A DNA stretch of 64,000 bases from Clostridia bacterium (GTDB lineage Bacteria > Bacillota > Clostridia > UMGS1883 > UMGS1540): positions 853 through 64,852 of the forward strand of contig JAZNHR010000003.1 in NCBI GenBank assembly GCA_045577075.1, given 5' to 3'. How positions within the stretch are numbered: the stretch's first letter is position 1; each line of letters begins with the position of its first letter. This document shows, piece after piece, positions 1 to 64,000 of the stretch. The notes under the pieces were generated by a model, which saw only the letters and a list, made by a program, of their open reading frames with translations, was not told the DNA's origin and did no database searches. A program made the translations under genes and the position numbers.

Positions 1-96
1 CGAAAATTAGGGATGACATACAAAAAAACAATTATTCGCCAGGGACATTATGCAAGAAATGTCTACTATATGGCACTTTAATATAAGGAGAAAGAA

Positions 97-654
97 ATGC
101 GTGTAATTTCCGGCTCCGCTCGCGGACGAAAGCTTTTAAGCCTTGCAGGTGCGGATACAAGACCCACTACCGACAGGGTAAAAGAATCTATGTTTAATCT
201 TTGTATGCCCTATGTGCGGGATGGGAAAGTGCTGGATGTATTTGCCGGTAGCGGCGCACTGGGCATAGAAGCACTATCCCGTGGCGCACAAAGCTGTACC
301 TTCGTGGAAAATAGTCCCGCGGCGGCAGAAATTGTACGAAAAAATTTGGAAAATACAAGGCTTTCCGGCACCCTCATTCTGGGTGATGCTGTATCATTTT
401 TGGAACGGACGAAGGAGAAATTCTCCCTAATTTTTCTCGACCCACCCTATGACGGCGGCTTTTATAAGCCTGTACTTTCCAAAATTGCGGAAAAAGAAAT
501 GCTCGAGCCGGGCGGCGTTTTGGTACTGGAAAAACGGGCAGATGCCGAAATGCCTTTGCCAGATGGCTTGGAAATTTTAAAAGACAGAAAATACGGAAAA
601 ACGGCAATACTACTTATAGTGCCTACCAAGAAAGGAGAAGAGAAGCATGATTAA
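97..654 (+). CDS. rsmD: 16S rRNA (guanine966-N2)-methyltransferase RsmD
   Basis: 185 aa; N6-MTase motifs VLDVFAGSGALGIEALSRGA and DPPY; overlaps pfkA start. Confidence 0.85.
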   Translation: MRVISGSARGRKLLSLAGADTRPTTDRVKESMFNLCMPYVRDGKVLDVFAGSGALGIEALSRGAQSCTFVENSPAAAEIVRKNLENTRLSGTLILGDAVSFLERTKEKFSLIFLDPPYDGGFYKPVLSKIAEKEMLEPGGVLVLEKRADAEMPLPDGLEILKDRKYGKTAILLIVPTKKGEEKHD

Positions 655-1612
655 AACAATCGGTGTTTTGACAAGCGGCGGCGATGCCCCGGGTATGAAT
701 GCGGCAATTCGCGCAGTGGTGCGTACGGGCTGTGCAAACGGGCTGCGCGTCATGGGTATAAACCGCGGCTACCAGGGGCTTATTGACGGCGAAGTGAAGG
801 AGCTTACCCCGAGAAGTGTATCCGACACCTTGCAAAGAGGCGGTACGTTTCTCCAGTCTGCACGGTGCGAAGCCTTCAAGGAAGAAGCAGGCGTGGCGCG
901 TGCGATTGAAGTGGCGAAGGTTTTCGGCATGGACGCCATTGTGGTTATCGGCGGTGACGGGTCCTTCCGCGGCGCACGGGATTTAAGCCGCATGGGCATG
1001 ACGGCGGTGGGAATTCCTGGCACCATTGATAATGATATTGACTGCACAGAATATACCATCGGGTACGATACGGCCATGAATACGGCAATGGAAGCCATCG
1101 ATAAAATTCGTGATACGATTTCCAGCCATCAGCGGTGCAGTATTGTAGAGGTTATGGGCAGAGGTGCAGGGCATATTGCCCTTTCCCTTTCCATCGCAAA
1201 CGGCGCAGAGGCGGTTATCGTGCCGGAGAAGGATTACTCTGTGGACGAAGATATTATAAAGCCAATTTTTGCTTGCCGTAACCGCGGTAAAAAGCATTAT
1301 ATTATTATTCTTGCCGAAGGCGTTGGAAAGGCGGAAGAAATTAAAGCCGAAATTCACCAGAAAACCGGCATTGAGGCTAGAATCAGCGTGCTCGGGTACA
1401 TTCAGCGCGGCGGCAGCCCCACCGCGCGCGACAGAATTGAGGCAAGCCGCATGGGTGCACACGCAGTCGAGATTTTAATGCAAGACGCAGGCAGCCGCAT
1501 CGTCGTTCTCAAAAACGGCGTTGTGACCGACATTCCCATTGAAGAAGCCTTAAGCATGAAAAAGAGCATCAGCGAAAAGGATTTACAGCTTACGAAAATT
1601 CTTTCCACCTGA
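647..1612 (+). CDS. pfkA: ATP-dependent 6-phosphofructokinase
   Basis: 321 aa; N-term IGVLTSGGDAPGMNAAIRAVV, GGDGS, MGR motifs typical of PfkA. Confidence 0.9.
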   Translation: MIKTIGVLTSGGDAPGMNAAIRAVVRTGCANGLRVMGINRGYQGLIDGEVKELTPRSVSDTLQRGGTFLQSARCEAFKEEAGVARAIEVAKVFGMDAIVVIGGDGSFRGARDLSRMGMTAVGIPGTIDNDIDCTEYTIGYDTAMNTAMEAIDKIRDTISSHQRCSIVEVMGRGAGHIALSLSIANGAEAVIVPEKDYSVDEDIIKPIFACRNRGKKHYIIILAEGVGKAEEIKAEIHQKTGIEARISVLGYIQRGGSPTARDRIEASRMGAHAVEILMQDAGSRIVVLKNGVVTDIPIEEALSMKKSISEKDLQLTKILST

Positions 1613-1658
1613 TGCGACAAAGAAAGTCAGAAAACTTATCTTTATAGTGACATATTTT

Positions 1659-1711
1659 GCACCGCTTTTCCTGTATACTAAAGCTACCGGGAAAAGCGGT
1701 GCTTTTATTTT
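1659..1711 (+). terminator. intrinsic terminator-like hairpin after pfkA (13-bp stem GCACCGCTTTTCC/GGGAAAAGCGGTGC, 17-nt loop, T-run)
   Basis: perfect inverted repeat 1659-1671/1689-1702 followed by TTTTATTTT; loop contains TATACT. Confidence 0.55.
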
Positions 1712-1731
1712 GGGGAAAGGAGAGAGGGGAG

Positions 1732-2625
1732 ATGACGGTATACGCCGATGTTTTATTTTGCGTAAACTTTGCCATCAATTTTCTCGTTTTGTATCTGACG
1801 GGTAAAATCGGCCGTCTTTCGCCACCCCTCTGGCGGCTAGCGCTCGGGGCGGTGGCCGGGGCTGCGTATGCTGTTTTTATGTTTTTTCCAAGACTTTCCT
1901 TCGGCTATTCCGCGGCGGCAAAGGTTTTATTTTCTCTTTTTGTGGTAGCACTTACGTTTAACCTTCGTGGGATCAGACTGTACATAAAAAGTGTAGGCAT
2001 TTTTTATCTTGTAACGTTTTGCCTCGGCGGCGGCGTTATGGCGCTTTTCTATTTTACGGGTATGGGACAACGGACGGGGGCCATCGTCAAAAACGGCATT
2101 CTCTATATGAATTTGCCTTGGGAGATTCTTCTCTTGTCCGTTGGCGTTTGCTACGGGATTATCCGCATGATTTGGGGCGTTTTGCAAAGCCGACTTTCCC
2201 AGGAGAGCATGTACCGGAAGGTGGGAATTTTCTGGAACGGGAAGGAGGTATGGCTCGACGCCCTTCTTGATACCGGCAATGCCCTATGTGAGCCGTTTTC
2301 CGGTGCGCCCGTTATCGTTGCGGAATACGACCGTCTTTTGCCCATTTTGCCGATTGGGTTGCAAAATGCATACAGAGAGGGAGGCGTGCCTAAAATTGAA
2401 GCCATAGAAGACGAAAAAATCAGGGAACGCATCCGTATGATTCCCTTTTCGTCCCTTGGGAAAGAGCACGGAATGCTGGTAGGCTTTCGACCCGATGGTG
2501 CACAGCTTCTCGAAAATGAAAAACTGAAGGATGCCGGGGAAGTAGTGATTGGCATTTACACAAGAACGCTTGCGCGGGATAAAAGCTTTGGTGCACTCTT
2601 GCCGCCGCAGCTTGCTGCCCGATAG
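1732..2625 (+). CDS. spoIIGA: sporulation sigma-E factor-processing peptidase SpoIIGA
   Basis: polytopic membrane N-terminus ([21 protein letters not shown]), DTGN aspartic protease motif, located immediately upstream of sigE; GGAGAGAGGGGAG RBS before ATG 1732. Confidence 0.85.
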
Positions 2626-2657
2626 GGATTATAAAGTTTTATAAGGAAGGGAAAACA

Positions 2658-3356
2658 ATGAACTTGCAGGAAATGCTGCGCGCACTCCTACTGCGCATTT
2701 GCGGAAGAGAAGTCCACTATATCGGTGGGGCGGAGGTACTCCCCAAGGCACTTTCGCCCGAGGAAGAGGCAAATCTTATAAATGGGCTGCAAACGGACGG
2801 AGAACGGGCAAGACAGGCGCTCATTGAGCATAATTTGCGCCTTGTGGTGTACATTGCCAGGAAGTTTGATAACACGGCGGTAGGTGTGGAGGATTTAATT
2901 TCCATCGGCACCATTGGACTTATCAAAGCCATTAACACCTTCCAGCCGGAAAAAAATATTAAACTTGCCACCTACGCGTCTCGCTGCATAGAAAACGAAA
3001 TTCTAATGCACCTTCGAAAAAACGCGGCGAGAAGAACGGAGGTATCCATTGATGAACCGCTGAATGTGGACTGGGACGGCAATGAGCTGCTCCTCTCCGA
3101 CATTTTGGGAACGGACACAGACCTTGTACACCGGCACCTCGAGGACGAGGCGGAGCGGGAAATGCTCTCCAAAGCCCTGTCGCACCTTTCCGACCGGGAA
3201 AGAACGATTATGCGCCTTCGCTTTGGGCTTGGCGGCATTCCTGAAAAAACGCAAAAAGAGGTAGCGGATATGCTGGGCATCAGCCAGTCCTACATATCTC
3301 GCCTTGAAAAGCGCATTATCCAAAGACTGCAAAAGGAATTTGCGGCGATGGGGTAA
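2658..3356 (+). CDS. sigE: RNA polymerase sporulation sigma factor SigE (pro-sigma-E)
   Basis: 232 aa sigma-70 family with N-terminal pro-sequence, regions 2 and 4 (..[14 protein letters not shown]..); 32 nt after spoIIGA. Confidence 0.88.
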
Positions 3357-3442
3357 AGTTTACGGAAAGTTCATACTTTGTTCATTGGAACGCCTAAAAG
3401 GAGCTGTATAATACAAAGCAAACGATACAGAGGGAGAGAAAA

Positions 3443-5257
3443 ATGAACGAAGTTAAAACACCGAAAAAACCCTTACTTTTCTATTACGCCATTGCCATTA
3501 TAGCATTGCTTCTTTTTAATATGCTGGTAACGCCCAGGCTTTTCGGCGCCAGAATCAAAGAAGTAGACTACGGCACATTCATCACCATGACGGAAGAGGG
3601 GAATGTCGGCAGTGTGCAGATTGAGGACAATCAGATTGTATTTACCGATAAGGCGGAAGATAATGCCTACAAAACCGGCAGAATCGAGGATGCCGGCATG
3701 GTGGAGCGGCTCCACGCCTCAGGGGCAAAATTCGGCGCGGAAATTGTAGAAGAAACATCGCCCATTATAAGTCTTTTGCTTTCCTGGATTATTCCGATTG
3801 TGCTCTTTGTGGGCGTAGGGCAGTTTCTGTCCAAAAAGATGATGAAAAAAATGGGCGGCGGACCGGATGCCATGATGTTTGGCATGGGCAAGTCTAACGC
3901 CAAAATTTATGTAAAGTCTTCTTCCGGCATTAAGTTTTCGGATGTTGCCGGCGAGGACGAGGCAAAAGAAAACCTAGCCGAGGTGGTGGATTATCTCCAT
4001 AATCCGAAAAAATATACCGCTATCGGTGCATCCATGCCCAAAGGCATCCTCCTTGTAGGCCCGCCGGGCACAGGGAAAACCATGCTTGCAAAAGCGGTGG
4101 CAGGCGAGGCGAACGTGCCGTTTTTCTCCATTTCCGGCTCGGAATTTGTGGAGATGTTTGTGGGTATGGGTGCTTCTAAGGTGAGAGACCTCTTTAAGCA
4201 GGCGAAGGAAAAAGCACCGTGCATTGTGTTTATCGACGAAATTGATGCCATCGGCAAAAAGCGAGACGCACACTTTGGCGGCAATGACGAGCGCGAACAG
4301 ACGCTAAATCAGCTCCTTACGGAAATGGACGGCTTTGAAGACAATACGGGCGTTATGATTTTGGCGGCGACAAACCGCCCCGAATCCTTAGACCCTGCCC
4401 TCCTTCGTCCCGGCAGATTTGACCGCCGCGTACCGGTAGAATTGCCCGATTTAAAAGGGCGAGAAGAAATTTTAAAGGTACACGCAAAGAAAGTGAAGGC
4501 AAGCCCGGAAATTGACTACGGCGCTGTTGCAAGAATGGCGTCGGGTGCCTCGGGGGCAGATCTTGCAAATGTTGTGAATGAAGCCGCGCTTCGAGCAGTT
4601 CGTGAAAACCGCCGGCAGGTGACGCAAACGGATATGGAAGAAAGTATTGAAGTGGTTATTGCCGGATACCAGAAAAAGAACGCGGTTTTGTCAAACAAAG
4701 AAAAGCTGATTGTTGCCTACCATGAGGTGGGGCACGCCTTGGCGGCAGCACTCCAGTCCAATTCAGCCCCCGTGCAGAAAATTACGATTATACCGCGCAC
4801 AAGCGGTGCCCTTGGGTATACGATGCAGGTGGACGAAGGGGAGCACTACCTCTTGTCGAAGGAAGAACTGACGAATAAAATTTTGACCTTTGTGGCAGGC
4901 AGGGCTGCAGAGGAAGTTGTATTCGACTCCGTTACAACGGGCGCCGCAAATGATATAGAGGAAGCAACAAAGCTTGCCCGTGCTATGATTTGCCGCTTTG
5001 GCATGAACGAGGCGTTTGGTATGGTTGCCATGGAACACGTGACAAATCAGTATCTTGGCGGCGATACAAGCCTTTCCTGCTCTCCCGAGACCCAGACGAA
5101 AATAGATAAGCAAATTGCAGAGCTTATCGACACCCAGTATAAAAAGGCAATTGACCTATTGCGAAGCCATAAGGGAAAGCTGGACGAAATTGCAAAGTAT
5201 CTTTACGAGAACGAAACCGTTACAGGCGAAGAATTTATGCAAATATTATATCAATAA
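3443..5257 (+). CDS. ftsH: ATP-dependent zinc metalloprotease FtsH
   Basis: 604 aa; N-terminal TM, Walker [19 protein letters not shown] zinc motif. Confidence 0.93.
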
Positions 5258-5281
5258 AAAAGGGCCTTTGGCCCTTTTTTA
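5256..5281. terminator. bidirectional intrinsic terminator (GGGCC-TTT-GGCCC flanked by A- and T-runs) between convergent ftsH and DUF11 gene
   Basis: AAAAAAGGGCCTTTGGCCCTTTTTT. Confidence 0.8.
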
Positions 5282-6133
5282 TACGGTACCCGTCACCTGT
5301 ACTACGGCTACACCGGGGGTCATAATAAACCTTCCGGTTATACTGTCTCTGGAAAACGTCGCGGCAGGAACGGTGATTTGCCCTTCGCCCGTTGTAAAGA
5401 GCCCCGTGAGGGTGTTATAGGTATACTGTGCAGGGGAAGTCCAGGGTGTGCCGTTGTACGTCACGGTAATATCTGACAAAATGGGGTCGAAGGTATCGGT
5501 AATCACCACGTTATCGGTTGCTACCGCGGCGCGGCTGCCTGTGTTTTGAATCACAAACGTATAGGTAAGGCTACCGTTTTCTGTGACGGTGGTAGGAAAC
5601 AGGCTTTTGCTAATGGTTAGAAACGCACCGCCTTCCGCCGAAACAGTTTCGTAAGCCGTCAGCGCAGTTGTTACGCCACAGCCGGAAAAACGGACAGTGT
5701 TCGTGATGGTACTGCCGGTGGCGAGGGGCGCAAAGTCGTTGACGACAACGTCGTAAATAAGCAGCAGATTGCCGTTTGCCGGGATGGTAAGGTCACGAAT
5801 TACGAGATTTTCATCGGCAGAAACGGCAGGGGAAGGCTGCAAGGCGCCGTTTATATAAAGACGCAAGGAATCTGCAATATAGGTTAGCGGCACCAGAGCT
5901 ACCCCTTCAAAGGTATACGCCCCCAGGTTGTCCGCAATCGACAGGGCACCGAAGGGCGACGCACTCGTATTTGTAACACCGATAATATAGGTAATTCTGC
6001 CATCTCGCCGATAGGTGGGGCTGAGGGCAGTTTTCGTGATGGATAAAACGTCTAAAAGCTCCCCGGTCACAATATTGGAATTGGTTTCCATACCGGCGTA
6101 GGTCAGCGTTGCCTGATTTGAAAAGGTTGCCAT
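5279..6133 (-). CDS. DUF11 (conserved repeat domain, TIGR01451-like) repeat protein, no signal peptide
   Basis: 284 aa; Thr/Asn/Val-rich beta-type repeats (LTYTFVIQNTG.., ITDTFDP..), GGAGG RBS; no N-terminal signal sequence. Confidence 0.55.
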   Translation of the reverse strand: MATFSNQATLTYAGMETNSNIVTGELLDVLSITKTALSPTYRRDGRITYIIGVTNTSASPFGALSIADNLGAYTFEGVALVPLTYIADSLRLYINGALQPSPAVSADENLVIRDLTIPANGNLLLIYDVVVNDFAPLATGSTITNTVRFSGCGVTTALTAYETVSAEGGAFLTISKSLFPTTVTENGSLTYTFVIQNTGSRAAVATDNVVITDTFDPILSDITVTYNGTPWTSPAQYTYNTLTGLFTTGEGQITVPAATFSRDSITGRFIMTPGVAVVQVTGTV

Positions 6134-6215
6134 AAAATTCCTCCTTATGAGTTGTTTTCCCTACCATAGTATTCGAGTTTCAAAAGAAGGTGCTGTTTTC
6201 CTGCAAAAAAGTGCA

Positions 6216-6252
6216 TTTAAAAAGGACGCAATTCGCTTTGAATTGCGTCCTA
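6216..6252 (-). terminator. intrinsic terminator of the smc-Card1-like operon
   Basis: 12-bp perfect stem AGGACGCAATTC/GAATTGCGTCCT overlapping the TAG stop, followed on minus strand by TTTTTAA. Confidence 0.8.
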
Positions 6253-7434
6253 TTTGCTTAAAAGTTTTCTTTGCAGCATCTTGGAAAAGCCGCCGGGCGT
6301 CATAGTTTGTACATCTTGAAAAACCGTAATACCCAGCTCTCGTGCCCTCCCGAGAAAAGAAATGTCAGCCTTCTGGCGTGTTAAAATGATAGCTTTTTTT
6401 GCATATGGACCGCCAAACCGTGCCGCTACAACCGATAGCTTATACAGCTCGTGGGTATCCACAAACCCGTTTTTACAAGAGATGAAAATGGGGGTCAGTG
6501 TATCCATAAGCATAACGTCCATCTCGTTTTTCACATCGTCTTGTCCCTTTGGCGGGGAAGCATCCCACTCAATTACAACGCCGATTTTTGCATCGGAAAA
6601 GGGCGCGTTTTTCTGTCCGGGGTACACATAGGCGGCATAGTAGGTGAAAAGCTCAAGGACGGAGCCTTCTTTGGAAAGAGCAGACTGTACTGCCCGGCTT
6701 TTATACCGAAAAGAAAGCGTAGTATCATTTTCCGTGTACTGTACAAGACAGCCTGCATTTACAAGCGCATGAAGCACAGAAAAAAGCTTTTTTGCCTTTT
6801 GGGGCGACAGAGTGCGGTTTATTTTCGGCATGGAAATATACGGGCTTATATTCTCCGGCGTGCAAAAAGAATGGAATAAACTTAGGGCGGTGTTAAAGTC
6901 ACCACAGTTTTGTCGGCACACGGACCAAACCGCCAGTACGTCCTGCCAAAAGCCTTTATGCTCTTTTGCAGGAGAAGTACTTTCCGTTATCCTGCCGCCG
7001 TACAGGGAAATAATTTCCCGTATAGAAAGGCGGACAGGGGTAATCGGGGGATACGCCTCTCCCTTTGCAAAGACGGAAAGCGTGCCGTTTCTGTGGTCCA
7101 GGGTGTGCATGGGTGTGCCGTATTTTTGGGAAAGAGCGCCCATGGCAACAAGAAGCTCCGTCTCGCCCCCCACAAGGTCAAACACGCAGTCTCCATACTG
7201 TAGGAGAAGAGATTCCAGCCCCTTTAAAATCGTTTCGAAAGATTTGTCGGGAATGCAAAGGACTTCCACTTTCGTAGCCTGCTTTCGTTCGCGGAGCAAA
7301 GCGTCAAGACGTTTTGCCATTTGGTGCATTTTTTCACCCTCTGTACCAAACAGCACAAGCCGGTCCGGCAAAAGCAGTAGGGCAGAGAGGGCGTTGTGCA
7401 TTGCGATGGAGTCAAAAAATTCTATTACCGTCAA
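6250..7434 (-). CDS. CARF-domain / restriction-endonuclease-like protein of the DUF1887 (Card1/Can2-like) family
   Basis: 394 aa; N-terminal Rossmann-like segments (LLLLPDRLVLFGTEGEKMHQMAK; VFDLVGGETELLVAMGAL) and C-terminal EMDVMLMD..IFISCKNG..ELYKL..GRARELGI resembling Card1 CARF and PD-(D/E)xK regions as recalled; TTG start overlaps smc stop (TTGA) with AGGTGA SD 6 nt upstream. Confidence 0.55.
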   Translation of the reverse strand: MTVIEFFDSIAMHNALSALLLLPDRLVLFGTEGEKMHQMAKRLDALLRERKQATKVEVLCIPDKSFETILKGLESLLLQYGDCVFDLVGGETELLVAMGALSQKYGTPMHTLDHRNGTLSVFAKGEAYPPITPVRLSIREIISLYGGRITESTSPAKEHKGFWQDVLAVWSVCRQNCGDFNTALSLFHSFCTPENISPYISMPKINRTLSPQKAKKLFSVLHALVNAGCLVQYTENDTTLSFRYKSRAVQSALSKEGSVLELFTYYAAYVYPGQKNAPFSDAKIGVVIEWDASPPKGQDDVKNEMDVMLMDTLTPIFISCKNGFVDTHELYKLSVVAARFGGPYAKKAIILTRQKADISFLGRARELGITVFQDVQTMTPGGFSKMLQRKLLSK

Positions 7435-10400
7435 ACCGAATCACCTTTGTATTCATTCCGGATGTCATTCAGCTGCATGGTAAGCAGCTTTGAGACGCCT
7501 TTTTCCTGCATGGTTACCCCGTAAAGCACGTCTGCCGCTTCCATGGTGCCGCGGCGGTGGGTAACAATAATAAACTGTGTATCTGCGTAGTCACGCAGAT
7601 AGGATGCAAAGCGGTCAATGTTATGGTCATCAAGGGCGGATTCAATTTCGTCCAGGATACAAAACGGTGCCGGCCGCACGCGTAGCACAGAGAACAAAAT
7701 TGCAATGGCGGTAAGGGCTTTTTCACCGCCGGATAAGAGAGAGAGATTTTGCAGCTTTTTGCCCGGAGGCTGTACATCAATTTCAATACCGCTTTCCAGC
7801 ACATTTTCAGGGTCTGTGAGTGTAAGGCGACCTGTGCCGCCGCCAAAGAGGGCGCGGAAGGTGCCTTCGAAGTGCGCCGCAATTTCCTGAAATCTTTCGG
7901 CGAAGGTTTCCGTCATTACCTTCGTCATGTCTGTAATAATTTTGTTTAGCTCTGCTATGGCCTTTTCCAAATCTTCGATTTGCTTTGTCAAAAATGCATG
8001 CCGCTGCTTCACCTCTGCATATTCATTTACGGCATCCACATTGACGCTTCCAAGGCTGCGGATTGCACGGCGAAGTCGCACCGCTTCCTCTTTGGCAGTG
8101 CCGATGGGGCCGATATCCGCCACAAATGCGGCGGCACCGGAATAGGTCAGCTCATAAGCGTCCCAAAGATGGTTTACGGTTGCATCCAAATCGTTTTGCG
8201 TTTTCTCAAGACGAGCCTCAAGCCTCGTCTTTTCTCCTTGCAGGGCGTAAAGCTTTTCGTTTTGGGTCTGCAAATCCGTACGCATCTTGGACGCGGCAGC
8301 ATCTGCGCTCGTTTTTTCTTGGCCCATTTTCTCCAGCATTTCCCGGAATTCCTGTACCCGCTTTTGCCCTTCCGCAATATCCAGAAGACGGTTTGCGTGG
8401 CGCAGGCGAAGGTCCTCGGCACTTTGAAGTGCTTGTACCTTCTGTGCTTCTCGGTTTGCAATTTCGAGCTCCAGCTTTTGTATGGAGAGAAGCGTTTGTT
8501 CCCGTCTTGCACGGGCAGCATCCAAATCTTTTTCCGCAGAATTTACCGCGACCTGTAGCTGTGCCAAAGCGTCGCGCTGGCGGCTTTGGTCTTCCATATA
8601 TGCATGTAAAAGTGCACGCGCCTCCTCTGTACGAAGGGTGGATTCCTGATGGCGCGCACGAAGGTCAGCCTCTGCATTTTGCAGGCGCTCCCGTTCCTTA
8701 TCCGCGTTTTCCAGTTGCAGTTCAGCACTTGCAAGGTCAGCTTGCAGACGGGTAAGGTGTGCCTCTTCGTTTTCGCGCGCGGAATTTTGCAGCTGCATAT
8801 TGCCGTTGCACTGCATAAATTCCGTTTTTTTCTGCATGTGTGCATTGCGGAGTGATTCCAACTGTTCCGTAAGGGAGGCAACATCGTCCGTCTTTTTATC
8901 AATCTGTGTTTCCGCCTTCTCCATTTTGACGGAAAGTGCCTTGCATTCTTTCTCAAGGGTCGCAATCTCTTCGCTTCTGCCGAGGAGATTTGCATTTCCG
9001 ACGCGGCTGCCGCCGGACATGGAACCGCCGCGCAGCAGCACCTCGCCGTCTGTGGTGACAATTTTAAACTGGTGAGAAAATTTTCTGGCGGCACCAATGG
9101 CATGGTCAATGTTGTCCATGACTACCGTTTGCCCCAGAAGCTGTAGAATAATATCTTTGTATGCCTTGTCGCATTTTACGAGGTCACATCCAAGACCAAT
9201 AAAGCCGGGACAGGCAGAAACCTTCCCCTCATTTTGCAGGCGCGTGCCCTTTACTGCCGAAATGGGCAGAAAAGTAGCACGGCCGGCGTGGTTTTGCTTT
9301 AGGAAGGCTATCGCCGTCTTGGCGTCCTCTTCGCTTCCCACAACGATATTCTGCAGGGAAGCGCCAAGTGCCGTTTCAATGGCGGTAATATAAGGAGAGT
9401 CCACCTGAATAAGCTGGGAAAGCACGCCCCGAATATCAGCCGAAAGACGGGCCGAAAGGATTGCCCGAACGCCCCTGCCGTAGCCCTCCATGTTTTGCTC
9501 CATATCGGAAAGGGCATTTTTTCTAGACAGGCGCTGGTTATATACACGCATAAGCTCGTTAAAGCCGGTTTTGTCATTTGCCAGGTCTGTTTGCAACTGC
9601 GTCCGCTTTTCCAAAAGGGTACGGAAGGATTCTTCTGCCGCCTTAATCTCGGCAGAAAGTGTTTCCTGTCTTTCCCGAAGGGCTTTCGTTTCTTTCACAA
9701 TGTCCGAAATTCTTTGCTCGCTCGTTGTAATTTCTGCAGAAAGCTCTGCAATTCTTGCGTTTAAATCGTAGCCGGACAGGGCGTCGATATGCTTTGCCGT
9801 CTCGTCCGCCTGGGTGAGAAGCTGCATAGAGGCGGCGGCAAGGTTTTCCGCAATCCCCGTTTGGGTACGAATGGCATCTGCCGCATCTTCCAATTTGATT
9901 TTCCCCGTTTCTACGGCTTTTTCAGCCTCGGAAAGGGCGGCGTGGCAGCTTGCAATGTGTGCCTCGGCTTCTTCTGCGGCGCTTATTAGGCCGGAGATTT
10001 CTTCTTCCAACGCCTTCTTTTGCGCCTCAAAATTTTCTGCAGCTTTCAGTTCTGTTTCTATGCGCTGGGAGAGAAGGGCATTGTCGCCTTCCCAGCCTTT
10101 TACGGAAAGGTCGGTACTGTGCATAAGAGAGCGGAGTGCTTCCATTTCCGCATCCCGGGTTTTCATTGTCCCGTATAAGGATTCTTCCTCTTTTTGCATA
10201 GTTTCAAGCTTCGCTGATTCTGTTTCCAGTTGTTCGGAGACTTGTGAAAATAAAGCGGAGGCTTCTTCTTGTGTTTTTCGAAGCTTATCAATATCTAAAA
10301 TAGAGAGGTTAATTTCCAAAACCTTTAGTTTTTCGTATAAGTCCAAATATTCCCGTGCCTTTTTTGCCTGATTTTCCAGCGGCCCGAGACGGGATGCAAG

Positions 10401-10991
10401 CTCGCCAGCGATATCGCGGACACGCGCGAGGTTTTCTTCTGTGGTAGCAAGCTTTCTTGCTGCCTCGTTTTTCTTGTACTTATATTTGGAAATACCGGCG
10501 GCTTCCTCAAAAATCTGGCGTCTGTCCTCGGATTTCTGGGAAAGGACGGAATCAATCTGCCCCTGGCTGATAATGGAATAGCCGTCCCTGCCAAGACCCG
10601 TATCCATGAAAAGCTCATGGATATCGCGAAGGCGGCAGGGCGTTTTATTTAAAAAGTATTCGCTTTCGCCGCTGCGGTATACGCGGCGTGTAACGGTGAT
10701 TTCCGTATACGGACTTGAAAAAAGCCCGGAAGTATTGTCGAGAATCAAAGAAACCTCGGCAAAGCTTACGGGTTTATGCTTGGCGGTACCGGCAAAAATG
10801 ACGTCCTCCATGCGGCTGCCGCGGAGAGATTTTACGCTCTGTTCCCCCAGCACCCAGCGAATGGCGTCCGTAATATTACTTTTGCCGCTGCCGTTTGGAC
10901 CGACAATGGCGGTGATGGCATAGTCAAAAGACACGCTAAGCCTATCCATAAAGGATTTAAAGCCATACATATCCAGTCTTTTTAAATACAT
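7431..10991 (-). CDS. smc: chromosome segregation protein SMC
   Basis: 1186 aa; N-terminal Walker A GPNGSGKSN, long coiled coils, hinge, C-terminal signature LSGGEK and Walker B ILDEIESALD. Confidence 0.95.
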   Translation of the reverse strand: MYLKRLDMYGFKSFMDRLSVSFDYAITAIVGPNGSGKSNITDAIRWVLGEQSVKSLRGSRMEDVIFAGTAKHKPVSFAEVSLILDNTSGLFSSPYTEITVTRRVYRSGESEYFLNKTPCRLRDIHELFMDTGLGRDGYSIISQGQIDSVLSQKSEDRRQIFEEAAGISKYKYKKNEAARKLATTEENLARVRDIAGELASRLGPLENQAKKAREYLDLYEKLKVLEINLSILDIDKLRKTQEEASALFSQVSEQLETESAKLETMQKEEESLYGTMKTRDAEMEALRSLMHSTDLSVKGWEGDNALLSQRIETELKAAENFEAQKKALEEEISGLISAAEEAEAHIASCHAALSEAEKAVETGKIKLEDAADAIRTQTGIAENLAAASMQLLTQADETAKHIDALSGYDLNARIAELSAEITTSEQRISDIVKETKALRERQETLSAEIKAAEESFRTLLEKRTQLQTDLANDKTGFNELMRVYNQRLSRKNALSDMEQNMEGYGRGVRAILSARLSADIRGVLSQLIQVDSPYITAIETALGASLQNIVVGSEEDAKTAIAFLKQNHAGRATFLPISAVKGTRLQNEGKVSACPGFIGLGCDLVKCDKAYKDIILQLLGQTVVMDNIDHAIGAARKFSHQFKIVTTDGEVLLRGGSMSGGSRVGNANLLGRSEEIATLEKECKALSVKMEKAETQIDKKTDDVASLTEQLESLRNAHMQKKTEFMQCNGNMQLQNSARENEEAHLTRLQADLASAELQLENADKERERLQNAEADLRARHQESTLRTEEARALLHAYMEDQSRQRDALAQLQVAVNSAEKDLDAARARREQTLLSIQKLELEIANREAQKVQALQSAEDLRLRHANRLLDIAEGQKRVQEFREMLEKMGQEKTSADAAASKMRTDLQTQNEKLYALQGEKTRLEARLEKTQNDLDATVNHLWDAYELTYSGAAAFVADIGPIGTAKEEAVRLRRAIRSLGSVNVDAVNEYAEVKQRHAFLTKQIEDLEKAIAELNKIITDMTKVMTETFAERFQEIAAHFEGTFRALFGGGTGRLTLTDPENVLESGIEIDVQPPGKKLQNLSLLSGGEKALTAIAILFSVLRVRPAPFCILDEIESALDDHNIDRFASYLRDYADTQFIIVTHRRGTMEAADVLYGVTMQEKGVSKLLTMQLNDIRNEYKGDSV

Positions 10992-11025
10992 TGCTCACAC
11001 CGCCTTTCTGTTTTTTCTTTTGTTT

Positions 11026-11868
11026 TTATTTTTTGGCAAACAGGATGCCCAGCGTACCCGGTCCGCAATGGGAAGAAATTACGCATCCGGCGTCTGTTTG
11101 ATAAATTTCTTTGAAGATGTTTAAGCCTTTCAGCGTATCGTATGCCGCTTGCCAAACCTCGGGGTCAACACCGGCGTCCGTTAGGAACACGTAGTCCGTT
11201 TCCACGTCAGCATCTTGCAGGCGTTCCTGAATGTATTTAGAAATGACAACCTTCAGCTTTCCGCGGTACTTCTTGTCAATTCCGAGGGCGCCGTCCGTAA
11301 TAGAAAGGCACGGCTTTATTCCGAGAAGGTTTGCCCCCAGTGCCGCAATGCCGCTGCATCTGCCCCCTTTATGGATATACGAAAGCTGGTCAAGCACAAA
11401 GCTTGTATCACATTTTTCTGCATATAACGCGCAGTCCGCCGCGATGGAAGAAGCATCCATGCCGCTTTCCCGAAGGGAAATGGCGTGGAGCAGCACCAAC
11501 GCTTCGCCGGAGGACAGGGAATTTGTATCTACTACATATACGTTTTCAAATTCCGATGCGGCAAGATTTGCATTCTGGCAAGCAGAGGAAAATTTGGAGC
11601 CAAGGGAAAAATATACAACGGCATCCCCTTTTTCCAGGAGCGATGCAAAAAAATCAGAAAACGCGGCAGGGGGAATCGCCGAGGTTTTCGGCATAGTGCC
11701 GGTTTCCTCCACCTTTTTGTAAAGCTCGTCTCTTGTAATCGTGACCCCGTCCACAAATTCCTCGTCACCGAAATTGATGTGATACGGTAAAACAACAACC
11801 GCGTTGTCGGTTATAAAGGACTTCGGGATATCACAAGCACTGTCTATGGCAAAGATAATGTTCTGCAT
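11026..11868 (-). CDS. DegV family fatty-acid-binding protein
   Basis: 280 aa; DegV-type N-terminus IIFAIDSACDIP, typical length. Confidence 0.8.
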   Translation of the reverse strand: MQNIIFAIDSACDIPKSFITDNAVVVLPYHINFGDEEFVDGVTITRDELYKKVEETGTMPKTSAIPPAAFSDFFASLLEKGDAVVYFSLGSKFSSACQNANLAASEFENVYVVDTNSLSSGEALVLLHAISLRESGMDASSIAADCALYAEKCDTSFVLDQLSYIHKGGRCSGIAALGANLLGIKPCLSITDGALGIDKKYRGKLKVVISKYIQERLQDADVETDYVFLTDAGVDPEVWQAAYDTLKGLNIFKEIYQTDAGCVISSHCGPGTLGILFAKK

Positions 11869-11890
11869 TCGGAAAGTCTCCTTTTTGCGT

Positions 11891-12769
11891 TTAATTTTCC
11901 AGCTTTTTAAGCTCTTCTAATTCTTTTTCATCAATTTTTTCACGGTGTTGCCGATTTCCCTTTTTAATAAATGTGACTTCATCGCGGGAAAAGTCTGCAA
12001 TTACACCATCGCCGTCACCCTCAAGCCGGACGCGAAGTCTGCCGGAGAGAAGGGCTACCTGTACAACTGTGCCCGTGCCGCGTGGCGTTTTCACAAGGGA
12101 GCCGACGGGGGGCGTGATTTTGTTTAAATCTTCATAGGCCTCCTGTTCGTATTTTAGACAGCACATCAGTCTTCCACAGGTGCCGGAAATTTTCGTGGGA
12201 TTTAAAGAAAGCCCCTGTTCCTTGGCCATTTTAATGGAAACCGGCTGAAAATCTGTTAAAAATGTACTGCAGCAAAGGGGTCTGCCGCAAACGCAGAGGC
12301 CGCCCATCATTTTCGATTCGTCCCGAACGCCGACCTGTCTAAGTTCGATTCGTGTACGGAATACGCCGGCTAAGTCCTTGACAAGCTCGCGGAAATCCAC
12401 GCGGCCGTTGGCAGTAAAATAAAACAGAATTTTATTGGCATCAAAGGAATACTCTACATGAATCAGCTTCATTTCGAGCCCATGCTTTTCAATTTTCTTA
12501 AGGCAAATATCAAAGGCTTCCTTCTCCTTGCGGCGGTTTATTTCCACCTGTCTTGTATCCTGGGGGGTGGCAATGCGTACAACCTTCTTAAGAGGAGAAA
12601 CAAGCTCACTGTCTTCTATATCGCGAATCGGCATAGTTACTTCGCCGTACTCCAGCCCCCGCGCCGTTTCCACAACGACGTGCATGCCTTCTTCGAGGGG
12701 AAGTTCGTTCGGGTCAAAGTGATATACCTTGCCGTTTTCTTTAAACTTAATGCCTACAATCCGTATCAT
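11891..12769 (-). CDS. ricT: PSP1-domain regulatory protein RicT (stage 0 sporulation YaaT)
   Basis: 292 aa; Cys-rich core GGLCVCGRPLCCSTFL...CGRLMCCLKYE; downstream of holB as in B. subtilis yaaT. Confidence 0.85.
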   Translation of the reverse strand: MIRIVGIKFKENGKVYHFDPNELPLEEGMHVVVETARGLEYGEVTMPIRDIEDSELVSPLKKVVRIATPQDTRQVEINRRKEKEAFDICLKKIEKHGLEMKLIHVEYSFDANKILFYFTANGRVDFRELVKDLAGVFRTRIELRQVGVRDESKMMGGLCVCGRPLCCSTFLTDFQPVSIKMAKEQGLSLNPTKISGTCGRLMCCLKYEQEAYEDLNKITPPVGSLVKTPRGTGTVVQVALLSGRLRVRLEGDGDGVIADFSRDEVTFIKKGNRQHREKIDEKELEELKKLEN

Positions 12770-13736
12770 GACAATACCTCCAACAATCTGATAGAAAATC
12801 TGTTATCCATAGTGAAAAGTTCGACCCTTTCCCGATTTCTGCAGCAAGGCTGAGCGCGGCTTCGTGGCAGGCAAGTGCGCTTTTCGGCGAAACGGAAAAC
12901 GCAAACGCTGCAATCGCGCTTTTGTAGTCCCGGTTTAAAAGGGAATCGCCGTCCGATAAATGTACATACATCACATCCCGCATCCAGGAAGAAAAGAAGG
13001 ATAAAAGAACGGGGAGTGCCGTTTTATATTCTTCAAAGCACCGTAAGATGGCATAAATACCGCTTCGGGGACCGGTCAGCCGCGGCAAAAGGGCGTAGAG
13101 GGAGTGACGCATGGTCAGGTACGCTTCGTCCTCAGAAAGCTTTTTTGCCGTGCCGATACTGCCGCCGGCGGAGGCAGCCAAAAAAGTCGCATCCGCAGCG
13201 CGCGCAGGGTAGTTTTCACGAATATAGGTTTCCAGCTGCAAGATTGGACAGCCGGTCATGCTCAGCACAATGCCGCGGGACAAAACCGTTTTCAGTAGCG
13301 CATCCCGATTCGTGGTAGTGAGAAAAATCGTAACATAGGGCGGCGGCTCTTCAAAGGCCTTCAGGAGTGTGTTCTGCGCCACAGGAGAAAGCTGCTCACC
13401 GTTTGGAATAATATATATTTTCCGTGATGCCAGAAATGGCTTTACATACATGTCTGCGACAAGGGCACGGGCACGTTCGGCGTTTAGCGGGTTTTTTTCA
13501 TCCATCTCCACGAAAATAATATCGGGGTGGTTGCCGCTTTCTGTTTTAATACAGGTACTGCATGTGCCGCAGGGCGCATCCGCAGCATCGCAATGGAGCA
13601 TAGAGGCAAGATAACGGCAAAGCGTTTTTTTACCCATGCCAACAGCACCCTCGAAAATATACAGGTGCCTTACTGCAGATTTTCGGCGTGCTGTTTTAAA
13701 ATATGCAATTTGTGCGTCTTTACCGTACAGCTTCAA
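12747..13736 (-). CDS. holB: DNA polymerase III subunit delta' (HolB)
   Basis: 329 aa; AAA+ clamp-loader fold, GxxGxGK P-loop, Zn module CGTCSTC, synteny darA-holB-ricT. Confidence 0.8.
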   Translation of the reverse strand: MKLYGKDAQIAYFKTARRKSAVRHLYIFEGAVGMGKKTLCRYLASMLHCDAADAPCGTCSTCIKTESGNHPDIIFVEMDEKNPLNAERARALVADMYVKPFLASRKIYIIPNGEQLSPVAQNTLLKAFEEPPPYVTIFLTTTNRDALLKTVLSRGIVLSMTGCPILQLETYIRENYPARAADATFLAASAGGSIGTAKKLSEDEAYLTMRHSLYALLPRLTGPRSGIYAILRCFEEYKTALPVLLSFFSSWMRDVMYVHLSDGDSLLNRDYKSAIAAFAFSVSPKSALACHEAALSLAAEIGKGSNFSLWITDFLSDCWRYCHDTDCRH

Positions 13737-14059
13737 ACTTTTTCAAACCTGTCCACATCCACAACGAAGATGGTTGCGCCGCCCACCTCCACTTCAACGG
13801 GTTGGGGCGTGTACATTCCTGCCATGCTGGCGGAAATCGGCGTTGTCATAATGTGCTTGCGGGTGCGGCACCTTTCCTTAAAAATAGAAATCGCTTCCTC
13901 TACACGCTCTTCTTCGGTACCGACAAGCAGTGTGATATTTCCTGCACGCAGAAAACCGCCCGTGGTTGCAAGCTTTGTAACGCTGAAACCTGCTTCATTT
14001 AATGTGCTGAGAACCTTGTTGCCGTCCTCACTGTGTACAATTGCTAGAATAAGCTTCAT
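13733..14059 (-). CDS. darA: PII-like cyclic-di-AMP receptor DarA (YaaQ)
   Basis: 108 aa; VTKLATTGGFL..PVEVEVGGATIFV matches DarA core; overlaps holB start. Confidence 0.85.
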   Translation of the reverse strand: MKLILAIVHSEDGNKVLSTLNEAGFSVTKLATTGGFLRAGNITLLVGTEEERVEEAISIFKERCRTRKHIMTTPISASMAGMYTPQPVEVEVGGATIFVVDVDRFEKV

Positions 14060-14174
14060 AGAGAAATCCCCTTTCGTTTTTTAATTTTATGTATAAAAAA
14101 CGCTACAATATATACCGTTTTTATAAGTATATCATAAAACCATAAAAAAAGCAAAGTATTTTTGTATATTTCAT

Positions 14175-14210
14175 AAAAAAAGGCACCTATCTTTTCGGTT
14201 GATAGGTGCC
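14175..14210 (-). terminator. intrinsic terminator downstream of 2-hydroxyacid dehydrogenase gene
   Basis: GGCACCTATC/GATAGGTGCC stem, minus-strand T-run. Confidence 0.75.
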
Positions 14211-14225
14211 ACTGCGTGTAAGGGA

Positions 14226-15200
14226 CTAAAAGCCGCGTTTTTGGAGAAATTTCGTGTTTACAATATTTTGGGGCACTTCGCCGTGTAAAACGCGAATAAC
14301 GTTTGCAATGACTTCTGCATGCAAATCGTCTACGCCTTCAAAGGAGTTCCAGGCAACGTGAGGCGTAAGCACCACGTTTTCCATTTGCAAAAGTTTGCTG
14401 TCTCGCGGAAGGGGTTCCGTTTCAAAAACGTCTAGTGCCGCACCTGCAATTTCGCCGGATAACAGGGCAAAAATCAATTCGTTTTCATTGACAAGACCGC
14501 CCTGGCCTGTGTGAATCAAGACAGCGTCCTTCTTCATTTTCTTAAACTGCGCCATCCCCATCATGTGCCGCGTTTCCTCGGTGAGGGGCGCGTGGAGGGT
14601 CACATAGTCGGAAAGCTCTAAAAGTGTATCAAGATCCACGCTTTTGCCGCCCCCTGCCGCAATTTGTTCTTCACTTTGGTAGGGGTCGTAGACTAAAATA
14701 TCCATATCAAACGCACGGGCGCGAGAGGCAACCGCACGGCCAATGCGTCCAAAGCCCACAACGCCTAAAATCTTGCCGCGCAGTCTGCGCACTTTGCCGA
14801 TACGCTCTGCATTCCACTGGCCACCTCGTGCACACCTGTCCGCAAGGGGGATGCGCTTGCAGGCAGAAAGGAGCAGTGCCATTGCATGCTCCGCAACGTC
14901 ATATGAACCGTAGGAGGGGGCGTTGCAGACGTAAATGCCTTTTTTGCCTGCGGCTTCGAGGTCCACATTGTCATAGCCGATGCCGTAGCCAATTATCATT
15001 TTGCACTTATCGAGGGCGGCAATAATATCGGCGGTGATGTGTGCGTCATTAAACATTAAAATGTCCGCATCTTGTACAATTCCATGAAGTTCCTCGGCAT
15101 TTCGAAAATATGTAACGAGAAAGGTTGCGCCTTCTGCACGAAAAACGCTTTTCTCCTGGGAAAAATCCGTTCCCATTCGGTCCAGCATTACAATTTTCAT
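14226..15200 (-). CDS. D-isomer-specific 2-hydroxyacid dehydrogenase (PGDH/CtBP-like, NAD-binding)
   Basis: 324 aa; GVVGFGRIGRAVA Rossmann motif, catalytic R/E/H triad spacing. Confidence 0.8.
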   Translation of the reverse strand: MKIVMLDRMGTDFSQEKSVFRAEGATFLVTYFRNAEELHGIVQDADILMFNDAHITADIIAALDKCKMIIGYGIGYDNVDLEAAGKKGIYVCNAPSYGSYDVAEHAMALLLSACKRIPLADRCARGGQWNAERIGKVRRLRGKILGVVGFGRIGRAVASRARAFDMDILVYDPYQSEEQIAAGGGKSVDLDTLLELSDYVTLHAPLTEETRHMMGMAQFKKMKKDAVLIHTGQGGLVNENELIFALLSGEIAGAALDVFETEPLPRDSKLLQMENVVLTPHVAWNSFEGVDDLHAEVIANVIRVLHGEVPQNIVNTKFLQKRGF

Positions 15201-15221
15201 TTTTGACAGTCCTTTCTGTTT

Positions 15222-15701
15222 TTATGGCAAACGCTTATGTTCTGTATAAATCATGCCGTTTTCTATCGTGAGAATTCCAAAGGACGGGGCACCGCTATAA
15301 GGCAGGGAAATACTGCCGGGATTAAAGAGACGAACGCCTTCTTCCACGCCGTCAAAGGCCTCGTGGGTGTGGCCAAACAAAACAAGATCCGCACTTTTTC
15401 CGGCGTCTGCCAGCTCTCTAAGACCATTTTTGACCCCTCGGGTGTGTCCGTGACACAGGAAGAGGCGTTTGTTTCCCAGTTCAATCATTTTTTCGTAGGC
15501 ACCGCCGGCACAAAAGTCCGAATTGCCGCATACATAGGTGATGGGTACATTTGCATACACAATGCCGATATCCTCCGCATCCCGGGAGGAATCTCCAAGA
15601 TGCAGAATATGGTCCACAGGGCCAAAAAGCTCCAACGCACGCAGGCAATTGTGAATACGGCCATGGCTGTCACTAAAAACTGCAACCTTCACGCGTGTCA
15701 C
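15222..15701 (-). CDS. YfcE/MJ0936-family metallophosphoesterase
   Basis: 159 aa; VFSDSHG, HLGD, GNSD, LCHGH, FGHTH calcineurin-like motifs. Confidence 0.85.
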   Translation of the reverse strand: MTRVKVAVFSDSHGRIHNCLRALELFGPVDHILHLGDSSRDAEDIGIVYANVPITYVCGNSDFCAGGAYEKMIELGNKRLFLCHGHTRGVKNGLRELADAGKSADLVLFGHTHEAFDGVEEGVRLFNPGSISLPYSGAPSFGILTIENGMIYTEHKRLP

Positions 15702-15833
15702 TCCTTTCTTTTATATACTAAATATATACTAAAATATGGCAAATGTCAAGCCTTTCAAAAAAGCCTGTTTGTTTTTTCGAAAAACTCTTGATTTTACGGC
15801 GAAATCTGTGTATAATAGGGAAGGTGATGCAAA

Positions 15834-16247
15834 ATGCGTATAATAGGTCTTGACTATGGCGACAGCCGAATCGGTGTTTCGGTAAGTGACAGTTTTGGGC
15901 TAACAGCCCAGCCTGTATGCGCCCTTTCCGAGAAAACATGGTCACAACAGCTGGAAAAACTTGCGGCGATTGTGGAGGAATACGGGGCGGAAGGCTTTGT
16001 AATCGGGATGCCGAAGAACATGAACGGCAGTATTGGCCCGCGAGGCGAGGTAACGAGAAAATTCTCTGCTGCCCTGTTGGCGCGATTTGGGCTTCCGGTT
16101 ACGGAATGGGATGAGAGGCTAACCTCGGTTGCGGCACATAGAGCACTCCAAGAAGGGCAGGTACGCGGCGTCAAGAAAAAGGGCAAGGTAGATATGCTTT
16201 CTGCTGTCTTTATTTTGCAGGGGTATCTGGATAGCCTTCGAAATTGA
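15834..16247 (+). CDS. ruvX: putative pre-16S rRNA nuclease / Holliday-junction resolvase-like YqgF (RuvX)
   Basis: 137 aa; IIGLDYGDSRIGVSVSD RNase H-like N-terminus. Confidence 0.88.
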   Translation: MRIIGLDYGDSRIGVSVSDSFGLTAQPVCALSEKTWSQQLEKLAAIVEEYGAEGFVIGMPKNMNGSIGPRGEVTRKFSAALLARFGLPVTEWDERLTSVAAHRALQEGQVRGVKKKGKVDMLSAVFILQGYLDSLRN

Positions 16248-16262
16248 AAGGAGAATACAGAA

Positions 16263-16562
16263 ATGGAAGAAAGAGAAAACGTGATTATTTTAATAGATGA
16301 TGAAGGCAAGGAAATGCCTTTTGAGGTGCTGGACATTATCGAGGATAGTGACAAGCGCTATGCCGTTGGTATTCCGGCTGAGGAAGCAGCGGAGGAAGCG
16401 GAAGAAGGCACCGTACTTATCATGCGTATTGTGCCTGCAAATGACGAGGAAGATATTTTAGAACCCATTGAGGACAATGCGGAGCTGGAGAGAATTTTTG
16501 AGATTTTCAAAACGCGCATGGAAGACGAATTTGAGTTTGAAGACGAGGATACGGAGGCATAA
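16263..16562 (+). CDS. DUF1292 (YrzB-like) acidic small protein
   Basis: 99 aa highly acidic; conserved position immediately downstream of ruvX as in Bacillus yrrK-yrzB. Confidence 0.75.
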   Translation: MEERENVIILIDDEGKEMPFEVLDIIEDSDKRYAVGIPAEEAAEEAEEGTVLIMRIVPANDEEDILEPIEDNAELERIFEIFKTRMEDEFEFEDEDTEA

Positions 16563-16635
16563 AATAGGCAGGTCTTATTTTTACCCCTCTGCATCCCTGC
16601 GGTGTACGTCTTGTATGGTATATATTTTAGCCAAC

Positions 16636-16830
16636 ACTAAAATGTAAGGGAGACAGACCGTCTTTGTGGTGTGTAGGCCCCCCGCTCGTAAGACCGGTAT
16701 GAGGGTAACCCGTAAGCAAAGAATATGTCGCCCACCTGCAAAGCAGGTTAAAATTTTACTGCCGGACGGCAATCGCGGGGAATGGTAAGCAAGACGGGGC
16801 GCTGCAACGTGTGCAGCGACCCCGCTTTTT
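16636..16830 (+). promoter_or_regulatory. candidate structured 5' leader (riboswitch/attenuator-like, class not assigned) ending in intrinsic terminator
   Basis: about 200 nt ORF-free, GC-rich with multiple local hairpins (CCTGC-AAA-GCAGG etc.), strong terminator GGGGCGCTGCA..TGCAGCGACCCCGCTTTTT at 16794-16830, about 90 nt before the membrane-protein ATG. Confidence 0.35.
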
Positions 16831-16918
16831 ATATAATAATGAGAAATTTTCATATAGACAGCCTGGTGTCGACGGGAAATATATATAGAAATTAAGACAC
16901 AGAAAGGCATTTATTGTT

Positions 16919-18718
16919 ATGAATACAAATACATTTCGGCCCGATACACCCACAAAACGGTACATGGCGGTTGCATCCGTACTCCTTTTGCTGTTTACGA
17001 TTGTAATACCGCCCCTGGGCGTTTCTTTTGTCGCACTGCATGTACTCTTTCTGGCAGCATGGCTTTTTTTGCAAAAAGTAAAACCGGGAAAACGGTTTTG
17101 GCGCACGATAGTCTGGGGCGTGCTACTCAGTAATGTTTTTTTACTGGTGTATTTGCAGTTTCAGGCATTTATTCCATTTTGGGATTACGCCGGATACTAT
17201 ATTGAAACCCTTCGAAGCGGCACCTTGATGCAAACGGATTTGCCACAGTTTTTCCGGCAGGTATATGAAAGTATGCTTACCCAGGATTACACGCTTTTGC
17301 CTACTGTGTTTATCGCACCGTTTCTGAATCTTTTGGGCGGAAGCTTTACGGCGTATGTATTGCTGATTTACAACCTTTTTATTGTGCCGTTTTTGATTGT
17401 ATTCGGGCTTTTGGTGTATGAAATCAGCCCGAAATGCACGCCGCTTATTTTCTTGTTTACGCCCTTTTTAAGCCCGGTACTTCGAGGCTATCTGGACGGC
17501 GCAGGGCTTTTTTATGTCGCCATTTGGTTGTATGTGATTTATAAGCAAACCTTACGAAAGTCAGCAATAAAAGAAGCGATTCTGCTGGGTATTTTATCTG
17601 TTTTGTTGATTTTCACAAGACGTTGGTATCTGTTTTTTGTCGTGGGCACCTACGCGGCACTCGTGCTATCCGGCGTAGTACGCCGCGCATATGACCCGAA
17701 ATACGATTTAAAAACACTGCTGCAAAATTTGGCGATTTCCGGTGGTGTTACGCTGGGGATCGTTGTGTTATTCTTTTTCCCTTATTTAAAACGCCTTCTG
17801 GGCAATACCATGCAAGATGCGTATTCTGCTTATATGTTCGGTGATTTTTGGTGGAATATTAAATATTTTATCCGCTATTACGGATTTTTGCCCATGGCGT
17901 TTTGCGCTCTTGGACTTTTCGGACTGCGCCGGCGTTGGTACAGGCAGTTTACACTCTTTTTGCTCTTCCAGATTCCCGTCATGTTTTTTCTGTTTACGAG
18001 GATTCAGACGGTCAGCTACCATCACCAGTATTTATTTGCACCGAGCATCTTTTTACTGATGGTGATTGGGGTTTCTGCCTTACCGAAATGTAAAAAAGCG
18101 GCACCGATTGCCCTTTGCGTCGCTTTGGCGATGGCGTTTACATATATTTATGTGCCGACGTCCACCAATTGCCTCCGCAATGTATTTTCCAGCGTGCGCT
18201 TTGCACCGAAAACCATGGAAACGGAAGGCGTACTGGAACTAAGGGATACACTTAATCAGCTTTCGGAAGCAGAAGGGGAGAACGGATACGTTTATATTTT
18301 GGCAAGCTCTGAAATTTTAAATGATGATATGCTGAAAAATTCCAGGCTTCCCATGCAAGAAAATGCGATTCCCGCGCTTCTCGGCACAAACCATGTAGAC
18401 AGGCGTGACGGCATGCCGAACCACCTGCTTGTAAGTAAATTTATTGTGGTAGCGGACCCTGTGCAGGTGCATCTGGGAACAGAAAACCAGCAGGTGGTGG
18501 ACTTTTTTGCCCGTGAAATTCTGGACGGCACCTATACCCAGAATTTGGAACGCATCCATAGCATTAAAATCACAGATGAAGTTACGGCGCACATCTACCG
18601 CCGAAACGCCGGATACAGCGAAGCATTCTTAAGACGCGCGCAGGAACATTTTAATATGCTTTACCCCGAACACGGGGAGATGTTTTCCGTAGATTTTATC
18701 TGGTCACAAAATTCATAA
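16919..18718 (+). CDS. polytopic membrane protein, GT-C-fold (ArnT/PMT-like) glycosyltransferase candidate with C-terminal extracytoplasmic domain
   Basis: 599 aa; about 12 hydrophobic helices in first 400 aa, soluble C-terminal 180 aa. Confidence 0.45.
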   Translation: MNTNTFRPDTPTKRYMAVASVLLLLFTIVIPPLGVSFVALHVLFLAAWLFLQKVKPGKRFWRTIVWGVLLSNVFLLVYLQFQAFIPFWDYAGYYIETLRSGTLMQTDLPQFFRQVYESMLTQDYTLLPTVFIAPFLNLLGGSFTAYVLLIYNLFIVPFLIVFGLLVYEISPKCTPLIFLFTPFLSPVLRGYLDGAGLFYVAIWLYVIYKQTLRKSAIKEAILLGILSVLLIFTRRWYLFFVVGTYAALVLSGVVRRAYDPKYDLKTLLQNLAISGGVTLGIVVLFFFPYLKRLLGNTMQDAYSAYMFGDFWWNIKYFIRYYGFLPMAFCALGLFGLRRRWYRQFTLFLLFQIPVMFFLFTRIQTVSYHHQYLFAPSIFLLMVIGVSALPKCKKAAPIALCVALAMAFTYIYVPTSTNCLRNVFSSVRFAPKTMETEGVLELRDTLNQLSEAEGENGYVYILASSEILNDDMLKNSRLPMQENAIPALLGTNHVDRRDGMPNHLLVSKFIVVADPVQVHLGTENQQVVDFFAREILDGTYTQNLERIHSIKITDEVTAHIYRRNAGYSEAFLRRAQEHFNMLYPEHGEMFSVDFIWSQNS

Positions 18719-18725
18719 AAAGTGG

Positions 18726-18754
18726 TTGTCAAATCGGAAAAGATATGCTATAAT
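18726..18754 (+). promoter_or_regulatory. sigma-A-type promoter (TTGTCA-17-TATAAT) for SLH protein gene
   Basis: near-consensus -35/-10 with 17-nt spacer about 50 nt upstream of ATG 18803. Confidence 0.6.
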
Positions 18755-18802
18755 ATATTGGATATGGAGTAATTGCTCCAAAAACGTAGGAGGAATCATC
18801 TT

Positions 18803-20221
18803 ATGTATAAAAGAGTTTTCACCCTTTTGCTTGCCGGGATTCTTTTGTTTTCCGTCCCTGTAGCTGCGGCACCCAGCGAATGGGCAAAGGCAGAAGTGGA
18901 TGCGGCAATCGTGCAAGGCATTGTGCCTGCAGGCATACAGGGCGAGTATCAAAAAGCAGTAACGCGGGAAGAATTCTGCGAGATGGCAATGCTGATTTGG
19001 TGCAAGCTTACGGGCGGCCAACTGCCCGAGGCAGAATCTGTGTTTACGGATACTGCCAATCCTTCTGTTGCCGCGGCAAAGAGCCTTGGTATTGTCAAGG
19101 GCGTGAGCGAAACCGAATTTGCGCCCTTCAATCCTGTTACAAGACAGGAAATGAGCGTCATGCTGAAAAATACGCTTGCAGTCTCCAAACCCGCTGTAGC
19201 CTTCCCCGAAACGTATCCCAACACGTTTCCTGACGGGGACAAAATTGCGGACTGGGCGATGGAAGCGGTGCAGTGCATGCATCTCTTTGCCGTAATGCTC
19301 GGTGATGAAAACGGGAACATAAATCCCCTGGGGAACACCACGAGAGAGCAGGCAATTTTGCTCGCCTATAGACTTCTTATGACCCAGGCAATGACTACGC
19401 TGGAATACGTGGAGAAGTTTCTGATGCCTCTAAACAGCAACACCCATGACAATATGCTCGGCGGTGCGTTTGTGGGCTGTACGGCAGATAAAAAGCAGTT
19501 TTATGTCGGGCAAGATGGTATTTATCAGGTCGGGAAGGAAGAACCCGTGGTAAGCGGCAAAGCCCACACCCTGGCCGTATTTAACGAAACGGTGTATTAT
19601 ATTGGCGAGGATGACGGCGTTTATATGCTGTCCTATGAAGACGGTGCTGTGCGCAAAGTCGTAAACGATAAGACGGACAGCTATTCCGCTTACGATGGTT
19701 TTATCTATTATCGAAATCTTTCCGATGGCGGGCGCCTTTACAAATGCAGTTTGGAAACAGGCGTTTCCGAAGCTATTACAGAAAAGGCAGCAGAGCTTTT
19801 GGAGATATCCCAAAACGGCAATTTCTTCTCTGACGGCGAGGCGATTTATAAGCTTGCTGATGACGGAAGCGCACAGCTGCTGTTTACGGGCAAAAACAAA
19901 AACCTTTGCGTAAAGGACGAGAAGATTTACTTTCTCAATACAAATGGCGTAATTTGCACTATTGACTTAAACGGTACAAATTACTGCGCCGTCGCGAGAA
20001 AGCAGGTTTCCCACTATAACTTTACCCGTGATTGCCTGATAGGCTTGGGGCTGGACGGCCGCGTATACAAAATTGCCTTTGATGGTAAATACACAATTTT
20101 ACTCGATGCCGGAACATACGTAAGTACTGTCACATATGATGATTATGTGTATGCACTGGATGCTGAAGGCGGCATTTATAAGTTTTCCAATAACGGTACA
20201 GAAAAAGCAAAGATATATTAG
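18803..20221 (+). CDS. S-layer-homology (SLH) domain protein with C-terminal DUF5050-like beta-propeller repeats
   Basis: signal peptide MYKRVFTLLLAGILLFSVPVAAA; SLH-like repeats; C-terminal repeated YY.G..DG.IYK motifs; AGGAGG RBS. Confidence 0.65.
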   Translation: MYKRVFTLLLAGILLFSVPVAAAPSEWAKAEVDAAIVQGIVPAGIQGEYQKAVTREEFCEMAMLIWCKLTGGQLPEAESVFTDTANPSVAAAKSLGIVKGVSETEFAPFNPVTRQEMSVMLKNTLAVSKPAVAFPETYPNTFPDGDKIADWAMEAVQCMHLFAVMLGDENGNINPLGNTTREQAILLAYRLLMTQAMTTLEYVEKFLMPLNSNTHDNMLGGAFVGCTADKKQFYVGQDGIYQVGKEEPVVSGKAHTLAVFNETVYYIGEDDGVYMLSYEDGAVRKVVNDKTDSYSAYDGFIYYRNLSDGGRLYKCSLETGVSEAITEKAAELLEISQNGNFFSDGEAIYKLADDGSAQLLFTGKNKNLCVKDEKIYFLNTNGVICTIDLNGTNYCAVARKQVSHYNFTRDCLIGLGLDGRVYKIAFDGKYTILLDAGTYVSTVTYDDYVYALDAEGGIYKFSNNGTEKAKIY

Positions 20222-20232
20222 GAGGAAAGACA

Positions 20233-21231
20233 ATGAAAAAGTACAAAATTGCAGTAGTAGGCGCAACCGGAATGGTAGGCAGAACTTTTTTGAAGGTTTT
20301 AGAGGAGTATAAACTGCCGGCAGAAAGCTATACCCTGTTTTCGTCCGCAAAATCTGCAGGAAGCAAGCTGAATTTTATGGGCGAGGAGCACACCGTTCGG
20401 GAGCTTACAGAAACCTCCTTTGATGAAGGCTTCGACATTGCCCTCTTTTCCGCAGGCGGCTCCACAAGCGAAAAGTTTGCTCCCATTGCCGCGGCGAAGG
20501 GATGCCTTGTTATCGATAACTCCAGCGCATGGCGCATGGACCCCGAAGTACCCCTTGTAGTACCGGAAGTAAATCCGGAAGATATTAAGAAGCATAAGGG
20601 CATTATTGCAAACCCCAACTGCTCCACCATTCAGGCAATGGTTGCCTTAAGACCGCTCCAGAAGGCATACGGCTTAAAGCGCGTTATCTATTCTACATAC
20701 CAGGCTGTTTCCGGCGCAGGCCGCGGCGGCTGGGACGATTTGGAGAACGGCTACAAAGGGGAAGCCCCGAAGAAGTTCACCTATCCCATTGCCGGCAACT
20801 GCATTCCGCATATCGATGTATTTTTAGATAACGGCTACACCAAAGAAGAAATGAAGATGGTCAACGAAACCCGAAAGATTTTGGGGGACGATTCTCTTCG
20901 CATCACCGCAACCACGGTACGCGTACCTGTATTTAACGGTCACAGCGAATCCATCAACGTAGAACTGGAAAAGCCGTTTGAGCTCTCTGAACTTGTAGAC
21001 GTTCTGAAGAACGCACCGGGCGTTGTGGTGGAAGATGATGTAAAGAACAACGTATACCCCATGCCGTTGCATGCCACAGGGCATGACGAAACATTTATCG
21101 GCCGTATTCGCCGCGATGAAAGTGTGGAAAACGGCGTAAACCTTTGGGTTGTTGCAGATAATATTCGCAAGGGTGCTGCGGCAAACGCCGTGCAGATTGC
21201 GAAGAAGTTTATTGAATTTGACAACGAATAA
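20233..21231 (+). CDS. asd: aspartate-semialdehyde dehydrogenase
   Basis: 332 aa; VGATGMVG N-term, active-site NCSTI. Confidence 0.92.
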   Translation: MKKYKIAVVGATGMVGRTFLKVLEEYKLPAESYTLFSSAKSAGSKLNFMGEEHTVRELTETSFDEGFDIALFSAGGSTSEKFAPIAAAKGCLVIDNSSAWRMDPEVPLVVPEVNPEDIKKHKGIIANPNCSTIQAMVALRPLQKAYGLKRVIYSTYQAVSGAGRGGWDDLENGYKGEAPKKFTYPIAGNCIPHIDVFLDNGYTKEEMKMVNETRKILGDDSLRITATTVRVPVFNGHSESINVELEKPFELSELVDVLKNAPGVVVEDDVKNNVYPMPLHATGHDETFIGRIRRDESVENGVNLWVVADNIRKGAAANAVQIAKKFIEFDNE

Positions 21232-21254
21232 GGATAGAGAGGAGAGCGCGCGTT

Positions 21255-22148
21255 ATGAAGAACCTGCCTTTTACAGGTAGTGGTGTTGCTATTGTAACAC
21301 CGTTTAAGAATGGAATGGTTGATTTTGATAAGCTCGGAGAGCTGATTGAATTTCATATTGCAAATGAAACGGATGCCATTATTGTTTGCGGCACTACGGG
21401 CGAATCGGCAACCATGCCGGATGCGGAGCACATTTCTGTTGTAGAATATTCTGTTCAGAAAGCAGCAGGCAGAATCCCCATTATTGCAGGTGCCGGCTCC
21501 AACGATACCCATCACGGTGTACAGCTTTCCAAGGAGATGGAGAAAGTAGGCGCAGATGCCTTGCTTTCCGTAACGCCCTATTATAATAAGGCGACCCAGA
21601 AGGGGCTGATTAAGCACTATACGGCGATTGCCGAGGCAGTCAATTTGCCGATTATTTTGTATAATGTTCCCTCCCGTACGGGCGTCAATATTCAGCCTGA
21701 AACGCTTTTGAAGCTTTCTGAGATTGAGAACATCGTAGGCGTCAAGGAAGCCGGTGGCAACATTTCGCAGGTTGCTAAAATTGCAGCACTTTGCGGTGAT
21801 AAAATTGCTGTGTATTCCGGGGATGACGATATGATTGTGCCCGTAATGTCCCTCGGCGGTGTCGGGGTAATTTCCGTAGTGGCAAACATTTTGCCGAAGG
21901 AAACCCATGATATTACCGCACGCTTCTTTGCAGGGGACATCCAAGGTGCAAGAGAGCTGCAGCTTAAGCTGTATGACTTTATTAAGGCACTCTTTATTGA
22001 AGTAAATCCCATTCCCGTAAAGACGGCGATGAACATGCTCGGATTTGACGTGGGCGAGCTTCGCATGCCCCTTTGTGAAATGGAAGACAAAAACATTGCG
22101 GTACTGCGTGCCGAAATGGAAAAACTGGGTCTCGAAATTAAAGCATAA
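21255..22148 (+). CDS. dapA: 4-hydroxy-tetrahydrodipicolinate synthase
   Basis: 297 aa; GTTGES, YNVPSRTG, Schiff-base Lys region. Confidence 0.92.
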   Translation: MKNLPFTGSGVAIVTPFKNGMVDFDKLGELIEFHIANETDAIIVCGTTGESATMPDAEHISVVEYSVQKAAGRIPIIAGAGSNDTHHGVQLSKEMEKVGADALLSVTPYYNKATQKGLIKHYTAIAEAVNLPIILYNVPSRTGVNIQPETLLKLSEIENIVGVKEAGGNISQVAKIAALCGDKIAVYSGDDDMIVPVMSLGGVGVISVVANILPKETHDITARFFAGDIQGARELQLKLYDFIKALFIEVNPIPVKTAMNMLGFDVGELRMPLCEMEDKNIAVLRAEMEKLGLEIKA

Positions 22149-22166
22149 AAAAGGAACGAAGTGCCA

Positions 22167-22928
22167 ATGATAAATATAATTATTAGCGGTGCAAACGGGA
22201 AAATGGGTAAAACGGTGGCAGGATTGCTTTCGACCATGCCTGATTTTACCGTTTGTGCCGGCGTGGACCTTTATACAAAGCCCTACGGCGAGTTTCCCAT
22301 TGTGGAACACCCCCGTCTTTTGCCCCCGGGCGGCGATGTCATTATTGACTTTTCCAATCCCGCGGCGCTACTTGACCTGTTGCCCTACGCAATGGAACAT
22401 AAAATCCCGGTGGTAGTCTGCACCACGGGTCTTGGAAACGAACATAAAAGCCTTATGGAAGCGGCGGCAAGAGAAATCCCTGTGTTTTTCTCTGCCAATA
22501 TGTCCCTTGGTATAAGCCTTTTGACGGAGCTTTGCAAAAAAGCGGTCAGTGTTTTGGGCGACGGATTTGACATTGAAATCATTGAAAAACACCATAACCG
22601 CAAGCTTGATGCCCCCAGTGGCACCGCCATGGCGATTGCGGAGGCAATCAGCGAAGCGGCAGAAGGCACAAAGGAATATGTGTATGACCGCCACAGCGTG
22701 CGCCGTCCCCGCGGCAAGCAGGAAGTCGGCATTCATGCCGTACGCGGCGGCACCATCGTCGGCGAACATACTGTGCTTTTTGCCGGACAAGACGAGGTTG
22801 TGGAAATCAAGCATAGCGCCGGAAGCCGAGATATTTTCGCTGTAGGCGCAATCCGCGCGGCGGCATTTTTAAAGGACAAGCCTTGCGGCATGTATGCTAT
22901 GCAGGATTTAGTGGCTTCCTTCGGATAA
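22167..22928 (+). CDS. dapB: 4-hydroxy-tetrahydrodipicolinate reductase
   Basis: NAD-binding GANGKMGK, E..HH.K motif (EIIEKHHNRKLDAPSGTA); ATG 22167 preferred over upstream GTG 22161. Confidence 0.9.
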   Translation: MINIIISGANGKMGKTVAGLLSTMPDFTVCAGVDLYTKPYGEFPIVEHPRLLPPGGDVIIDFSNPAALLDLLPYAMEHKIPVVVCTTGLGNEHKSLMEAAAREIPVFFSANMSLGISLLTELCKKAVSVLGDGFDIEIIEKHHNRKLDAPSGTAMAIAEAISEAAEGTKEYVYDRHSVRRPRGKQEVGIHAVRGGTIVGEHTVLFAGQDEVVEIKHSAGSRDIFAVGAIRAAAFLKDKPCGMYAMQDLVASFG

Positions 22929-22956
22929 AAAAACTTTGCGTGAAAAGAAAAAGTTC

Positions 22957-22985
22957 TTGCAATATTTTGCAATATCAGGTACAAT
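22957..22985 (+). promoter_or_regulatory. sigma-A-type promoter (TTGCAA-17-TACAAT) for efp
   Basis: consensus-like hexamers 35 nt upstream of efp ATG. Confidence 0.55.
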
Positions 22986-23020
22986 AGAAGTATAAAAACG
23001 GAAAGGAATGGAAACATAGG

Positions 23021-23578
23021 ATGATTAGTGCAGGAGATTTTAGAAACGGTATTACTTTCGAAATGGAAGGCAACGTTTTCCAGATTGTTGAATTTCAGCA
23101 TGTAAAACCCGGTAAGGGTGCAGCTTTCGTAAGAACGAAACTGAAGAATGTTATTAACGGCGGTGTGGTTGAAAAGACCTTCCGTCCCACAGACAAAATG
23201 CCCAAGGCACACATCGAAAGAAAAGATATGGAATATCTCTACAATGATGGGGAACTCTACTACTTCATGGATCAGGAAACCTACGAGCAGATGCCGCTGA
23301 ATGCAAGCCAGCTGGGTGACGCACTTCGTTTTGTAAAAGAAAATATGCTCGTAAAAATTCTGTCCTTTAAGGGCAACGTATTCGGCGTTGAGCCCCCGAA
23401 CTTTGTTGAACTCCAGGTTGCAGAAACCGAGCCCGGTGTAAAAGGCGATACGGCTACCGGTGCTACAAAGCCTGCAATTTTGGAAACCGGCGCGCAAATC
23501 AATGTGCCGTTGTTTATTGACCAGGGCGATATGATTCGTGTTGACACGCGTACAGGCGAATACATGGAGCGTGCATAA
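23021..23578 (+). CDS. efp: elongation factor P
   Basis: 185 aa; [15 protein letters not shown] (modified-Lys loop). Confidence 0.95.
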
Positions 23579-23604
23579 TATTTAAATTTAAAGGAGGAAC
23601 GAAA

Positions 23605-24030
23605 ATGGCAGCATTAGAAGAAAAAGTAGCATACCTGAAGGGTCTTTGCGAAGGCATGGACATCGATACAGACAAGGGAGAAGGCAAGCTGCTGGCAAAA
23701 ATCATTGAAGTGCTTGGCGACATTACGGAAGAAATTGCCCTTATAGGAGAAGACTATGAAGAACTGCAGGCACAGGTTGATGAAATTGATGAAGACCTTG
23801 GCTATGTAGAGGAAGACCTTTACGGCGACGATGATGACGAGGAAGACTGCGACTGTGGTTGCTGCGATTTTGACTGTGAGGATATCGTATGCCCGAACTG
23901 CGGTGAAGAAATTTACCTCGACAGTGAACTCTTGGATTTAGAAGATGATAATCTCGTCTGCCCCGCATGTGGTCATGAAATCGAGCTCGAATGCGATTGC
24001 TTCGGGGAAGATTTTGAAGACGAAGAATAA
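23605..24030 (+). CDS. highly acidic Cys-rich small protein (double zinc-ribbon-like; clostridial efp-neighbour family)
   Basis: 141 aa; pI very low, CDCGCC..C, CPNCG, CPACG motifs; AGGAGG RBS. Confidence 0.6.
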   Translation: MAALEEKVAYLKGLCEGMDIDTDKGEGKLLAKIIEVLGDITEEIALIGEDYEELQAQVDEIDEDLGYVEEDLYGDDDDEEDCDCGCCDFDCEDIVCPNCGEEIYLDSELLDLEDDNLVCPACGHEIELECDCFGEDFEDEE

Positions 24031-24041
24031 TTTGGTTTCCA

Positions 24042-24082
24042 AAAGGACGGAACACAAGTGCATCCGTCCTTTTGTGTTTTTT
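24042..24082 (+). terminator. intrinsic terminator after acidic protein gene
   Basis: AAAGGACGG..CCGTCCTTT stem then TGTGTTTTTT. Confidence 0.7.
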
Positions 24083-24439
24083 ATAGCAAGAAAATGATTC
24101 CCAAAGCGGGAAAAATAGTTTTGCGCAAAAGACTAATCTTGAAAAATTCCCAAAAAACGGAATTTTTTAAGATGGCTTTGTGCACTTTGTGCAATAGGCT
24201 TGAAAATCCAGAAATTTTTTATAATAAAAATGTAAAAAACTATTGCAATATATGGATACTTATGCTATAATAATAATACATTTTATGGTGAATGTGCATA
24301 ACGTATCATCAAAAATGACATACAATAGTGTGGTTTGCTGATTTTTTTTCATGCAAAACATACAAGAAAGCAGTATTGACCTGCGTCCGGGGCGATACGT
24401 TGTTGTGAAAATTAGCGGACAGAAAGGCTAGGATACAAA

Positions 24440-25318
24440 ATGACCAGACGACATCAGCGCTGGGGATGGATGTTTGTATCACCGTATCTCATTAGTTTAA
24501 CGGTTTTTTCGGTGATACCGCTTCTCGTCTCTCTCTATCTTGCGTTTACGCGCTATGACTTAGTAAATCCCGCAAGATGGGTTGGATTGCAAAACTTTGA
24601 AAGAACGGTTAAATCCCTGGACAATTGGAAGGCATTCCGCAACACATGGGTATATGCACTCTTTCTTGAGTCAATTAGCATTTCACTTGCATGTGTACTT
24701 GCGGTACTTCTGAACCAGAAAGTAAAGGGGCTTGGTCTGTTCCGCGTTATTTATTACATACCGATTTTAACGCCCTCTACCGCTGTTACCATTGTTTGGT
24801 CGCGTCTTTATAATCCAAAGAATGGTGCATTTAATGTGATTCTCGGCTTCCTTGGCCTTGGTCCCCTTATGTTTACCTACAGTCAGAATTGGCTGGAAGT
24901 TGTTATATCTGTAGCTATCATGGGTATCTGGAAAGGCGTTGGTGGCAGCACGGTTTACCTGATTGGTGCCTTGCAGGCTATCAGTGAAGACGTTTTGGAA
25001 GCGGCGGATATTGACGGCGCAAGCGCATCAAGAAAGTTCTTTAAGATTACGCTACCCCTTTTAACACCTACAATTTTCTATCTGATGATTACCGGTATCT
25101 CCGGTGCACTGCAGGCATTCGATGTATTCTATCTGCTCACGCAGGGTACGGGCAGTGACTTGCACGTTGTAAACTCTTTGGTGTATAAGATGATGTGGGG
25201 GTCGGCATCTGAAGTTGGTGGAGCCTCCGCCCTTGGCTGGGTAAGCTTTATCTTCATCGCGCTTATTACATATGCGCAGAAGAAATTTGAGAAAAAGTGG
25301 GTGCACTACGATGCCTAA
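24440..25318 (+). CDS. carbohydrate ABC transporter permease (MalF/CUT1-type)
   Basis: 292 aa, 6 TM, EAA-like loop (AADIDGASASRKFFKITLPL). Confidence 0.85.
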   Translation: MTRRHQRWGWMFVSPYLISLTVFSVIPLLVSLYLAFTRYDLVNPARWVGLQNFERTVKSLDNWKAFRNTWVYALFLESISISLACVLAVLLNQKVKGLGLFRVIYYIPILTPSTAVTIVWSRLYNPKNGAFNVILGFLGLGPLMFTYSQNWLEVVISVAIMGIWKGVGGSTVYLIGALQAISEDVLEAADIDGASASRKFFKITLPLLTPTIFYLMITGISGALQAFDVFYLLTQGTGSDLHVVNSLVYKMMWGSASEVGGASALGWVSFIFIALITYAQKKFEKKWVHYDA

Positions 25319-26201
25319 TACGATGACAAACAATTCAGCTCCTGCTGAGATTAAAATTAAAAAGCCTAATTTCTTCCATAAGCGCAGAAACTTTAGTCTT
25401 TGGGGCCTTTTATTCCTTTTGCTCGGTTCTGTTGTCATGATTTTCCCCTTTGTATTTGCCATCTCCGGCTCTTTGGCCGATAATGCAACGCAGATTTACA
25501 AAATGGAATGGTTTAAAGGCTGGAACTGGAACAACTATGCTCGTGTTATGATTGAAGCCGATTTTATTAAATACATCGGGAACACGCTTATCATTGCTGC
25601 CATTAACATTGTTGGTACAATTTTTTCGAACACCTTTATTGCGTTTGGCTTTGCCCGGTATAATTTCAAGGGGAACCAGCCGTTGTTCTTTGCAATGCTT
25701 TGCACCATGTTTCTGCCGGGTACCATCATGCAGGTTCCGTTGTTCGTTATGTTCAGCTCGGTGGGGGCATTGGATACCTTTATCCCGCTTACCATTGGCT
25801 CCTTCTTTGGTGCTGCCAATACCGTCTTTTTGATACGGCAATGCTTTTTGGGTATTCCGGGAGCACTTTATGAGGCGGCTATGATTGACGGCGCACATCC
25901 CCTTTATATCTGGTGGCGTATTTATGTTCCTTTGGCTCGCCCCTTTATTTTCACCATGTCGCTGGGCTGTTTCCGCTCTTGCTGGAATGACCTCTTCGGT
26001 CCGCTGATTTATATTACTTCCGACTCTAAGAGAACAATCTCTCTTGCACTTGCAAACTTTAGCACGAAGTACGAGGCGACGGGTGATATTCCGCTTCTTT
26101 TGGCAGCTGCAGTTATCGGTATGGTACCGACTGTTGTAATTTACATGTTTGTACAGAAGCAGTTTGTTGCAGGTATGGCTTCGGCTGCAGTTAAGGGCTA
26201 A
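25311..26201 (+). CDS. carbohydrate ABC transporter permease (MalG-type)
   Basis: EAAMIDGAHPLYIWWRIYVPLARP EAA motif; ATG 25311 overlaps upstream stop. Confidence 0.85.
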   Translation: MPNTMTNNSAPAEIKIKKPNFFHKRRNFSLWGLLFLLLGSVVMIFPFVFAISGSLADNATQIYKMEWFKGWNWNNYARVMIEADFIKYIGNTLIIAAINIVGTIFSNTFIAFGFARYNFKGNQPLFFAMLCTMFLPGTIMQVPLFVMFSSVGALDTFIPLTIGSFFGAANTVFLIRQCFLGIPGALYEAAMIDGAHPLYIWWRIYVPLARPFIFTMSLGCFRSCWNDLFGPLIYITSDSKRTISLALANFSTKYEATGDIPLLLAAAVIGMVPTVVIYMFVQKQFVAGMASAAVKG

Positions 26202-26218
26202 TTCAAAAAACTTTTCAA

Positions 26219-26252
26219 TAAGCCGTTACAGTTTGTAACGGCTTATTTTAAA
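26219..26252 (+). terminator. intrinsic terminator after ABC permease genes
   Basis: AAGCCGTTACA-GTTT-TGTAACGGCTT then ATTTTAAA. Confidence 0.7.
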
Positions 26253-26287
26253 CAGTAGCAATTTTTATAACGGAAAGGAAAACACAG

Positions 26288-28555
26288 ATGATTATGTGCG
26301 CCCGCTGCAACAAAAATGTAGCAGTGATGTTTGTGACAAAAATTGAAAATGGTGAAAAGAAGACCGAAGGGTTGTGCCTTTCCTGCGCCAAACAGCTTGG
26401 TCTTGATATGGGCCAGCTTGCCGGGAATATCGGCATAGAGCCTGAGGAATTTGAAAATATCAACGAGCAGGTTTTGCAAATGATGGAGGATGGCGGTTTC
26501 GAAGGCGAAGAAGACGGCGAAGGCGGAAATCTTTTTCGGGATTTACTCGGCTTTCTCGGCGGCAAAGAGGGTGAAGCACCTTCTGGCGACAAGGAAGAGA
26601 AAAAAGAGAAGAAGACGGATAAAAAAGAAGGAAAGAAAAAGAAACGAATTTTGGATACCTTCGGTACAAATTTGACGGCAAAGGCAAGAAACGGCGAGGT
26701 GGACCGCGTGATAGGCCGTGATGCGGAAATTACGCGCGTGATGGAAATTTTAAACCGCCGCACGAAAAACAATCCGTGTCTAATCGGCGAGCCGGGCGTC
26801 GGCAAAACGGCGATTGCGGAAGGGCTTGCCACCAGAATTGCAGAAGGCACAGTGCCGGCGAAGCTACAGGATAAAGAGGTTTTTCTTCTTGATTTTACAG
26901 CGATTGTGGCAGGGACTCAGTTTCGAGGGCAGTTTGAGGCACGGCTTAAAAGCATAGTTGAGGAAGTGAAAAAGCTCGGCAACGTGATTTTGGTCATAGA
27001 TGAGCTCCATAATATTGTTGGGGCAGGTGATGCAGAAGGTGCCATGAGTGCCGCCAATATTTTAAAGCCTTCTTTGGCAAGAGGCGAGATTCAGGTCATC
27101 GGTGCTACCACCACGGCGGAATACAGAAAGCACATTGAAAAGGACGCCGCTCTCGAACGGCGTTTTCAGCCCATTTTGGTAGAAGAGCCGAGCGTGGAGG
27201 AAACGATTTCGATTATCTCCGGCATAAAATCCTACTACGAGGACTACCATCAGGTAAAAATCGGCACTGACGTCATTCGTGCCGCCGCCGTTTTAAGTGA
27301 GCGCTATATTACAGACCGTTTTCTGCCGGATAAGGCTATTGACGTCATTGACGAAGCGGCGTCGAGAGCCAATCTTAAAAATATATATCTTGCACAGCTT
27401 GCACGTCTTCGCGCGGAACTTGCCAAAGTGCAGCTTTCAAAAGAAACTGCGGTCGGGTCAGATTCCATGGAGTCCTACGAGCTGGTTGCGGACCTTAAAA
27501 TGCGTGAGTGTCAGTTGGAAGAAAAAATCCGGGAAACGGAAGGAAAACTTTGTGACGTCCATTTATTTACAGAGGACGTTGCCCGTGTAATTGCAGGCTG
27601 GACGAAAATTCCCGTCGGGCAAATTACAAAAGAGGAAACAACGCGCCTTTTGGAACTGGAAGAAACGCTGAAAAAACGTGTTAAAGGGCAGGATGCGGCA
27701 ATCGAAGCGGTGGCAAGCGCCATGCGCCGCGGAAGAGCGGGATTATCTAAGGTAAGAAGACCGGTTTCCTTTATTTTCACAGGGTCTACGGGCGTGGGAA
27801 AAACAGAACTTGCCCGCGCACTCGCCGAGGCCATGTTTGACACAGAGGATGCGCTGATTCGGGTGGATATGTCTGAATTCATGGAAAAGCACGCCGTTTC
27901 CAAGCTGATCGGCTCACCCCCAGGGTACGTGGGGTATGACGATGCCGGGCAGCTGACGGAAAAAATTCGTCGCCGCCCTTACAGCGTCATTTTGCTTGAT
28001 GAAATTGAAAAGGCCCATGCCGATGTCCTCAATGTTTTCCTGCAAATTCTGGATGACGGCAGAATTACGGATAGCCACGGCAAGCTTGTCAGCTTTGAAA
28101 ATACCGTCATTATTATGACGTCTAATGCCGGCTCCGATTATAAGGGCACAGCCCCCGGATATACAACATCGCCCGTAGCTGCGGCAGCAGAAAAAACCGA
28201 GAAGGCACTTCGCACTTTCTTCCGGCCTGAATTTTTAAACCGCATTGATGAAATTGTTTGCTTTAAGCCTTTAGAAAAGCCGGTGCTTATGGAAATTCTC
28301 GACAAAATGCTGGACGAGTTTGCAGAAATGCTGGAAAACCGTGAAATCGGATTTTCCATAACGCCGAAGGCCAAAGAATTGTTACTTGAAAAGGGGCTAG
28401 ACGCCAAAAACGGGGCAAGACCCCTTCGTCGTGCAATTCAGAAGCACATCGAGGACAAGGCGGCAACGCTTCTCATTGCCGGAAATCTTTCTGCCGGGGA
28501 TACATTTTCGGTGCAGTGCCGTGGAAATGAACTCGTCTGCGAAAAGAAAAAATAA
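26288..28555 (+). CDS. clpE: ATP-dependent Clp protease ATP-binding subunit ClpE (ClpA/B family with N-terminal C4 zinc ribbon)
   Basis: 755 aa; MIMCARCN..LCLSCAKQ zinc ribbon, Lys/Glu-rich linker, two AAA modules (GEPGVGKTAIAEGLA; GSTGVGKTELARALA), ClpP-docking-like loop. Confidence 0.85.
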   Translation: MIMCARCNKNVAVMFVTKIENGEKKTEGLCLSCAKQLGLDMGQLAGNIGIEPEEFENINEQVLQMMEDGGFEGEEDGEGGNLFRDLLGFLGGKEGEAPSGDKEEKKEKKTDKKEGKKKKRILDTFGTNLTAKARNGEVDRVIGRDAEITRVMEILNRRTKNNPCLIGEPGVGKTAIAEGLATRIAEGTVPAKLQDKEVFLLDFTAIVAGTQFRGQFEARLKSIVEEVKKLGNVILVIDELHNIVGAGDAEGAMSAANILKPSLARGEIQVIGATTTAEYRKHIEKDAALERRFQPILVEEPSVEETISIISGIKSYYEDYHQVKIGTDVIRAAAVLSERYITDRFLPDKAIDVIDEAASRANLKNIYLAQLARLRAELAKVQLSKETAVGSDSMESYELVADLKMRECQLEEKIRETEGKLCDVHLFTEDVARVIAGWTKIPVGQITKEETTRLLELEETLKKRVKGQDAAIEAVASAMRRGRAGLSKVRRPVSFIFTGSTGVGKTELARALAEAMFDTEDALIRVDMSEFMEKHAVSKLIGSPPGYVGYDDAGQLTEKIRRRPYSVILLDEIEKAHADVLNVFLQILDDGRITDSHGKLVSFENTVIIMTSNAGSDYKGTAPGYTTSPVAAAAEKTEKALRTFFRPEFLNRIDEIVCFKPLEKPVLMEILDKMLDEFAEMLENREIGFSITPKAKELLLEKGLDAKNGARPLRRAIQKHIEDKAATLLIAGNLSAGDTFSVQCRGNELVCEKKK

Positions 28556-28645
28556 ATAATTTCGACGAAAATATGTAAAAACACTTGCCAAATGTACAAA
28601 AAAGTGATACAGTATACGAGAGTATATAAAGGAGGTGTATTGTAC

Positions 28646-28816
28646 ATGGCATATAAAATTACTGAAGACTGCATCAGCTGTGGCGCTTGCGAAGCTGAAT
28701 GTCCCGTATCCTGCATTTCCGCAGGCGATACTACATTCGTAATCGATGAAGATACTTGCATCGAATGCGGTAACTGTGCAAACGTTTGTCCTGTTTCCGC
28801 ACCCCAGCAGCAGTAA
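28646..28816 (+). CDS. 2x[4Fe-4S] ferredoxin
   Basis: 56 aa; CISCGACEAECP and CIECGNCANVCP; AGGAGG RBS. Confidence 0.9.
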   Translation: MAYKITEDCISCGACEAECPVSCISAGDTTFVIDEDTCIECGNCANVCPVSAPQQQ

Positions 28817-28831
28817 AAAGGGTGGGTATTC

Positions 28832-28854
28832 GGGGTCGCCCTTCGGGCGGCCCC
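28832..28854 (+). other. GC-rich stem-loop (GGGGTCGCCC-TTC-GGGCGGCCCC) without U-tail, 17 nt before methyltransferase ATG
   Basis: 10-bp stem with one G-U pair. Confidence 0.5.
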
Positions 28855-28871
28855 GAACATGTACAAGGCTT

Positions 28872-29600
28872 ATGGAAGAATTTGAAAGAAAAGATGACCT
28901 CGAACTTGGGGGACTTTATATATGGCAAGATAAGCGCGAATTTTGCTTTGGCGTAGATGCGGTACTGCTTTCTGCTTTTGCTAACGTCAAAAAAGGAGAA
29001 CGCGTTTTAGACCTTTGCGCCGGAAACGGCATAGTGCCCATACTTCTTGCTGGTAAAACGGAGGCAGGCAGTATTACGGGGCTGGAGATCAATCCCGTGC
29101 AGGTCGCTCTGGCTCGGCGTAGCATTTTGGAAAACGGGCTTGCGAATGTAGAGATGGTGGAGGGGGATGTGCGCCTGGCACCGTCGCTTTTTGATGACAG
29201 ACGGTTTGACTGCATTACCGTAAATCCGCCGTATATCAAAGACGGGCGCATTCAAAACACGTGCCGCAATAAGGCGATTGCCCGGCATGAGGTTTTATGC
29301 ACACTGTCCGATGTACTGCGGAGTGCGGCTTCACTACTGCGGTTTGGCGGCAGATTTTATATGGTGCATCGGCCGGATAGATTGACGGATATTTTGGACG
29401 AAATGCGGGCTTTTAAACTGGAACCCAGACGCCTTCGCACTGTGCATGCAAAACTGCACGGCGAGGCAAAGCTGGTTTTGGTGGAAGGCATTTATGGCGG
29501 CGGTACTTTTTTGCATGTAATGCCGCCGCTTATTTTATATAACGAGGATGGGACATACACAGAAGATGCATTGTCCTGCTATGGAAGGGAAACAAAATGA
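28872..29600 (+). CDS. SAM-dependent methyltransferase, tRNA(m6A37) methyltransferase TrmN6/YfiC-like
   Basis: VLDLCAGNG SAM motif and NPPY N6-adenine motif; start ATG 28872 within longer ORF. Confidence 0.7.
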   Translation: MEEFERKDDLELGGLYIWQDKREFCFGVDAVLLSAFANVKKGERVLDLCAGNGIVPILLAGKTEAGSITGLEINPVQVALARRSILENGLANVEMVEGDVRLAPSLFDDRRFDCITVNPPYIKDGRIQNTCRNKAIARHEVLCTLSDVLRSAASLLRFGGRFYMVHRPDRLTDILDEMRAFKLEPRRLRTVHAKLHGEAKLVLVEGIYGGGTFLHVMPPLILYNEDGTYTEDALSCYGRETK

Positions 29601-30421
29601 CGGGTACGCTTTATGTTTGTGCAACGCCCATAGGGAACCTGGCGGATATTTCGGAAAGACTTCGGACGACTCTTGCCGAAGTGGATATTGTAGCGGCAGA
29701 GGATACACGCCACACCGGCAATCTTCTCAGGCATCTGGGGATATCAAAGCCGTGTATCAGCTATTATACCCATAACCAAAAAGGGCACGGCGAAGTGATT
29801 ATAAAAGAGCTTTTAGCAGGGAAAAACGTGGCACTTGTCAGTGATGCCGGCACCCCTGCAATCAGTGACCCTGGGGAAGAGCTTGTTAAACTGTGCGCGG
29901 CGGAAAATATTCCTACCGTGCCTGTGCCCGGCGCGTGCGCTGCGATTAGCGCCCTATCTGTTTCCGGGCTTTCTACGGGGCGGTTTGTGTTCGAGGGCTT
30001 TTTACCCATGCAGAAAAAAGGACGGATGGACCGGCTTTCGGAGCTCAAAAATGAAAAGCGGACCATCATATTTTACGAAGCGCCGCATAAGCTGAAAAGA
30101 ACGCTGGAAGATTTTGCGGATACCTTCGGCAAAGAACGGAAAATCAGCCTGTGCCGCGAAATGACGAAATTTTTTGAAGAGATTCTTCGCACCACGGTGG
30201 GAGAGGCACTTGCAAAATATGAAGCGGAGCCACCCAAAGGGGAGTTTGTACTCATTTTGGAAGGGGCAAGTGAAGAGCCTGTTTCCTGGGAGGACTTATC
30301 GGTTGCGGAACACGTGGCACTCTATGAAGAAAGCGGTATGTCCCGTATGGATGCGGTGAAGAAGGCAGCACAGGATCGAGGCGTCCCGAAACGGGAAATT
30401 TATGATATTGTGATGCGATGA
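29597..30421 (+). CDS. rsmI: 16S rRNA (cytidine1402-2'-O)-methyltransferase RsmI
   Basis: 274 aa; LYVCATPIGNLADIS, SDAGTPAISDPG tetrapyrrole-methylase fold motifs. Confidence 0.9.
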   Translation: MTGTLYVCATPIGNLADISERLRTTLAEVDIVAAEDTRHTGNLLRHLGISKPCISYYTHNQKGHGEVIIKELLAGKNVALVSDAGTPAISDPGEELVKLCAAENIPTVPVPGACAAISALSVSGLSTGRFVFEGFLPMQKKGRMDRLSELKNEKRTIIFYEAPHKLKRTLEDFADTFGKERKISLCREMTKFFEEILRTTVGEALAKYEAEPPKGEFVLILEGASEEPVSWEDLSVAEHVALYEESGMSRMDAVKKAAQDRGVPKREIYDIVMR

Positions 30422-30433
30422 AAGGATTAGAGC

Positions 30434-31465
30434 ATGCAGGTAGCAATTTTGTTTGGCGGAAAGAGCGGAGAACACGCCGTGTCCTGCCTTTCGGCGGCAT
30501 CGGTGCTGGAAAACATTCACGCTGAAAAATACACGCTAGTAAAAATCGGGATTTCAAAAACCGGCGAATGGTTTAAAACGGAAGCCTCGGCGGAAGAAAT
30601 CCGCTCTGGCCGGTGGGAAGACTTGCCGAAGCAAAAGGCAATTTTATCCCCGGACACCCGCGACCATGGCTTTTGGATTTTGGAAGACGAGAAGGCTACG
30701 CTCTTACCCGTGGACGTCATTTTCCCCGTTATGCATGGGGACTTTTGCGAGGACGGCTGCGTGCAGGGCCTTTGCGAGCTTTCCGGTATTCCCTATGTGG
30801 GGTGCGGTGTTTGTGCGTCCGCAGTGGGTATGGACAAGGATATAGCAAAGGCCATGTTTTCTGCGGCGGGGATTCCGGTGGCAGAGGGCATCGTCGTTGA
30901 AAAGGGCAAGGAACAAGACGCTATGCGACGCGTAGGCGCTACGCTTTCCTATCCTATTTTCGTGAAGCCTGCCAATGCCGGCTCGTCCCTTGGCGCCTGT
31001 AAGGTGACAAAAGAAAGCGAACTTGCGGCGGCGCTGGAAGAAGCGTTTCGGTTTGATACGAAGGTGCTGGTGGAAGAATATATTGACGCGCGGGAAATTG
31101 AATGTGCTGTCCTCGGAAACGCAGATGCCAAGGCGTCCGTGCTCGGGGAAATCGTTCCGGAAGCGGAATTTTATGACTATGATGCCAAATACATAGACGG
31201 CACCTCAAAGCTTTTAATTCCTGCCCCCCTTTCGGTGGAAGAAACAAACACCATTCGGGAGTATGCCGTACGTGCATTTCAGGCAATTGGCGGCGAGGGG
31301 TTTTCGAGAGTCGACTTTTTCATGGATAAAAAGTCCGGAAAAATTGTCATCAATGAAATTAACACTATTCCCGGGTTTACAGAAATCAGCATGTACCCCA
31401 AGCTCTGGCAGGCAAGCGGCATATCTTACGGGGATTTAATCGATACACTGATAGAACTTGCATAA
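30434..31465 (+). CDS. ddl: D-alanine--D-alanine ligase
   Basis: 343 aa; ATP-grasp, N-term VAILFGGKSGEHAVS. Confidence 0.92.
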   Translation: MQVAILFGGKSGEHAVSCLSAASVLENIHAEKYTLVKIGISKTGEWFKTEASAEEIRSGRWEDLPKQKAILSPDTRDHGFWILEDEKATLLPVDVIFPVMHGDFCEDGCVQGLCELSGIPYVGCGVCASAVGMDKDIAKAMFSAAGIPVAEGIVVEKGKEQDAMRRVGATLSYPIFVKPANAGSSLGACKVTKESELAAALEEAFRFDTKVLVEEYIDAREIECAVLGNADAKASVLGEIVPEAEFYDYDAKYIDGTSKLLIPAPLSVEETNTIREYAVRAFQAIGGEGFSRVDFFMDKKSGKIVINEINTIPGFTEISMYPKLWQASGISYGDLIDTLIELA

Positions 31466-31482
31466 CTGTCAGAACTTAACTT

Positions 31483-31511
31483 TTGCATTTTACCTGTATT
31501 TGTGCTATACT
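31483..31511 (+). promoter_or_regulatory. sigma-A-type promoter (TTGCAT-17-TATACT) for DUF1934-argS operon
   Basis: consensus-like hexamers 30 nt upstream of ATG 31541. Confidence 0.55.
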
Positions 31512-31540
31512 AAGCTTAAATACATACGAGGAGCACGGCC

Positions 31541-31966
31541 ATGAATAAAGAAGTTATCATTTCTATAAACGGAGAAGAAAAATTTCCGGAAATGGGTGAA
31601 GAAAATGTAACGGAGCTTGTCACGGAAGGCAAATACTATAAAAAAGGGGACAAGCACTATATTTCCTATAAAGAAACAGAGGTCACGGGCTTTGAAGAAA
31701 CCACCACAATGCTGAAAATTGAAAATGACCGTGTGGCCTTGACGCGCTTTGGGCAATTTAATACCCATATGGTGTTTGCACCAGGGGAAAAGCATACCGG
31801 GTATTACGATACGCCCTTCGGCAGTTTTACCGTCGGCATTGTTTCGGATGCGGTGAAGGTGGAATTTGGACAGAAAAGCGGACAGATTGATATTCGCTAT
31901 TCCCTTGAAATTGATAATAATACAAAGGCAGAGCATAAGCTCTCCTTAAATGTGCGGGAAGCATAA
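31541..31966 (+). CDS. DUF1934 (YwiB-like) beta-barrel protein
   Basis: 141 aa; conserved position upstream of argS as in B. subtilis ywiB-argS. Confidence 0.75.
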   Translation: MNKEVIISINGEEKFPEMGEENVTELVTEGKYYKKGDKHYISYKETEVTGFEETTTMLKIENDRVALTRFGQFNTHMVFAPGEKHTGYYDTPFGSFTVGIVSDAVKVEFGQKSGQIDIRYSLEIDNNTKAEHKLSLNVREA

Positions 31967-31987
31967 TAAGAAAGCGGAGGAAAAAGA

Positions 31988-33655
31988 ATGTATACAGCGG
32001 AAAAAGTTTTACATACAGTAGAAAATCTTGTCAAGGAGGCTATTTCAAAAGCATATCCCGAGGTGGAAATGCCTGCCTTTTTAGTCGAGGCACCCAAAGC
32101 CGAAGCCCACGGCGATTTTTCTACGAATGCGGCCATGCTTCTTACAAAAGCACTGCGCCGTGCGCCCCGTGACATTGCGGCGGCAATTTTAGAGAATATG
32201 CCGCAGGATGCCCTTGTAGAGCGCACCGAAATTGCAGGCCCGGGCTTTATTAACTTTTATTTAGACCCGGCTTGGATTTACGGCACCCTCGCGGATATTG
32301 AAGAGCGCGGAGCGGACTATGGCAGAATCGAGGACGGCAAAGGGAAAAAGGTTATGGTGGAATTTGTCAGCGCCAACCCCACAGGCCCCATGCATATGGG
32401 AAATGCCCGTGGCGGCGCCATCGGCGATTCCCTTTCAGCCCTTCTCGATATGGCAGGCTGGGAGGTTTGCCGTGAATTTTACTTAAACGATGCCGGCGCC
32501 CAGATTGAAAAGTTTGGCATGAGCCTGGAGGCAAGATTTTTGCAAATTTTAACAGGGAAAGAAGATTTTCCCGAGGACGGCTATCAGGGCGCAGATATTA
32601 CGGAGCTTGCCCAAAGCTATATTGATGAAAACGGTAGTGCGCTCTTGGAAAAGGACAGTGCAGAGCGTCGCCGTGTGCTGGTAGAATATGCCCTGCCGAA
32701 AAACATTGCAAAGATGCAGGCGGATTTGGCGAAATATAGAATCGAGTACGATAACTGGTACAGAGAAAGCGCACTTTACGCCAGCGGCGAAGTGGAGGAA
32801 ACCATTGCCCTTTTAGGGGAAAAGGACCTTACCTATGAAAAAGAAGGCGCCGTCTGGTTTAAGAGTACCCGTTTCGGTGCTGAAAAGGATGACGTTTTGG
32901 TACGTGCCAATGGAATTCCCACCTATTTTGCCGCCGATATTGCCTATCACAGAAATAAGCTTGCCGGCAGAAACTTTGATAAAGCCATTAACATTTGGGG
33001 TGCTGACCACCACGGCCACATTGCCCGTATGAAGGGGGCAATGGAGGCACTTGGTATTGACCCGGAGCGTCTCCATGTCATTACTATGCAGCTTGTACGC
33101 CTTGTGGAAAAGGGTGAGGTTGTTCGCATGAGTAAGCGTACAGGCCGCATGATTACCCTTTCCGACCTTCTGGACGAAATCGGTGTAGACGCGGCGCGCT
33201 TCTTCTTTAATCTCCGCCAGGCAGGCAGTCACTTTGAATTTGATTTAGGGCTTGCGGTAGAACAGTCTAACGACAACCCTGTATTTTATGTGCAGTACGC
33301 CTATGCCCGTATTTGCAGTATTCTCCGTCTTTTAAAGGAGGAGGGCACCACGGTACGCCCCTATAAGGCACTTACGCCTTCTCTTCTTGCGGACGAGCAT
33401 GAGCGTGCACTGATTAAAAAGCTTGCGGAATTCCCTGAAGAAATCCGTGTGGCGGCGGCATCTCTGGAGCCTTCCAGAATCACACGCTACGCCATGGATA
33501 CAGCGGCACTTTTCCATAGCTTCTATAACGCTTGCCATGTCAGAACGGAAAACGCAGAGCTTACGGCGGCACGCCTTTCCCTTGTGGAATGTACGCGGGT
33601 TGTCCTTGGCAATGCCCTTCGTATGCTTTCTGTTTCCGCGCCGGAAAAAATGTAA
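31988..33655 (+). CDS. argS: arginine--tRNA ligase
   Basis: 555 aa; HMGN (HIGH variant) motif, class I core, anticodon-binding C-term. Confidence 0.95.
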   Translation: MYTAEKVLHTVENLVKEAISKAYPEVEMPAFLVEAPKAEAHGDFSTNAAMLLTKALRRAPRDIAAAILENMPQDALVERTEIAGPGFINFYLDPAWIYGTLADIEERGADYGRIEDGKGKKVMVEFVSANPTGPMHMGNARGGAIGDSLSALLDMAGWEVCREFYLNDAGAQIEKFGMSLEARFLQILTGKEDFPEDGYQGADITELAQSYIDENGSALLEKDSAERRRVLVEYALPKNIAKMQADLAKYRIEYDNWYRESALYASGEVEETIALLGEKDLTYEKEGAVWFKSTRFGAEKDDVLVRANGIPTYFAADIAYHRNKLAGRNFDKAINIWGADHHGHIARMKGAMEALGIDPERLHVITMQLVRLVEKGEVVRMSKRTGRMITLSDLLDEIGVDAARFFFNLRQAGSHFEFDLGLAVEQSNDNPVFYVQYAYARICSILRLLKEEGTTVRPYKALTPSLLADEHERALIKKLAEFPEEIRVAAASLEPSRITRYAMDTAALFHSFYNACHVRTENAELTAARLSLVECTRVVLGNALRMLSVSAPEKM

Positions 33656-33674
33656 GGAAAGAAAGGGATTTCTT

Positions 33675-35093
33675 TTGAAAAACTGGATTTTGAAACTTGT
33701 TTGTACCGTTTTATGTCTGGTGCTTTGCGTCGCACCTGTCTCGGCAACGGAAATGCCGGGAGAACTGCAATATATCTATATCCATGACCTTGTAGACTAC
33801 ATACAAGAATATGCAAAATTTCCCGAGGAGAAAGATGTGCTTTTGGACATTGCCTTTCGGGAGAGACTTGTAAACCCCGACTCGGGCTTTAACGGCATGG
33901 TAAAGGCTGTGATGTCCTCGCTCGACGAGCACAGTGGCTACATGGATGAAAACACCTATAACGCTTTTATGCAGGAAAGCGTGGAAGGGGAATTTACCGG
34001 CATCGGCGTTACCATTTCCATTACGGCAAACGCATACGTCGTTATTTCTGCTATCCCCGGCTCTCCTGCGGAAAAGGCAGGACTTATGGCGGGGGACATC
34101 CTTGTGGCGGTAGACGATGTGAATATCGAGCAAAACGATTTCGAGGATGTAAAGAGTCGCATCACGGGGAAGGAAGGCACCACGGTCAAAATTACGGTTA
34201 AAAGAGAAAACCGGCTGGAATCCTTTACGGTAATGCGCGCCGTGCTGGAAGCAGAGACGGTGGAATACGAAGTGCTGGACGGTGTGGGCTACATTCGCCT
34301 TACCGGCTTTAACGCAAACAGCGAAAAAGGCGTAAAGGAAGCGACAGATTTCTTTACCGAACGCGGCATAGAAAATGTGATTATTGACCTTCGCAATAAT
34401 CCCGGCGGAGAACTGAACGCCGCCCTTTCGGTCTGCCGCCTGTTTTCGCCGAAGGGCGTTATTATGCGCGTAGAATACGCGGACAGTAGGCAAAATAAGC
34501 TTTATTATAACGAGGAAAATAACGCCGGCAAGTTTAATCTTGCAGTTTTGGTCAATGCGGGTAGTGCCTCGGCCTCCGAGCTGTTTGCAGGGGCGATTAA
34601 AGATACCGCCTCCGGCGTTATAATCGGGACGAAAACCTTCGGCAAAGGCACAGTACAAACCCTTTTGCCCATTATATCCGGCGGCGGTATTCGTCTTACC
34701 ATTGCAGAATATAAAACCGCGGGTGGCCGCAGCATCCACCATAAAGGGATTGAGCCCGATATTTATGTGAAGAACACGAAAAAAGTCATTGACACTTCCT
34801 ATATGGTGCCCCTCCAGCTGCAAAATGAATGGCATGAGGGGGACACGGGAGAGGGCGTTTTGGCGGTGGAACAGCGCCTGGAATTTTGGGGCTATTTAGA
34901 GGAAGCGGACGATACTGCGGATGGAAAAACCACAGAGGCTCTTCGCCTTTTTCAGGCACAAAATGGGCTGACAGCCTCCGGCACGGCGGATTTCTATACG
35001 CAACTTCGATTAAACGATGCAGAGTATGATCAGCCTATGGAACAGGATGACCAGCTTGCCAGAGCATTGGAGTATTTTAAAAATGAAGTTTAA
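33675..35093 (+). CDS. S41-family carboxy-terminal processing peptidase (CtpA/CtpB-like) with PDZ and C-terminal peptidoglycan-binding repeats
   Basis: TTG start after GGAAAGAAAGGG; signal peptide; PDZ (GIGVTI..PAEKAGLMAGD), S41 GSASASE, C-terminal PG-binding-like helices. Confidence 0.85.
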   Translation: MKNWILKLVCTVLCLVLCVAPVSATEMPGELQYIYIHDLVDYIQEYAKFPEEKDVLLDIAFRERLVNPDSGFNGMVKAVMSSLDEHSGYMDENTYNAFMQESVEGEFTGIGVTISITANAYVVISAIPGSPAEKAGLMAGDILVAVDDVNIEQNDFEDVKSRITGKEGTTVKITVKRENRLESFTVMRAVLEAETVEYEVLDGVGYIRLTGFNANSEKGVKEATDFFTERGIENVIIDLRNNPGGELNAALSVCRLFSPKGVIMRVEYADSRQNKLYYNEENNAGKFNLAVLVNAGSASASELFAGAIKDTASGVIIGTKTFGKGTVQTLLPIISGGGIRLTIAEYKTAGGRSIHHKGIEPDIYVKNTKKVIDTSYMVPLQLQNEWHEGDTGEGVLAVEQRLEFWGYLEEADDTADGKTTEALRLFQAQNGLTASGTADFYTQLRLNDAEYDQPMEQDDQLARALEYFKNEV

Positions 35094-36123
35094 AGTAGGA
35101 AATGTCACAATTGGTGGCGGCGCACCCGTATCGGTGCAAACCATGACCACAACCGATACCAAAAATGCAGAGGCTACAATTGCACAAATTAAACTTTTGG
35201 AAAAAGCAGGGGCGGACATTGTCCGCCTTGCCGTACCGGATATGGCGGCGGCAGAAAGCTTTGCCCGTATCAAAAAAGCAGTACGTGTACCCCTTGTATG
35301 TGACATTCATTTTGATTACCGCATTGCCCTTGCCTGTATAAAGGCAGGCGCCGATAAAATCCGTATAAACCCCGGCAATATCGGGGACGCGTCGCGCGTT
35401 CGAAAAGTAGCGGAAGCGGCGAAAGACGCCGGGATTCCCATTCGTATCGGCGTAAACGGCGGTTCTCTTGAAAAAGAAGTATACGAAAAATACGGGAATA
35501 CCCCGAAAGCGATGGTGGAAAGCGCAAAATACCATGCCTCCCTTTTAGAAAACGAGGGGTTTTCCGATATTATAATTAGCCTTAAGGCATCGGATGTGCA
35601 GAAAACGGTGGAGGCATACCGCCTCATGGCAAAAGACTGCCCGTACCCCTTACATGTAGGCGTGACGGAAGCAGGCACGGCGTATGCAGGGCTTATTAAA
35701 TCCGCAGCCGGTATTGGGAGCTTACTGCTTGACGGCATCGGGGATACCATTCGGGTATCGCTGTCGGCACCGCCTGAGGAGGAAGTAAAAGCTGGGATTA
35801 CCTTGCTTCGCGCATTAGGGCTTAGACAGGGGGCACAGCTGATTTCCTGTCCAACCTGCGGCAGATGCAAGATAGACCTTATGCCCGTCGCGAGGGAGAT
35901 GGAAGCATATCTTTCTAAAATTGACACACCGATTCGCGTGGCGGTAATGGGATGTGCAGTAAACGGCCCCGGGGAAGCGAAGGAGGCAGACGTTGGTGTT
36001 GCCGGCGGTGACGGCAAGGCCGTGTTGTTTCGCCACGGCGAAATTGTACAAAGCATTCCGGCAGATGCAATTTTGCCGACCTTAAAAAGCGAAGTGGAAA
36101 GGATTATAAAAGCGTGGAAGTAA
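35083..36123 (+). CDS. ispG: 4-hydroxy-3-methylbut-2-en-1-yl diphosphate synthase (flavodoxin)
   Basis: MKFKVGNVTIGGGAPVSVQTMT; C-terminal CPTCGRC cluster. Confidence 0.93.
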   Translation: MKFKVGNVTIGGGAPVSVQTMTTTDTKNAEATIAQIKLLEKAGADIVRLAVPDMAAAESFARIKKAVRVPLVCDIHFDYRIALACIKAGADKIRINPGNIGDASRVRKVAEAAKDAGIPIRIGVNGGSLEKEVYEKYGNTPKAMVESAKYHASLLENEGFSDIIISLKASDVQKTVEAYRLMAKDCPYPLHVGVTEAGTAYAGLIKSAAGIGSLLLDGIGDTIRVSLSAPPEEEVKAGITLLRALGLRQGAQLISCPTCGRCKIDLMPVAREMEAYLSKIDTPIRVAVMGCAVNGPGEAKEADVGVAGGDGKAVLFRHGEIVQSIPADAILPTLKSEVERIIKAWK

Positions 36124-39100
36124 ACGGCACAAAATCCATACAAGAAGCGTTTGGCGGCGCACCCATACCTGTGGGCGCCGCTGATTTTCGTGTTGCCGCA
36201 CTGAAGGTAGACCCTGCCTCACGCAGTATGAAAATAAAGCTTTGGCTTCCAAAAATTCCAATATACGGGGATATTCTCGCGCTAAAAAAAGAGCTTACGG
36301 CGTATTACGCCTTGCACAGTATATCCTGCGATTTTGTATTTGGCACACTGCCGCCGGAAGGTGAGCGCACCTTAGCCTTGCGGGACTTTATTATTGGGCT
36401 GTTGGCAGAGGAAAAGCCGGTACTCGAGTATGTGCTGAAAGACAGCGTTTGGCAGGCAAAGGACGGCATTTTGGAAATTTGCCTTCACCATGGCGGCGGC
36501 GAGCTTTTAAAGGCAGAAGGTGCCGCACGTGATATTGCGAAAACCGTTTTTAAGCTTGCAGGGGAGACGGTCAAAGTACAGTTTACGGAAGAACTGGAGG
36601 AAATGGAGCTTGCGGCAAAGCCCATTCCCATGCCCCAGCGACCGACAATTACCAAGGAGAAAGAATCCGTACCCATCGTAGGCGGCGTCATTCTCGGCAA
36701 GCCCATTGATACGGAAACGATGCCCATTGCAAATATTGAGGAAGGCAGCGGCAGATGTACCATTTGCGGCGAAGTCTTTTCCGCCGAAGGGCGCGACATT
36801 AAAGAAAAGAAATTATTTACGTTTAATATTACGGATAAAACCGATTCTATTACCTGCAAACTTTTCTTAGCATCAGATAAGTATGAAACGGTGTCCGCGG
36901 CAGTCAAAAAGGGGTCTTATGTTCTGGTGCGCGGCAACGCCACCTTTGATTCCTTTGCCGGGGAAGTGGTTATAAGAGTGCAGGATATCGGAGAGGCGAA
37001 AAAACATGAAAAGGCGGACGTGGCAGAGGAAAAGCGCGTAGAATTGCACGTCCACACCCAGATGTCCAGCATGGATGGCGTATCCAGCGCCACCGCCCTT
37101 GTAAAACAGGCAATAAAGTACGGCCATAGTGCCATTGCCATTACGGACCACGGCGTCGTCCAGGCGTTTCCGGAAGCGTACAAGGCGGCAAAGGGGTCGG
37201 ACATAAAAGTCATTTTCGGCGTAGAAGCCTACTTTGTCAACGACATAGGTGCTTCCCTCTATAAAGGCAAATCTTGGCCCATAGACGGCGAAATGGTTGC
37301 ATTTGACATTGAAACGACGGGGCTTAGCCCCAAAACGGAACGGATTACGGAAATCGGTGCCGTTAAAATTCGGGACGGTGCCGTAATTGACACCTTCTCC
37401 ACCTTTGTGAATCCCGGAAAACCCATTCCGGCAAAAATTGTGGAGCTTACGGGCATTACGGACGCTATGGTTGCAGACGCACCGGATGAGACGCAGGCTG
37501 TCCGCGATTTTCTGGCATTTTGCGGCGAAGCCCCCATTATCGCCCATAATGCCTCGTTTGATACAAGCTTTATCCGGGCGGCATGCACGCGGATGGGTGA
37601 AAAGTATACGCCCTCGATTATCGATACCCTTGTTTTTTGCCGTGCCATGGTTATTAGTAAACGGCAACATTCTCTCGACAAAATGGCGAAGTATTTCGGC
37701 ATAGAAAATCCTTCCCACCACCGCGCCGTAAACGATGCACAGGTTTGTGCACAGATTTGGGCGGCACTTGCAGAGCAGCTGAAAGACATGGGCGTTTCGG
37801 ATCTCGCGGATATTGATAAAAAGATGGCAGGCAACGTAGATATGAAAACACTGCCGTCCTACCATATGATTTTACTTGCAAAAAATCGGCAGGGGCTTTT
37901 TAATCTCTATACCTTGATTACAAAATCCCACATGGATTATTTTCATAAAACACCAAGAATCCCGAAAAGCGAGCTTGTAAAATACAGAGAAGGGCTTTTG
38001 GTAGGCTCAGCGTGCGAGGCAGGTGAGCTTTTCCGCGCTATGGTGGCAGACGAAAGCGAAGCAAGCCTGTTAAAAATTGCGGATTTTTATGATTATCTGG
38101 AAATCCAACCCCTTGGCAACAACCAATTTATGATTCAAAACGGGACGGCGAGCGACGAGGAACAGCTAAAAGACTATAACCGCCGCATTGTGGCGATGGG
38201 TGAAAAGCTTGGCAAACCCGTGGTTGCCACAGGGGACGTCCATTTCTTAAATCGCGAGGATGAGGTGTACCGCCGCATCCTTATGGCAGGCAAGGGGTTT
38301 GACGATGCAGATAATCAGGCACCCCTTTATTTCCGCACTACCAATGAAATGCTGGAGGAATTTGGATACCTTGGGGACGAGGTGGCAAGACGGGTTGTAA
38401 TCGAAAATACGCGCCTGATAGCGGACGAAATTGAAAACATTCCCCCTGTCCCGAAGGAAAAGTGTCCTCCGGAAATCGAGGGCTCGGATACAGACATTAT
38501 GCATATGAGCCGGGAAAAGGCGGAGCGCATTTATGGCTCGCCCCTTCCGGAAATCGTGCAAAAGCGCATGGATAAGGAACTGGACAGCATTATTTCAAAC
38601 GGCTTTGCCGTTATGTACCTCATTGCCCATAAGCTTGTAAAAAAGTCCAATGAGGACGGGTATCTCGTCGGTTCCCGTGGTTCTGTCGGTTCTTCCTTTG
38701 TGGCGTTTCTTTCCGATATTACCGAAATCAACGCCCTGCCGCCCCATTATGTTTGCCCAAAATGTAAATACAGTGAGTTTATTGAAGGCACCGCCATTTC
38801 CGGCTGTGACCTACCGGATAAAAACTGCCCGAATTGCGGTACCCCCCTTTATAAAGACGGGCATGATATTCCCTTTGAAACATTCCTCGGCTTTGACGGG
38901 GATAAGGCACCGGATATAGACCTTAACTTCTCCGGTGACTATCAGGCGATTGCCCATAAATATACGGAAGTTCTGTTTGGTGCAGATAACGTCTATAAGG
39001 CAGGCACAATCGGCACCCTTGCGGAAAAAACTGCCTATGGCTATGTGCGAAAGTATTTCGAGGAGCGAGGAAAAACCCTTCGAAAAGCAGAGCTTGACAG

Positions 39101-40331
39101 ACTGACTCTCGGCTGCACGGGCGTGAAACGTACCACCGGTCAGCACCCGGGCGGCATCGTAGTTCTCCCAAAAGGGCGTGATATCAACGAATTTTGCCCC
39201 GTACAGCACCCGGCAGATAAAAGCGATAGCGATGTTAAAACCACCCATTTTGATTACCATTCCATTGATGAAAACCTTTTAAAGCTTGATATTCTTGGTC
39301 ACGACGACCCGACGGTAATTCGTATGCTGGAGGATTTAACGGGTCTGGACGCGAAGAAAATTCCCCTCGATGATAAAGAAACTATGAGCCTCTTTACCGG
39401 CAAGGAGGCCCTCAAACTAAAGGAAGACATTAAAAGTACTGTAGGTACCCTTGCCATTCCTGAATTCGGCACGGGCTTTGTGCGCCAGATGCTGGTGGAT
39501 ACAAAGCCGAAAACGTTTTCCGACCTTATCCGTATCAGTGGTCTTTCTCACGGGACGGACGTTTGGCTTGGTAACGCCCAGGATATCGTAAAAAGCGGCA
39601 CGGCCACCCTTTCAGGGTGTATTTGTACCCGTGACGATATTATGCTGTACTTGATTACGAAAGAGGTGCCCCCGAAGCTTTCCTTTACCATCATGGAAGC
39701 TGTCAGAAAAGGGAAGGGGCTAAAGCCGGAGTGGGAAGAGGAAATGCGTGCCCATAATGTGCCCGAATGGTATATTGATTCCTGTAACAAAATTCAGTAT
39801 ATGTTCCCCAAAGCCCATGCGGCGGCATATGTTACCATGGCGTTTCGTATTGCGTATTGTAAGGTGCATTATCCACTTGCATTTTACATGGCATATTACA
39901 GCGTCCGTGCAGATGATTTTGATTATGCAATAATGGCAAACGGTCATGAAGTGGTCAAGGAAACCATGAAGCGGCTTTCCGAGCAGGAGTCCAAAACACA
40001 GAAAGATAAAAACGTCTTATCCATTCTTGAAGTATGTGACGAAATGTATGCCCGCGGCTATACCTTCTGTCCCATTGATTTATACGAGTCGGATGCAGAA
40101 AAGTTCCGCGAGGTAGACGGCAAAATACTGCCCCCCCTTACCAGCATGCAGGGGCTTGGCGCAGCGGCGGCGCGAAGCATTGCGGAGGCGAGAAAAGACG
40201 GCGCGTTCCTTTCTGTAGATGACCTTGTACAAAGAAGTGGGGCAAACAAAGCCGTTATCGAGATTATGACGAAAAGCGGCGTTTTGGACGATTTGCCCCA
40301 AATTAGTCAAACAACCTTGTTTGGACTTTAA
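36114..40331 (+). CDS. polC: DNA polymerase III PolC-type
   Basis: 1405 aa; PHP (HVHT.MS), DEDDh exonuclease (FDIETTG), pol beta-like palm; GTG start overlaps ispG (start uncertain). Confidence 0.92.
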   Translation: MEVNGTKSIQEAFGGAPIPVGAADFRVAALKVDPASRSMKIKLWLPKIPIYGDILALKKELTAYYALHSISCDFVFGTLPPEGERTLALRDFIIGLLAEEKPVLEYVLKDSVWQAKDGILEICLHHGGGELLKAEGAARDIAKTVFKLAGETVKVQFTEELEEMELAAKPIPMPQRPTITKEKESVPIVGGVILGKPIDTETMPIANIEEGSGRCTICGEVFSAEGRDIKEKKLFTFNITDKTDSITCKLFLASDKYETVSAAVKKGSYVLVRGNATFDSFAGEVVIRVQDIGEAKKHEKADVAEEKRVELHVHTQMSSMDGVSSATALVKQAIKYGHSAIAITDHGVVQAFPEAYKAAKGSDIKVIFGVEAYFVNDIGASLYKGKSWPIDGEMVAFDIETTGLSPKTERITEIGAVKIRDGAVIDTFSTFVNPGKPIPAKIVELTGITDAMVADAPDETQAVRDFLAFCGEAPIIAHNASFDTSFIRAACTRMGEKYTPSIIDTLVFCRAMVISKRQHSLDKMAKYFGIENPSHHRAVNDAQVCAQIWAALAEQLKDMGVSDLADIDKKMAGNVDMKTLPSYHMILLAKNRQGLFNLYTLITKSHMDYFHKTPRIPKSELVKYREGLLVGSACEAGELFRAMVADESEASLLKIADFYDYLEIQPLGNNQFMIQNGTASDEEQLKDYNRRIVAMGEKLGKPVVATGDVHFLNREDEVYRRILMAGKGFDDADNQAPLYFRTTNEMLEEFGYLGDEVARRVVIENTRLIADEIENIPPVPKEKCPPEIEGSDTDIMHMSREKAERIYGSPLPEIVQKRMDKELDSIISNGFAVMYLIAHKLVKKSNEDGYLVGSRGSVGSSFVAFLSDITEINALPPHYVCPKCKYSEFIEGTAISGCDLPDKNCPNCGTPLYKDGHDIPFETFLGFDGDKAPDIDLNFSGDYQAIAHKYTEVLFGADNVYKAGTIGTLAEKTAYGYVRKYFEERGKTLRKAELDRLTLGCTGVKRTTGQHPGGIVVLPKGRDINEFCPVQHPADKSDSDVKTTHFDYHSIDENLLKLDILGHDDPTVIRMLEDLTGLDAKKIPLDDKETMSLFTGKEALKLKEDIKSTVGTLAIPEFGTGFVRQMLVDTKPKTFSDLIRISGLSHGTDVWLGNAQDIVKSGTATLSGCICTRDDIMLYLITKEVPPKLSFTIMEAVRKGKGLKPEWEEEMRAHNVPEWYIDSCNKIQYMFPKAHAAAYVTMAFRIAYCKVHYPLAFYMAYYSVRADDFDYAIMANGHEVVKETMKRLSEQESKTQKDKNVLSILEVCDEMYARGYTFCPIDLYESDAEKFREVDGKILPPLTSMQGLGAAAARSIAEARKDGAFLSVDDLVQRSGANKAVIEIMTKSGVLDDLPQISQTTLFGL

Positions 40332-40334
40332 AAA

Positions 40335-40380
40335 TGCCCCGAAAGAAAGACGCATTTCTCTTTCTCTCGGGGTTATGCTT
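40335..40380 (+). terminator. imperfect intrinsic terminator after polC
   Basis: CCCCGAAAGAAAGA..TCTCTTTCTCTCGGGG then TTATGCTTT. Confidence 0.5.
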
Positions 40381-40415
40381 TGGTGCACCATGCGGAAAAA
40401 TTTTTCAAAAAAGTC

Positions 40416-40444
40416 TTGACAATATGCCGCGTTTGTAGTATACT
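40416..40444 (+). promoter_or_regulatory. consensus sigma-A promoter (TTGACA-17-TATACT) of tRNA-Ser
   Basis: perfect -35, 17-nt spacer, near-consensus -10, 13 nt upstream of tRNA 5' end. Confidence 0.75.
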
Positions 40445-40457
40445 ATGAAGGTCGCGT

Positions 40458-40549
40458 GGAGAGATGGCTGAGCTGGTCTAAGGCGCACGACTGGAAATCG
40501 TGTATGGGCTAATACCCCATCAAGGGTTCGAATCCCTTTCTCTCCGCCA
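40458..40549 (+). tRNA. tRNA-Ser (anticodon GGA), class II with long variable arm, encoded CCA
   Basis: 7-bp acceptor GGAGAGA/TCTCTCC, anticodon stem-loop CACGA-CTGGAAA-TCGTG, variable arm ATGGGCTAATACCCCAT, T-loop GGGTTCGAATCCC, GCCA 3' end. Confidence 0.93.
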
Positions 40550-40551
40550 CG

Positions 40552-40581
40552 AAAAAAGCACCCCAAAAGGGTGCTTTTTTC
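40552..40581 (+). terminator. intrinsic terminator after tRNA-Ser (AGCACCC-CAAAA-GGGTGCT + T6)
   Basis: sequence. Confidence 0.85.
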
Positions 40582-40598
40582 TTTGCGGAGAGAAAGAA
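40567..40598 (+). repeat. direct repeat unit 1 (AAAGGGTGCTTTTTTCTTTGCGGAGAGAAAGAA) containing inverted copy of tRNA-Ser 3' acceptor end
   Basis: GCGGAGAGAAAG (40585-40596) is the reverse complement of tRNA 3' CTTTCTCTCCGC; unit repeated at 40764-40795. Confidence 0.7.
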
Positions 40599-40763
40599 TA
40601 GGATGCGAACTTTCGCCAAAGGCGAAGGTTCGTCGAAGCAGCCAAAGCGCGAAGCGATTTGGACTGCGGAGTCGGGAGCACCGCCGTCTGCCGGGCACCG
40701 CCGAGGGCGGTCGGCAAGACGGAGAGGCGCACCGTATCCCTTTACGACAAAGGAGCACCTCAA

Positions 40764-40795
40764 AAGGGTGCTTTTTTTGTGGCGGAGAGAAAGAA
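40764..40795 (+). repeat. direct repeat unit 2 (AAAGGGTGCTTTTTTTGTGGCGGAGAGAAAGAA)
   Basis: 29/32 identical to unit 1; 197 nt apart. Confidence 0.7.
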
Positions 40796-40933
40796 CGTCG
40801 GAGTGACCGCAAGGGAAGCTTGCGGATCACGGAGTCGGGAGTACGTATTCTATTTCGGGCACCGCTTTGCGGTCGAAAAAACTATATCTTACCTAAAAAG
40901 AATATGCATCATATATACGATGTATCTTCTTTT

Positions 40934-41146
40934 TTATCTTGGATTCATTTCATCTGTCCTGCCTAAAATATAATCAACTGAGGTTTTATATAAATCTGCA
41001 AGTTGTATCAGCATGGAAACCGGTATTTCACGCAATCCTCTTTCATATCTTGCATAAACTTGTCTGTTACACAAAAGATAATCGGCAACTTGCTTTTGCG
41101 TTAAGTCATGATCTGTTCGCAAATCATATAATCTTTTAAAAAACAT
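40934..41146 (-). CDS. XRE-family (Cro/CI-type) helix-turn-helix transcriptional regulator
   Basis: 70 aa; LTQKQVADYL..NRQVYARYERG HTH_3 signature; AT-rich context. Confidence 0.8.
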   Translation of the reverse strand: MFFKRLYDLRTDHDLTQKQVADYLLCNRQVYARYERGLREIPVSMLIQLADLYKTSVDYILGRTDEMNPR

Positions 41147-41245
41147 TAAAAATCACCTCTTGATTTTAATGTTACCATATGGTATTATAATATTAACAAT
41201 ATGGTATCGTTTGATACCTTAATTATATTTTTTAGGAGAGAAAAT

Positions 41246-41479
41246 ATGAATATAAAGCTTGAACTATTAAGAAACTACATAGTTGACTTAATAAAATACA
41301 GAATAGAAGAGCTTGACATTGATGCATCGCAAATTGCTGATACTACTGCTATTCAAATGTTGTCTGAGATACAAAAAGTAATAAAGGACGAAGAATATTC
41401 CGATTTTGATGCTGTGGAGAAAATAGTTTGCATATTTGAAAACTATAATATCGACTTTGGCTCTCGGCATGATTTTTAA
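41246..41479 (+). CDS. small hypothetical protein (divergent from XRE gene), low-GC
   Basis: 78 aa from MNIKLEL; GGAGAG RBS; codon usage AT-rich. Confidence 0.45.
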   Translation: MNIKLELLRNYIVDLIKYRIEELDIDASQIADTTAIQMLSEIQKVIKDEEYSDFDAVEKIVCIFENYNIDFGSRHDF

Positions 41480-41516
41480 TATTTTATAAAAAGGCATCTA
41501 TCCCTTCTAATCTTTC

Positions 41517-41548
41517 ACGAAAAAAGCACCCCCCCGGGGGTGCTTTTC
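41517..41548. terminator. bidirectional intrinsic terminator (GCACCCC..GGGGTGC) between small gene and AraC gene
   Basis: AAAAAAGCACCCCCCCGGGGGTGCTTTTC. Confidence 0.75.
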
Positions 41549-42309
41549 TAATTCCTCGCATACTGAGTCGGTGAAACACCGTATTTCTTTTTAAAGGCAC
41601 GGCTGAAATATAAGGAGTCGTTATATCCGACGGAGGTGGCAATTTCCGTAATCGTATCAAATTCACCGCTATCCATAATTGTTTTGGCATGAGAAAGACG
41701 TTTCCCTAAAATATAGTTTTGTGGACTCATAGCATAATGGGCCTGAAAGAGTTTACGAAAATATGTGCCGGAAATGCCGCAAAGCCTATGTAAGGTTTCG
41801 ATTTTCAGGTCAGCGTCAAAAATATGCTTTTTCAAATAGGAAACGGCAGGGGAAATGACGCTGAAATTCTTTTTATCGGCATAGGTTAAGCTTTCCAGGT
41901 TTTCAATATAGGCTAAAAGGGCGTAAAAAATGGAATAGCATTTATACTGCTCGGCAGTACCGCCAAATTTCCATAAATCGGCTAAAATGCCTTCGTACGT
42001 ATCTGCCTCCTGAAACCCGTCCAATGCATAGACGGCAGGGACTGCGTTCGTTATTTCTGCCTCGAAAATGATGGAGACATACATACATGGCGTATTAGAA
42101 AGGGTGGCCATTTCATAGCTTGCCCCTTGCGGCAGAAAAAGGATTTCGCCGGGATGGGTATCTATGCAATGCGCAGAAAAGGTATGCCGGGATACGCCCG
42201 CGGTGCGAAGCACGAAGGCGTGGTTTTTTCGGCATACAACCGACGCTCGGTTTTTTGAAGTCCCCTTTGTAATTCGTATGATTTTTAAGTTTTCTATATT
42301 TTTAAACAT
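41548..42309 (-). CDS. AraC-family transcriptional regulator
   Basis: 253 aa; cupin-like N-term, C-terminal HTH_AraC (..YFSRAFKKKYGVSPTQY). Confidence 0.85.
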   Translation of the reverse strand: MFKNIENLKIIRITKGTSKNRASVVCRKNHAFVLRTAGVSRHTFSAHCIDTHPGEILFLPQGASYEMATLSNTPCMYVSIIFEAEITNAVPAVYALDGFQEADTYEGILADLWKFGGTAEQYKCYSIFYALLAYIENLESLTYADKKNFSVISPAVSYLKKHIFDADLKIETLHRLCGISGTYFRKLFQAHYAMSPQNYILGKRLSHAKTIMDSGEFDTITEIATSVGYNDSLYFSRAFKKKYGVSPTQYARN

Positions 42310-42490
42310 GGCAATCCTCCACCAAAGTGAAAGTTCCCTTATATTCTAGCATGTTTTTGTTTTAATTGCAAATCAAACCGAAAAACTTTGTTTCGAAAAA
42401 TCCATATTGTTTCGTGTAGTCTATGTACATATCTTTTTCCTGTGCTATAATTGAACCTGTAACAATTGGGCAGAAAAAGGGGAGAAGAGA

Positions 42491-43870
42491 ATGGGAGCAC
42501 GCGCAAACAGCATTGATATGGTTGCAGGCCCACTTTGGGGTAAAATCTTAAAATTTGCGGTACTGTATATGCTGACGGCAGTTCTGCAGCATTTATATAG
42601 CGCGGCAGACGTTATCGTAGTTGGCAGGTTTGCCGGGCAGGAAGCCTTAGCTGGTGTAGGCACATGCACGGTTTTAGTCAATCTGTTTTTAAATTTTATT
42701 TTAGGCTTTTCAGCCGGAGCCACAATTGTGCTCGGCCAGGCCATCGGCGCAAAGGACAGGAAGGGGATTGGACAATCCTCCCACACGGCGATGGCAGTTG
42801 CAATCTGCGGCGGCTGTGTGGCCACGGCGATTTGTCTCCTCTTTACAAGGCCGCTACTTAACATGATTGATGTGCCGGAAAATGTTGTGAGCCAGGCATC
42901 CGTATATCTTCGTATTATTGCGGTTGGGTTTGTGCCGTCACTTATTTATAATTTCGGCGCCGCAATCCTTCGCGCAAAAGGCGATACAAAACAAGCACTT
43001 TATATTGTGACGATTTCAGGCATTATCAATGTGCTTTTAAATCTTTTCTTTGTTTGTGTTTTTAAAATGCGCGCGGACGGTGTTGCAATCGCAACGGTCC
43101 TTTCCCAGATTTTCTCCGCGGTGGCAATTTTACATATTTTGTGCCACGAACCGGATGAAACCAGAATTGAAATAGGGAAAATACGGATTTATAAAAAGCC
43201 GTTTTTCAAGATTATACGTCTGGGACTGCCTTCGGGCATACAAAGCTCCGTGTATTCGGTTTCGAATATCTTGGTGCAGTCCAGCGTAAACAGCTTCGGG
43301 TCTGCCGCCATTGCAGGCAGTAGCGCGGCATCCAGCATAATGGAAATTTATAGCCATATGCACAATAGTGTCTATCAAGCATCTCTCGTCTTTGTGAGTC
43401 AGAATTTCGGCGCAAAGCAGTTTAAAAGAATTCAAAAAACAATGCTGATTTGCGCGGCTTATGTTGCTGCAATTTGGGCATTCCAATCCATGGTTACATA
43501 TTTCGGCGCAGAAATGTTAATCGGCCTGTATACGCCGAATGACCCGGCGGCGATGGAAATGGGGATTCGTAAAATGATCATTTTGGGATATTCGTATGGT
43601 TTACTGGGGCTGTTAAATGTCATGAACGGTGCACTTCGGGGCATGGGAGCTTCTTTTATAAACATGCTTATGTCCATCGCTGGGGTCTGCGGTATTCGTA
43701 TTTTATGGATTTTGACTGCATTTCGCGCAATCGGCTCTTTTGAATCTTTGTTTTTCTGCTATCCGCTGTCCTGGATTGGCACGGCCTGCCTGCATTTTAT
43801 GATGTTTTTGGCTGTCTTCAAAAAAGCGAAAAAAGTAAGCAATGTCGAAAAAGCGGAAGTATGTGCATAA
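42491..43870 (+). CDS. MATE-family multidrug efflux transporter
   Basis: 459 aa, 12 TM, MATE N-terminal motifs (PLWGKILKFAVLYMLTAVLQ). Confidence 0.85.
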   Translation: MGARANSIDMVAGPLWGKILKFAVLYMLTAVLQHLYSAADVIVVGRFAGQEALAGVGTCTVLVNLFLNFILGFSAGATIVLGQAIGAKDRKGIGQSSHTAMAVAICGGCVATAICLLFTRPLLNMIDVPENVVSQASVYLRIIAVGFVPSLIYNFGAAILRAKGDTKQALYIVTISGIINVLLNLFFVCVFKMRADGVAIATVLSQIFSAVAILHILCHEPDETRIEIGKIRIYKKPFFKIIRLGLPSGIQSSVYSVSNILVQSSVNSFGSAAIAGSSAASSIMEIYSHMHNSVYQASLVFVSQNFGAKQFKRIQKTMLICAAYVAAIWAFQSMVTYFGAEMLIGLYTPNDPAAMEMGIRKMIILGYSYGLLGLLNVMNGALRGMGASFINMLMSIAGVCGIRILWILTAFRAIGSFESLFFCYPLSWIGTACLHFMMFLAVFKKAKKVSNVEKAEVCA

Positions 43871-43896
43871 AAAATACATTTTATTCCATTTTTGTA

Positions 43897-43925
43897 TTGA
43901 AATTTCTTTCAAAATGTGGTATAGT
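43897..43925 (+). promoter_or_regulatory. sigma-A-type promoter (TTGAAA-17-TATAGT, TG-extended) for purC
   Basis: hexamers 40 nt upstream of ATG. Confidence 0.55.
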
Positions 43926-43966
43926 ATTTTTATTAAAGCTAAATCTTGCGAAAAGGGGCATGCGAA

Positions 43967-44650
43967 ATGAAGAAAATTTATGAAGGCAAAACAAAAGATG
44001 TATTTAGTCTTGAAAACGGCAACGTACTCTTAAAGTTTAAAGATGACTGCACGGGTAAAGACGGCGTGTTCGATCCCGGCGAAAATTCCGTCGGTCTTAA
44101 AATCGAAGGCATCGGCCGCGAAAACCTGAGAACGTCCATTTATTATTTTGACTTGCTGAAAAAAGCAGGCATTAAAACCCACTACGTGAGTGCTGATGTG
44201 GAAGAAGCCACCATGGAAGTTCTGCCCGGCAAAGTGTTCGGTCACGGTCTGGAAGTTATTTGCCGTCTTGTGGCAACCGGCAGCTTTATTCGCAGATACG
44301 GCGAATATATTGAAGACGGCACACCCCTTCCCGGCGGCTATGTAGAATGTACCTTTAAGAATGACGAAAAGGGCGATCCCTTAGTTACCGGCGAAGGCCT
44401 TGCAGCCCTCGGCGTTATGACCCCGGCGATGTTTGAAAGCATGAAGGAACAGACCTTGAAAATCACAAAGATTGTTGCTGACGACCTGAAAACCATCGGT
44501 CTTGACCTTTGGGATATTAAGTTTGAATTTGGCTACAACAATGACGAAGTTATCCTGATTGACGAAATTGCTTCCGGCAACATGCGCGTATATAAGGACG
44601 GCAAAATTGTAGAACCGGTAGAACTGACAAAGCTCATCTTAAATCGTTAA
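43967..44650 (+). CDS. purC: phosphoribosylaminoimidazole-succinocarboxamide synthase
   Basis: [17 protein letters not shown] synthetase N-terminus; 228 aa. Confidence 0.92.
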
Positions 44651-44658
44651 ACTGCGGT

Positions 44659-44687
44659 AAAAGAGCACCCTTCGGGGTGCTTTTTTG
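44659..44687 (+). terminator. intrinsic terminator after purC (GAGCACCC-TTCG-GGGTGCTT + T-run)
   Basis: sequence. Confidence 0.85.
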
Positions 44688-44792
44688 ATGTAAAAACAAA
44701 GAATTTGCCGAAAGAGCGACACATTTTGAAAGGCGGTGCATATAGTAAAGTGAGGCGTTTTTCAGTTTACGCCTTGGATGGGAGATGAGGCA

Positions 44793-45014
44793 ATGAATGT
44801 ACAAGTACGGTCCATGACGGAAGCGGTCAGAATCAAGCAGATGCTGGCGGCAAAGGGTATTCCTGCAAAGGTAATACAAACGCCGCTCTCCATGCGGCAG
44901 GGCGGATGCGGGTATTCCTTGCAGCTACAGCCCCAGGCGCTGGAAGAAGCAGAAAAAGCAGCAGAAAAGGCAAAAATCCGGATTCTCAGCGTACAGAGGA
45001 GCAGGCGCGAATGA
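44793..45014 (+). CDS. DUF3343-family small protein (putative sulfur/selenium-trafficking partner)
   Basis: 73 aa; conserved GCGYSL motif; start overlaps downstream cysteine desulfurase gene (ATGA). Confidence 0.6.
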   Translation: MNVQVRSMTEAVRIKQMLAAKGIPAKVIQTPLSMRQGGCGYSLQLQPQALEEAEKAAEKAKIRILSVQRSRRE

Positions 45015-46150
45015 TTTATCTTGATAACGGTGCAACCTCCTTTCCGAAACCCCGGTCGGTGCATGCAGCGTATGCAGACTGCATGCAAAGGTATGCTGCA
45101 AACGCAGGCAGGGGTGCACACAAATTCAGCATTATGGCGGCAGAAAAAATATGGGAGACCCGTGGACTTTTAGCCACGCTCTTTCATATTGAGACAGCAG
45201 AAAGAATCGTTTTTACGCAAAACTGCACGGAAGGCATCAATCTCGCCCTAAAGGGCATCGCATTACCGGGGGAGGACATTGTGATTTCTGATATGGAGCA
45301 TAACAGTGTTTATAGACCTTGTGTTGCAATGGCAGAAAAAGGCGTCCGCACGCTTTTTGCCAAGTCGGATGAAGACGGATATGTTTCGCCCGAGGCTGTT
45401 TTCAAGGAAATTACGCCCCGAACACGTCTTGTTTGCATCCAGCATGCTTCCAATGTTTCCGGTGGTATAAACCCGATTCGGGAAATCGGCCGGGGCCTTC
45501 GAGACAGGGGTATTTTGTTTATGGTAGATGCGGCGCAAACAGCAGGTAATGTAGATATTGACGTTTTGCGGGATTGCATTGATATTCTGGCGTTCCCCGG
45601 GCACAAAGGCCTCTTAGGCCCACAGGGGACAGGGGGGCTGTATGTAAGGGAAGGCATCCCGATACAAACGCTTCGCGAGGGCGGTACGGGCAGCGGCTCG
45701 GAAAGTCCGCATATGCCTGACTTTTTGCCGGACAGGCTTGAAAGCGGCACACTCAATCTCCCCGGCATTGCAGGGCTTGGGGCAGGGGTTCGGTTTGTGC
45801 TTCGGCACGGGGTAGAAACTATAGGCACCCACGAACGGCGCCTTGCCGAACTTTTTATACAAAAGATAAAACCTCTTAGAAACGTCCGCATTCTAGGCCC
45901 GCAGGAGGCAGGCAGGCGTACGGGCGTAGTTTCTCTCGTGGCAGAGGGGAAAGACGCTTCGTTCCTTGCGGAAATACTCGACCGTAAATATGGCATTGCC
46001 GTGCGGGCAGGTCTACACTGTGCGCCACTTGCGGCGGCAAGGTTTGGTATTTTAAAGGAAGGCAGTGTGCGGTTTTCGCCCGGGGTGTTTACAACCAAAC
46101 GCGAGGTGGAATATGCAGCAGGAGCAATGTGGGAAATCCTTTCGGAATAG
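45011..46150 (+). CDS. cysteine desulfurase-family class V aminotransferase (NifS/CsdA-like)
   Basis: 379 aa; PLP Lys in AFPGHKGLLGPQGTGGLYV, C-terminal catalytic Cys (GLHCAPL). Confidence 0.85.
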   Translation: MIYLDNGATSFPKPRSVHAAYADCMQRYAANAGRGAHKFSIMAAEKIWETRGLLATLFHIETAERIVFTQNCTEGINLALKGIALPGEDIVISDMEHNSVYRPCVAMAEKGVRTLFAKSDEDGYVSPEAVFKEITPRTRLVCIQHASNVSGGINPIREIGRGLRDRGILFMVDAAQTAGNVDIDVLRDCIDILAFPGHKGLLGPQGTGGLYVREGIPIQTLREGGTGSGSESPHMPDFLPDRLESGTLNLPGIAGLGAGVRFVLRHGVETIGTHERRLAELFIQKIKPLRNVRILGPQEAGRRTGVVSLVAEGKDASFLAEILDRKYGIAVRAGLHCAPLAAARFGILKEGSVRFSPGVFTTKREVEYAAGAMWEILSE

Positions 46151-46215
46151 CATAAAAACAAAGTCGTGTGCATACGTTTTATGCACACGGCTTTTTAGTA
46201 GTGGGGAGGAGTAGT

Positions 46216-46452
46216 ATGCGAATTTATGATTTTCGACAAAAGGAAGTCATTAACCTTGCGGATGGCACAAGACTGGGGTATGTGTTTGATGCAGAAATCG
46301 ATAAGGAAACGGGAAGGGTAAAGGCGTTGATTATCCCGGGGCAGGGTAAAATGCTGGGCCTTTTTGGAAAAGATAACGAGTATTCCATTCCCTGGGAGAG
46401 TATTAAAAAAATCGGTGACGATATTGTACTTATCGACACCGATCTTGGATAA
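46216..46452 (+). CDS. YlmC/YmxH-family sporulation protein (PRC-barrel)
   Basis: 78 aa; MRIYDFRQKEVINLADGTRLGYV.D.EID signature. Confidence 0.8.
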   Translation: MRIYDFRQKEVINLADGTRLGYVFDAEIDKETGRVKALIIPGQGKMLGLFGKDNEYSIPWESIKKIGDDIVLIDTDLG

Positions 46453-47005
46453 ACTGTTTATACTCTTCATACGTCATGAGCGAATTTGCCGCCGAGAGGA
46501 GCGCCTTTGCGGAAAGACGGGGCGGAAGGTGCAGATGCCGGGCAAGGTCTGCGCGAAGAAACGCACTTTTTTCGCCACCGGAAAGACCATCCCGATAAAA
46601 ATCCATACTTGTAATTTGCCGCGCGGAAGCGTCCGCAGGGGTGGCAACGGCGCGGAGTACCTCTAAAAGCGTTTCGCGCCCTATGCCCTCGACGCCAAGG
46701 GTGCCTTCCGCGGAAGGGCGGTTTTTACGTTTTTCCTTGCCGGGCAGGGCAGGAATATAGGCGTGGCGCACAACCCCTGTCTGTATGCGCTCTGTTAAAA
46801 AAGAACGAATTTTAAAGCCAGCGGCGTCCGAGTCCATTAAAATAATAATGCCTGTTTTTTCGGCAAGGCTGCGAATATACGAAAGCCGCGCCTCGTCCGT
46901 GAAAATAGAAAACCCGTAGGTGGGGACTACAAGGGCTTCGCAAACGCTAGCAAGTGTAATTTTATCGTATATACCTTCTACAATAATAGCTTCTTTGATT
47001 TTCAT
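46430..47005 (-). CDS. rnmV: ribonuclease M5 (Toprim-domain 5S rRNA maturase)
   Basis: 191 aa; EAIIVEG..DSDAAG Toprim motifs. Confidence 0.75.
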   Translation of the reverse strand: MKIKEAIIVEGIYDKITLASVCEALVVPTYGFSIFTDEARLSYIRSLAEKTGIIILMDSDAAGFKIRSFLTERIQTGVVRHAYIPALPGKEKRKNRPSAEGTLGVEGIGRETLLEVLRAVATPADASARQITSMDFYRDGLSGGEKSAFLRADLARHLHLPPRLSAKALLSAANSLMTYEEYKQFIQDRCR

Positions 47006-47643
47006 TACATCTGTGTTGTCGGTGCGTCGGCTAATTCTCCGAGGAATCGGTTTTCACCGTCCAGAAGGATTGCCTGCGTACCGTCCTTTTTATAGTTTAC
47101 AATCGTTATGGAGGCGTTTGGCGGGGAACTAATGGCAGTAAGGGATGAAAGGGGTACCCCGACCCATGCAGTCTTTAAAACGCGGATGGGTGTGGCATGG
47201 GTGATAACCGCCACCGTCTCTCCGGCGTGTTTTTTCACAATATCCTCTATGGCGGCGCGGGTGCGGTCAAATAACTGTTGCATATTTTCGCCGCCGTGAG
47301 GCCGGAAGGACGTTTTCCCCGTTCGCCATATTTTATAGTCCTCGTTTGCGTTTAAGAACAAAAAGTCCTTTTTCTGCCATGCGCCGGCATGAATTTCCCG
47401 CAGCCTTGCATCCGTAAAAACAGGGAGACCTAAAAGCGCGGCAATGGGACGGGCAGTTTCGGTGCAGCGGCACAGGTCACTTGCATAGACTGCGGCAATG
47501 GGGTAGTCCTTTAAAAAATCTGCCATCAGCCTCGCTTGCTCGCGTCCAAGGCTTGTCAGTGGCACGTCCACATGCCCGGCAAAAAAATTGTCTGTGTTTG
47601 CAAGGCTTTGCCCGTGGCGGACAAAGATAAGTCTGGTATCCAT
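47005..47643 (-). CDS. histidine phosphatase family protein (phosphoglycerate mutase-like)
   Basis: RHGQS catalytic motif at N-term (LIFVRHGQSLAN), ITHATP; AAAGGA RBS before ATG 47643. Confidence 0.85.
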   Translation of the reverse strand: MDTRLIFVRHGQSLANTDNFFAGHVDVPLTSLGREQARLMADFLKDYPIAAVYASDLCRCTETARPIAALLGLPVFTDARLREIHAGAWQKKDFLFLNANEDYKIWRTGKTSFRPHGGENMQQLFDRTRAAIEDIVKKHAGETVAVITHATPIRVLKTAWVGVPLSSLTAISSPPNASITIVNYKKDGTQAILLDGENRFLGELADAPTTQM

Positions 47644-47709
47644 TATGTATTCCTTTCTTATGTACCAAAGCCGTTCCAAACACAAATCTATATTTGGAAC
47701 GGCGTTATA

Positions 47710-48544
47710 TTATGGGTGTAAAAGGGTGCTGCCACCAATAAATTCCCGTAAAATCGAAGTGCTCGGCACTATATCGGGGGCGATAGGCTCAAATGCCCCG
47801 ATAAATTCCAAAAGCCGCGCCGCCGTTTCCGCATGTTCCGGATGCTTGAGGGCAGATTGTAAAAGTGGCTCTGCTTTTTTGCGGTATACGGCAAATTCGT
47901 AGGAAAGGGAAGAATTAAAAATTACGTCTGCTGTTTCCTCATAAGGAAAAATATTTTTCACTTCTCCTTTTTGCACGTCTCCCCACATATAGAGCGTACC
48001 TGCAGCGTCTGTGTTTCTAAACTGGCTGTCACGGGTCATGCGCCGAAGGAGGCGCGTGTCCGTAGGAGAAATGGGGTTGTAGCGGTCAAAACAAAGCACC
48101 GTGAGGGCACTGCAGTAAATGCGATAGAGGAACGCAGAGGGGATACCGCGCGTCAGCTTTTCGTTTAGCGCGTGAATGCCTTCCACTAAAAGCACGGTGC
48201 CTTCGGGAAGGGAAAATGTTCGTCCTTCCTTTGCCCGTTTTCCGGTTTGAAAGTCAAATTTCGGCACAATCCCCGTCGCCACTTTCCCGAAGAAGGCGCA
48301 TAGCCTCTTCCTTCGGGTACGTCATAGGCGTAAGGGGAAGCTTTTCTCGGATAAACTGCCGCATGCAGTCTGTCAGGGCACCGAGGTCCTCCTCTGTGGG
48401 GATATGGCCCGGCAACTCGCAGTAGGTAGAGCGATTTACGGATTGGTGCACCTCGGGTGCTTTGCCGGGGAATACTTTTTCACAGGCGGCAAATAAAGTG
48501 AACAAAAGACTTTGGCGCAAGGCGCGATACTTTTCTTCCGGCAT
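47710..48544 (-). pseudogene. uridine-kinase-family gene remnant: P-loop-less Udk-like C-terminal fragment (47710-48282, GTG start) plus upstream 96-aa ORF in another frame
   Basis: C-terminal part aligns to Udk core (LLVEGIHAL; RRMTRD..R..) but no GxxGSGKT in any frame upstream; two ORFs overlap by 29 nt in different frames. Confidence 0.4.
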
Positions 48545-48556
48545 TCCGGGTCTCCG

Positions 48557-49963
48557 TTATGCTTTGATTTTATAAAATTCCTCTTTGCGGCGAAGAACTT
48601 CGTCAAATTCTCGTGTATATCCGTCATCGTGTTTAAAGTTAAATACGCGAACAACTTTATCCGGAAGCAGCAGCCGGCTCACGCCACCCGCTCCAAGAGC
48701 GAAAATGTGGGCGCAGTCTGTCATGGTGACGGTATTATAAAAGGAATCAGCACCCGGCAAGGCGTAGCCTACGTTTTCGAGATTTCCCACCGTCGCCTTC
48801 TGGCGGTACATATAATGGGGACGGTAGCCGCCGGCGGTAGCCTCCCGGTATGTATAGGCAAGCATATCGGCGACCTCTGGAAGCTGGGAAACTGCCTCGC
48901 CGCTTTGCTTTATCTCCGAGGCTCTTTTAATATACAGGGTATGCACTGTGATGCTTTCCGGTTCCAAAGCCCGTACTGTATCAAAGGAATGGCGGTACAT
49001 GGAGAAGTCTTCTCCCGGAAGGCCGGCAATAAGGTCGGCATTTATGTTCGTAAATCCTGCTTCCCGCGCCAAGGAAAAGGCGGACAAAAATTGCTCCGCA
49101 GTATGGCGGCGGCCGATGCGCTGGAGCGTTACGTCATGCATCGTCTGGGGGTTGATGCTGATGCGGTTTGTACCGTAGGCTTTTAAAATTTGCAGTTTTT
49201 CTTTCGTAATGGTGTCGGGTCTGCCGGCTTCGGTGGTAAATTCCAGCCCGTCATAAACGGGCAAAAACCGTTGGATGCCTTCGTGCAGGGCAGAGAGTAG
49301 AGGCGCGTCAAGACTTGTGGGCGTGCCGCCGCCAATATATATGGCTTTTAGGGTTAGCCCCAAATCCCGAATAATTTCCCCTGTGCGCGCAATTTCCAAA
49401 AGCAAAAGCCGAATATATTCTTCCTTCGCCGCCACCGCCCCCGTGCCGGAAATAAACGAGCAGTAGGCACAGCGCGTGGGACAGTAGGGAATCCCGATGT
49501 AGACGCAAACATTTTTCGAATTTCGGGGGTGCTTGCCTTCCTCTAGGGCAACCTTCATAGCAAGGTCAATTTTATCTTCGTCAGCAAGATATGTTTCTTT
49601 TAAAAGGCGGCGCACTTCCGCCTCGGTATTGCCTTCGTCAAGTAGGATACGGACAAGCTTTGCCGGGCGTACGCCCGTAAGAATGCCCCAGGGCGCAGGC
49701 ATGGAGGAAAGGGGACGAAGGGCAAAATATGCGCTTCGTTTTACAAGGTTCCCCATTTCGCGCTTTGTTAAACAGGTATTTTCTGTACTTTCCGTATGGG
49801 ACGATGTTTTTCCCCCGACAGAAACTTCTGTTTTGACGAACACCTTTTCGTCCGAAGTCGTAAGGGTGCTTCGAAGCGTCACGCTGTCATGTTCAGGAAA
49901 GAAAAGCAGAACCATCTGTTCTGCTTCATAGTCCAAGGAATGTCCTTCTGCGATTAGTTTCAA
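48557..49963 (-). CDS. radical SAM coproporphyrinogen-III oxidase-like protein (HemN/HemW/HemZ family, long N-terminal extension)
   Basis: 468 aa; CPTRCAYCSF radical-SAM motif, HemN C-terminal domain; about 150-aa N-terminal extension as in B. subtilis HemZ. Confidence 0.8.
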   Translation of the reverse strand: MKLIAEGHSLDYEAEQMVLLFFPEHDSVTLRSTLTTSDEKVFVKTEVSVGGKTSSHTESTENTCLTKREMGNLVKRSAYFALRPLSSMPAPWGILTGVRPAKLVRILLDEGNTEAEVRRLLKETYLADEDKIDLAMKVALEEGKHPRNSKNVCVYIGIPYCPTRCAYCSFISGTGAVAAKEEYIRLLLLEIARTGEIIRDLGLTLKAIYIGGGTPTSLDAPLLSALHEGIQRFLPVYDGLEFTTEAGRPDTITKEKLQILKAYGTNRISINPQTMHDVTLQRIGRRHTAEQFLSAFSLAREAGFTNINADLIAGLPGEDFSMYRHSFDTVRALEPESITVHTLYIKRASEIKQSGEAVSQLPEVADMLAYTYREATAGGYRPHYMYRQKATVGNLENVGYALPGADSFYNTVTMTDCAHIFALGAGGVSRLLLPDKVVRVFNFKHDDGYTREFDEVLRRKEEFYKIKA

Positions 49964-50587
49964 TTATGCCCACTCCCAATCAAGATTTGCAAACGGATTT
50001 GTGCGGCGTTCTTTGCCAATGGTTGTCTCTTCCTCGTGACCGGGGTACACGCGGATTTCCTCGTCCATAGAAAGAAGGCGCGCAATGCTTTGTTGCATGG
50101 TTTCTTTGTTTTCTCTGTCAAATTTACCAATAGAGCCGCGGAAAAGAGTGTCACCCGATAGCATGGTGTGCCCGGAAAGAAAACAAATACTCCCTTTTGT
50201 ATGGCCGGGCGTATACAAAACGGTAAAGCGCTCATCACCCACCTGCACCGTATCTCCTTCCGAAAGAAGTACGTCCGCCTCGCACCCGTCATAGGAAAAA
50301 CCATAGCGGACGGCATGGCTCGTTTCCGCATTTTCCAGCATGGGCGCGTCGAGTGCATGCATATAAATAGGAATTTGAAACTGTTCCTTTAATTTTCCAG
50401 CCGCACCGGCATGGTCGAAGTGACCGTGGGTCAGCAGTATCGCACACGGCACAAGTTCCTTTTCTTTGATAATTTGTATCAGGGCTTCTGCCGCGCCGCC
50501 GGGGTCTACAATGGCAACGTTTTTGCCGCTTATCACAAAATAGCAGTTTGTTCCTAAGGGCGGCACCCGTAAACATGTCAGTTCCAT
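49964..50587 (-). CDS. MBL-fold metallo-hydrolase (glyoxalase II-like)
   Basis: 207 aa; THGHFDHAG motif. Confidence 0.85.
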   Translation of the reverse strand: MELTCLRVPPLGTNCYFVISGKNVAIVDPGGAAEALIQIIKEKELVPCAILLTHGHFDHAGAAGKLKEQFQIPIYMHALDAPMLENAETSHAVRYGFSYDGCEADVLLSEGDTVQVGDERFTVLYTPGHTKGSICFLSGHTMLSGDTLFRGSIGKFDRENKETMQQSIARLLSMDEEIRVYPGHEEETTIGKERRTNPFANLDWEWA

Positions 50588-50596
50588 TTTTTCCTC

Positions 50597-52780
50597 CTAT
50601 TGGTGCAGACGAATAATGTTAAATACGCCCGGTACTGTGTAAAGCCGCTTGATAAGTGTGTTCAGCTGTTCGGCATTCTCGATTTCCACTGTAAGATTGA
50701 TAATTGCCATTTTCGTTTTCAGGCAACGGGAATTGAGGGCGGCAATACCGATTTTGCCGTCGGTGATGGCGTTGGTAATGTCGGCAAGGAGACCCTTTCG
50801 GTCAGTCGATTCAATTTGGATATCGGATAGGTACGAGCCCTTCTGATTTTCCGTCCAGTAGCAGGAAATAAGCCTGGATTTGTCTTCTTCGCTGATTGCC
50901 TCAGGGCGGACGTTTACGCAGTCCGTCCGGTGCACGGATACACCCCGTCCTTTTGTAATATAGCCTATAATATCATCACCGGGAATCGGCATACAGCACT
51001 TGGAAATGCGGACAAGGCAGTTGTCAATGCCGTGCACGGTAATGCTCGAGCCGCCGCTTGTACGCTTTAAGGGCGCAAGAGCCGTCTTGATTTCCTCTTC
51101 CTTCGCCGCGTCGCGGCTGTATTCTTTTAGACGTGTGACGATTTTGACCGCCGTAATGCTGCCGTAGCCGATGGCGGCATACATATCGTCCGTATTGGCA
51201 AAACTGTAACGCCTGAGACATTGGTCCATGTATTCTTTGTGGAACAGCTGCGTCTGGGTAAAGCCCTGCCGCTTCAGCTCCCGTTCTACGGCTTCCTTGC
51301 CCTTTACAATATTTTCCTCACGCATTTCCTTTTTCAGCCATGCGTTAATTTTGCTTCGCGCCTGGTTTGTTTTACAGATTTTCAGCCAGTCTCGGCTGGG
51401 GCCGTGTACGGAAGAGGAAGTCAGAATTTCAACGATATCGCCCGTAACGAGCTGATAATCAAGGGGTACGATTTTGGAGTTGACCTTTGCCCCCATCATC
51501 TTGCTGCCAACGGCGCTGTGAATGGCAAAGGCAAAGTCAATGGGCGTCGAGCCCTGCGGCAGGTTAATAACGTCCCCACGGGGCGTAAAGGCAAAGACCT
51601 CGTCGGCAAACAGGTCAATCTTGAGGGTGCGCATAAATTCCTCTTCGTCCGTCAAATCCTTCTGGATATCAAGAAGCTGTCGAATCCACGCAAACTTCGC
51701 ATCCGCAGAATCCTTAGAGTCGGACGCGGAAGTACCTTCTTTATATTTCCAATGTGCCGCAATGCCATGCTCGGCGGTGCGGTGCATTTCGAATGTACGA
51801 ATTTGAATTTCGCAGGGGCTTCCCTCCGGGCCCATAACCGTTGTGTGCAGGGACTGGTACATATTGGGCTTTGGCATGGCAATATAGTCTTTAAATCTGC
51901 CGGGAATGGGCACATATAATTCATGCACCATGCCGAGTACCGTATAACAGTCGCTTACCGTATCTACAATAATACGGACGGCAAATAAGTCATAAATTTC
52001 ATCGATGGACTTATTTTGTGTATACATTTTCTTGAAAATGCTGTAAAAGCTTTTGGCTCTGCCTTCCAGCTTATAGTGAATCCCCATGCCGGTCAGTCGC
52101 TCGGCAAGGGTGTCCTTAATCGCGTCAATATATGCGTCGCGTTCGTTTTTCTTTTTGTTAATGCTTTCTACAATTTCATAATAGGCAACGGAATCGAGGT
52201 GGCGAAGTGCCAAATCCTCCAGTTCCCATTTGATTTTGGAAATACCAAGGCGATGGGCAAGGGGGGCAAAGACCTCAATGGTCTCCCGTGCCTTTAAAAG
52301 CCGTTTTTCGGGGGGCATGTTTTTAAGCGTACGCATATTATGCAGACGGTCGGCAAGCTTTATGAGAATGACGCGAATGTCCTTTGCCATGGCAAGAAAC
52401 ATTTTGCGAAGGCTTTCCATCTGCTGCTCGGCTTTATCGTGAAACTGAATTTTGTCGAGCTTTGTAACACCTTCCACCAAAAGGGCAATATCTTCCCCGA
52501 AATCACGCTTAATATCGTCAAAGGAAACGGGCGTGTCTTCAATAACATCATGGAGAAGTCCTGCTGCAATCGCTTCCGTATCCAGCTCCATATCCGCCAA
52601 AATGCCCGCCACCGCAAGGGGGTGCACAATATACGGCTCGCCCGATTCACGCTTTTGGTTTTTGTGCATATCAGCGGCAAGGGTGTAGGCTTTATCAAGT
52701 AGCGTAAAGTCGGCGTCCGGCTGATATTTTACTATTTTTTCTTTAATTTCCAAATAGGAATTTGCATGCATGTTTTGCAT
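50597..52780 (-). CDS. relA: bifunctional (p)ppGpp synthetase/hydrolase RelA/SpoT (Rel)
   Basis: 727 aa; HD domain (HPLAVAGILAD), synthetase domain, TGS and ACT C-terminal domains. Confidence 0.93.
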   Translation of the reverse strand: MQNMHANSYLEIKEKIVKYQPDADFTLLDKAYTLAADMHKNQKRESGEPYIVHPLAVAGILADMELDTEAIAAGLLHDVIEDTPVSFDDIKRDFGEDIALLVEGVTKLDKIQFHDKAEQQMESLRKMFLAMAKDIRVILIKLADRLHNMRTLKNMPPEKRLLKARETIEVFAPLAHRLGISKIKWELEDLALRHLDSVAYYEIVESINKKKNERDAYIDAIKDTLAERLTGMGIHYKLEGRAKSFYSIFKKMYTQNKSIDEIYDLFAVRIIVDTVSDCYTVLGMVHELYVPIPGRFKDYIAMPKPNMYQSLHTTVMGPEGSPCEIQIRTFEMHRTAEHGIAAHWKYKEGTSASDSKDSADAKFAWIRQLLDIQKDLTDEEEFMRTLKIDLFADEVFAFTPRGDVINLPQGSTPIDFAFAIHSAVGSKMMGAKVNSKIVPLDYQLVTGDIVEILTSSSVHGPSRDWLKICKTNQARSKINAWLKKEMREENIVKGKEAVERELKRQGFTQTQLFHKEYMDQCLRRYSFANTDDMYAAIGYGSITAVKIVTRLKEYSRDAAKEEEIKTALAPLKRTSGGSSITVHGIDNCLVRISKCCMPIPGDDIIGYITKGRGVSVHRTDCVNVRPEAISEEDKSRLISCYWTENQKGSYLSDIQIESTDRKGLLADITNAITDGKIGIAALNSRCLKTKMAIINLTVEIENAEQLNTLIKRLYTVPGVFNIIRLHQ

Positions 52781-52797
52781 AATTCTTTCCTCTTTTC

Positions 52798-54513
52798 CTA
52801 CTGCTTTGTGCGAATGTCCTGCAGGATAATCTGGGGTGTGGGTACGCCGCCATATGTGTTGATGTGCAGCGTGCCGACAACGTCTGCCGCGTTGCCTCTT
52901 TTAAGGGTTTCTGTAAGCCTCCCTTTTCCAAATGCCACACAGTCTACGCTGCTTCCGTTTTTAAACAGTCGCAAAAAGAGATGCTTATTATCTTTTGAAG
53001 TACGAACGGACGAAATTGTCACATTCGAAAGTAAAAATACGGGTTTTACATTGCCTTGGCCAAAGGGTTCTAAAACCGCGAGCTGCCGAGCTACCGTAAG
53101 AAGGGGTAGAGAAATATCTAAGGGTGCGTCCACGTCAATGGTGGGAATCATATCTTCTTCCGTCAAGACGGTATCTGCATACGCACAAAGTGCGTCCGAT
53201 AAAGCATCTATATTTTCTGCCGGAAGGGTAAGCCCTGCCGCGAGTGCATGACCGCCGTATCGGGAAAGATAAGGCGCGGCGCTCTTTAGTGCTTCGAATA
53301 AATTTAAACCCGGAATCGAACGGCCGGAGCCTTTTCCTTCCGCTCCGTCCCTCGAAATTAAAATGGTCGGCTTCCAAAACTGTTCTGTAAGCTTGGAAGC
53401 AATAATGCCGATGATGCCGTGATGCCAGCCTTCGCAGGATAGGACAAGCACTTTTTTGTCGGCATAATCACCCGATGCAATGAGCGAAAGTGCCTCCGAG
53501 AGGATTGTATCGCCCGCTGTTTTTCGTGCGGTGTTTTGCCTGTCAAGACAGGCGGCAATCTCTGCGGCCTCGGCCTTCGACTGTGTGACAAGAAGCTGTA
53601 CGGCCGGAATGCAGCTGCCCATTCTGCCTGCGGCATTGAGCCTTGGTGCGATGGAAAAGCCGATATGGTAAGACGTAAGGTCTTCCGCCGAAACGCCTGC
53701 TTCCTCCAGAAGGGCCGCCAGCCCTACCCGCGGCATTTTTCGTATTTTGCGAAGTCCCAGTGCCGTAATCGTTCTGTTTTCGCCCGTAAGGGGCACAACG
53801 TCTGCGATGGTGGCTAGGGCAGCAATATCACAGTATTCCGTAACGGCCTTTTTCGTGTCACCGCAAAGGGCGCAGAGAAGCTTAAATGCAACGCCGCCAC
53901 CTGCAAGGCCTTTAAACGGATAGGGGCAATCCGTGCGTTTCGGATTGATTACGGCAAGTGCTTTAGGTAATTCTGTACCTACAGAATGGTGGTCCGTGAT
54001 AATCACATCCATGCCTAAAGAGGTGGCAAGCATGGTTTCCGCGCACGCTGTAATGCCGGTGTCCACCGTGATTAAAAGTCGCGTGCCGCTTTCAGCAATT
54101 TTACGGACTGCAGCCTCATTTACGCCATATCCTTCCTGCTCTCTGTCAGGGATGTAGAAGGAGCAGTTTGCCCCTTTTGCCCGAAAATAGTCCAGAAGCA
54201 TGGCAACAGACGAAATGCCGTCCACGTCATAATCGCCGTATATGGTAATCTGCTCGCCCATGGCAAGTGCCCGGCGAATTCTCTCCACCGCCTTGTCCAT
54301 ATCCTGCATTAAAAACGGGTCATGGAGTGTGGAAAGACCGCCGGCAAGATAATCCGCCACCTGTTTCGGCTGTACACCCCGAACAGCTAATAGAAGAGCC
54401 AAAAGGGGTGATACGGAAGCGACTTTTTCTATGGCAGAAACGGTGCTTGTATCGACTTGTTTATATAATAAATTCCATCTTTTGTTCAAAATTTTACCCT
54501 CATTATTTATCAT
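52798..54513 (-). CDS. recJ: single-stranded-DNA-specific exonuclease RecJ
   Basis: DHH (ITVDTG..DHH) and DHHA1 motifs; start uncertain (ATG 54513 vs TTG 54549). Confidence 0.88.
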   Translation of the reverse strand: MINNEGKILNKRWNLLYKQVDTSTVSAIEKVASVSPLLALLLAVRGVQPKQVADYLAGGLSTLHDPFLMQDMDKAVERIRRALAMGEQITIYGDYDVDGISSVAMLLDYFRAKGANCSFYIPDREQEGYGVNEAAVRKIAESGTRLLITVDTGITACAETMLATSLGMDVIITDHHSVGTELPKALAVINPKRTDCPYPFKGLAGGGVAFKLLCALCGDTKKAVTEYCDIAALATIADVVPLTGENRTITALGLRKIRKMPRVGLAALLEEAGVSAEDLTSYHIGFSIAPRLNAAGRMGSCIPAVQLLVTQSKAEAAEIAACLDRQNTARKTAGDTILSEALSLIASGDYADKKVLVLSCEGWHHGIIGIIASKLTEQFWKPTILISRDGAEGKGSGRSIPGLNLFEALKSAAPYLSRYGGHALAAGLTLPAENIDALSDALCAYADTVLTEEDMIPTIDVDAPLDISLPLLTVARQLAVLEPFGQGNVKPVFLLSNVTISSVRTSKDNKHLFLRLFKNGSSVDCVAFGKGRLTETLKRGNAADVVGTLHINTYGGVPTPQIILQDIRTKQ

Positions 54514-54601
54514 TCCTTTTATTTTAACACAGCGCGCTAAAAAAAACAATATATTTCTGCAATTTTTGCACGGAAAAATGGCAAGGCTTTACAAATTATG
54601 C

Positions 54602-54630
54602 TTTACAAACAAATTTGGCCATGCTATAAT
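54602..54630 (+). promoter_or_regulatory. sigma-A-type promoter (TTTACA-17-TATAAT) for metA with tandem GCTTTACAAA repeats
   Basis: direct repeats at 54586-54595 and 54600-54609, second overlapping -35. Confidence 0.5.
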
Positions 54631-54671
54631 AAATATAATGTTTTATATAACACAAAAGTGGAGGATTTTAT

Positions 54672-55598
54672 ATGCCGATTCGTATTCCTGACAGTTTGCC
54701 TGCAGCCGGTATTTTGCAGGGTGAAAATATTTTTGTGATGACGGAAAAGAGGGCGCAAAGCCAGGATATTCGTCCTTTGAAAATTGCTGTTTTCAACTTA
54801 ATGCCCACGAAAATTGCCACAGAGACACAGCTCATTCGCGCCCTTAGTAACTCGCCCCTGCAGGTGGATTTGGTACTCTTGCATGCGGAAACCCATCAGT
54901 CGAAAAACACACCCGAGGAACATCTTTCCTCGTTTTATAAGACGTTTTCCGATGTTCGGCATAAGAAGTTTGACGGGCTGATTATCACAGGCGCGCCCGT
55001 AGAGCATTTGGCGTTTGAGGATGTAGATTACTGGGAGGAACTTTGTGCCGTGATGGAATGGTCCAAAACAAACGTGACGAGCACACTCCATATCTGCTGG
55101 GCATCCCAGGCCGGGATGTATTATCACTACGGCATCGAAAAACACCCTATCCCTGAAAAAATGTTCGGCGTTTTTCGCCACGATGTCACTTCCCCTCGTG
55201 CGCCCCTAATGCGCGGCTTTGACGATATTTTCTATGCCCCCCATTCCAGACATACGGAAGTCCGCGAAGCGGATATCAAAAACGTACCCGAGCTTGAAAT
55301 TATGGCGACAAGTGAAGAAGCAGGGGTGTACCTCGTCGCGTCCCGGGACGGCAAAAATGTGTTTGTAACGGGGCACTCGGAATATGACCCGGAAACCCTT
55401 CATAATGAATATATGCGGGATAAAAACAAGGGGCTTTCCATTGCTATGCCGAAGAATTATTACAAGGATGATAATCCGGAAAATGCACCCATTGTACGTT
55501 GGCGTTCCCACTCTCATCTTTTGTTTGTCAACTGGCTGAACTACTACGTTTACCAGATTACGCCTTATGACTGGGATGCGGAGGATGCACAAAAATGA
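54672..55598 (+). CDS. metA: homoserine O-acyltransferase (MetA family)
   Basis: 308 aa; [11 protein letters not shown], catalytic Cys in HICWASQAG. Confidence 0.92.
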
Positions 55599-56098
55599 GA
55601 ATCAGTCCGCGCAGTATTTATGGCTATGTCTATGCACTGCTCGAAACAGTAACGCCCTTACATGCCGACTGCGGAAAAATATGCGGCGGCAGGTGCTGTG
55701 AGGATAGCGACGAGGGGACGGGGATGTATCTGTATCCCTTTGAGGAATGTATGTATTCTCCGCGGCCTATGTGGGCGCAAATCGAGCCGTCCGGCTTTTT
55801 TTACGGAGAGAGGGAAGCGCTGCTTTTATCCTGTCCCGGCAGATGCCAAAGGGAATTACGGCCCTTAGCTTGCCGAATTTTTCCCCTTGCGCCGTATAAA
55901 AAACGGGGGGAAAGGATGAAAATAATATTTGACCCGCGTGCGGCAAGCATGTGTCCCTTAGAGCCCGCGGCACTTACGGACGATTTTATAGAAAAAGTCG
56001 AGCGCGCTATGCGTGCGATTGTGAAAACAAAAGAGGGGAAAGCGTTTATCGAAGCGCAGTCCTTACTCATTGATGAATATGTCAGGTTACACCTGTAA
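55595..56098 (+). CDS. YkgJ/UPF0153-like cysteine-cluster protein (putative Fe-S or zinc binding)
   Basis: 167 aa; [23 protein letters not shown] motifs; ATGA overlap with metA stop. Confidence 0.45.
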
Positions 56099-56107
56099 GG
56101 AGAAAGT

Positions 56108-56680
56108 ATGTATGTAATTGTAGGGCTCGGCAATCCGGGCAAACAATATGAAGATACCCGTCATAACGTGGGTTTTAAAACCATTGACTACCTTTCGGAA
56201 AGATGGAATATTCCTGTCAAAAAAATCCGCTTTCGGGCGCTTATTGGCGAAGGCATGGTGGGAAGAGAAAAGGTGCTTTTAGTTAAGCCCTCCACCTTTA
56301 TGAACGCAAGCGGCGAAAGCGTAGGGGAAATTGTCCGCTACTTTAATGTCGCGCCCGAAAACGTGATTGTGGTGCAGGATGATGTAGCACTGCCCGTTGG
56401 CAGACTCCGCATTCGCCCGAGCGGCAGCGATGGGGGGCATAACGGCATTAAATCCATTTTGTACCATTTGCAAAGTGACCGATTTATTCGGCTGAAAATC
56501 GGCGTTGGCGGTGCAGCACATGACATGGTTTCCCACGTCCTAGGCACCTTTTCAAAAGAAGACGGCATTGCCGTTACAAATTGCATAAAGGTTTCCGACG
56601 ATATTTTGGAAACCATTGTAGAAAAAGGCTGTAATGAAGCCATGAACCGATTTAACAGTTTTGGGAAAACGGAGGCGTAA
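56108..56680 (+). CDS. pth: peptidyl-tRNA hydrolase
   Basis: 190 aa; IVGLGNPG..HN.GF N-terminal motif. Confidence 0.93.
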   Translation: MYVIVGLGNPGKQYEDTRHNVGFKTIDYLSERWNIPVKKIRFRALIGEGMVGREKVLLVKPSTFMNASGESVGEIVRYFNVAPENVIVVQDDVALPVGRLRIRPSGSDGGHNGIKSILYHLQSDRFIRLKIGVGGAAHDMVSHVLGTFSKEDGIAVTNCIKVSDDILETIVEKGCNEAMNRFNSFGKTEA

Positions 56681-59600
56681 TGGAGCAGTTTTTCGCGCCC
56701 CTTGGCGCACTTTCAGAACTAAATACACTATGTGCGGCAGTACGGGAGAAAAAAGGGGCTGTGCACGTCATCGGCGCGGCAGAAACGCAGAAGGCACATC
56801 TTATGGCGGCGCTGATTCGGGAAACGGGAAAGCGGAGCGTTGTCATAAGCTGGAGCGAAAGCGCCGCGCGTCTACTCGCGGAGGAGCTTTCCTTTTTTTC
56901 GGACAATGTTACCCATCTTGCACAAGGGGATTTTATTGAACGGTTTGCCGAAAGCACGGGGTATGACCTGTCCCGCGCGAGAGCGTCCGCACTCTATCGA
57001 ATTTTAGAAGGGGATACGGCTGTTTTAAGCGTAGGCTGCCTTCTTGATTTTATTTTGCCCCCGAAAAAATACAAGACGGTAACGCTAAAAACCGGGGAAA
57101 CCTTTTCCGACCTTGCCGGCCTTTTGGCAGAAATCGGGTATCGCCGCGTCCCCATGATTGAGGGGCCGGGGCAGTTTAGCGTGCGCGGCGGCATTGTGGA
57201 CGTGTTTCCGCCCACGGAGGAATCCCCTATAAGAATAGAATTTTTTGACACGGAGATTGACAGCATCCGCGCCTTTGACTTATCGTCCCAATCCTCTACC
57301 GAGCCACTGGATTCGGTAAGCATTATCCCTGCAGAGGCAGGAAATGGTGACGGCGACATTCTCGATTATTTTGATAGTGACACGCTTTTTATTTTCGATG
57401 AGCCCCAGCGCATTTCTGAAGGGGCGGCGTCCTATGGGGAAAGCGTGCGGCAAAGGGTAGAGGCTTTGGTGCTTAAAGGAAGCGTCAAAGAAACCAAAGA
57501 CGCGTATATGCACGATTATGCCGCATCGTTGCTGAAAATGAAAAAAGGACAGATTGTGGGCTTTTCTGCTATGAGCCAAATTTGCCCCGACTATAAGCCA
57601 AGCCTTACACTTCGTATAAGCGGTGTGGTGCTTGCGTCCTATGCCGGGAAAATGGAGCTACTTGCCGAGGATGTGGCACGGTGGAAGGAAAACGGCTATC
57701 ACATTTTTATTCTTGCCGGCAGCAGCGCCAGAGCAAAAGGAATTTATGAAGCGCTGGAGGAAGCAGGGGTACTGGCTCTGCTTAAAAAGCCAAATGAAGA
57801 AACAGACCGTGGCATCGTGGGTATTTACGACCTGCCCCTTTCAAAAGGCTTTATTTATTCCTCGATTAAAACCGTTTTTATCAGCGGCGGCGATATTTTC
57901 GTAAAGCAAAACAAGAAGCGGCGCACGGCACTCGGCGGCGCAAAGGCACTTCGCAGCTTTGATGAGCTTGCTATTGGGGACTTTGTTGTCCATCGCGTCC
58001 ACGGCATCGGAAAATTCGTTGCCATGGAGAAAATTGAAACGGACGGCATCGAGCGCGATTATTTAAAGCTTTTATATAAAAACAACGACTTTTTGTACGT
58101 GCCCGTTACCCAGCTCAATCTCCTTTATAAATACTCCCACGCCGGCGCCGATGCACCGGAGCCCAGGGTCAGCCGTCTGGGCGGCGGAGAGTGGCAAAAA
58201 ACAAAATCGGGCGTCAAGCAGTCCGTTCGGGAGCTTGCGATAAAGCTTGTTGATTTGTATGCTGCAAGAAGCCAAATGACGGGGCATGCCTTCCTGAAAG
58301 ACACCCCATGGCAGATGGACTTTGAAAGTGAATTTCCTTATACAGAAACGCCCGACCAGCTTGCCTGCATTGCAGAAGTAAAAAAGGATATGGAAAGTCC
58401 AAAGCCTATGGACAGACTTCTTTGCGGCGACGTAGGTTTTGGTAAAACGGAAGTGGCAATTCGCGCGGCGTTTAAGTGTATTATGGAAGGACTCCAATGT
58501 GTGTACCTTGTACCCACTACGATTTTGGCGTCCCAGCATTATGCTCATTTTGCGCGCCGTATGGAAAATTTCCCAGTAAGGGTAGAAATGCTGTCCCGTT
58601 TCCGCACCGAAGCCCAGCAAAAGAAAATCATTGAAGGGCTTAAAACGGGGGAAGTAGATGTTGTCATCGGTACCCATCGCTTGCTCGGAAACGATATTAC
58701 CTATAAACGGCTCGGCCTTCTTATAATCGACGAGGAACAGCGCTTCGGCGTAGGCCATAAAGAGAAAATTAAAGATATGAAAAACGGCGTGGACGTGCTG
58801 ACGCTGACGGCAACCCCCATTCCCCGAACGCTGAATATGGCAATGACGGGGATTCGGGACATGAGCGTTTTGGCAAATCCGCCTGAGGACCGGCAACCCA
58901 TTCAAACCTATGTGTTTGAGTACGACGCCGGCGTCGTACAGGACGCCTTGGAACGGGAAATTGCCCGAGGCGGTCAGGTCTACTATGTGTATAATCGGGT
59001 ACAAGGCATATACCGCGTAGCGGAAAACCTTCGCAAAATGATGCCGAATGCAAGAATTGCCGTAGCCCATGGGCGCATGAACGAGGAAGAATTGGAAAAC
59101 GTCATGACCGGCATGATAGAAAAGGAATACGATATTCTTGTCAGCACCACCATTATCGAATCGGGGATTGACATTCCAAATGTCAACACTCTAATTGTGG
59201 AAAACGCAGACCACATGGGGCTTGCACAGCTATATCAGCTACGAGGGCGCGTAGGACGAAGTGGTAGGGTAGCATATGCGTATCTAACCTTCAAACGAGA
59301 TAAAGCCCTTTCGGAAATTGCAGAAAAGCGGCTCCTTGCAATCAAAGAATTTACGGAGCTTGGCTCCGGCTTTAAAATTGCTATGCGTGACCTTGAAATC
59401 CGCGGTGCAGGAAATCTCCTCGGCCCTGAACAGCACGGCTTTATGGCAAGCGTCGGGTATGACATGTATGTGCGTTTACTTGAAGAAGCCGTTTCGGAAA
59501 TGCGAGGCGAGGAAGGGAAAACAGAGGCGGTTATCGACCTTGTCATCGACGCCGGTATTACCGACAGCTTTATCGAAGACCCGCGGCAAAGGCTGGAAGC

Positions 59601-59958
59601 GTATCGCCTGATTGCCGATATCGGCAGCGAGGAGGATGCGGATGTAGCAATCGAAGCGCTTATCGACCGCTTCGGCGACCCGCCCCCCAAAGTTTTGCGT
59701 CTTGTTGACGTAGCACTCCTGCGTGTGTATGCGGAAGAGGCGGGCATAGGCGAGGTGAGCCAAAGCGGCGGACGGATTTTCCTCTATTTCGATAAGAAGC
59801 CGAATATGGAAACGGTAAGCCGCGTCATGGAAGAAAATCGGGGCAAGCTTTTATTTAATGCAGGGGAAAGACCGTATCTCCAGCTTCGAGAAGGCTTCCT
59901 CAAAAATAAGAATGATACGGAAAAATTAAAAAAATTGTTAAAAGACTTGAAAAACTAG
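56680..59958 (+). CDS. mfd: transcription-repair coupling factor Mfd
   Basis: 1092 aa; UvrB-like N-term, RNAP-interaction domain, SF2 helicase motifs ([11 protein letters not shown]; DEEQRFG), TRCF C-term. Confidence 0.95.
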
Positions 59959-60010
59959 CCAAAATGTAGTAATATATACATGATTTACACAAAAAAGGAG
60001 AGTAAACAGT

Positions 60011-61078
60011 ATGAAACGAGTCAAAGTGTTGGCATGTCTTGCGGCAATCGTAATGGTTCTTTCCGCTTGCAACGCCATAAACGTAACGAAGGTTGCCACC
60101 GTAGGGGAGGCGGCCGTATACAAGCCTGAATTTATGTATTATCTTGAAATGGCTAAGAGTGAAGCATATCAGCTGGCACAAAGCCAAGGCAACGTTATCG
60201 CCAAGGATGCGGACTGGAACACCGTAATGATTGAAGGCAAAACAGCAGCCCAGTATGCAAAGGATAAGGCACTGGACAGCATCCGTTCCATTCTTGTGGT
60301 GGAAGCAAAGGCAAAGGCGGCAGGATATGTGATGACGGAAGCGGATTTGACGGAAGTCACAAATGCCAAGAGCCAAATTATTGAACAGCTCGGCGGCCGC
60401 TACGGATATGAACAGTCCCTAGATAAAATGGGCATCACCATTGATGCGTTTAATGCTTTGGTTGAAAGAAGCGTATATGCAAGCGCTTACATGCAGAAGC
60501 TGGCATCGGAAGATACGTCTATTCAGCCTTCTGCAGATGTAGCAAAAGAAAAGTACAATAATGAATATGTCTATGTTCGTCACATTCTGATTTCCAATCA
60601 GCCCGAGGAAGAAACTGTATTAAAGACAGACGGAAACGGTGATGTCATCGTGGACTATGTCGCGGAAGCAAAGAAGGAAGCGGAAGACATTCTCGCAAAG
60701 CTTGCCGCAGGCGGCGACTTCATTGCTCTTATGAACGAACATTCTGATGACGGCCGCGGCGAAGATGGCAAGCTTTCCAGCGACGGCTATATTATGACGG
60801 ATAACGGCCAGATGGTACCGGAATTTGAAGAAGCGGCCATGAAACTGGAAGTCGGTGCATACACTACGGAAGCTGTAGAAACTGCTTACGGCTACCATAT
60901 TATTAAACGCTATGACCTTCCTAAGGAGGGCACGAAGTACGACGAAACGATTGCAGCCATTACATCTGACATGGTGACCGAAAACATGGAAAATCAGGTT
61001 GATGTTTGGGCAGACGAACTGGGCTTTGCCACAAACGATAAGTACGTTGCAAAACTAAAGATTAAGATGGAGGAATAA
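60011..61078 (+). CDS. peptidyl-prolyl cis-trans isomerase lipoprotein (PrsA/SurA-like foldase)
   Basis: lipoprotein signal LACLAAIVMVLSAC; parvulin PPIC domain (YVRHILI.., GYHIIK). Confidence 0.8.
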   Translation: MKRVKVLACLAAIVMVLSACNAINVTKVATVGEAAVYKPEFMYYLEMAKSEAYQLAQSQGNVIAKDADWNTVMIEGKTAAQYAKDKALDSIRSILVVEAKAKAAGYVMTEADLTEVTNAKSQIIEQLGGRYGYEQSLDKMGITIDAFNALVERSVYASAYMQKLASEDTSIQPSADVAKEKYNNEYVYVRHILISNQPEEETVLKTDGNGDVIVDYVAEAKKEAEDILAKLAAGGDFIALMNEHSDDGRGEDGKLSSDGYIMTDNGQMVPEFEEAAMKLEVGAYTTEAVETAYGYHIIKRYDLPKEGTKYDETIAAITSDMVTENMENQVDVWADELGFATNDKYVAKLKIKMEE

Positions 61079-61081
61079 ACC

Positions 61082-61822
61082 GTGTCCGGACATTCTAAAT
61101 TTAGTAACATAAAGCATAAAAAAGAAAAAAGTGATGCACAGCGTGCAAAAATCTTTACGAAAATCGGCAGAGAAATTGCCGTTGTCGTAAAGGCAGGCGG
61201 CCCGGACCCGGAGGTCAACGGCAAACTGAAAGACGTTATTGCAAAGGCACGTGCAAACAATATGCCCAATGATAACGTACAGCGCTGCATTAAAAAAGCG
61301 GCCGGGGAAGACATGGCGGATAACTATGAAGAAATCATTTATGAAGGCTACGGCCCCAGTGGCGTTGCCGTTATCGTAGAAACGCTGACGGATAACCGAA
61401 ACCGCACTGCCGCAGATATGCGCCACTACTTTGATAAGTACGGCGGCAACCTCGGGCAGACGGGCTGTGTAACCTTTATGTTTGACACCCGCGGTGTTAT
61501 CGTAGTCGAAGGGGAAGGTGCAGACGAAGAAACGCTTATGATGGAAGCACTGGACGCAGGGGCTGACGATTTTTCCGCAGAAGAGGATTTCTTTGAAATT
61601 ATCACAGCACCCGAAAATTTCGGCAAGGTGCGTGAAGCGATTGAAAACGGCGGCTATAAGATTGCATCGGCAGAGATTATGCGCTTGCCGCAGACAACCG
61701 TTACCTTAAGTAGCGACGATGACCTGAAAAATATGAACAAGCTCATCGAAATGCTGGAGGATAATGACGACGTGCAGAATGTATACCATAACTGCGAACT
61801 GCCGGAAGAAGACGAAGAATAA
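61082..61822 (+). CDS. yebC: YebC/PmpR-family DNA-binding transcriptional regulator
   Basis: 246 aa; [15 protein letters not shown]-terminus diagnostic; GTG start. Confidence 0.9.
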
Positions 61823-61878
61823 AAGTGAGTCCACGGCATCATGCCGTGGACTTTTTGCAAATTGGTGAGGTGGAGAAC

Positions 61879-62055
61879 ATGGGAACACAGTGCGAAACCT
61901 GTGCATATTATGCATACGACGACGAAACGGGTACATATGCATGCACGATGCAATTTGACGAGGATGACATTTCTGCCTTTTACGGAGGACGAAAAAACGC
62001 CTGCCCGTATTATCACTTTTATGATGAATACAAAATGGTACAAAAACAAAATTAG
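61879..62055 (+). CDS. small acidic Cys-containing hypothetical protein
   Basis: 58 aa; CETC..C...C motif, GGTGAGGTGGAG RBS; start chosen at internal ATG. Confidence 0.4.
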   Translation: MGTQCETCAYYAYDDETGTYACTMQFDEDDISAFYGGRKNACPYYHFYDEYKMVQKQN

Positions 62056-62127
62056 ATGAAAAGGTATGGACTTTTCAATAAAGACGTGCTATAATAATCT
62101 CAATACGGAAATAAAGGACTGTTTCAG

Positions 62128-63369
62128 ATGAATAAGTATAAAGATTTTGATAATTACTTAAAGGAGTTCCCGACAAGCGACGGCTATTTCGGAAAATACG
62201 GGGGTGCCTATCTCCCTGATGAACTCATTCCGGCGTTTAAAGAGGCGGACGATGCGTATGAAGCGATCTGCCATTCCGCCCAGTTTATTAACGAACTGCG
62301 CCGCATTCGCAAGGAATTCCAGGGGAGACCTACGCCTGTGTATCACTGCGAGCGTCTTTCTAAGATTTTTGGCAATTGCCAGATTTACTTAAAGCGTGAG
62401 GACTTAAACCATACCGGCGCGCATAAATTAAACCATTGCATGGGAGAAGGCCTTCTTGCAAAATATATGGGCAAGAAAAAGCTTATTGCGGAAACGGGCG
62501 CAGGGCAGCACGGCGTTGCGATTGCAACGGCGGCGGCATATTTCGGCATGGAGTGTGACGTTTATATGGGCGAAGTGGACATTGAAAAGCAGCACCCGAA
62601 TGTGATTCGTATGAAGATGCTGGGCGCTAATGTCGTTCCCGTAACCCATGGTCTGAAAACCTTAAAGGAAGCGGTAGATGCCGCGTTTGAAGCGTATTTA
62701 AAGGAATATGACAGCGCGATTTACTGCATCGGTTCTGTCCTCGGTCCCCATCCGTTCCCCAAAATGGTACGGGACTTCCAATCTGTTATCGGCATTGAGG
62801 CGAGAGAACAGTTCCTCGAAATGACAGGGATTATGCCTGATGCCGTTTGTGCCTGTGTTGGCGGCGGTTCCAACTCCATCGGTATGTTTGTGCCGTTCCT
62901 TTCTGACCCTGTTGAAATTTACGGCGTAGAACCTTTAGGCCGCGGCGATGCGGTGGGGGATCATGCCGCTACCATGAAGCACGGCACGCCCGGTCGTCTC
63001 CACGGCTTCCACAGTTATCTTCTCCAGGACGAAAACGGCGAGCCACTTCCCGTGTACTCTATCGCAAGCGGTCTGGACTATCCTGGCGTAGGCCCCGAGC
63101 ACGCACACCTTCGTGATTTAGGGCGCGTGCATTATGAAACGGTTTCCGACGAAGAGGCCATGGAAGCCTTCTTCCTCCTTTCCAGATACGAGGGCATTAT
63201 TCCCGCAATTGAAAGTGCCCACGCGGTGGCATATGCCATTCGCTATGCAAAAGAACACAAGTCCGGCTCTATCCTTGCATGTCTTTCCGGCAGAGGGGAT
63301 AAGGATATTGACTATGTGTATGAAAAATACGGCTGTGGCGAAAAGTTTAAGCTCGAGTATGATGTTTAA
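62128..63369 (+). CDS. trpB: tryptophan synthase beta chain (stand-alone trpB)
   Basis: 413 aa; PLP-Lys motif [15 protein letters not shown] loop; no trpA adjacent. Confidence 0.88.
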
Positions 63370-63396
63370 TGCAGCCTAAAAAATTGTCGAAAGTTC

Positions 63397-63425
63397 TTGA
63401 CAAACAGGGATAACAGAATTATAAT
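63397..63425 (+). promoter_or_regulatory. consensus sigma-A promoter (TTGACA-17-TATAAT) for antiporter gene
   Basis: perfect hexamers, 17-nt spacer. Confidence 0.7.
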
Positions 63426-63436
63426 AGGAAAGTCAT

Positions 63437-63471
63437 GTAAAATCGAGAGGCCAAGTGTCTTTCGATTTTAC
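63437..63471 (+). other. 5'-UTR stem-loop (10-bp perfect stem GTAAAATCGA/TCGATTTTAC, 15-nt loop) between promoter and antiporter RBS
   Basis: sequence. Confidence 0.5.
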
Positions 63472-63505
63472 TATGCAAGAATTAGAAGTAAGGAAGAGAA
63501 TTGTT

Positions 63506-64000
63506 ATGAGCACACTTTTATCAGTTTCCATTGCACTGCTCGCAGGGCTACTCATGACCCGCGTGTTTAAACCCTTAAAGCTCCCGGCAGTTACCGCCTA
63601 CCTCATCGCCGGTGTCCTGGTTGGCCCGTATTGCATGGGCGCACTCGGCATTGAAGGGCTTGGCTTTAAATCTTCGGAAGCGGTAGGGGCACTTTCCCTC
63701 ATCTCCGATGTTGCCCTTGGCTTTATCGCTTTTTCTATCGGTAACGAGTTCCGCCTTTCTGACCTTAAAAAAATCGGTAAGCAGGCATTTGTTATCGGTA
63801 TTTTTCAGGCAATTGTGGCAACCATTTTGGTAGACCTTGCCCTTTTAGGCATTCACCTTATCATGCCGGATAAACTGACGGTGCCCCAGCTGATTACGTT
63901 AGGTGCCATCGCTACGGCAACTGCGCCTGCGGCAACGCTGATGGTCGTTCGTCAGTATAAGGCAAAAGGACCTCTGACGGATTTGCTGTTGCCCATCGTT
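63506..64000 (+). CDS. cation:proton antiporter (Kef/CPA2-type Na+/H+ exchanger), 3'-truncated by window end
   Basis: N-terminal TM helices with Na_H_exchanger motifs (AYLIAGVLVGP..); AGGAAGAG RBS. Confidence 0.8.
   Translation, partial: MSTLLSVSIALLAGLLMTRVFKPLKLPAVTAYLIAGVLVGPYCMGALGIEGLGFKSSEAVGALSLISDVALGFIAFSIGNEFRLSDLKKIGKQAFVIGIFQAIVATILVDLALLGIHLIMPDKLTVPQLITLGAIATATAPAATLMVVRQYKAKGPLTDLLLPIV

Follow-up and report, generated by a model that had tools for sequence, protein, structure and literature searches.

A possible RtT-like array of tRNA-distal repeats behind the tRNA-Ser(GGA) gene of a Clostridia-class bacterium

RtT repeats are known from Gammaproteobacteria, and those of the tyrT locus were reportedly sequenced in 1978. 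The Rfam family RF00391 is defined on the tyrT repeats, which are 178 nt in length. The rtT RNA was described in 1991 by Bosl and Kersten, as cited in PMC3318445. This RNA is released from the tyrT transcript, related RNAs adjoin other tRNA genes (PMC4986893, PMC3318445, bioRxiv 10.1101/2024.07.17.603846), and RtT-family RNAs were detected by Northern blotting in Pasteurellaceae (PMC4986893). At serX of E. coli, 181-nt units with 99% identity were found in 3.4 copies and are labelled 'RtT sRNA' by PGAP; two of these units scored 46.3 bits on RF00391 (gathering score of 45) and served as a positive control. The serX units are gained and lost singly: among the E. coli matches listed (40 of 5,453), the distance between ycdU and serX was 378, 559, 740 or 921 nt, and unit number varied from 0.4 to 3.4 copies. 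The 178-nt units distal to tyrV carry rttR and tpr. At each E. coli locus, a short mirror (reverse-complementary) block fits the tRNA of that same locus (GGGGAAGGAT at tyrV and GGGGGGAT at serX).

We examined a 64-kb window (the whole stretch of DNA analysed) from a Clostridia-class MAG, in which a tRNA-Ser(GGA) gene is followed by its terminator and an inverted copy of its own 3' end. With roughly even confidence, we read positions 40529-40900 as a short tandem array of RtT-type 'tRNA-distal repeats', which begins within the tRNA gene (unit 1, at 40529) and extends to about 40900. It comprises two units, of ~204 and ~165 nt, and a possible third remnant (Table 1); the repeat period is thus 197-204 nt and then ~165 nt, the third copy being weak. 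Each unit would be built from the tRNA's own 3' end in the order S (direct, from the T-loop), T (terminator), S' (mirror) and X, the last a GC-rich hairpin spacer that would open with a T-arm in mirror form, then a short loop and half of a direct T-arm.

Table 1. Features of the tRNA-Ser(GGA) locus and its downstream repeats (positions in the window).
Feature	Position	Strand	Details
Sigma-70-type promoter of tRNA gene	40416..40444	+	TTGACA, 17 nt, TATACT; 11/12 consensus positions
tRNA-Ser(GGA), CCA encoded	40458..40549	+	ARAGORN; Rfam tRNA 57.2 bits
S, master copy of the repeats (last 21 nt of tRNA)	40529-40549	+	T-loop C56 to CCA
Terminator T1	40552..40580	+	A6, GCACCC, loop CAAAA, GGGTGC, T6; sequence, inverted repeat, folds
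S'1, mirror of tRNA 3' end	40585..40610	+	GCGGAGAGAAAG exact, 4-nt insertion, then GGATGCGAAC
Spacer X1	40597..40732	+	59% GC, three hairpins
Direct partial copy of tRNA 3' end, start of unit 2	40733..40743	+	CGTATCCCTTT = C56-T66, 10/11
Terminator T2, copy of T1	40749..40779	+	good T7 run on + strand only
S'2, TGGCGGAGAGAAAG	40780..40793	+	exact mirror of last 14 nt of tRNA including CCA
Spacer X2	40794..40885	+	CGGAGTCGGGAG at 40830, CGGGCACCGC at 40856, GCGGTCG at 40869
AT-rich islet (30% GC) between unit 2 and third copy	40934..41479		XRE-type HTH gene and orphan ORF
XRE-type HTH gene	40934-41146	-	
Orphan 92-aa ORF	41201-41479	+	
Possible third, degenerate tRNA end and terminator	41495..41550	+	TATCCCTT..CACGAAAAAAGCACCCC..GGGGGTGCTTTT

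The sequence-only reading had identified the segment at 40585-40596 as an inverted acceptor end, and this segment is indeed the exact reverse complement of 40536-40547. The palindrome, which had been put at roughly 60 nt, measured 61 nt, with arms of 28 nt each (40536-40563 and 40569-40596) that form 26 pairs and a DNA fold of -29.1 kcal/mol (z -9.3). At its center, T1 has a stem of 12 bp, A/U runs included, followed by U6, and its symmetry means that it can act both ways. Outside the exact block of S'1, GGATGCGAAC reads as a decayed mirror of the T-loop and T-stem.

The 32-nt block of terminator and mirror was likewise found again 197 nt downstream (40764-40795, 29/32 identical), within a longer direct repeat of 47 nt and 87% identity (40552-40598 versus 40749-40795). 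The GC-rich segment between the blocks carries all of the hairpins that had been named and the repeated CGGAGTCGGGAG (40667 and 40830). X1 includes AGGATGCGAACTTTCGCCAAAGG...GGTTCG, which corresponds to mirror T-arm, loop and direct T-arm half, as well as AAGCGCGAAGCGA, CGGGCACCGC (40692) and GCGGTCG (40707). X1 and X2 are homologous in blocks, a relationship that the sequence-only reading had missed, and the X2 hairpin ACCGC-TTT-GCGGT corresponds to the X1 hairpin ACCGCC-GAG-GGCGGT. Unit 2 looks already decayed. Its direct copy has lost the 9-nt acceptor strand CTCTCCGCC just before terminator 2, such that only CGTATCCCTTT and the terminator are retained from that copy. S'2 together with its spacer matches the mirror of 40536-40563 at 27 of 28 positions, and the second palindrome taken alone is degenerate (DNA fold of -8.7 kcal/mol, z -1.1). 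Within the possible third copy, CACGAAAAAAGCACCCC is a 17-nt exact match to 40548-40564, and the segment doubles as the terminator of a convergent AraC-family gene. Assignment of this third copy is uncertain, since a similar terminator follows the AraC orthologue in a relative (L092) that is without the tRNA. The earlier statement that the copies are inverted and not direct thus stands for the mirrors, but the two downstream blocks share one orientation and repeat each other directly, and direct partial copies of the tRNA end are present at the start of unit 2 and, more weakly, in the possible third copy. As a result, orientation alone cannot dismiss an att-like layout.

This tRNA-linked repeat structure is real and not a product of chance. 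The 30-nt pattern occurred three times in the 64-kb window (0.00 expected), and the mirror 12-mer, with up to one mismatch, occurred four times (0.38 expected), three of the four at this locus. A search for further copies, which the sequence-only reading had proposed, was run within the 64-kb window and revealed no other mirror block or spacer motif; a dispersed repeat (REP or MITE) or generic terminator family was rejected because no further S' or X-motif copies were present in the 64 kb. The 13-nt terminator arm AAAAAAGCACCCC alone recurs there, at 41520 and 44674. An inverted tRNA pseudogene was rejected because, beyond the T-arm, X is unlike the reverse complement of the tRNA body and promoter and unlike the direct tRNA; no second tRNA was detected at the locus by ARAGORN or Rfam. 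A protein-coding gene was set aside; the ORFs (40571-40966 on the + strand and 40405-40830 on the - strand) run across the tRNA and both terminators. A minus-strand RNA with a tRNA-like 3' end was rejected because proper U-runs are on the + strand only in most loci. By Rfam search of the window, at gathering threshold or at E≤10, no known RNA family was found for X.

We compared this arrangement to the E. coli RtT and serX repeats, the closest precedent, which mixes the integration-scar and structured-RNA options of the sequence-only reading and had not been named there. In both, the repeats follow immediately after a tRNA gene, in the orientation of that gene, and units of ~160-200 nt appear to be arranged in tandem. 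Each unit would include a direct copy of tRNA sequence that spans T-loop to CCA (partial in unit 2 of the window). In both, a mirror fragment matches the resident tRNA and is apparently followed by mirror T-arm, short loop and direct T-arm half, and there is a GC-rich hairpin region with GCGAAGCG-type motifs. As at serX, a terminator hairpin follows every tRNA 3'-end copy. The closing stem of the Rfam RtT model is the mirror fragment paired with the direct copy, and S'1 and S'2 of the window are longer than the E. coli mirror fragments. The RtT core GGAUGAGAAcCUUCGaccaAGGUuCGA (mirror T-arm, loop and direct T-arm half) is matched at 19 of 23 positions by AGGATGCGAACTTTCGCCAAAGG, which lies directly after S'1 and is the best site in the 64-kb window for the RtT 5' block, with a runner-up only 2 points lower; the 3' block of the RtT consensus is not distinctive in the window. 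By contrast to E. coli, where the mirror is 8-10 nt, lies at least 17 nt from the terminator and stops short of the acceptor end and CCA, the mirror in the window reaches the acceptor end, CCA and spacer and abuts the terminator, hence the 61-nt palindrome. Given the short mirror block of E. coli, the long S-T-S' palindrome is a difference and not a common trait, and the window would represent an RtT-like array with an unusually long palindrome. The window further differs in its Clostridia-class host, in the lack of the acceptor part of the direct copy in unit 2, and in its response to RtT models. RF00391 gave no hit at E≤10 in searches of 701 nt and 221 nt of the window, with nothing at the 45-bit threshold, and none at E≤0.1 on related loci (L085-L093). 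Likewise, no significant hits were obtained in the window or the related loci with an nhmmer profile built from the tyrT and serX units of E. coli. Since RF00391 does not hit the window, RtT membership is unproven.

Metagenome contigs were scanned with a pattern composed of the tRNA-Ser 3' end, 20-50 nt and a mirror acceptor. By this approach, six contigs from at least three distant lineages were found to have the same design after tRNA-Ser(GGA): Clostridia-like contigs (L085, L086 and L090), contigs of a gammaproteobacterium (L087 and L088) and one of a high-GC organism (L089). Thus, the layout recurs after tRNA-Ser(GGA) in distant bacteria. All six fold into a long basal stem that has a bulge of 4-7 nt in its 3' strand and is topped by an apical GC hairpin (DNA fold of -25 to -44 kcal/mol, z -7 to -13). 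Between loci, the spacer that adjoins CCA varies, yet within each locus it pairs, and of the 26 pairs recovered by RNAalifold, 9 had changed in both partners. The mirror arm is kept complementary to the tRNA end and to a lineage-specific spacer by paired changes. This was also seen between L087 and L093, an orthologous pair that both have HemC, tRNA-Ser and bioA: a spacer pair T-A became C-G, and a change of the tRNA T-stem from CCCTT to CCCTC is mirrored in S' and not in the distant direct copy. In this pair, T-S'-X is better conserved than both flanking intergenic stretches.

Tandem units with a direct copy of the tRNA end were clean in L089 and L090. L090 has two tandem units, as in the window, that differ from each other by one compensatory pair. 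In L089, 19 nt of S are repeated directly without mismatch, from T-loop C56 to the point where CCA meets a different flank; direct S copies start at this same C56 in the window, L087 and L089. Unit lengths were 162-167 nt in three lineages and 204 nt in the window. X was not alignable across lineages except for a 14-nt identity of L087 and L090 (z 6.5 among 50 comparisons) and a 33-nt block of L086 and L090, and the motif GAGCG(N)AGCGAG is common to a gammaproteobacterial MAG, E. coli and a Clostridia-like contig. Fold z-scores of S'-X-S were weak in most lineages (-1.3 to -3.0), SNPs in X between L087 and L088 do not preserve the hairpins, and an Rfam search of six related loci returned nothing for X at E≤0.1. 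Mirror copies were absent from nine other tRNA genes in the examined loci (8 non-Ser tRNAs and tRNA-Ser(CGA)). Ordinary bidirectional terminators had arms of up to 18-23 nt in 1.04 Mb of related DNA. No specific description of an 'inverted tRNA 3' end after terminator' was found in the literature.

We also examined the neighbourhood for signs of a mobile element. Genes near the repeats include AraC, MATE, PurC and housekeeping genes, and the candidate insert contains only the XRE regulator and the orphan ORF. Gene calls from polC to 54.5 kb include neither an integrase nor any other recombinase. Candidate att-type direct copies are at 40529, 40733 and 41495, the last two partial. The genes after polC differ in every relative (tRNA-Thr, rplS, LprI, AraC-like), and in one of these (L082) the tRNA-Thr is preceded by a promoter similar to that of the window's tRNA. 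An empty site was not found among PolC relatives (76-90% identity) or AraC relatives (70-83%), the junction not being shared; of the AraC relatives, the sequence of L091 stops 198 nt beyond the gene and L092 has a different neighbour. The window's own PolC, AraC and XRE proteins gave no record as encoded genes. A prophage or plasmid origin was rejected because the only BLAST matches of 40440-41560 to phage and plasmid records were to the tRNA part, and pattern scans of 2.9 million viral contigs gave zero hits. An integron attC site was rejected because the sequence, on direct reading, has neither the R'' (RYYYAAC) nor the R' (GTTRRRY) box; the stem bases are T-loop sequence of the GTTCGAA/TTCGAAC type, which is outside the attC consensus.

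The live rival to an RtT-like array is that the units are integration scars, an explanation we consider unlikely. The units would be remnants of small integrative or cis-mobilisable elements that each brought a tRNA 3' end and terminator and accreted in tandem, with S-T-S' as attachment site, possibly folded as a single-strand hairpin like integron attC or CTX-phage attP. There are documented cases in which att-flanked remnants accreted in tandem (PMC5704250, PMC3146451), and such remnants (CIMEs, genomic-island accretion) resemble the window in their repeated direct tRNA 3' parts from the T-loop, the foreign-looking DNA between copies and the hypervariable locus. The common C56 start, the 19-nt block of L089, the near-constant unit length of 162-167 nt across three distant lineages and the differing region after polC are all consistent with scars, and the order of palindrome-X, palindrome-X, AT-rich foreign-looking genes and S-T without mirror is that expected from serial insertion. 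Against this, the locus lacks a recombinase over the genes called, its units of 162-204 nt are much below any known integrative element, and the terminator is duplicated with the unit, next to a mirror copy that att duplications do not produce. Viral, phage and plasmid searches gave nothing beyond the tRNA. Terminator and spacer are lineage-specific and, in the gammaproteobacterial lineage, vertically inherited at one locus; in the relative without the tRNA, the AraC gene has a native terminator that looks like the terminal S-T copy; and the E. coli units change by whole repeats with no element involved. The attC and CTX-phage attP(+) sites share with the window an imperfect palindrome whose outer boxes are conserved and whose middle varies, with bulges on one arm, as well as arrays of palindrome and short cassette, and an inverted site beside a hybrid junction. 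However, with neither the attC boxes nor an integron integrase, this likeness is of form only. We know of no single-stranded replicon that uses such a palindrome site.

It is less probable still that the structure is a mutational by-product unrelated to RtT, generated when fold-back template switching at the terminator hairpin of a heavily transcribed gene made a reverse copy of the tRNA end and a later local duplication gave the second copy, with spacers of ordinary intergenic DNA. The mechanism itself is documented (PMC8794818, PMC3820800, PMC8604942, PMC13100816), and template switching creates, extends and homogenises hairpin arms, chiefly in highly transcribed DNA (PMC8794818, PMC8604942, PMC3820800). 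Quasipalindromes expanded in this way have, as the window would, one arm copied from the other, compensatory changes made in one step and outward growth from a seed hairpin in highly transcribed DNA. Consistent with this origin, the mirror is centred precisely on the loop of the terminator, and the tract that was copied takes in CCA as well as spacer nucleotides outside the tRNA. The arms match perfectly towards the apex and progressively less well outward, into the T-arm, and where the tRNA has changed, it is the non-essential arm alone that has followed. Ordinary bidirectional terminators can already have arms of 18-23 nt. Such a mutational process, which is no element family, nevertheless leaves unexplained the direct S copies from C56, why unit length is nearly constant, why two lineages have tandem arrays, the conservation of T-S'-X above its flanks in L087 and L093, and the core apparently shared with E. 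coli RtT. The nine other tRNA genes, moreover, lack a mirror copy. Very unlikely, in our estimate, is a functional transcribed tRNA 3'-trailer element, whether RNase III stalk, S' pairing switch (tRNA end versus downstream S) or tRNA-end mimic RNA. The compensatory changes in the long stem, the conservation of X in the one orthologous pair, the ability of S', X and the following S to form a closed multi-branch fold resembling that of the Rfam RtT model, and the Northern-detected RNAs of Pasteurellaceae (PMC4986893) point toward such an element. Yet S' lies beyond the U-run and is therefore missing from terminated transcripts, and in read-through RNA the mirror arm was predicted to disrupt the tRNA acceptor stem and not to aid processing. 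The weak S'-X-S folds, the SNPs in X that do not keep hairpins, the lost pairing partner in unit 2 and the lack of an Rfam hit likewise argue against function as a trailer. Of the three options raised by the sequence-only reading (integration scar, structured RNA, 3'-processing element), what holds is the tie to the tRNA 3' end, the repetition and the distinction from a generic terminator family. Less well supported are the scar, with no recombinase among the genes called, the structured RNA, as X has no Rfam match and folds little above shuffled sequence in most lineages, and an aid to 3'-processing, as the acceptor stem would be broken in read-through RNA.

We thus favour the RtT-like array, which was probably made and resized by recombination between repeats, with the mirror arm kept in step with the tRNA. 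Unequal recombination or slippage between direct S-T copies may generate the units and alter their number. The mirror arm may be made and kept matched to the selectively frozen tRNA arm by either of two routes, fold-back template switching at the terminator hairpin or selection on the hairpin. X would be transcribed only upon read-through of T1, and by analogy with rtT RNA this transcript may be trimmed by tRNA-processing enzymes; given the strength of T1 as a terminator, X RNA should be scarce. A bolder version, which we regard as improbable to the same degree as the mutational by-product, is that RtT-like units are phylum-spanning modules templated by the resident tRNA 3' end, in which the S-terminator-S' hairpin is selected as a folded recombination site for 160-200-nt cassettes at the T-loop or as the stem of a tRNA-end mimic RNA. 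If so, the unit length of 162-167 nt and the shared GAGCG(N)AGCGAG motif would reflect common descent and function.

Arrays of this kind break assemblies, can be taken for att sites by island-finding software, and inflate ORF calls, as with the 131-aa and 141-aa ORFs that span the region in the window. If the array is truly of RtT type, then such repeats would be no enterobacterial oddity but would arise repeatedly at tRNA 3' ends, in Firmicutes, Gammaproteobacteria and a high-GC lineage, with tRNA-Ser(GGA) as a favoured site. The palindrome, by tracking substitutions in the tRNA, would then offer a handle on concerted evolution by template switching versus selection on the hairpin.

The stretch derives from an uncultured Clostridia-class bacterium whose nearest PolC relatives are Oscillospiraceae/Clostridia MAGs (at most 91% identity). 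Behind its tRNA-Ser(GGA) gene, the sequence-only reading had described a terminator followed by an inverted acceptor end, which together extend into a palindrome and are repeated downstream. This observation was confirmed, since a 30-nt pattern was found three times against an expectation of 0.00 by shuffling. The palindrome arms are 28 nt each with 26 positions paired, and the second terminator-plus-mirror block (40749-40795) spans 47 nt at 87% identity. The complement of CCA is part of the second mirror, TGGCGGAGAGAAAG, which together with its spacer matches the mirror of the tRNA end at 27 of 28 positions. The structure behind tRNA-Ser is real, non-random and recurrent. Below, S denotes a direct copy of the tRNA 3' end (T-loop C56 to CCA), T the intrinsic terminator, S' the mirror (reverse complement) of S and X the GC-rich hairpin spacer, with numerals for the two units of the array.

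Features of the tRNA-Ser(GGA) locus (window positions) and of the E. coli K-12 serX locus (L098)
Feature	Position	Remark
polC end	40331	followed by its own terminator, 40337-40372
tRNA promoter	40416-40444	near-consensus; upstream of tRNA-Ser(GGA)
tRNA-Ser(GGA)	40458-40549	CCA encoded
Symmetric intrinsic terminator	40552-40580	A6-GCACCC-CAAAA-GGGTGC-T6; directly 3' of the tRNA
S'1 core	40585-40596	GCGGAGAGAAAG; exact mirror of the tRNA acceptor 3' strand
serX repeats	L098 662-1284 = NC_000913.3 about 1096961-1097583	181 nt x 3.4, RtT-type

The copies had been read as inverted and not direct. Mirror copies are indeed present, but direct copies of the tRNA end were also found. A T-loop/T-stem copy, CGTATCCCTTT (40733-40743), lies in register ahead of terminator 2 but has lost the 9-nt acceptor strand by deletion, and a possible third, weaker copy of the tRNA end with its terminator (41495-41550) abuts the stop of a convergent AraC-family gene. 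X1 and X2 are homologous, carrying CGGAGTCGGGAG, CGGGCACCGC and GCGGTCG in identical order and one common hairpin that differs in loop and stem length. Based on these direct copies and homologous spacers, the layout is therefore (S-T-S'-X) twice, then an AT-rich islet that carries an XRE regulator gene and an orphan ORF, and then S-T. In this genome, unit 2 shows partial decay. The array does not belong to a generic terminator family, a possibility raised earlier: further copies of S' or the X motifs were absent from the 64-kb window, in which only a 13-nt terminator arm recurs. The genes called from polC to 54.5 kb included no recombinase. The islet (40934-41479), located between unit 2 and the AraC terminator, is 30% GC compared to 48% for the genome; its two genes diverge, one being of XRE-type HTH kind and the other a 92-aa ORF for which Pfam and PHROG gave no match, and the pair may be toxin-antitoxin-like or a mobile-element remnant.

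The exact PolC, AraC and XRE proteins of the window were not on record as encoded genes. Upstream of polC, gene order was retained in the PolC relatives (76-90% identity), with six genes conserved in all of them, and the downstream neighbour differed per relative, being nothing recognisable, tRNA-Thr(GGT), rplS or an LprI gene. A synteny breakpoint lies at the polC 3' end (window 40331-40460; relatives' loci L001, L002 and L081-L084). At the locus with tRNA-Thr(GGT) in the equivalent place (L082), the promoter has TTGACAA...TATACTATGAAGGT in common with the tRNA-Ser promoter of the window. Loci of AraC relatives either reached the contig edge or had another neighbour there. The contig of the closest relative by full-length PolC (L081, 90%) stops 260 nt past polC in a GC-rich, hairpin-laden stretch (10300-10475), an end that may represent an assembly break at a repeat. 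Elsewhere in the window, a full-length 6S (SsrS) RNA gene was detected at 16591-16785 on the plus strand (RF00013, 85.1 bits).

The design recurs in distant lineages. Metagenomes were scanned for a tRNA-Ser 3' end followed after 20-50 nt by the mirror acceptor, and six contigs matched: three Clostridia-like (L085, L086 and L090) with tRNAs nearly identical to that of the window, two from one and the same Gammaproteobacterium (L087 and L088) and one from a high-GC organism (L089). In every contig the mirror spans the acceptor, CCA and non-tRNA spacer, and the spacer after CCA varies by locus (CATACGAAAC, CGCAAT, TGCA, TACATAAAA) yet is complementary within each. The fold has the same plan at all loci: a GC hairpin sits on top of a long basal stem, from whose 3' side 4-7 nt bulge out, and in three lineages this bulge is the terminator T-run. 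L090 has two tandem units, as does the window, and one compensatory pair in the spacer separates them. In L089, a direct copy of the tRNA end (19 nt, perfect) lies 163 nt downstream; it begins at T-loop C56, as do the direct copies in the window and L087. Unit length is 162-167 nt in three lineages versus 204 nt in the window, and the L087 and L090 spacers have 14 identical bases (z 6.5); the near-constant length and this identity are unexplained pointers that hint at common descent. The motif GAGCG(N)AGCGAG was observed at a similar spacer place in L087 (3960-3990), L090 (5108-5125) and the E. coli serX units.

A further locus, L093, has the gene order HemC, tRNA-Ser(GGA), bioA in common with L087 (BioA 84% identical), and orthology was confirmed by a bacterial small SRP RNA gene adjoining this cluster in both (L087 5224-5320; L093 1308-1404). 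Between the two, alignment is possible for the terminator, S' and much of X, and fails for the intergenic DNA on either side. Two paired changes preserve the stem. The first spacer pair differs, T-A against C-G, and S' (GAGAAAGG versus GAGAGAC) follows the tRNA T-stem difference (CCCTT versus CCCTC); thus, the mirror arm stays in step with the tRNA and tracks its substitution. The distant direct copy is identical in both despite the T-stem difference. Across eight palindromes analyzed by RNAalifold, 9 of 26 pairs were changed on both sides. The match between mirror arm and tRNA is maintained by selection or, alternatively, by a process of copying.

In E. coli K-12, the orthologous tRNA gene serX is followed by repeat units of 99% identity, which are without a feature in the MG1655 RefSeq record and labelled 'RtT sRNA' in other E. 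coli records (PGAP). Each unit comprises the T-loop-to-CCA part of the tRNA, a hairpin terminator, a short T-stem/acceptor mirror (GGGGGGAT), the segment GATGAGAAG-CCCC-GACC-GGGGTTCGAC (mirror T-arm, tetraloop and direct T-arm half) and GC-rich sequence with GCGAGCGAAGCGAG at its end. The gathering score (45 bits) of Rfam RtT (RF00391) was reached by two units, at 46.3 bits. Copy number changes by whole units in E. coli, the ycdU-serX distance being 378, 559, 740 or 921 nt, equal to 0.4 to 3.4 units, in the E. coli genomes sampled (40 of 5,453 matching records). The 178-nt repeats distal to tyrV carry rttR and tpr and follow the same plan, with GGGGAAGGAT matching tRNA-Tyr; Egan and Landy reportedly gave the first description of the repeats in 1978. 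In the clpA-serW interval (L096 354-381 and 414-441), two CRISPR-DR4-type matches were detected, one at 50.1 bits versus a gathering score of 35, which are probably the degenerate CRISPR remnant already known from the clpA-infA interval. The rtT RNA is reported to be freed from the tyrT transcript (PMC3318445, PMC4986893, bioRxiv 10.1101/2024.07.17.603846).

Several identities were considered. Comparison with the tRNA ruled out X as a decayed inverted tRNA body, and an integron attC was rejected as its boxes are absent. X of the window and L085-L093 matched no Rfam family, and in most lineages its fold improves only weakly on shuffled sequence. Searches of viral contigs, phage records and plasmid records returned nothing beyond tRNA matches. 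The proposal of a 3'-processing aid is argued against by the predicted fold of the read-through RNA, in which the cloverleaf is lost to pairing between the mirror arm and the acceptor 3' strand.

Units would gain and lose copies via recombination or slippage between the direct S-T copies. Fold-back template switching (PMC8794818, PMC3820800, PMC8604942) may make and homogenise the mirror, acting on a heavily transcribed gene at its terminator hairpin, and selection would keep the tRNA arm frozen. Alternatively, selection on the hairpin could maintain the mirror. An integration scar, including the more exotic folded-hairpin attachment site, is an unlikely origin that stays alive because the recombination and template-switch account leaves unexplained both the direct copies beginning at C56 and the AT-rich genes bracketed by S-T copies.

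The window array resembles RtT in architecture, position, unit size and matching of the resident tRNA. The best match of the window to the RtT consensus 5' block sits exactly after S'1 (19/23, marginally above background), and its match to the 3' block is not distinctive. Neither the Rfam RtT model nor an nhmmer profile of the E. coli units detected the window or L085-L093, and the long S-T-S' palindrome of the window is absent from the E. coli units. The array is thus RtT-like in layout and not a demonstrated member of the family. Most likely, it is a counterpart, in a Clostridial genome, of the RtT/tyrT-type tRNA-distal repeats, and its palindrome is unusually long.
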